Source: a virus
Taxonomy: Duplodnaviria; Heunggongvirae; Uroviricota; Caudoviricetes
Strand: one strand, 5' to 3'
DNA length: 4,288 nucleotides
Virus record (IMG/VR): IMGVR_UViG_2671180547_000009
Program-made: the position numbers and the translations under genes
The notes under the pieces: model-generated
Told to the model about the DNA's origin: nothing
The model's database searches: none
The model's input: only the letters and a program-made list of their open reading frames with translations
In this document: one piece after another, positions 1 to 4,288 of the stretch
Position numbering within the stretch: the first letter of the stretch is position 1
How the letters are laid out: the number at the start of each line of letters is the position of its first letter

Positions 1-157
1 GCTTTGAACTCTTTAGAGTAACGTTGGGTTTTTCTGCTCATTATTAGCTCCTTCTGATGCCATTCTATTTCAGGAAGGAGTGTCCGTTAAACTCAGGCTA
101 CCTCAGGTTATTCGCTTCTGGGCATGGGCGGATCAACAAATGATAGACGGTAATGCA

Positions 158-178
158 GATTGTAACGCTCGCGGCGTT
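158..178. repeat. Palindrome TGTAACGC-N5-GCGTTACA (iteron-like)
   Basis: Left arm 158-165 is the exact reverse complement of right arm 171-178; it shares the GTAACGC core with the palindrome at 371-389. Confidence 0.5.
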
Positions 179-370
179 ACAAAAAGTGCAATAGATCGCA
201 TCACTTTTATGTCTGGTTTTGCTGATGCGTTAATTCAGGTTGGATGGCTGGTCGAAAATGACGGAGGGCTTTCTCTACCTAACTTTGAACGTCATAACGG
301 AAAAAGCTCTAAAAAAAACGGGCGGTTACAAACGAGCGAGTAACAAAAATACGCGAACTGAAACGAAAAG

Positions 371-389
371 GTAACGCTGCCAGCGTTAC
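371..389. repeat. Perfect 19-bp palindrome GTAACGCTG-c-CAGCGTTAC (iteron-like)
   Basis: 9-bp arms are exact reverse complements around a single central C. Further GTAACG/CGTTAC copies lie at 18-23 and 407-412, in an A-rich stretch (about 343-410). Confidence 0.5.
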
Positions 390-788
390 ACAAACGGATC
401 AAAAAGCGTTACCAGAGGAAGAGGAAGAGGAAGATCTAAATACTGATCTCCCCCTCGCCAAAAACGAGCGTCTAAAAAATTCGAGCCGGAGGCTATTGAG
501 CTGCCCGATTGGTTGCCGGAAACACTCTGGCATGAGTGGGTCCGGTTCAGACAGGCATTGCGAAAACCGATTCGAACGGAGCAGGGCGCTAACGGGGCGA
601 TACGGGAACTGGAAAAATTCCGTCAGCAGGGTTTTACACCTGAGCAGGTGATTCGACACAGCATCGCCAATGAATACCAGGGCCTGTTCGCGCCGAAAGG
701 TGTTCGGCCTGAGACGTTGCTCCGACAGGTTAACACCGTCTCGTTGCCGGACAGTGCGATCCCGCCAGGCTTCAGGGGGTAACGGACC

Positions 789-1229
789 ATGAAAAATATT
801 GCGACAGGCGGCGTTCTGGAACGCATCCGCCGACTGACCCCGCCACATGTAACCGCCCCATTCAGAACGGTAGCGGAGTGGCGCGAGTGGCAACTTGCTG
901 AAGGCCAGAAACGTAGCGAGGAGATCAACCGCCTGAATCGCCAGTTGCGGGTGGAAAAAATTCTGAATCGCTCAGGCATCCAGCCGTTGCACCGTAAATG
1001 CTCGTTTGCGAATTACCAGGTGCAGAACGACGGCCAGCGATACGCGTTAAGCCAGGCGAAATCCATCGCCGATGAACTGATGACCGGGTGTACAAATTTT
1101 GCGTTCAGCGGAAAACCTGGTACCGGGAAGAATCACTTAGCGGCAGCTATCGGGAATCGCCTGCTGAAAGACGGTCAGACAGTGATTGTGGTTACCGTGG
1201 CTGATGTTATGAGCGCCCTGCACGCCAGC
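789..1229 (+). CDS. DnaC/lambda-P-like AAA+ helicase loader, 3' part lost in N-run (partial)
   Basis: ATG 789 lies 6 nt after the preceding stop (coupled). Walker A GKPGTGKNHLAAAIG and an N-terminal region resembling DnaC-type loaders. Only 147 codons are defined before the N-run, so Walker B and sensor motifs are not visible. Confidence 0.8.
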
Positions 1230-1270
1230 NNNNNNNNNNNNNNNNNNNNNNNNNNNNNNNNNNNNNNNNN
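1230..1270. other. Run of 41 N (assembly gap or masked sequence)
   Basis: Literal n characters; the true length of the missing sequence is unknown. Confidence 0.95.
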
Positions 1271-1286
1271 AGTTTCAGGAGGATTT

Positions 1287-1709
1287 ATGGCGAAACCTTT
1301 TACTCCCGAACAGCGGGAAGAACTGAAGACGCGAATTGTGGAACTCGTGCATCAGGACGGTCGGGTCACGATTCGGCAGTTGTCAGATGAAACAGGTATC
1401 AGTCGTGCGTCTGTCGGTCGCTTATGCATAGAACTGGTCGCAAGTGGTGATGTATATAATTCTGGCTACGGCTTATTCCCGTCTGAACAGGCTCGCAAGG
1501 ACTGGCAAAGCGCCCGCAAAAAACTCTCGAGAGTAAAGGTGAGGAAACCGGTTGTTGTTGATCCGGACCTTATCTGGTCATTACCTGACGGAGAAATACG
1601 CCGCTACGACAGGCGCCTGAATATAATCTGTCGCGAGTGCCGGAAGAGCGAAGCTATGCAGCGTGTACTGGCTTTCTATCAGGGTAATTTTCAGGAGGCG
1701 ATACTGTGA
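1287..1709 (+). CDS. Helix-turn-helix protein, possibly Ren-like (140 aa)
   Basis: ATG 1287 preceded by AGGAGG (1277-1282, 4-nt spacer). HTH-like segment TIRQLSDETGISRASVGRL near the N-terminus. Its position right after the helicase-loader gene and the C-terminal CRECRKSEAMQRVLAFY match my recollection of lambda Ren (unverified). In-frame continuity with the DnaC-like ORF in the supplied track is an artefact of the N-run. Confidence 0.55.
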   Translation: MAKPFTPEQREELKTRIVELVHQDGRVTIRQLSDETGISRASVGRLCIELVASGDVYNSGYGLFPSEQARKDWQSARKKLSRVKVRKPVVVDPDLIWSLPDGEIRRYDRRLNIICRECRKSEAMQRVLAFYQGNFQEAIL

Positions 1710-2123
1710 ATGAAATTAGCTATCAGGCTTCAATTACCGCTGGCATTCGCATCAAAGGAGAGGAGCATGGAAATAAAACCAGAAGATGAGTTAAGCAATA
1801 TCGTTTTATTTCCGGTAAAAGAGGATGACCCTCGTAATCAGGTTAATTTTCTTTATGAGCCATCGGAAAGACCATATTGCCATCACGCCTCTGTACGGGT
1901 TGACGAAAAAGAGCGTCAGGTCCGCTGTAAAATCTGCGGTGCGGTTGTGGAGCCGTTTGACTGGATGCTCTCTGTGGCAAAAAGAGAAACCAGACTGGCA
2001 GATGATGTAAGGCTATTGCGCCAGGAGGAACAGGAAAGGCGGAGAAATATAGAAAAGCTGATACAGATTGAGCGTAACGCGAAAGCGCGGATACGCAGGG
2101 CGACAAAATCCAGAACTGAATAA
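1710..2123 (+). CDS. Hypothetical small protein with Cys/His cluster (PYCHH...CKIC) and basic coiled-coil C-terminus
   Basis: ATG 1710 directly abuts the upstream TGA (TGAATG), suggesting coupling. An alternative start is ATG 1767, preceded by AAAGGAGAGGAG. C-terminal ...RLLRQEEQERRRNIEKLIQIERNAKARIRRATK is charged and helical. No family recognised. Confidence 0.55.
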   Translation: MKLAIRLQLPLAFASKERSMEIKPEDELSNIVLFPVKEDDPRNQVNFLYEPSERPYCHHASVRVDEKERQVRCKICGAVVEPFDWMLSVAKRETRLADDVRLLRQEEQERRRNIEKLIQIERNAKARIRRATKSRTE

Positions 2124-2270
2124 TTAAATTTAGCACTGTTAAAAATTTAATCCTTAACCGGAGGGATTTCTGCACCCTCAAATCATCAGGAGACCACCCG
2201 AAAGGGCGGGGAGCAGTCACACATCTGTTTCCGATAGCCCCGTTCTAATGCTACACTCTTTGATATTTTT

Positions 2271-2957
2271 ATGACCCCAATAAACATATTTATGACAGTT
2301 GCTGATTTCAAACGGCCCAAATTGGAGCTCCCAAACGGGGCAAACAAACTACTACTGCACTCTTGCTGTGCTCCATGTTCCGGTGAGGTGATGGAGGCGC
2401 TTCAGGCCTCGGGAATCGACTACACCATCTTTTTCTACAACCCGAACATTCATCCTCAGAAAGAGTATTTAATTCGTAAGGATGAGAATATTCGCTTTGC
2501 TGAACAACACGGCGTGCCGTTTATTGATGCTGATTACGACACAGACAACTGGTTTGAACGAGCCAAAGGAATGGAATGGGAGCCCGAACGAGGGATCCGT
2601 TGCACCATGTGTTTTGACATGCGTTTTGAGCGGACAGCGCTGTACGCCGCTGAAAATGGTTTCAGTGTGATCAGCAGTTCACTGGGCATTTCACGCTGGA
2701 AAAATATGCAGCAGGTTAACGACTGTGGGCGGCGAGCCGTCGCGCATTATCCGGGCATGGTGTACTGGGATTATAACTGGCGCAAGCAGGGCGGCTCGTC
2801 CCGTATGATTGAAATCAGCAAGCGCGAAAAATTCTATCAGCAGGAATATTGTGGCTGTGTGTATTCTCTGCGCGATACCAATCTACACCGCAAATCTCAG
2901 GGACGCCCTCTTATCAAAATTGGTCAACTCCACTACGGTAAAGAAGAGAAGGAGTGA
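2271..2957 (+). CDS. queH: QueH-like (DUF208) epoxyqueuosine reductase
   Basis: 228-aa ORF with HSCCAPCS near the N-terminus plus further conserved-looking Cys pairs (CTMC, CGC), matching the Cys-rich metal-binding signature I recall for DUF208/QueH. Alternative start ATG 2292 (MTVADF...). Neither start has an obvious Shine-Dalgarno sequence. Confidence 0.7.
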
Positions 2958-2978
2958 TTTTATGGGGCACCTTTCTGA

Positions 2979-3008
2979 TTGATTTCATATTGGCGAGGTA
3001 AGTAGAAT
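2979..3008 (+). promoter_or_regulatory. Sigma70-like promoter candidate TTGATT-N18-TAGAAT
   Basis: -35 TTGATT at 2979-2984 and -10 TAGAAT at 3003-3008; it uses the same two hexamers as the promoter candidate at 3414-3441. It would drive transcription into the N-run. Confidence 0.3.
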
Positions 3009-3026
3009 GACTGCGGGTGCTTGAGG

Positions 3027-3063
3027 CTATCTGCTTCAGGCATGAACACCAAAAGGCAGATAG
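3027..3063. repeat. 8-bp perfect inverted repeat CTATCTGC-N21-GCAGATAG
   Basis: 3027-3034 is the reverse complement of 3056-3063. It lies just downstream of the promoter candidate, so it could be an RNA hairpin in a 5' leader or a protein-binding site. Confidence 0.4.
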
Positions 3064-3116
3064 AGAAAAGCCCCAGTTAACATTACGCGTCCGGCAAGAC
3101 GCTTAACATTAATCTG

Positions 3117-3326
3117 NNNNNNNNNNNNNNNNNNNNNNNNNNNNNNNNNNNNNNNNNNNNNNNNNNNNNNNNNNNNNNNNNNNNNNNNNNNNNNNNNNNN
3201 NNNNNNNNNNNNNNNNNNNNNNNNNNNNNNNNNNNNNNNNNNNNNNNNNNNNNNNNNNNNNNNNNNNNNNNNNNNNNNNNNNNNNNNNNNNNNNNNNNNN
3301 NNNNNNNNNNNNNNNNNNNNNNNNNN
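3117..3326. other. Run of 210 N (assembly gap or masked sequence)
   Basis: Literal n characters; the content cannot be assessed. Confidence 0.95.
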
Positions 3327-3342
3327 CATCCTCAACGCACCC

Positions 3343-3392
3343 GCACTTAACCCGCCCATCGCTGTGATCTCTCAGCGTTTCGGCGGGTTTTT
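3343..3392 (+). terminator. Rho-independent terminator
   Basis: CCCGCC (3343-3348) pairs with GGCGGG (3374-3379), with an inner stem CGCTG (3352-3356) / CAGCG (3365-3369), followed immediately by TTTTTTGTTGTTT. The minus-strand version lacks a downstream T-run, so it is unidirectional. Confidence 0.6.
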
Positions 3393-3413
3393 TGTTGTTT
3401 ATTTCCGGTGAAT

Positions 3414-3441
3414 TTGATTCGCGCACCTTCGCAGATAGAAT
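3414..3441 (+). promoter_or_regulatory. Sigma70-like promoter candidate TTGATT-N16-TAGAAT
   Basis: -35 TTGATT at 3414-3419 and -10 TAGAAT at 3436-3441, about 80 nt upstream of ATG 3523 and just after the terminator. Confidence 0.4.
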
Positions 3442-3522
3442 CGACTCACTTAAGTAGCGCGCAGGGAGAAGAGGGATGGACCCCGAACAGGGGAGAGCTA
3501 TTTATCTGGAAGGATTCTGAAG

Positions 3523-3810
3523 ATGAAAATCGAAGAATTGCGTGAAATTTTTAGTGAAAATGGCCTCTATGCTGTGCGCGTTGAGAATGGAGCGATTGTC
3601 AGCCATTGCCGCATTAGATGTTTGCAATCTCAACAAAGGAAGAGCGGTGCTGTGTTATTTTATTTTTGTAATGGACTTCTGACGGACGGTTTTATTTTGC
3701 GTGAGGACGAATTTGTCACATCATTACGGGTTTTGAAAGAGATTGGTTTTAAGGCTGGTTTTCTGCTTTTGCTGAAGAATAAACTCATCTACAATCTTGA
3801 GCAGGATTGA
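3523..3810 (+). CDS. Hypothetical protein, 95 aa, AT-rich orphan gene
   Basis: ATG 3523 with GGAAGGA 8 nt upstream; own promoter candidate and upstream terminator; by eye, markedly lower G+C than the replication genes. No family recognised. Confidence 0.55.
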   Translation: MKIEELREIFSENGLYAVRVENGAIVSHCRIRCLQSQQRKSGAVLFYFCNGLLTDGFILREDEFVTSLRVLKEIGFKAGFLLLLKNKLIYNLEQD

Positions 3811-3848
3811 ACTCCTGCTGTGTAACACCGTGCCACCGGAGAAAGCCG

Positions 3849-4202
3849 ATGGCACATATACAACTGGTCAAACAAACCTCTTCCGGATTACTTCTCCCGG
3901 CGACGCCGGAGAGTTGCGATTTTCTGCATCAAATCAAAATAGGTGAGTGGATACACGCAGACTTTAAGCGTGTGTGTAACTACGCATTCCACAAGCGTTT
4001 TTTCAAACTCCTGCAACTGGGTTTCGATTACTGGACTCCGGTCGGTGGGGCGATCACGCCTCGCGAACGAAAACTGGTGTCCGGTTTCGTTGATTACCTG
4101 TGTGAATCAGTAGGCCGGGAACATACGCCAGCTCTGAGCGAAGCCGCAGAGCAATTGAGGTGTACTGGCAATAGCGGACACTACCATTTGTTCTTTTTTT
4201 AA
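3849..4202 (+). CDS. Hypothetical prophage protein, 3' end probably altered by IS insertion
   Basis: The track ORF starts at TTG 3807, overlapping the previous stop; a more likely start is ATG 3849, preceded by GGAG (3838-3841). The stop TAA 4200-4202 overlaps the stop of the minus-strand transposase tail. No family confidently recognised. Confidence 0.5.
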   Translation: MAHIQLVKQTSSGLLLPATPESCDFLHQIKIGEWIHADFKRVCNYAFHKRFFKLLQLGFDYWTPVGGAITPRERKLVSGFVDYLCESVGREHTPALSEAAEQLRCTGNSGHYHLFFF

Positions 4203-4288
4203 GCAGCCATCTGATGATATTTTTCCCTGAAGGCTGCCGGGGAGATATTCCCCAGACGAGAGTGACGACGCTGACGATTGTAGAAAAT
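4199..4288 (-). CDS. IS3-family-type DDE transposase, C-terminal 29 codons (partial, continues beyond window)
   Basis: The reverse complement of 4202-4288 translates to IFYNRQRRHSRLGNISPAAFREKYHQMAA, then stop at 4199-4201. The YN..R.HS.LG..SP..F pattern is the characteristic C-terminal motif of rve-type (IS3-like) transposases. Confidence 0.6.
   Translation of the reverse strand: MFYNRQRRHSRLGNISPAAFREKYHQMAA

Follow-up and report, generated by a model that had tools for sequence, protein, structure and literature searches.

The window analysed here, a stretch of 4,288 nucleotides, contains a group of sites at positions 161-181, 371-389 and 406-412 that are probably the surviving cis-elements of a lambda-style replication origin, located within the initiator gene of a Rac-type prophage. 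Across the initiator family, these sites are conserved at the DNA level as dyad-symmetric or phased half-sites that share the core GTAACGC and occupy fixed positions. The initial annotation had proposed that a candidate replication origin with initiator-binding sites lies in this gene, and the comparative tests described below, namely conservation, DNA-level selection, co-variation, concentration of the motif and a lambda-like layout, support that proposal to the point where we consider it likely to be right.

Results

The window as a prophage remnant

Judged by comparison with its relatives, the window is the decayed replication module of a Rac-type prophage with one IS600 copy at either end. 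The ydaU-ydaV region of Rac-type prophages matches positions 105-1229 with 93-99% identity. The gene order of an intact relative, E. coli FDAARGOS_944 (L001), is dicA-like repressor, cro/cI-type regulator, ydaT, ydaU-type initiator (262 aa), ydaV (DnaC-like), DUF977, hypothetical, queH, hokD, hypothetical and DUF1367. The left end of the window (1-105, minus strand) is an IS600 end (IS3 family) that includes the transposase start and shows a 100% match to an annotated "IS3-like element IS600 family transposase". The terminal ...CCTCA of this end was read in the sequence at 105, homology to intact ydaU begins from ~105/106, and the element thus stands in place of the 5' end of the initiator gene and of the dyad upstream of it. 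The second copy (4156-4288, minus strand, same orientation as the first) was recognised from the IS600 annotation and comprises the transposase 3' end; it cuts the DUF1367 gene short, with homology to the intact form stopping at 4155, and forms the boundary of the prophage remnant. Between the two copies, the 5' part of ydaV (789-1229, plus strand) encodes a DnaC/IstB-like helicase-loader ATPase, as supported by the Pfam matches IstB_IS21 and Bac_DnaA, by the annotation of relatives and by alignment, which also shows that ~304 bp of its 3' part are replaced by a run of 41 Ns (1230-1270). A winged-helix protein of the DUF977 type is encoded at 1287-1709. GATC shows no overall enrichment in the window, yet 5 of its 12 copies lie within 131-448.

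The initiator gene at the ydaU position (106-782, plus strand), delimited by alignment to intact 262-aa homologues, is a pseudogene with three lesions. Specifically, IS600 took everything 5' of codon 36, so that codons 1-35 are gone; a +2 frameshift is present in an A-run at 311-318 (A8 vs. A6 in intact genes); and 10 bp are deleted after ~448. No lesion affects the DnaT-like C-terminal domain, which is read in frame 3 (513-782). A first protein search with the window fragment as the query returned fragments only. A database protein from Shigella sonnei has exactly the sequence of the chimeric, truncated and frameshifted ORF of the window, indicating that the decay of the gene is real and that the window probably derives from S. 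sonnei. Given that the initiator gene is a pseudogene, the origin in the window would be an orphaned relic. With the upstream dyad and codons 1-35 lost, two frameshifts and an incomplete loader, the replication system is dead in cis, and firing of the origin would require that the same initiator be provided in trans by another phage, either co-resident or infecting.

An intact homologue of the initiator matches PHROG 2509 "replication initiation protein" over its full length (E 1.2e-89 over 1-262), and its C-terminus matches the C-terminal domain of DnaT (PDB 2ru8, E 9.5e-5, residues 170-262). On the other hand, its N-domain gave no Pfam match, including to Phage_rep_O and DUF1376, and a PDB sequence search with the N-domain profile also returned none. 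The AlphaFold prediction of this domain shows a helix-turn-helix plus a beta-hairpin (core pLDDT 85-92, mean 67.5), and the N-domain models as a putative winged helix. The family is large: clustering at 50% identity gives 9,785 clusters at E<=1e-3 and 3,379 at E<=1e-30.

A cluster of GTAACG copies in the initiator gene

Exact GTAACG occurs eight times in the window, at 18-23, 162-167, 371-376, 779-784 and 2074-2079 on the plus strand and at 175-180, 384-389 and 407-412 on the minus strand, as compared with 1.39 copies expected; at least eight copies were reached in 0/200 dinucleotide shuffles. For GTAACGC, six copies were counted against 0.39 expected, and again none of the 200 shuffles reached six. 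These shuffle results confirm the claim of the initial annotation that GTAACG(C) is enriched beyond chance, although several of the positions it gave need correction. Two copies that had been placed at 159-164 and 172-177 are in fact at 162-167 and 175-180, i.e., 3 nucleotides further on, and the 21-bp palindrome that had been described at 158-178 is genuine but lies at 161-181. The second palindrome stood as described: it is a perfect 19-bp palindrome at 371-389, with arms of 9 and a spacer of 1, and its surroundings are indeed A-rich (AT skew +0.58 and GC 0.43 over 301-400).

Three of the eight copies do not belong with the others. The copy at 18-23 had been counted within the organiser gene, but it is part of the IS600 end (window 1-105, 100% match), where it encodes R-Y of the transposase on the minus strand, and we rejected it as a cluster member. 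The copy at 779-784, which had been suggested as an additional site, overlaps the initiator stop codon, and the base that follows GTAAC varies among 62 close relatives (A 34, G 24, T 4). Another suggested site, at 2074-2080, is a solitary half-site, which is within chance for 4.3 kb and uninformative. Since the copies at 18, 779 and 2074 fall outside the system, five copies form the real cluster.

The first dyad of this cluster, site 1 (161-181), has the form TGTAACGC-TCGCG-GCGTTACA and can be extended to 160-182, with 9-nt arms and a 5-nt spacer. It encodes the peptide C-N-A-R-G-V-T in a loop of the DNA-binding domain that is of low confidence in the model. Upstream of it, a degenerate half-site, GGTAATGC (149-156, plus strand), is the ancestral left arm of site 1, shifted from it by a 12-bp (4-codon) insertion that is specific to the Rac-type lineage; the protein alignment reads DGNA-DCNARGVT in the Rac type vs. 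DGNA----SVT in other lineages. Site 2 (371-389), in the linker-coding region, is the perfect palindrome GTAACGCTG-C-CAGCGTTAC. A degenerate forward half-site, GAAACG (360-365, plus strand), was recognised by sequence 11 bp 5' of the site 2 dyad, in agreement with the forward-forward spacing of 11-12 bp in the family. An extra reverse half-site, GCGTTAC (406-412, minus strand), encodes A-L-P and lies 23 bp, corresponding to two 11-12-bp periods, past the right arm of the dyad; it is kept in 73/80 close relatives. Two bp after this last half-site, a 21-nt polypurine tract, AGAGGAAGAGGAAGAGGAAGA (414-434, plus strand), begins; it is moderately AT-rich, encodes EEEEEE and is followed by the AT-rich stretch TCTAAATACTGATC. 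The tract together with this stretch is a candidate DNA-unwinding element.

Conservation of the sites across the initiator family

A tblastn search of phage genomes with the N-domain yielded 69 records with 24-97% identity, from which 17 phages were taken for comparison. In these, GTAACGC-N5-GCGTTAC recurs at ~+148 and at ~+357..+400 in phages of Escherichia, Klebsiella, Xylella/Xanthomonas, Pseudomonas and Ralstonia, as well as in environmental phages. A genome scan with one genome per species, for which an alignment of five sequences served as the query, gave 80 loci ranging from Enterobacterales to Pseudomonas, Planctomycetota and Verrucomicrobiota. Over these 80 species and the 17 phages, the family architecture features a dyad (G)TAACGC-N5-GCGTTA(C) at ~+150 of the initiator gene. 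Counts of perfect dyads in the 80 species loci are highest at +150 (62) and +350/+400 (51+11) and show a secondary rise at -50 (18); most of the flanking 50-bp bins hold ~1-6 perfect dyads, with a maximum of 16. The site 1 dyad itself was found at ~+148..+170 in 62/80 species loci. Half-sites of the type TAACG/CGTTA reach 67-126 per 25-bp bin at the peaks vs. a background of 2.1. Intact Rac-type genes have a third dyad, TGTAACGCTGCGAGCGTTACA, at -32..-12 of the start codon, which the window lost to IS600; this upstream dyad covers the ribosome-binding region in Enterobacterales relatives, and most other lineages are without it. Note that a separate IMG/VR scan also gave 80 loci, all of which are 96-100% identical, and these are therefore of no use for divergence, though useful for spacer drift.

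In the linker-coding region, the family carries an array of half-sites at +338..+413 with an 11-12-bp period, in which the usual orders of forward (F) and reverse (R) half-sites are FFRR, FFFRR and FRR. Spacings between half-sites are 12 bp (x41) or 11 bp (x10) for FF, 12 bp (x74) for FR, and 11 bp (x38), 12 bp (x9) or 23 bp (x14) for RR. The array is followed by a polypurine tract of the (GAAGA)n type, AGAGAAGAGAAGAGAAGAGAAGA or a GAGGAA variant, which is 15-33 nt long and begins 2-3 bp past the last half-site in 41/55 loci. The DNA of this tract is near-identical even in genomes with 60-65% GC, and it encodes an acidic linker (EEEEEE or REEKRREE). The window matches the family pattern, with a degenerate F at 360-365, the dyad at 371-389, R at 406-412 and the polypurine tract at 414-434. 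The dyads of sites 1 and 2 are 189-231 bp apart, varying in roughly one-turn steps, a phasing that is suggestive but confounded.

Concentration of the motif at the initiator gene

The initial annotation had named an equal frequency of the motif throughout related genomes as an observation that would speak against an origin. We found the motif concentrated at the initiator in three genomes. In the 37.8-kb genome of phage 673R7, a segment of 510 bp at the initiator contains every one of the three full dyads together with 8 of the 12 GTAACGC copies (P 5e-13). For epsilon15, whose own half-site is GTCCGC, 8/18 copies are found at this gene (P 3e-11), and in the Xylella phage Usme, the number there is 4/11 (P 6e-6). 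Usme also has two F-R-R-R arrays elsewhere, one of which is intergenic, 12 bp 5' of a gene start, and the other at the 5' end of a minus-strand gene. The polypurine tract is absent at both of these extra arrays. Because they lie outside the initiator gene and lack the tract, the protein that binds the sites may also, or instead, be a regulator.

These arrays fit a reading in which the dyads are operators for autoregulation by the initiator or by another regulator, acting through promoter occlusion upstream and as roadblocks within the ORF, while replication starts elsewhere. The dyad at -32..-12 in intact Enterobacterales relatives, which lies over the ribosome-binding region, points in the same direction. 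However, the upstream dyad is missing from most lineages, and the universally conserved element is the array in the linker with the polypurine tract directly next to it, at the gene position of lambda's proven ori. Moreover, operators leave the conservation of the polypurine DNA in genomes with 60-65% GC unexplained. We consequently regard a purely regulatory function as unlikely, although it deserves consideration. Note that operator and origin roles are compatible with each other.

Co-variation of the sites with the N-domain

The half-site differs in divergent lineages; the change affects all sites of a genome together and tracks the lineage of the N-domain, not the host. In Raharianne, the half-site is GTAGACG (at 153, 166 and 369). 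GTCCGC is used by epsilon15 and BUCT711 (at 66 and 345/354); Carin1 has it at site 2 (343). Vibrio phage 1.211 and locus L150 have GTCAC, and here the loop residue follows the DNA, from Asn to His; loci L131 and L146 have GTGAC/GTTAC and an Asp at the loop position. By contrast with this coupling, the genes next to the initiator are variable: cII/ydaT, KilAC or methylase genes were found upstream, and DnaC-like, lambda P-like, DnaB, DUF1064 or RuvC genes downstream, with DUF977 either present or absent. Since the neighbouring genes and the loaders differ among the phages, the N-domain is the only constant partner of the sites.

This pattern bears on whether the sites are bound by some other protein, which could be a host factor or a prophage protein such as DUF977 (1287-1709), whose clear wHTH matches make it a plausible DNA-binding candidate. 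Rac MN652886, 673R7, TL-2011b, Usme, VW-6S and further phages keep the dyads without DUF977 in the neighbourhood examined, and neighbour genes, repressors and loaders all differ among dyad-bearing phages. A host factor does not fit the half-site classes, which follow N-domain lineages and not hosts, and a scan found no DnaA boxes near the array. Binding by another protein is, in our estimate, improbable.

Constraint on DNA rather than on protein

The codons used at the sites indicate that selection there acts on the DNA and not on the protein. At site 1, the codons are GGT in 57/57, AAC in 68/68, GCT in 57/68 and GTT in 66/68 cases, and Ser is encoded by AGY in 33/33, whereas the same codons elsewhere in the N-domain account for 26% (GGT), 63% (AAC), 25% (GCT), 40% (GTT) and 32% (Ser AGY). 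All three frames (0, 1 and 2) are used to read site 2, which encodes, for example, G-N-A-A-S-V-T in Rac and V-T-P-T-A-L in TL-2011b. In 80 near-identical E. coli/Shigella copies, the arms of the sites are invariant and the 5-bp spacer drifts. Dyads are also found outside the ORF, both upstream of it and, in phage Usme, in an intergenic position, and the loop encoded by site 1 tolerates a 4-residue insertion in the Rac lineage.

Palindromes conserved as DNA could in principle form hairpins in mRNA or single-stranded DNA, serving in processing, stability, attenuation or as an antisense terminator, rather than acting as duplex protein-binding sites. The predicted RNA folds of -15.9 and -16.3 kcal/mol (z ~-3.6) are in line with this, and the A-rich upstream flank of 389-371 (minus strand) led the scan to mark this segment as terminator-like. 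Yet it is the arm sequence itself, beyond the pairing, that is conserved across phyla, and separate sites of one genome change to the same new sequence. The direct half-sites at 11-12 bp (FF x51, RR x47) are unable to pair, and the arrays occur in both orientations relative to transcription, one of them being intergenic. As for an antisense terminator, the required T-run is absent in Pseudomonas and Xanthomonas members. With conserved arms, phased direct half-sites and a T-run that is not conserved, the elements were not assigned to the structured RNA or intrinsic terminator class, and hairpins are a very improbable explanation of the sites. Finally, a mere by-product of coding for a repeated G-N-A-x-x-V-T peptide, or a chance cluster, can practically be dismissed even though both window dyads are in one frame and encode similar peptides: a chance or codon-driven motif is rejected by the shuffles (0/200) and by the fixation of synonymous positions, site 2 occurs in three frames, dyads lie upstream of the ORF and in intergenic DNA, and the encoded loop is of low confidence and accepts four additional residues.

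Discussion

Proposed function and significance of the sites

If the sites constitute an origin, the initiator would contact each 19-21-bp dyad as a dimer, using its N-terminal, putatively winged-helix domain, and would also occupy the flanking half-sites, which follow the 11-12-bp period. The nucleoprotein complex formed in this way may destabilise the neighbouring polypurine/AT-rich stretch, from 414 to ~448, and the C-terminal DnaT-like domain would bring in the YdaV (DnaC-like) loader together with host DnaB. The dyad in the N-domain-coding part, as well as the third dyad located 12-32 bp before the start codon in intact relatives, would then be auxiliary sites, which may give cooperative looping and/or autoregulation. 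We found no binding or origin-activity data and no described origin for this initiator family in the literature searched.

More tentatively, the sites could represent an undescribed and very widespread origin architecture in which the initiator gene carries its own sites, even within the code for the loop of its own DNA-binding domain; this is a possibility to which we give somewhat less than even weight. Because the sites are within the loop-coding segment, changes in specificity rewrite the protein, as in the change from GTAAC to GTCAC, which turns Asn into His. In such an architecture, the acidic "REEKRREE" linker would owe its existence chiefly to the DNA encoding it, a (GAAGA)n unwinding element, and looping would allow the distal dyad to act together with the linker array. 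Were this the case, the origins of thousands of prophages of Pseudomonadota, Planctomycetota and Verrucomicrobiota would be predictable from sequence alone.

For the window itself, the significance is modest, as it is a dead IS600-flanked remnant in which the cis-sites survive. For the family, an origin at these sites would provide a sequence-level origin definition for a large, cross-phylum group of temperate-phage replication modules, whose members include Rac-type prophages of E. coli and Shigella, epsilon15-like and TL-2011b-like phages, and many Pseudomonas, Xanthomonas and Ralstonia phages. It would also explain the widely conserved acidic linker as a feature of the DNA. The gene offers a natural example of overlapping constraints, in which the candidate binding sites of a protein dictate its own codons. 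In addition, the specificity classes GTAACGC, GTCAC, GTAGACG and GTCCGC could predict replication incompatibility or trans-activation between co-resident prophages.

Comparison with known replication systems

Iterons of plasmids are usually direct repeats located outside the rep ORF. The sites described here differ from plasmid iteron origins in that they lie within the ORF and constrain its codons, and there is no sequence homology with the iteron plasmid origins that use a winged-helix Rep (the RepA/RepE class and the staphylococcal initiator 4pta). The Pf-5 paper deals with a plasmid-type oriV and was set aside.

A counterpart in prophage type and gene order (ydaU-ydaV) is Rac of E. coli K-12, for which activity of an origin, oriJ, was reported (PMC3945230). 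In the DnaT-like C-terminal half of the initiator, and in the loader, K-12 is near-identical to the window type, and the linker of K-12 ydaU likewise contains a repeat array (+353..+459). However, the K-12 repeats are (A)GATGTTCAA / TGTTTGAACA, and GTAACGC is absent. K-12 YdaU further differs in having a DUF1376 N-domain (PF07120, E 2.7e-26), whereas homology to the window type resumes just past the array, from AAGATCTAAA onward, with ydaV downstream. Homology of the window-type N-domain to either DUF1376 or lambda O was rejected, with an hhalign probability of 0.2% in each case.

Lambdoid origins consist of iterons and an AT-rich tract in the middle of O, which are bound by O as the O-some (PMC7466680). 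The annotated ori iterons of lambda, inverted repeats of 18-19 bp each, are at +349..+433 of O, and a run of purines (AAAAGAAAAAAGAAAAGA) comes after them. The comparison with lambdoid ori regions that the initial annotation had called for places the linker array in the inter-domain part of the initiator gene, just as the lambda iterons are placed. Apart from the N-domain, which has no sequence homology with lambda O, the two systems differ in several respects. Lambda has four tandem dyads, whereas the array here typically has two to three forward and then two reverse half-sites; the four lambda iterons span ~85 bp, while the sites here are spread over ~400 bp. An extra conserved dyad is present here ~189-231 bp upstream, within the stretch that codes for the N-domain, and in Enterobacterales the start codon is preceded by a further one. 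Instead of a strongly AT-rich block, the candidate for unwinding here is a (GAAGA)n polypurine tract. On the other hand, the likeness to ori-lambda extends to the location of the origin, here a candidate one, within the ORF of the initiator, where a linker joins the DNA-binding to the loader-recruiting domain, and to the gene-relative position (+349..+433 in lambda vs. +359..+412 in the window). It also includes 19-bp dyad-symmetric repeats with 7-nt arms, a 5-nt spacer and half-sites ~12 bp apart, as well as a purine-skewed tract after the last repeat. In both systems specificity is modular, with the N-domain and the repeats exchanged together.

Organization and variation of the candidate origin

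The candidate origin includes two GTAACGC dyads within the ydaU-type initiator gene, site 1 (161-181) and site 2 (371-389). In the Rac lineage, a 12-bp insertion was found within site 1 (window 149-181). The former left arm, GGTAATGC (149-156), persists in degenerate form beside a new perfect left arm, TGTAACGC (161-168), and this side-by-side arrangement indicates that the dyad re-formed once the insertion had occurred. When the dyad centers were compared across 80 loci, one genome per species, together with the phage loci (gene-relative positions +150 to +400), the distances from site 1 to site 2 grouped at 189, 198, 207-209, 219 and 231 bp, classes that differ by steps of 9-12 bp. These steps are suggestive of indels that keep the helical phase; the periodicities of codons and of half-sites, as well as the common ancestry of the loci, confound this reading.

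Within the candidate origin region, simple repeats seem to act as hot spots of mutation. Both the A-run at 311-318 and the GAG/GAA repeat at 414-434, a polypurine tract that is the candidate unwinding element, vary in length among relatives; the initiator protein P0013 has one additional Lys, and the Glu run of P0008 is reduced. In the window, the A-run is A8, which results in a frameshift.

The inter-domain linker of K-12 ydaU carries a repeat family of its own, consisting of four copies of (A)GATGTTCAA and an inverted TGTTTGAACA at +353 to +459 of the gene (2472-2578 of the K-12 Rac locus). Judged from the sequence, these repeats are a plausible candidate for the iterons of oriJ, the reported active origin of the Rac prophage; no mapping of oriJ at repeat-level resolution was found in the literature searched.

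Two GTAACGC arrays were also present outside the initiator gene in Xylella phage Usme, at 26978-27020 and 42584-42626, both with half-sites in the order F-R-R-R (F, forward; R, reverse) and a period of 11-12 bp. One lies at the 5' end of a minus-strand gene adjoining ssb, and the other is intergenic, with an ATG starting 12 bp downstream. The polypurine tract was absent after both arrays. These arrays may have a regulatory role or serve as secondary origins.

The N-domain of the initiator, its predicted DNA-binding part, has no Pfam family of its own. It matched approximately 9,800 clusters at 50% identity in a library of 1.84 billion proteins, and part of the low-scoring matches may be due to the low-complexity linker.

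Structure of the prophage remnant

An IS600 copy flanks the whole remnant (106-4155) on each side, both copies being oriented alike; the left one (1-105) truncates the initiator gene and the right one (4156-4288) truncates a DUF1367 gene. This layout looks like that of a composite transposon or of a substrate for IS-mediated deletion. The remnant also contains two N runs. The 41-N run at 1230-1270 occupies the place where ydaV, encoding a DnaC-like loader, has ~304 bp of its 3' portion in intact relatives. This run may mark a genuine deletion whose junction has been masked, or else a mask or gap that was compressed. The 210-N run at 3117-3326, situated between queH and a 95-aa ORF (3523-3810), matches the position of hokD (a hok/mok/sok type I toxin-antitoxin locus) in intact relatives.

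The prophage-borne queH (2271-2957), named epoxyqueuosine reductase by the annotation of a relative, is an unusual tRNA-modification cargo gene, placed between the replication genes and hokD. Downstream of ydaV, the window and the intact relative E. coli FDAARGOS_944 both encode a DUF977 winged-helix protein (1287-1709) and a protein of 118 aa that weakly matches a TFIIB-type zinc ribbon (1767-2123), whereas phage Rac (MN652886) and phage 673R7 have ydaW (DUF1627) and lygF instead of these two genes.

Follow-up and report, generated by a model that had tools for sequence, protein, structure and literature searches.

The window, as the whole 4,288-nt stretch of Caudoviricetes DNA analysed is called here, harbors a genuine, intact and full-length queH gene, located in a lambdoid prophage just 3' of the replication module and 5' of a hok/sok module. 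This gene is probably a captured housekeeping queH that now serves as a self-expressed accessory gene ("moron") and renders the conversion of epoxyqueuosine (oQ) to queuosine (Q) independent of cobalamin. The features of the window are as follows.

1..105, minus strand: end of IS600 (IS3 family), 100% identical to 3666-3770 of locus L017, in or beside an annotated IS600 transposase.
106..782, plus strand: remnant of an O-like/YdaU replication initiator, its 5' end cut by IS600, with two frameshifts.
789..1270, plus strand: DnaC-like helicase loader (ydaV type), matching NCBIfam PRK12377 and DnaC, partly hidden by an N-run at 1230-1270.
1287..1709, plus strand: DUF977/Ren-like gene, the last of the replication module (PF06163, E 1e-33; phrog_142, Ren-like).
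1767..2123, plus strand: small zinc-ribbon hypothetical gene (RefSeq CDS at 13638-13994 of the reference prophage, L001; phrog_1621; weak Zn_Ribbon_TF match).
2221..2248, plus strand: left part of the segment common to most other E. coli queH prophages, with a weak -35-like TTCCGA inside.
2249..2257, plus strand: TGCTACACT, conserved extended -10-like element and putative promoter, 43 nt 5' of the ATG at 2292.
2271..2291, plus strand: seven extra in-frame codons (MTPINIF), probably 5' leader and not coding.
2292..2957, plus strand: queH CDS, epoxyqueuosine reductase QueH, 221 aa plus stop (PF02677; PDB 7lc5; RefSeq start).
2979..3400, plus strand: hok/sok type I toxin-antitoxin module (Rfam sok RF01794 at 3015-3115, 58.7 bits).
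3849..4155, plus strand: DUF1367/NinB-like gene, truncated by IS600 (PF07105 profile positions 1-102 of 198; phrog_319, NinB/Orf).
4156..4288, minus strand: second IS600 end, oriented like the copy at 1-105, matching 2487-2639 of L017.

A search of the ORF product against Pfam returned the QueH family PF02677 at 220.6 bits (cutoff 23.5; E 1.9e-65), covering profile positions 1-174 of 175. The Thermotoga maritima QueH chains in the PDB (7lc5) were matched by phmmer at E 5e-22, with 30-31% identity and the same length class. The preliminary description, made from the letters of the sequence, had recognized a DUF208/QueH-type ORF with a CCAPC motif and additional Cys pairs, and had proposed a profile search and an alignment to a structurally characterized QueH as checks; both have now been run and agree with it. 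In the 228-aa numbering of the longer frame, the CCAPC motif comprises C32, C33, and C36, and the further pairs are C111/C114 and C194/C196. The six residues C32, C33, C111, C114, C194, and C196 were Cys in all 57 diverse family representatives aligned, and they correspond to C9, C10, C87, C90, C169, and C171 of T. maritima QueH. Position 36 was Cys in 54 of the 57 and Asp in the remaining three, as in T. maritima, so that the prophage protein carries the majority state of the family whereas the T. maritima enzyme has Asp13 (CCAPD). N59, R110, Q191, G195, and S199 were likewise invariant among the representatives, and all are kept here. The mutants deposited in the PDB, C9S (9d86) and D13N (9dco), lie at the positions aligning with C32 and C36. 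The six Cys of QueH, in three pairs (CC, C-x2-C, and C-x-C), are what we take to be the ligands of a [4Fe-4S] cluster and an adjacent iron; these probable roles are drawn from the alignment and the deposited mutants.

The AlphaFold2 model of the protein (pLDDT 77.4, pTM 0.79) showed the same relationship. Its top five Foldseek matches were all T. maritima QueH structures (7lc7, 7lc5, 9d86, 9dco, and 9deu; target TM 0.82-0.84, rmsd 2.5-3.4 A), whereas the next folds, LarE among others, reached a target TM of at most 0.45. The modelled fold is the adenine-nucleotide-alpha-hydrolase-like Rossmann core seen in 7lc5. The gene product thus has both the six Cys and the fold in common with the known T. 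maritima enzyme (DUF208, PF02677, COG1636; 7lc5, 7lc7, 9deu), from which its setting differs: the present copy is of a prophage- and plasmid-borne kind, not at a core chromosomal locus, and in a host that already has QueG. No model in the NCBIfam scan matched the protein, although RefSeq names it QueH.

In the ORF list the frame runs on the plus strand from 2271 to 2957 (228 aa), and the start at 2271 adopted earlier did not withstand comparison among copies. Where the window has the ATG at 2271, the ST70 prophage, the Klebsiella and Salmonella plasmids, and Erwinia have ATT, ACT, or GCC, whereas the ATG at 2292 was unchanged in all 10 copies compared, from prophages, a phage, plasmids, and chromosomes, and is also the start used by RefSeq; the true start is therefore almost certainly 2292, giving 221 aa. 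The ATG at 2271 also lies only about 14 nt 3' of the proposed -10 element. No Shine-Dalgarno sequence was found 5' of either ATG. The allele is 100% identical to that of E. coli FDAARGOS_944.

The surroundings of queH accord with the earlier placement among replication and nin-like genes, as the O-like, DnaC-like, and DUF977/Ren-like genes lie on its 5' side and hok/sok and the DUF1367/NinB-like gene on its 3' side. It is also the sole queuosine-pathway gene of the element, as had been stated, since neither the window nor the 29-kb reference prophage has a second one annotated. The comparison of gene neighborhoods that had been suggested revealed the DUF977 gene as the left neighbor of queH in six of six prophages or phages inspected, with varying downstream neighbors. 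The zinc-ribbon gene, whose family phrog_1621 has no assigned function, occurs between DUF977 and queH only in the present prophage type. Relative to the reference prophage, the alignment of the O-like gene showed two additional A at ~311-318 and a 10-nt deletion at ~448. The 41 N at 1230-1270 stand for 304 nt of the reference, and the 210 N at 3117-3326 for 277 nt; the RF01794 match stops at the latter run, which hides the hokD ORF annotated at the matching place in the reference, and a sokW is annotated in phage 933W. Homology to the reference stops at 4155, beyond which matching E. coli records carry the annotation IS3-like element IS600 family transposase. Despite the frameshifts in the O-like gene and the IS600 cuts at either end of the fragment, queH is intact.

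Mobile copies of queH proved to be common. The gene was present in 995 of 5,426 complete E. coli genomes (18%), with at least 80% of the CDS covered in 985 of the 995 copies; among 40 sampled copies, 39 covered at least 98% of the CDS and one was cut at 64%. queG was detected in all 5,426 genomes and thus in all 995 with queH. In addition, queH was found in the isolated, viable temperate phage HannyBb, in an E. albertii prophage whose locus belongs to a related prophage, and on 202 plasmid records. The E. coli and E. albertii queH prophages are Rac/Qin-like lambdoid elements, and the plasmids are conjugative, belong to Klebsiella, E. coli, and Salmonella, and represent at least three lineages; at the plasmid loci inspected, queH was solitary and IS-flanked. 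Other matches in a tblastn search of a phage collection, namely unannotated faecal contigs of 4-50 kb and phage-labelled records of 280-380 kb, were not counted. Pairwise dN/dS among the mobile alleles was 0.02-0.06, while dS reached 0.45 at most between alleles of E. coli prophages and exceeded 1 against Klebsiella plasmid alleles, demonstrating that mobile queH is under very strong purifying selection. The nearest non-Escherichia proteins, at 79-86% identity, are the chromosomal QueH of Erwinia, Providencia, Photorhabdus, and others, and in other Enterobacterales the chromosomal gene lies among core genes (purL-queH-glrK-glnB, tmcA...purC).

The DNA upstream of queH may carry a promoter of its own. 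Homology in most E. coli genomes begins at query position 92, corresponding to 2221 in the window, and each of the ten mobile copies examined had TGCTACACT at -43/-44, the two Erwinia chromosomal copies having it at -40; in Providencia and Photorhabdus, TATACT and TATAAT were found at a similar distance 5' of queH. For comparison, TGCTACA has a background frequency of 6e-5 per nt. No plus-strand promoter 5' of queH emerged from the consensus scan, which missed TGCTACACT because the -35 is weak, and so it is conservation that points to TGCTACACT as the putative promoter element belonging to queH itself. Inspection by eye of the conserved segment 5' of queH for an IscR or Fur site gave no testable match, and the idea was dropped. 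The sequence 3' of the queH stop codon differs between cassette types, and the consensus scan detected no terminator-like site in 1700-3600.

Morons are single accessory genes inserted between the modules of a phage and often driven by a promoter of their own, and the classic ones are mostly virulence or exclusion factors. The queH cassette resembles the morons and auxiliary metabolic genes of lambdoid phages in being a single gene that varies among related prophages at a fixed inter-module slot, in its conserved, putatively promoter-like element, and in its plausible benefit to the lysogen. Unlike the classic morons, it encodes a tRNA-modification enzyme and has no terminator of its own detected in 1700-3600.

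It is proposed that queH and ~70 nt of DNA 5' of it, bearing its putative native promoter, were captured from an enterobacterial chromosome, and that the resulting single-gene cassette now circulates on prophages, in a variable slot after the replication module, and on conjugative plasmids. Expressed in the lysogen, its product, predicted to be a catalytically competent, cobalamin-independent, iron-sulfur tRNA epoxyqueuosine(34) reductase, would act on host tRNA-Asp, -Asn, -His, and -Tyr already bearing epoxyqueuosine from host QueA, and would convert it to queuosine via a [4Fe-4S] cluster and an adjacent iron. The lysogen or plasmid host may in this way gain queuosine completion without a supply of vitamin B12. 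As QueG needs cobalamin and E. coli lacks de novo cobalamin synthesis, the cassette would make queuosine completion B12-independent. We know of no established phenotypic difference between epoxyqueuosine-tRNA and queuosine-tRNA, and for this reason a presumed benefit is read here only from purifying selection.

Several reports bear on this proposal. The complete Q pathway of E. coli is established (PMC5372724), and PMC4646009 describes its last step as cobalamin dependent, citing Frey et al. 1988. PMC5372724, citing Zallot et al. 2017, presents QueH as a non-orthologous replacement of QueG. Both enzymes are present in S. aureus and some streptococci. QueG and QueH share their reaction and their tRNA substrates (PMC5372724, PMC4646009), and here the two occur in the same E. 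coli cells. They have no sequence or fold relationship, and QueG is cobalamin-dependent whereas QueH is not; moreover, queG is core and chromosomal, whereas queH is accessory and mobile in the present case.

A lytic role for the gene appears improbable. queH would then be transcribed only in the delayed-early right operon after induction, and the additional queuosine would improve the decoding of phage late mRNAs or phage-encoded tRNAs. It has the orientation of cro, the replication genes, and the nin/Q genes, and since its direction is that of the early-right operon, transcription from pR could simply continue into it; the scan showed no terminator separating queH from the genes upstream, and the isolated, viable HannyBb retains it. 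Against this, none of the prophage tRNA genes, which are Met/Ile(CAU), Arg, Thr, and Gly, has a GUN anticodon, and no tRNA occurs in the region of HannyBb examined. A link between queH and phage tRNA genes was rejected because no GUN-anticodon tRNA is present, and NAU-codon enrichment in phage genes was likewise rejected, the NAU share of NAY codons being 0.50-0.54 in prophage genes versus 0.55 in a sample of host genes. The same cassette with its upstream element is also found on conjugative plasmids, which have no lytic cycle, and queH is intact in the present IS-bracketed, frameshifted prophage remnant, which is unable to replicate as a phage. Furthermore, a lytic cycle of 20-60 minutes is presumably short for remodelling a pool of stable tRNA. 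Between the functions that the preliminary description had envisaged, B12-independent queuosine completion is thus favored, whereas tuning of NAU decoding by the phage found no support.

It is very unlikely that the enzyme has been repurposed, whether for a 7-deazaguanine base in phage DNA, for a small molecule, or for a conflict role such as the susceptibility of Q-tRNA to anticodon nucleases. The slot of queH often bears defence or conflict genes (NgoMIV-type R-M, Kiwa KwaB-like, hok/sok), and phages and defence systems make use of 7-deazaguanine chemistry (PMC6884629; PMC13639016). Phage DNA-modification clusters of the phage 9g type (DpdA with FolE/QueD/QueE/QueC; PMC6884629) also borrow queuosine/archaeosine genes. 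These clusters put preQ0-derived bases into DNA and never include QueA, QueG, or QueH, and QueH was not found in DNA-modifying phages by Hutinet et al. (PMC6884629). In contrast, the present prophage has only the last, tRNA-specific step and no transglycosylase: the reference prophage region, with 47 annotated features, contains no DpdA/TGT-family member, nor did Pfam detect one among the window ORFs, and none of the preQ0 synthesis genes folE, queD, queE, and queC, nor queF, is annotated in the prophage. Membership of QueH in a defence system was rejected, as no PADLOC-DB family matched at E <= 0.01. Because the protein keeps 79-86% identity to housekeeping QueH and every family-invariant residue, there is no sign of changed specificity; with the low dN/dS as well, the earlier suggestion of repurposing for 7-deazaguanine chemistry is not supported. 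To our knowledge, epoxyqueuosine has not been reported to occur in DNA.

Equally slight is the likelihood that queH is a neutral passenger, acquired by illegitimate recombination and hitch-hiking in a lambdoid recombination hotspot with no benefit to phage or host: its redundancy with queG in every genome, its presence in only 18% of genomes, and the unrelated cargo that the slot holds elsewhere (NgoMIV-type R-M, Kiwa KwaB-like, DUF1971, and hok/sok genes) would fit such a passenger, but dN/dS values of 0.02-0.06 at substantial synonymous divergence are incompatible with neutrality, the copies are mostly whole, and prophages and at least three plasmid lineages retain the same upstream element.

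The biochemistry is not new, because the enzyme family, the reaction, and the name are known and pipelines already name the gene, RefSeq doing so in ~1,000 complete E. coli genomes; what is mildly novel is the context. No paper within the literature searched discusses phage or plasmid QueH or the spread of queH on mobile elements, in agreement with the earlier remark that its role in a lambdoid prophage is uncharacterized. Hutinet et al. (2019; PMC6884629) reported no QueA, QueG, or QueH homologs in the viruses they analysed, and in PHROGs the queH family, built from N-terminally truncated gene calls, is listed as "unknown function"; the present finding corrects both that entry and the statement of the 2019 survey on QueH in viruses.

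It appears under-appreciated that a last-step queuosine enzyme is common mobile cargo in Enterobacteriaceae (18% of E. coli genomes, HannyBb, and ~200 plasmids), and that mobile queH is, in the E. coli genomes, always redundant with the host's B12-dependent QueG and yet strongly purified. On the strength of this common carriage, redundancy, and purifying selection, it can be argued that the oQ-to-Q step has fitness value under cobalamin limitation. We know of no laboratory work showing such a value under limiting cobalamin, and queH-positive and queH-negative isolates offer a simple natural experiment. A bolder and rather doubtful extension is that mobile queH has been selected since queuosine, unlike epoxyqueuosine, matters in natural habitats where cobalamin is in short supply or cells have switched off its uptake. 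BtuB, the importer of B12, doubles as a receptor for phages and E-type colicins. If this extension were true, enterobacteria would keep fully modified tRNA while repressing or losing BtuB, queH would aid survival of the competition for B12 in the gut, and its distribution would be the first natural evidence of a fitness effect of the oQ-to-Q step, representing a new class of lysogenic conversion that acts on the tRNA epitranscriptome.

The window contains an uninterrupted plus-strand open reading frame (ORF) at 2271-2957 (228 aa), which the preliminary description had assigned to the DUF208/QueH type, with a CCAPC motif and additional Cys pairs; both are present in the sequence. The profile search proposed there, run against Pfam-A, returned a single family, PF02677 (QueH), at 220.6 bits (curated cutoff 23.5; E 1.9e-65) over profile positions 1-174 of 175, and a PDB sequence search returned only Thermotoga maritima QueH chains (7lc5 and mutants; E ~5e-22), with ORF residues 27-203 aligned to chain residues 4-178. 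Given the full-profile Pfam match, the PDB match, and the CCAPC motif with its further Cys pairs, the ORF, its coordinates and its QueH family are genuine and well past chance. The open frame stands as described, and a gene start at 2292 is preferred over 2271. In an alignment of ten copies and the DNA upstream of each (the window and four other prophages, three plasmids, one Erwinia chromosome, and the isolated temperate Escherichia phage HannyBb), ATG 2292 was invariant and ATG 2271 was replaced by ATT, ACT or GCC in four. Because of this invariance, the RefSeq CDS start at the position equivalent to 2292, and the 11-residue N-terminus from ATG 2292 common to the Erwinia chromosomal protein, the gene is most likely 2292..2957, encoding 221 aa.

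QueH reportedly holds a [4Fe-4S] cluster and, next to it, a coordinated iron. Searching 1.84 billion cluster representatives in full with HMMER yielded 4,754 relatives at E <= 0.001, and 57 whole-domain representatives among the best 150 of these (one per 50%-identity cluster) were aligned with the window protein and T. maritima QueH. This alignment to a structurally characterised QueH, also suggested earlier as a check, revealed that all six conserved Cys were kept: C32, C33, C111, C114, C194, and C196 (228-aa numbering, from ATG 2271), equivalent to T. maritima C9, C10, C87, C90, C169, and C171, were Cys in 57/57 representatives, and N59, R110, Q191, G195, and S199 were likewise invariant. 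Position 36 (T. maritima Asp13) was Cys in 54 of the 57 and Asp in the other 3, so CCAPC is the family's normal state rather than a deviation. T. maritima QueH mutants C9S (9d86) and D13N (9dco) have been deposited in the PDB, indicating that crystallographers treated both positions as functionally important. Moreover, a Foldseek search of the PDB with an AlphaFold2 model of the window QueH (26 sequences; mean pLDDT 77, pTM 0.79) placed five T. maritima QueH entries on top (target TM 0.82-0.84; rmsd 2.5-3.4 A over 170-181 columns), followed by other PP-loop/alpha-hydrolase folds (LarE, argininosuccinate synthetase, TtuA) at target TM <= 0.45. As every sequence and structure test run came out positive, the window protein is a member of the QueH family.

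The window was 99.8-99.9% identical to a lambdoid prophage integrated beside ybhA/modC in E. coli FDAARGOS_944. The left part of that prophage comprises an integrase, recombination genes, a repressor, cro, a ydaT-like gene, an O-like initiator, a DnaC-like loader, DUF977 (Ren-like), and a small zinc-ribbon gene, and is followed by queH, hokD/sok, a small gene, DUF1367 (NinB-like), DUF1364, DUF1133, four tRNA genes, and lysis and head genes. This order agrees with the earlier placement of queH among phage replication and nin-like genes. No further queuosine-pathway gene and no DpdA/TGT-like gene was annotated in the 29 kb of this prophage, in line with the absence of other queuosine genes noted previously. 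The features that bear on the state of the window and on the prophage tRNAs are as follows.

Window 1-105: IS600 (IS3-family) end, same orientation as the right copy.
Window 106-782: O-like/YdaU replication initiator gene, 5' end removed by IS600, with two frameshifts relative to the FDAARGOS_944 prophage.
Window 2979-3400: hok/sok type I toxin-antitoxin module, directly downstream of queH.
Window ~4156-4288: IS600 (IS3-family) end, same orientation as the left copy.
FDAARGOS_944 prophage region (L001) 17417-17727: four tRNA genes downstream of antiterminator-like genes; Met(CAU), Arg(UCU), Thr(UGU), and Gly(UCC) by ARAGORN.

The frameshifts in the O-like gene are a gain of two A within the A-run at ~311-318 and the loss of 10 nt at ~448, and the NinB-like gene is interrupted by the right-hand IS600. 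The window is a degraded, defective prophage copy, yet its queH is intact, with an allele 100% identical to that of FDAARGOS_944. Both window ends are IS600 in the same orientation, so that the 4-kb prophage piece with queH sits between two direct copies in a composite-transposon-like arrangement; the left IS600/prophage junction was absent from all complete E. coli genomes and species-representative genomes compared. Two N-runs, one of 41 N at 1230-1270 replacing 304 nt of near-identical reference within the DnaC-like gene and one of 210 N at 3117-3326 replacing 277 nt of reference with the hokD toxin ORF, make the ORFs called across them artefacts. In the hok/sok segment, Rfam sok was detected at 3015-3115 (58.7 bits, ended by the N mask) and a promoter-like TTGATT-18-TAGAAT at 2979-3008; taken by itself, this segment has matches in over 4,300 E. 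coli genomes and in numerous Stx phages (sokW). The queH/hok segment is flanked by two conserved phage genes whose function is not known, the small zinc-ribbon gene (phrog_1621, 1767-2123) and a gene for a 95-aa protein (phrog_340, 3523-3810), and neither protein matched a defence model. The first prophage tRNA is called Ile by RefSeq, and none of the four has a GUN anticodon, so they are not queuosine substrates.

In 6/6 prophages or phages inspected (ybhA-integrated, Rac-like beside trkG, two Qin-like with dicB and cspB/F, O157:H7, and HannyBb), queH came after the DUF977/Ren-like gene at the end of the replication module, with a methyltransferase fragment in between in two and a small hypothetical gene in two others. 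The 3' neighbour was hok/sok or one of the following.

O157:H7 prophage locus (L008) 6851-8861: NgoMIV-family restriction enzyme and cytosine methyltransferase, a restriction-modification pair (Z1767).
FDAARGOS_1277 prophage locus (L009) 6875-8514: Kiwa KwaB-like gene.
ST70 prophage locus (L007) 7282-7620: DUF1971 gene.

The proposed comparison of neighbourhoods across related prophages thus gave a constant left neighbour and a variable right side. This is the kind of variable slot in which lambdoid phages typically carry cargo, and the position right after queH behaves as a hotspot for defence and cargo genes.

The window is homologous to most other E. coli queH prophages from position 2221 onward. 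Within this common leader, 43 nt before ATG 2292, lies TGCTACACT (2249-2257), which fits the extended -10 promoter form (TGn + TAnAnT) and occurs in all ten mobile copies; one plasmid has the variant TGCTAAAAT and one prophage TGCTACACA. Both chromosomal copies from Erwinia also have the element, at -40, in upstream DNA that is otherwise not alignable, and Providencia and Photorhabdus have TATACT and TATAAT at the same distance from the start. A consensus scan did not report the element as a promoter because the -35 is weak. From its conservation, we infer a good candidate for a promoter travelling with queH; its predicted leader of ~27 nt to ATG 2292 argues against 2271 as the start. No terminator was found after queH by consensus scan. 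As a genetic element, the cassette (queH with ~70 nt of upstream DNA) resembles a lambdoid moron; of the features that define one, its own promoter is a candidate and its own terminator is missing.

Among 5,426 complete E. coli genomes, the queH CDS was found in 995 (at least 80% of the CDS in 985), almost always as one chromosomal copy annotated "epoxyqueuosine reductase QueH", and K-12 queG in 5,426/5,426, so every queH carrier has QueG as well. A related prophage with queH occurs in the E. albertii type strain, and HannyBb carries queH at 96.5% amino-acid identity as a "hypothetical protein" (PP925841 33011-33697); other phage-collection matches, being unannotated faecal contigs or very large records, were left out of the phage count. 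In addition, 202 plasmid records contained queH; most of them are conjugative IncF plasmids from Klebsiella and E. coli (81-86% nucleotide identity), and one is a Salmonella plasmid (93%). On the three plasmids inspected (L004, L005, and L006; queH at ~7000-7670 in each), it was solitary among IS elements (IS3/IS481 transposases) and unrelated cargo, which differed among them (TonB fragments, fec iron-dicitrate genes, or dGTPase and NACHT genes). The PHROGs entry, phrog_3217 ("unknown function"), has a profile starting only at residue 34, past CCAPC, which points to gene calls cut short at the N-terminus among its members; many cluster representatives from the HMMER scan likewise start at residue 34. 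RefSeq already gives the gene its correct name, QueH, and phage-oriented resources label it "unknown function" or "hypothetical protein". A previous survey found no QueH in the viruses analysed (Hutinet et al. 2019, PMC6884629), and our literature search found no paper mentioning QueH on phages or plasmids, which agrees with the earlier view that its role in a lambdoid prophage is uncharacterised.

The nearest non-Escherichia proteins were QueH of Scandinavium, Kluyvera, and Enterobacter (89-92% identity), followed by those of Erwinia, Providencia, Proteus, Photorhabdus, Gibbsiella, Serratia, and others (79-86%). Three chromosomal loci were inspected, all with core genes around queH and nothing phage-like close by.

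Erwinia: purL-queH-glrK-...-glnB-hmp-glyA.
Providencia: queH near tmcA and purC.
Photorhabdus: queH beside benE.

Identity was still 76-80% to QueH of Sphingomonas, Stenotrophomonas, and Pseudomonas, and the clade is slow-evolving, so that the donor can be named no closer than an enterobacterial chromosome. Some species-representative genomes with 78-82% QueH matches (L045, L091, and others) bear labels that are implausible for this enterobacterial/proteobacterial clade, such as Bacillus subtilis SK7B5, Candidatus Avacidaminococcus, and Pseudomonas lundensis I31, the last with a Serratia-like allele; contamination or mis-binning is the probable cause. Nei-Gojobori analysis of twelve alleles gave dN/dS of 0.02-0.06 among prophage, phage, and plasmid copies. 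The corresponding dS was 0.09-0.45 between E. coli prophage copies, and comparison with the Salmonella plasmid gave 0.44-0.53 and with Klebsiella plasmids >1, indicating that the protein has been strongly constrained for its whole period on mobile elements.

E. coli lacks de novo cobalamin synthesis and has to import the cofactor, with which the medium supplementation in PMC11841063 is consistent. QueG is the established catalyst of the last step of queuosine (Q) synthesis in E. coli, the conversion of epoxyqueuosine (oQ) to Q, a step equally established as cobalamin-dependent (Payne et al. 2015, PMC4646009, citing Frey et al. 1988). QueH, an unrelated protein for the same reaction, is described as a non-orthologous replacement of QueG where PMC5372724 cites Zallot et al. 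2017. Genomes with both enzymes have already been documented for S. aureus (PMC13443448) as well as S. pyogenes and S. suis (PMC12632869), with differential cofactor availability as the proposed reason. The simplest and most likely reading of all results is that the cassette would add a second, cobalamin-independent oQ reductase beside QueG, acting on host tRNA-Asp, -Asn, -His, and -Tyr.

The results favour an advantage for the cell that carries the cassette over a part in phage development. It is possible that queH is a lytic-cycle helper, since it points the same way as the early-right operon and no terminator separates it from that operon; however, the occurrence of the same cassette on conjugative plasmids, the conserved promoter-like element of its own, its persistence in a dead prophage remnant, and the lack of any link to phage tRNAs or phage codon usage all favour the cell, the last also speaking against the phage decoding role suggested earlier. 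The dN/dS values do not fit easily with a neutral passenger. Repurposing for DNA 7-deazaguanine chemistry, one form of the repurposing suggested earlier, finds no partner genes, as every one required is missing, and DNA-modifying phages are without QueA, QueG, and QueH (PMC6884629). For a role in conflict, such as altered sensitivity of Q-tRNAs to anticodon nucleases, the neighbourhood is the one pointer, and PADLOC defence models gave no match to QueH. Under the preferred reading of a second oQ reductase serving the host, strong selection on a redundant, mobile, B12-independent enzyme implies that converting oQ to Q has value in nature.

What the first reader, a model, noticed from the sequence alone, without database searches (positions are those of the whole stretch)
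2979..3392. Promoter-to-terminator transcription unit whose body is hidden by the 210-nt N-run
A TTGATT-N18-TAGAAT promoter candidate (2979-3008) and an 8-bp perfect inverted repeat (3027-3063) precede the gap, and a strong plus-strand intrinsic terminator (3343-3392) follows it. This implies a short, self-contained unit of roughly 330 nt or more (small protein or sRNA) between QueH and the orphan gene. Only a 12-codon ORF (ATG 3041 to TAA 3077-3079, poor RBS) is visible before the gap, so the product is essentially unknown.
Basis: partly seen in the sequence, partly recalled or inferred. Interest (0 to 1): 0.5.

Follow-up and report, generated by a model that had tools for sequence, protein, structure and literature searches.

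The report
Prophage hok/sok toxin–antitoxin cassette
The unit interrupted by the N-run is an ordinary, already described hok/mok/sok type I toxin–antitoxin cassette of a lambdoid prophage: a small membrane toxin gene kept silent by mRNA folding and by an antisense RNA from the opposite strand.

Summary

The unit is a known one: a complete hok/mok/sok type I toxin–antitoxin locus.
- The visible 5' part (3015-3115) matches the Rfam hok-leader model RF01794. The match is cut off by the mask.
- Seven assemblies have flanks 99.8-100% identical to the window, and two of them share the window's IS600 junction. All seven carry the same 277 nt in the gap, so the 210-N run does not preserve length.
- Those 277 nt hold the Sok promoter and 5' end, a 70-codon mok frame, and a 51-aa Hok toxin (Pfam PF01848). 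The toxin differs by one residue from HokW of Stx phage 933W/Sp5, which has been shown experimentally to be a toxin.
- The bases just after the gap (3330-3342) are the fbi box, which pairs with the mRNA 5' end (tac, 3015-3026).
- The 3' hairpin and U-run of the antisense Sok RNA are visible on the minus strand (3116→~3060).

The verdict is an already known system of low interest. The gap content is inferred from relatives and was not read from the source itself.

The parts
2979..3008 (+). Promoter of the hok/mok mRNA (-35 TTGATT 2979-2984, 18-nt spacer, -10 TAGAAT 3003-3008)
   Evidence: Pattern scan. The -10 is conserved at a fixed 6 nt upstream of the conserved GGGTGC mRNA start in 8 full-length hok loci. 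Promoter activity was not tested.
3015..3116 (+). Visible 5' leader of the hok mRNA, with the inferred TSS at about 3015. It contains tac (3015-3026), the 10-bp leader hairpin (3027-3036 / 3054-3063) and ucb (AAGCCCC, 3068-3074).
   Evidence: Rfam RF01794 model positions 1-83 of 157: 58.7 bits, E = 1e-11, against a gathering score of 59; the match is cut by the mask. The identical sequence in L001 gives the full 157/157 match at 117 bits. On its own the leader folds into the tac/ucb stem plus hairpin, the same as the Rfam consensus structure.
3060..3116 (-). 3' two-thirds of the antisense Sok RNA gene: a long hairpin followed by GGGGCUUUUCU. Its 3' end lies at about 3060-3066.
   Evidence: Transferred from the annotated K-12 sokC and the annotated sokW of phage 933W. 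The 77-nt RNA folds at -30.2 kcal/mol, z = -5.0, with a free 5' tail.
3117..3326 (.). N-run of 210 N. In relatives it hides 277 nt (L001 3347-3623):
- Sok 5' tail, with TSS at L001 3366 on the minus strand
- Sok promoter TTGCCT-17-TAACCT (L001 3401→3373)
- mok SD GAGG and mok ATG (L001 3358)
- the SD/dcb target hairpin
- hok SD and hok ATG (L001 3415) through the stop codon (3568-3570)
- a 3'-UTR hairpin (L001 3579-3606)
   Evidence: The gap sequence is identical (0 mismatches in 277 nt) in L001 and in 7 further assemblies with flanks 99.8-100% identical to the window. Two of these share the window's IS600 junction. ORFs. Pfam PF01848 at 81 bits. The content is inferred and was not read from the source.
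3330..3342 (+). fbi (fold-back inhibition) box CCUCAACGCACCC, complementary to the mRNA 5' end GGGUGCUUGAGG (tac)
   Evidence: The minimum-energy fold of the 448-nt mRNA pairs mRNA positions 1-6 with 390-395 and 7-12 with 383-388 (-191 kcal/mol, z = -8.0). R1-type hok and K-12 hokB predict the same closing helix with different, compensated sequences.
3349..3399 (+). Intrinsic terminator of the hok mRNA: stem 3349-3356 / 3382-3389, inner hairpin 3360-3364 / 3373-3377, then a T-run
   Evidence: Fold. It is homologous to the compact K-12 / N58 / AGR6128 hokD terminator AACCCGC-TTCG-GCGGGTT-TTTGTTTTT, but carries a 23-nt insertion in the loop.

Best explanation
The region 2979-3399 is a complete hok/mok/sok type I toxin–antitoxin cassette. 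It is closest to hokW/sokW of Stx phages, and NCBI's automated genome annotation labels it hokD. It sits between queH and a rem-like gene in the nin-type region of a lambdoid prophage.

Proposed mechanism. Steps 1-3 are read from sequence, homology and predicted folds. Steps 4-6 are inferred from the R1 hok/sok and Sp5 hokW/sokW literature.
1. The promoter at 2979-3008 starts an mRNA of about 448 nt at about 3015, and that mRNA ends at the terminator 3349-3399.
2. In the full-length mRNA the 5' end (tac, 3015-3026) pairs with the fbi box (3330-3342). This closes the molecule, and the mok SD, mok AUG and hok AUG are all base-paired, so nothing is translated.
3. From the opposite strand, a promoter hidden in the gap makes a Sok RNA of about 70-77 nt. 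Its 5' tail covers the mok ribosome-binding site and start codon, and its hairpin and U-run lie at 3116→~3060.
4. Slow 3' trimming removes the terminator and fbi. The 5' end then re-pairs with ucb (3068-3074), which opens the mok start.
5. While the unstable Sok is being made, it binds this trimmed mRNA and the duplex is degraded (RNase III).
6. When Sok synthesis stops, for example on prophage induction, prophage loss or host transcription shut-off, mok is translated. Translation of hok is coupled to it. The 51-aa Hok peptide inserts into the inner membrane, depolarises it and kills or lyses the cell.
For: - Rfam RF01794 matches window 3015-3115 at model positions 1-83 and stops at the mask. 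In the identical unmasked relative the match is complete (157/157, 117 bits against a gathering score of 59).
- The gap is filled identically (277 nt, 0 mismatches) in L001 and in L013-L017, L019 and L021. L016 and L019 are 100% identical to window 1271-3116 and 3327-4288, including the IS600 junction.
- The hidden ORF is a Hok/Gef toxin: PF01848 at 81 bits against a cut-off of 22, and phrog_251 'MokW-like host killing', E = 1e-32. It is 98% identical to HokW, 90% to K-12 HokD and 78% to HokC.
- The in-frame 70-aa mok ORF is 96% identical to MokW and is arranged like the annotated K-12 mokC/hokC.
- Sok is placed by alignment to the annotated sokC and sokW and has a stable hairpin and U-run.
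- The tac–fbi closure is predicted in the minimum-energy fold and recurs with compensated sequences in R1-type hok and hokB. The tac/ucb alternative is predicted in the isolated leader.
- The mechanism in the literature: PMC9841398 for R1. PMC8621323 shows that hokW-sokW is a working type I TA that aids Sp5 release.
- The locus is common: 3,897 of 5,426 complete E. coli genomes hold at least 80% of it, as do 79 phage records.
Against: - The gap in the window's own source was not read. The N-run is 210 against 277 nt in relatives, so the content is an inference, although a strong one.
- No expression, toxicity or antitoxin data exist for this allele.
- The Sok promoter hexamers (TTGCCT / TAACCT) fall below the scanner's threshold.
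- ViennaRNA does not predict the open tac/ucb conformation for the trimmed full-body mRNA. It predicts a local 5' hairpin instead.
- Chromosomal hok loci tested in the older literature did not mediate post-segregational killing (cited in the preprint).
- The NCBIfam Hok models score below their curated cut-offs: 55 against 73, and 38.9 against 89.
Confidence: 0.92

Rival explanations
1. The cassette is present in the source strain but dead. The hidden part would be interrupted by an insertion sequence or point mutations, as in K-12 hokA/hokC/hokE, and that interruption could also be why the assembly has a gap there.
For: The window is bracketed by IS600 ends (1-106 and 4156-4288). In related loci L012 and L018 the hok region is replaced or disrupted by IS elements. 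K-12 hokC and the SZQ1 locus have IS186/IS421 directly downstream. The N-run length (210) does not equal the 277 nt seen in relatives.
Against: The two assemblies that share the window's exact IS600 junction and are 100% identical on both flanks (L016, L019) have the intact 277-nt core. An IS of 1.2-1.3 kb would be a poor fit to a 210-N gap estimate. The first N-run (41 N against 304 nt) shows that N lengths here carry no information in any case.
Confidence: 0.05
2. The terminator at 3349-3399 mainly serves to end read-through transcription from queH and the upstream replication-region operon. On this view the promoter-like site is fortuitous, and hok is simply the last gene of that operon, as hokD/relF is in the K-12 relBEF operon.
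For: Only 21 nt separate the queH stop (2957) from the -35, and no terminator lies between them. The promoter pattern alone is not above chance. K-12 hokD has lost its own leader and sits behind relBE.
Against: The full hok leader begins exactly 6 nt after the -10, with tac, ucb and the Sok target all conserved. These elements only function at the 5' end of a transcript that starts there. The terminator and leader accompany hok behind unrelated upstream genes. A 5'-extended read-through RNA could still end here, so the two roles are not exclusive.
Confidence: 0.03

Closest known systems
hokW/mokW/sokW of Stx2 phage 933W and Sakai prophage Sp5 (AF125520 annotation; Takada et al. 2021, PMC8621323)
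   Same: DNA is 92% identical over the promoter -10 through the fbi box. Hok differs by 1 of 51 residues (E50R) and Mok is 96% identical. The Sok hairpin and Sok promoter hexamers are identical. Both are prophage-borne.
   Different: The Sok 5' recognition tail differs at 7 of the first 16 nt. The -35 region differs. 933W diverges directly after fbi and lacks this terminator hairpin. The genomic context also differs: here the locus lies between queH and a rem-like gene upstream of the Q-like antiterminator, while in 933W it lies near the right end of the genome.
hokD (relF) of the E. coli K-12 Qin prophage
   Same: The toxin is 90% identical. The fbi box is the same, the terminator stem AACCCGC/GCGGGTT is homologous, and a rem-family gene lies downstream in both.
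   Different: K-12 hokD matches only the 3' half of the locus (query positions 193-444). It lacks the promoter, tac, ucb, mok start and sok, and sits behind relBE. This locus is the complete version, and its terminator loop carries a 23-nt insertion.
hokC (gef)/mokC/sokC of E. coli K-12
   Same: The leader, the in-frame mok/hok arrangement and the position of the antisense gene are the same. The toxin is 78% identical.
   Different: In sokC and the hokC leader, an 18-nt hairpin tip present here is absent. The K-12 hokC 3' end is cut by IS186, so it has no fbi box or terminator.
hok/mok/sok (parB) of plasmid R1, the mechanistic prototype
   Same: The overall mRNA architecture is shared: a tac–fbi closing helix just upstream of a terminal hairpin, a 5' leader with the Sok target, and a toxin of about 50 aa. 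The mechanism is described in PMC9841398.
   Different: The toxin is only 43% identical. In R1, mok is in a different reading frame from hok (read from L011), whereas here it is in frame. R1 is plasmid-borne with a demonstrated post-segregational killing role.

Membership tests
[quoted passage not shown] | Small (about 50 aa) hydrophobic Hok/Gef toxin ORF (Pfam PF01848) | tested here: met
   Tested on the gap-filling sequence of relatives with identical flanks, not on the masked window. PF01848 scores 81.1 bits against a cut-off of 22, covering profile positions 1-42 of 42. phrog_251 scores E = 1e-32. Precomputed HOK_GEF hits are present in L013-L017, L019 and L021.
[quoted passage not shown] | Conserved, structured hok mRNA 5' leader (Rfam RF01794) | tested here: met
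   Window 3015-3115: 58.7 bits, E = 1e-11, model positions 1-83, truncated by the mask and 0.3 bit under the gathering score of 59. The unmasked identical relative scores 117 bits over positions 1-157 of 157.
[quoted passage not shown] | mok leader reading frame that starts upstream of hok, overlaps it, and is the target of Sok | tested here: met
   A 70-aa ORF at L001 3358-3570 is in frame with hok, with a GAGG SD 8 nt upstream. It is 96% identical to the annotated MokW and has the same layout as the annotated K-12 mokC/hokC. Translational coupling was not tested.
[quoted passage not shown] | cis-encoded antisense Sok RNA with its own promoter and terminator, complementary to the mok translation start | tested here: met
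   Positional homology to the annotated sokC and sokW. The RNA spans L001 3366→3290 (window 3116→3060 visible) and folds into a hairpin plus U-run with a free 5' tail, z = -5.0. The promoter TTGCCT-17-TAACCT is identical to that of 933W but weak against consensus. Expression was not tested.
[quoted passage not shown] | Long-range tac–fbi fold-back closing the full-length mRNA, with an alternative tac–ucb stem | tested here: met
   Both boxes are visible in the window (3015-3026 and 3330-3342). A 12-bp helix with one bulge appears in the minimum-energy and centroid folds, z = -8.0. R1-type hok (GGCGCUU/AAGCGCC) and hokB (GGGUGCC/GGCACCC plus UGAGA/UCUCA) keep the helix with changed bases. The tac/ucb stem is the minimum-energy fold of the isolated leader. 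These are thermodynamic predictions only.
[quoted passage not shown] | Hok is toxic, and Sok neutralises it post-transcriptionally | not testable with these tools
   Shown experimentally for HokW/SokW, which differs by 1 residue (PMC8621323). Not shown for this allele.
HokD (NCBI's automated annotation name for the protein in the relatives) | Score above the curated cut-off of an NCBIfam Hok model | tested here: not met
   The best hit, NF007279 (Hok family, subfamily model), scores 55 bits against a cut-off of 73. The HokA equivalog scores 38.9 against 89. No HokD HMM hit was found. The name 'HokD' in RefSeq records therefore rests on sequence similarity. The nearest characterised protein is HokW at 98%, with K-12 HokD at 90%.

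The most novel reading that the evidence does not exclude
This allele may be a specificity-shifted variant of hokW/sokW. Its Sok 5' recognition tail and the matching mok start region differ from SokW at 7 of 16 positions while the rest of Sok is identical. This could let several hok/sok cassettes coexist in one poly-lysogenic genome without neutralising one another. Separately, the 23-nt insertion in the terminator loop could change the rate of 3' trimming, and with it the delay before the toxin mRNA becomes active. Neither idea is excluded or supported beyond the sequence differences. Cross-duplexes of the tails are still predicted at about -24 kcal/mol, against -41 to -44 for the cognate pairs.
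Probability: 0.2. Interest if true: 0.25.

Novelty: already known. Interest (0 to 1): 0.08.

Why it matters
It matters little for discovery. hok/sok has been a textbook type I toxin–antitoxin system since the 1980s. The phage-borne hokW/mokW/sokW is annotated in the 933W GenBank record (AF125520) and was characterised in 2021. The exact hidden sequence is present in many public assemblies.

The practical value is in annotation. The N-run should not be read as hiding an unknown product. The bases flanking it (tac, ucb, the Sok hairpin, fbi and the terminator) are functional RNA elements of the cassette. The locus also illustrates two points: multi-copy prophage cassettes coincide with the N-runs in this window, and K-12's 'hokD' is a truncated remnant of a complete cassette that about 72% of complete E. 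coli genomes carry.

Tried and rejected
- tRNA scan of the window: nothing found.
- Rfam E-value scan: the only other hit was a chance snoRNA match at E = 0.96.
- The simple terminator scanner missed the real terminator because of its 25-nt loop, so I relied on folding instead.
- Two genome-contig scans found nothing, so the source organism was not identified that way. One used the DUF1367::IS600 junction and the other the terminator variant.
- PADLOC gave no hit for Hok or for the neighbouring gene.
It lies inside the leader hairpin. 933W has a 1-nt deletion in it, and the plasmid loci and hokC have no ATG there.
- Folding the 3'-trimmed mRNA did not reproduce the published open conformation. 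I therefore do not claim the refolding step from my own computation.
- A sliding identity profile over 7 loci shows only a modest dip at the Sok tail, and other loops dip as well. That is too weak to claim diversifying selection.
- Files for loci L004-L009 did not reach the Python sandbox. I aligned them with the alignment tool instead.

Full report
**Observation.** The window is a fragment of a lambdoid prophage early region. It holds an O-like and a DnaC-like (ydaV) replication gene, a DUF977/Ren-like gene, a gene of unknown function, queH (PF02677), the unit in question, a rem-like gene and a truncated DUF1367 gene.

- TTGATT-N18-TAGAAT lies at 2979-3008.
- The inverted repeat is 3027-3034 / 3056-3063, extending to 10 pairs.
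- A hairpin plus T-run lies at 3349-3399. It folds at -24.1 kcal/mol with z = -5.9. The simple scanner missed it only because its loop is 25 nt.
- The N-run is 3117-3326.
- The mini-ORF is off by one: ATG at 3042, TAA at 3078-3080.

The promoter pattern alone is not above chance, with 3 sites found against 2.6 expected.

**What it is.** An Rfam scan of the window gave one hit. RF01794, the hok/sok leader family, matches 3015-3115 on the plus strand at model positions 1-83 of 157, with 58.7 bits and E = 1e-11. The match stops exactly at the mask.

Megablast against complete E. coli genomes found two genomes with flanks 99.8-100% identical to the window. Both are annotated queH – hokD – hypothetical protein. 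In one of them (L001, NZ_CP065613) the Rfam match is complete: 157/157 positions and 117 bits against a gathering score of 59.

Mapping the window onto L001 shows that the 210 N stand for 277 nt, L001 3347-3623. The first N-run (41 N) likewise stands for 304 nt of the dnaC-like gene, so the N-runs do not preserve length.

An exact-protein look-up with the downstream gene returned ten more places. In seven of them (L013-L017, L019, L021) the 277-nt gap sequence is identical to that of L001. Two of these (L016 = CP102341.1, L019 = CXIN01000012.1) are 100% identical to window 1271-3116 and 3327-4288, including the junction with the insertion sequence at 4155/4156. The gap content is therefore inferred with high confidence, but it was not read from the source.

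**Anatomy.** Window coordinates are used where the sequence is visible and L001 coordinates where it is hidden.
- The mRNA starts at about 3015 (GGGUGCUUGAGG), 6 nt after the -10. That spacing and a -10 hexamer are conserved in eight full-length hok loci from chromosomes, phage 933W and plasmids.
- The hidden part holds a GAGG Shine–Dalgarno and the mok ATG (L001 3358), the hok Shine–Dalgarno and ATG (3415), and a shared stop codon at 3568-3570.
- Hok is 51 aa and matches PF01848 at 81 bits and phrog_251 'MokW-like host killing'.
- Hok is 98% identical to HokW of 933W/Sp5, 90% to K-12 HokD, 78% to HokC and 43% to R1 Hok.
- The 70-aa mok frame is in frame with hok, exactly as in the annotated K-12 mokC/hokC pair.
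- The antisense gene was placed by aligning the annotated K-12 sokC and 933W sokW. Its TSS is at L001 3366 on the minus strand, preceded by TTGCCT-17-TAACCT, and its 3' end is at about L001 3290-3296. The last 50-57 nt of Sok, a long hairpin followed by GGGGCUUUUCU, are therefore visible in the window on the minus strand at 3116→~3060. The RNA folds at -30.2 kcal/mol, z = -5.0, and leaves a single-stranded 5' tail that is complementary to the mok ribosome-binding site and start codon.

**RNA logic.** The 448-nt full-length mRNA is predicted to fold at -191 kcal/mol (z = -8.0). Its first 12 nt (tac, window 3015-3026) pair with CCUCAACGCACCC at window 3330-3342, the first bases after the gap. 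This is the fbi box, and it sits just upstream of the terminator hairpin. In that fold the mok SD, the mok AUG and the hok AUG are all paired.

The same closing helix is predicted for an R1-type plasmid hok (GGCGCUU/AAGCGCC) and for K-12 hokB (GGGUGCC/GGCACCC plus UGAGA/UCUCA). The pairing is kept even though the sequences differ.

This matches the published R1 mechanism. A closed full-length mRNA is slowly trimmed at its 3' end. The 5' end then refolds onto ucb, and either Sok binds and RNase III cleaves the duplex, or mok-coupled hok translation proceeds (PMC9841398).

My own fold of a trimmed mRNA did not reproduce the open form, so that step rests on the literature.

**Function.** For the near-identical hokW-sokW of prophage Sp5, toxicity, neutralisation by sokW, loss of sokW after mitomycin C, membrane localisation of HokW and a two-fold contribution to phage release were shown experimentally (PMC8621323). 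[quoted passage not shown] By inference this cassette does the same job for its prophage. Which of these roles dominates is unknown.

**Rivals.**
- The terminator is not specifically queH's. It is homologous to the compact hokD terminator AACCCGC-TTCG-GCGGGTT-T-run of K-12, N58 and AGR6128, where the upstream genes differ. Here it carries a clean 23-nt insertion in the loop. Read-through from queH would nevertheless also stop there.
- A dead, IS-disrupted copy in the source strain cannot be excluded, because related loci L012 and L018 have insertion sequences in place of hok. The assemblies sharing the window's own IS junction have an intact core, however.

**Comparison and novelty.** The locus is the complete form of what K-12 retains as the 5'-truncated hokD/relF; K-12 matches only query positions 193-444. 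At least 80% of the locus is present in 3,897 of 5,426 complete E. coli genomes, with a median of 2 copies and up to 9 per genome, and in 79 phage records.

It differs from hokW/sokW in four ways:
- one Hok residue;
- 7 of the first 16 nt of the Sok tail;
- the -35 region;
- the presence of the hokD-type terminator.

The NCBIfam Hok models score below their cut-offs, so the 'HokD' label rests on similarity. Nothing here is new in kind, and interest is low.

Noticed in passing
window 1-106 and 4156-4288: Both ends of the window are ends of IS600, an IS3-family insertion sequence. The right-hand copy truncates the DUF1367 gene (3807-) at 4155/4156. The same junction occurs in CP102341.1 and CXIN01000012.1. 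One of the other matching records is HE616528.1; from memory (not checked with the tools) this is Shigella sonnei 53G, which would make a Shigella-type, IS-rich genome the likely source.
   Followed up: partly
It matches phrog_340 (E = 6e-20), has a precomputed hit to Pfam PF27490 (Rem), and occurs in thousands of assemblies. The TTGATT-16-TAGAAT site upstream aligns with the region upstream of rem in the K-12 Qin prophage, so hokD–rem adjacency is conserved. The function of Rem is unknown.
   Followed up: partly
window 1230-1270 and 3117-3326: Neither N-run preserves length: 41 N stand for 304 nt of the dnaC-like ydaV gene and 210 N for 277 nt. The hok cassette is multi-copy (median 2 copies per genome, up to 9) and the ydaV-type gene is a prophage gene, so the N-runs may be scaffold gaps at collapsed repeats rather than deliberate masks. 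This is an inference only.
   Followed up: no
L001 3553-3558 (hidden in the window's gap): The Tyr47 codon plus the next bases, UACGAA, is invariant in all 9 hok loci aligned, although the neighbouring codons vary. This is the motif reported for TadA A-to-I editing, which recodes Tyr to Cys in hokB and, per the 2026 preprint, in hokC/D/E. Editing could therefore tune the toxicity of this Hok as well.
   Followed up: no
L001 3345-3366 (hidden; Sok 5' tail / mok start): The Sok recognition tail differs from SokW at 7 of its first 16 nt, while the remaining 55 nt are identical. Locus-wide identity among 7 loci dips here (0.68-0.74 against 0.83-0.93 in the flanks). Cross-duplexes of the tails are predicted at about -24 kcal/mol against -41 to -44 for cognate pairs. 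This may limit cross-talk between co-resident cassettes.
   Followed up: partly
window 3356-3381: There is a clean 23-nt insertion (CCATCGCTGTGATCTCTCAGCGT, with its own 5-bp hairpin) in the loop of the otherwise canonical hokD terminator. This terminator variant gave no exact match in the species-representative genome collection, but it does occur in the Shigella-like assemblies.
   Followed up: partly
L012 2195-2371 and L018 about 1020-2400: In some relatives the hok cassette upstream of the rem-like gene is replaced or cut by IS elements. In L012 an IS600 end abuts the former terminator region. This repeats the IS-inactivation pattern known for K-12 hokA/C/E.
   Followed up: no
window 2991-3008 compared with L004 (strain N58): Relative to the N58 queH–hokD locus, this locus lacks about 10 nt between TTGGCG and TAGAAT. 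The -35 role would therefore pass from TTGGCG (17-nt spacer in N58) to TTGATT (18-nt spacer here). Promoter strength may differ between alleles.
   Followed up: no
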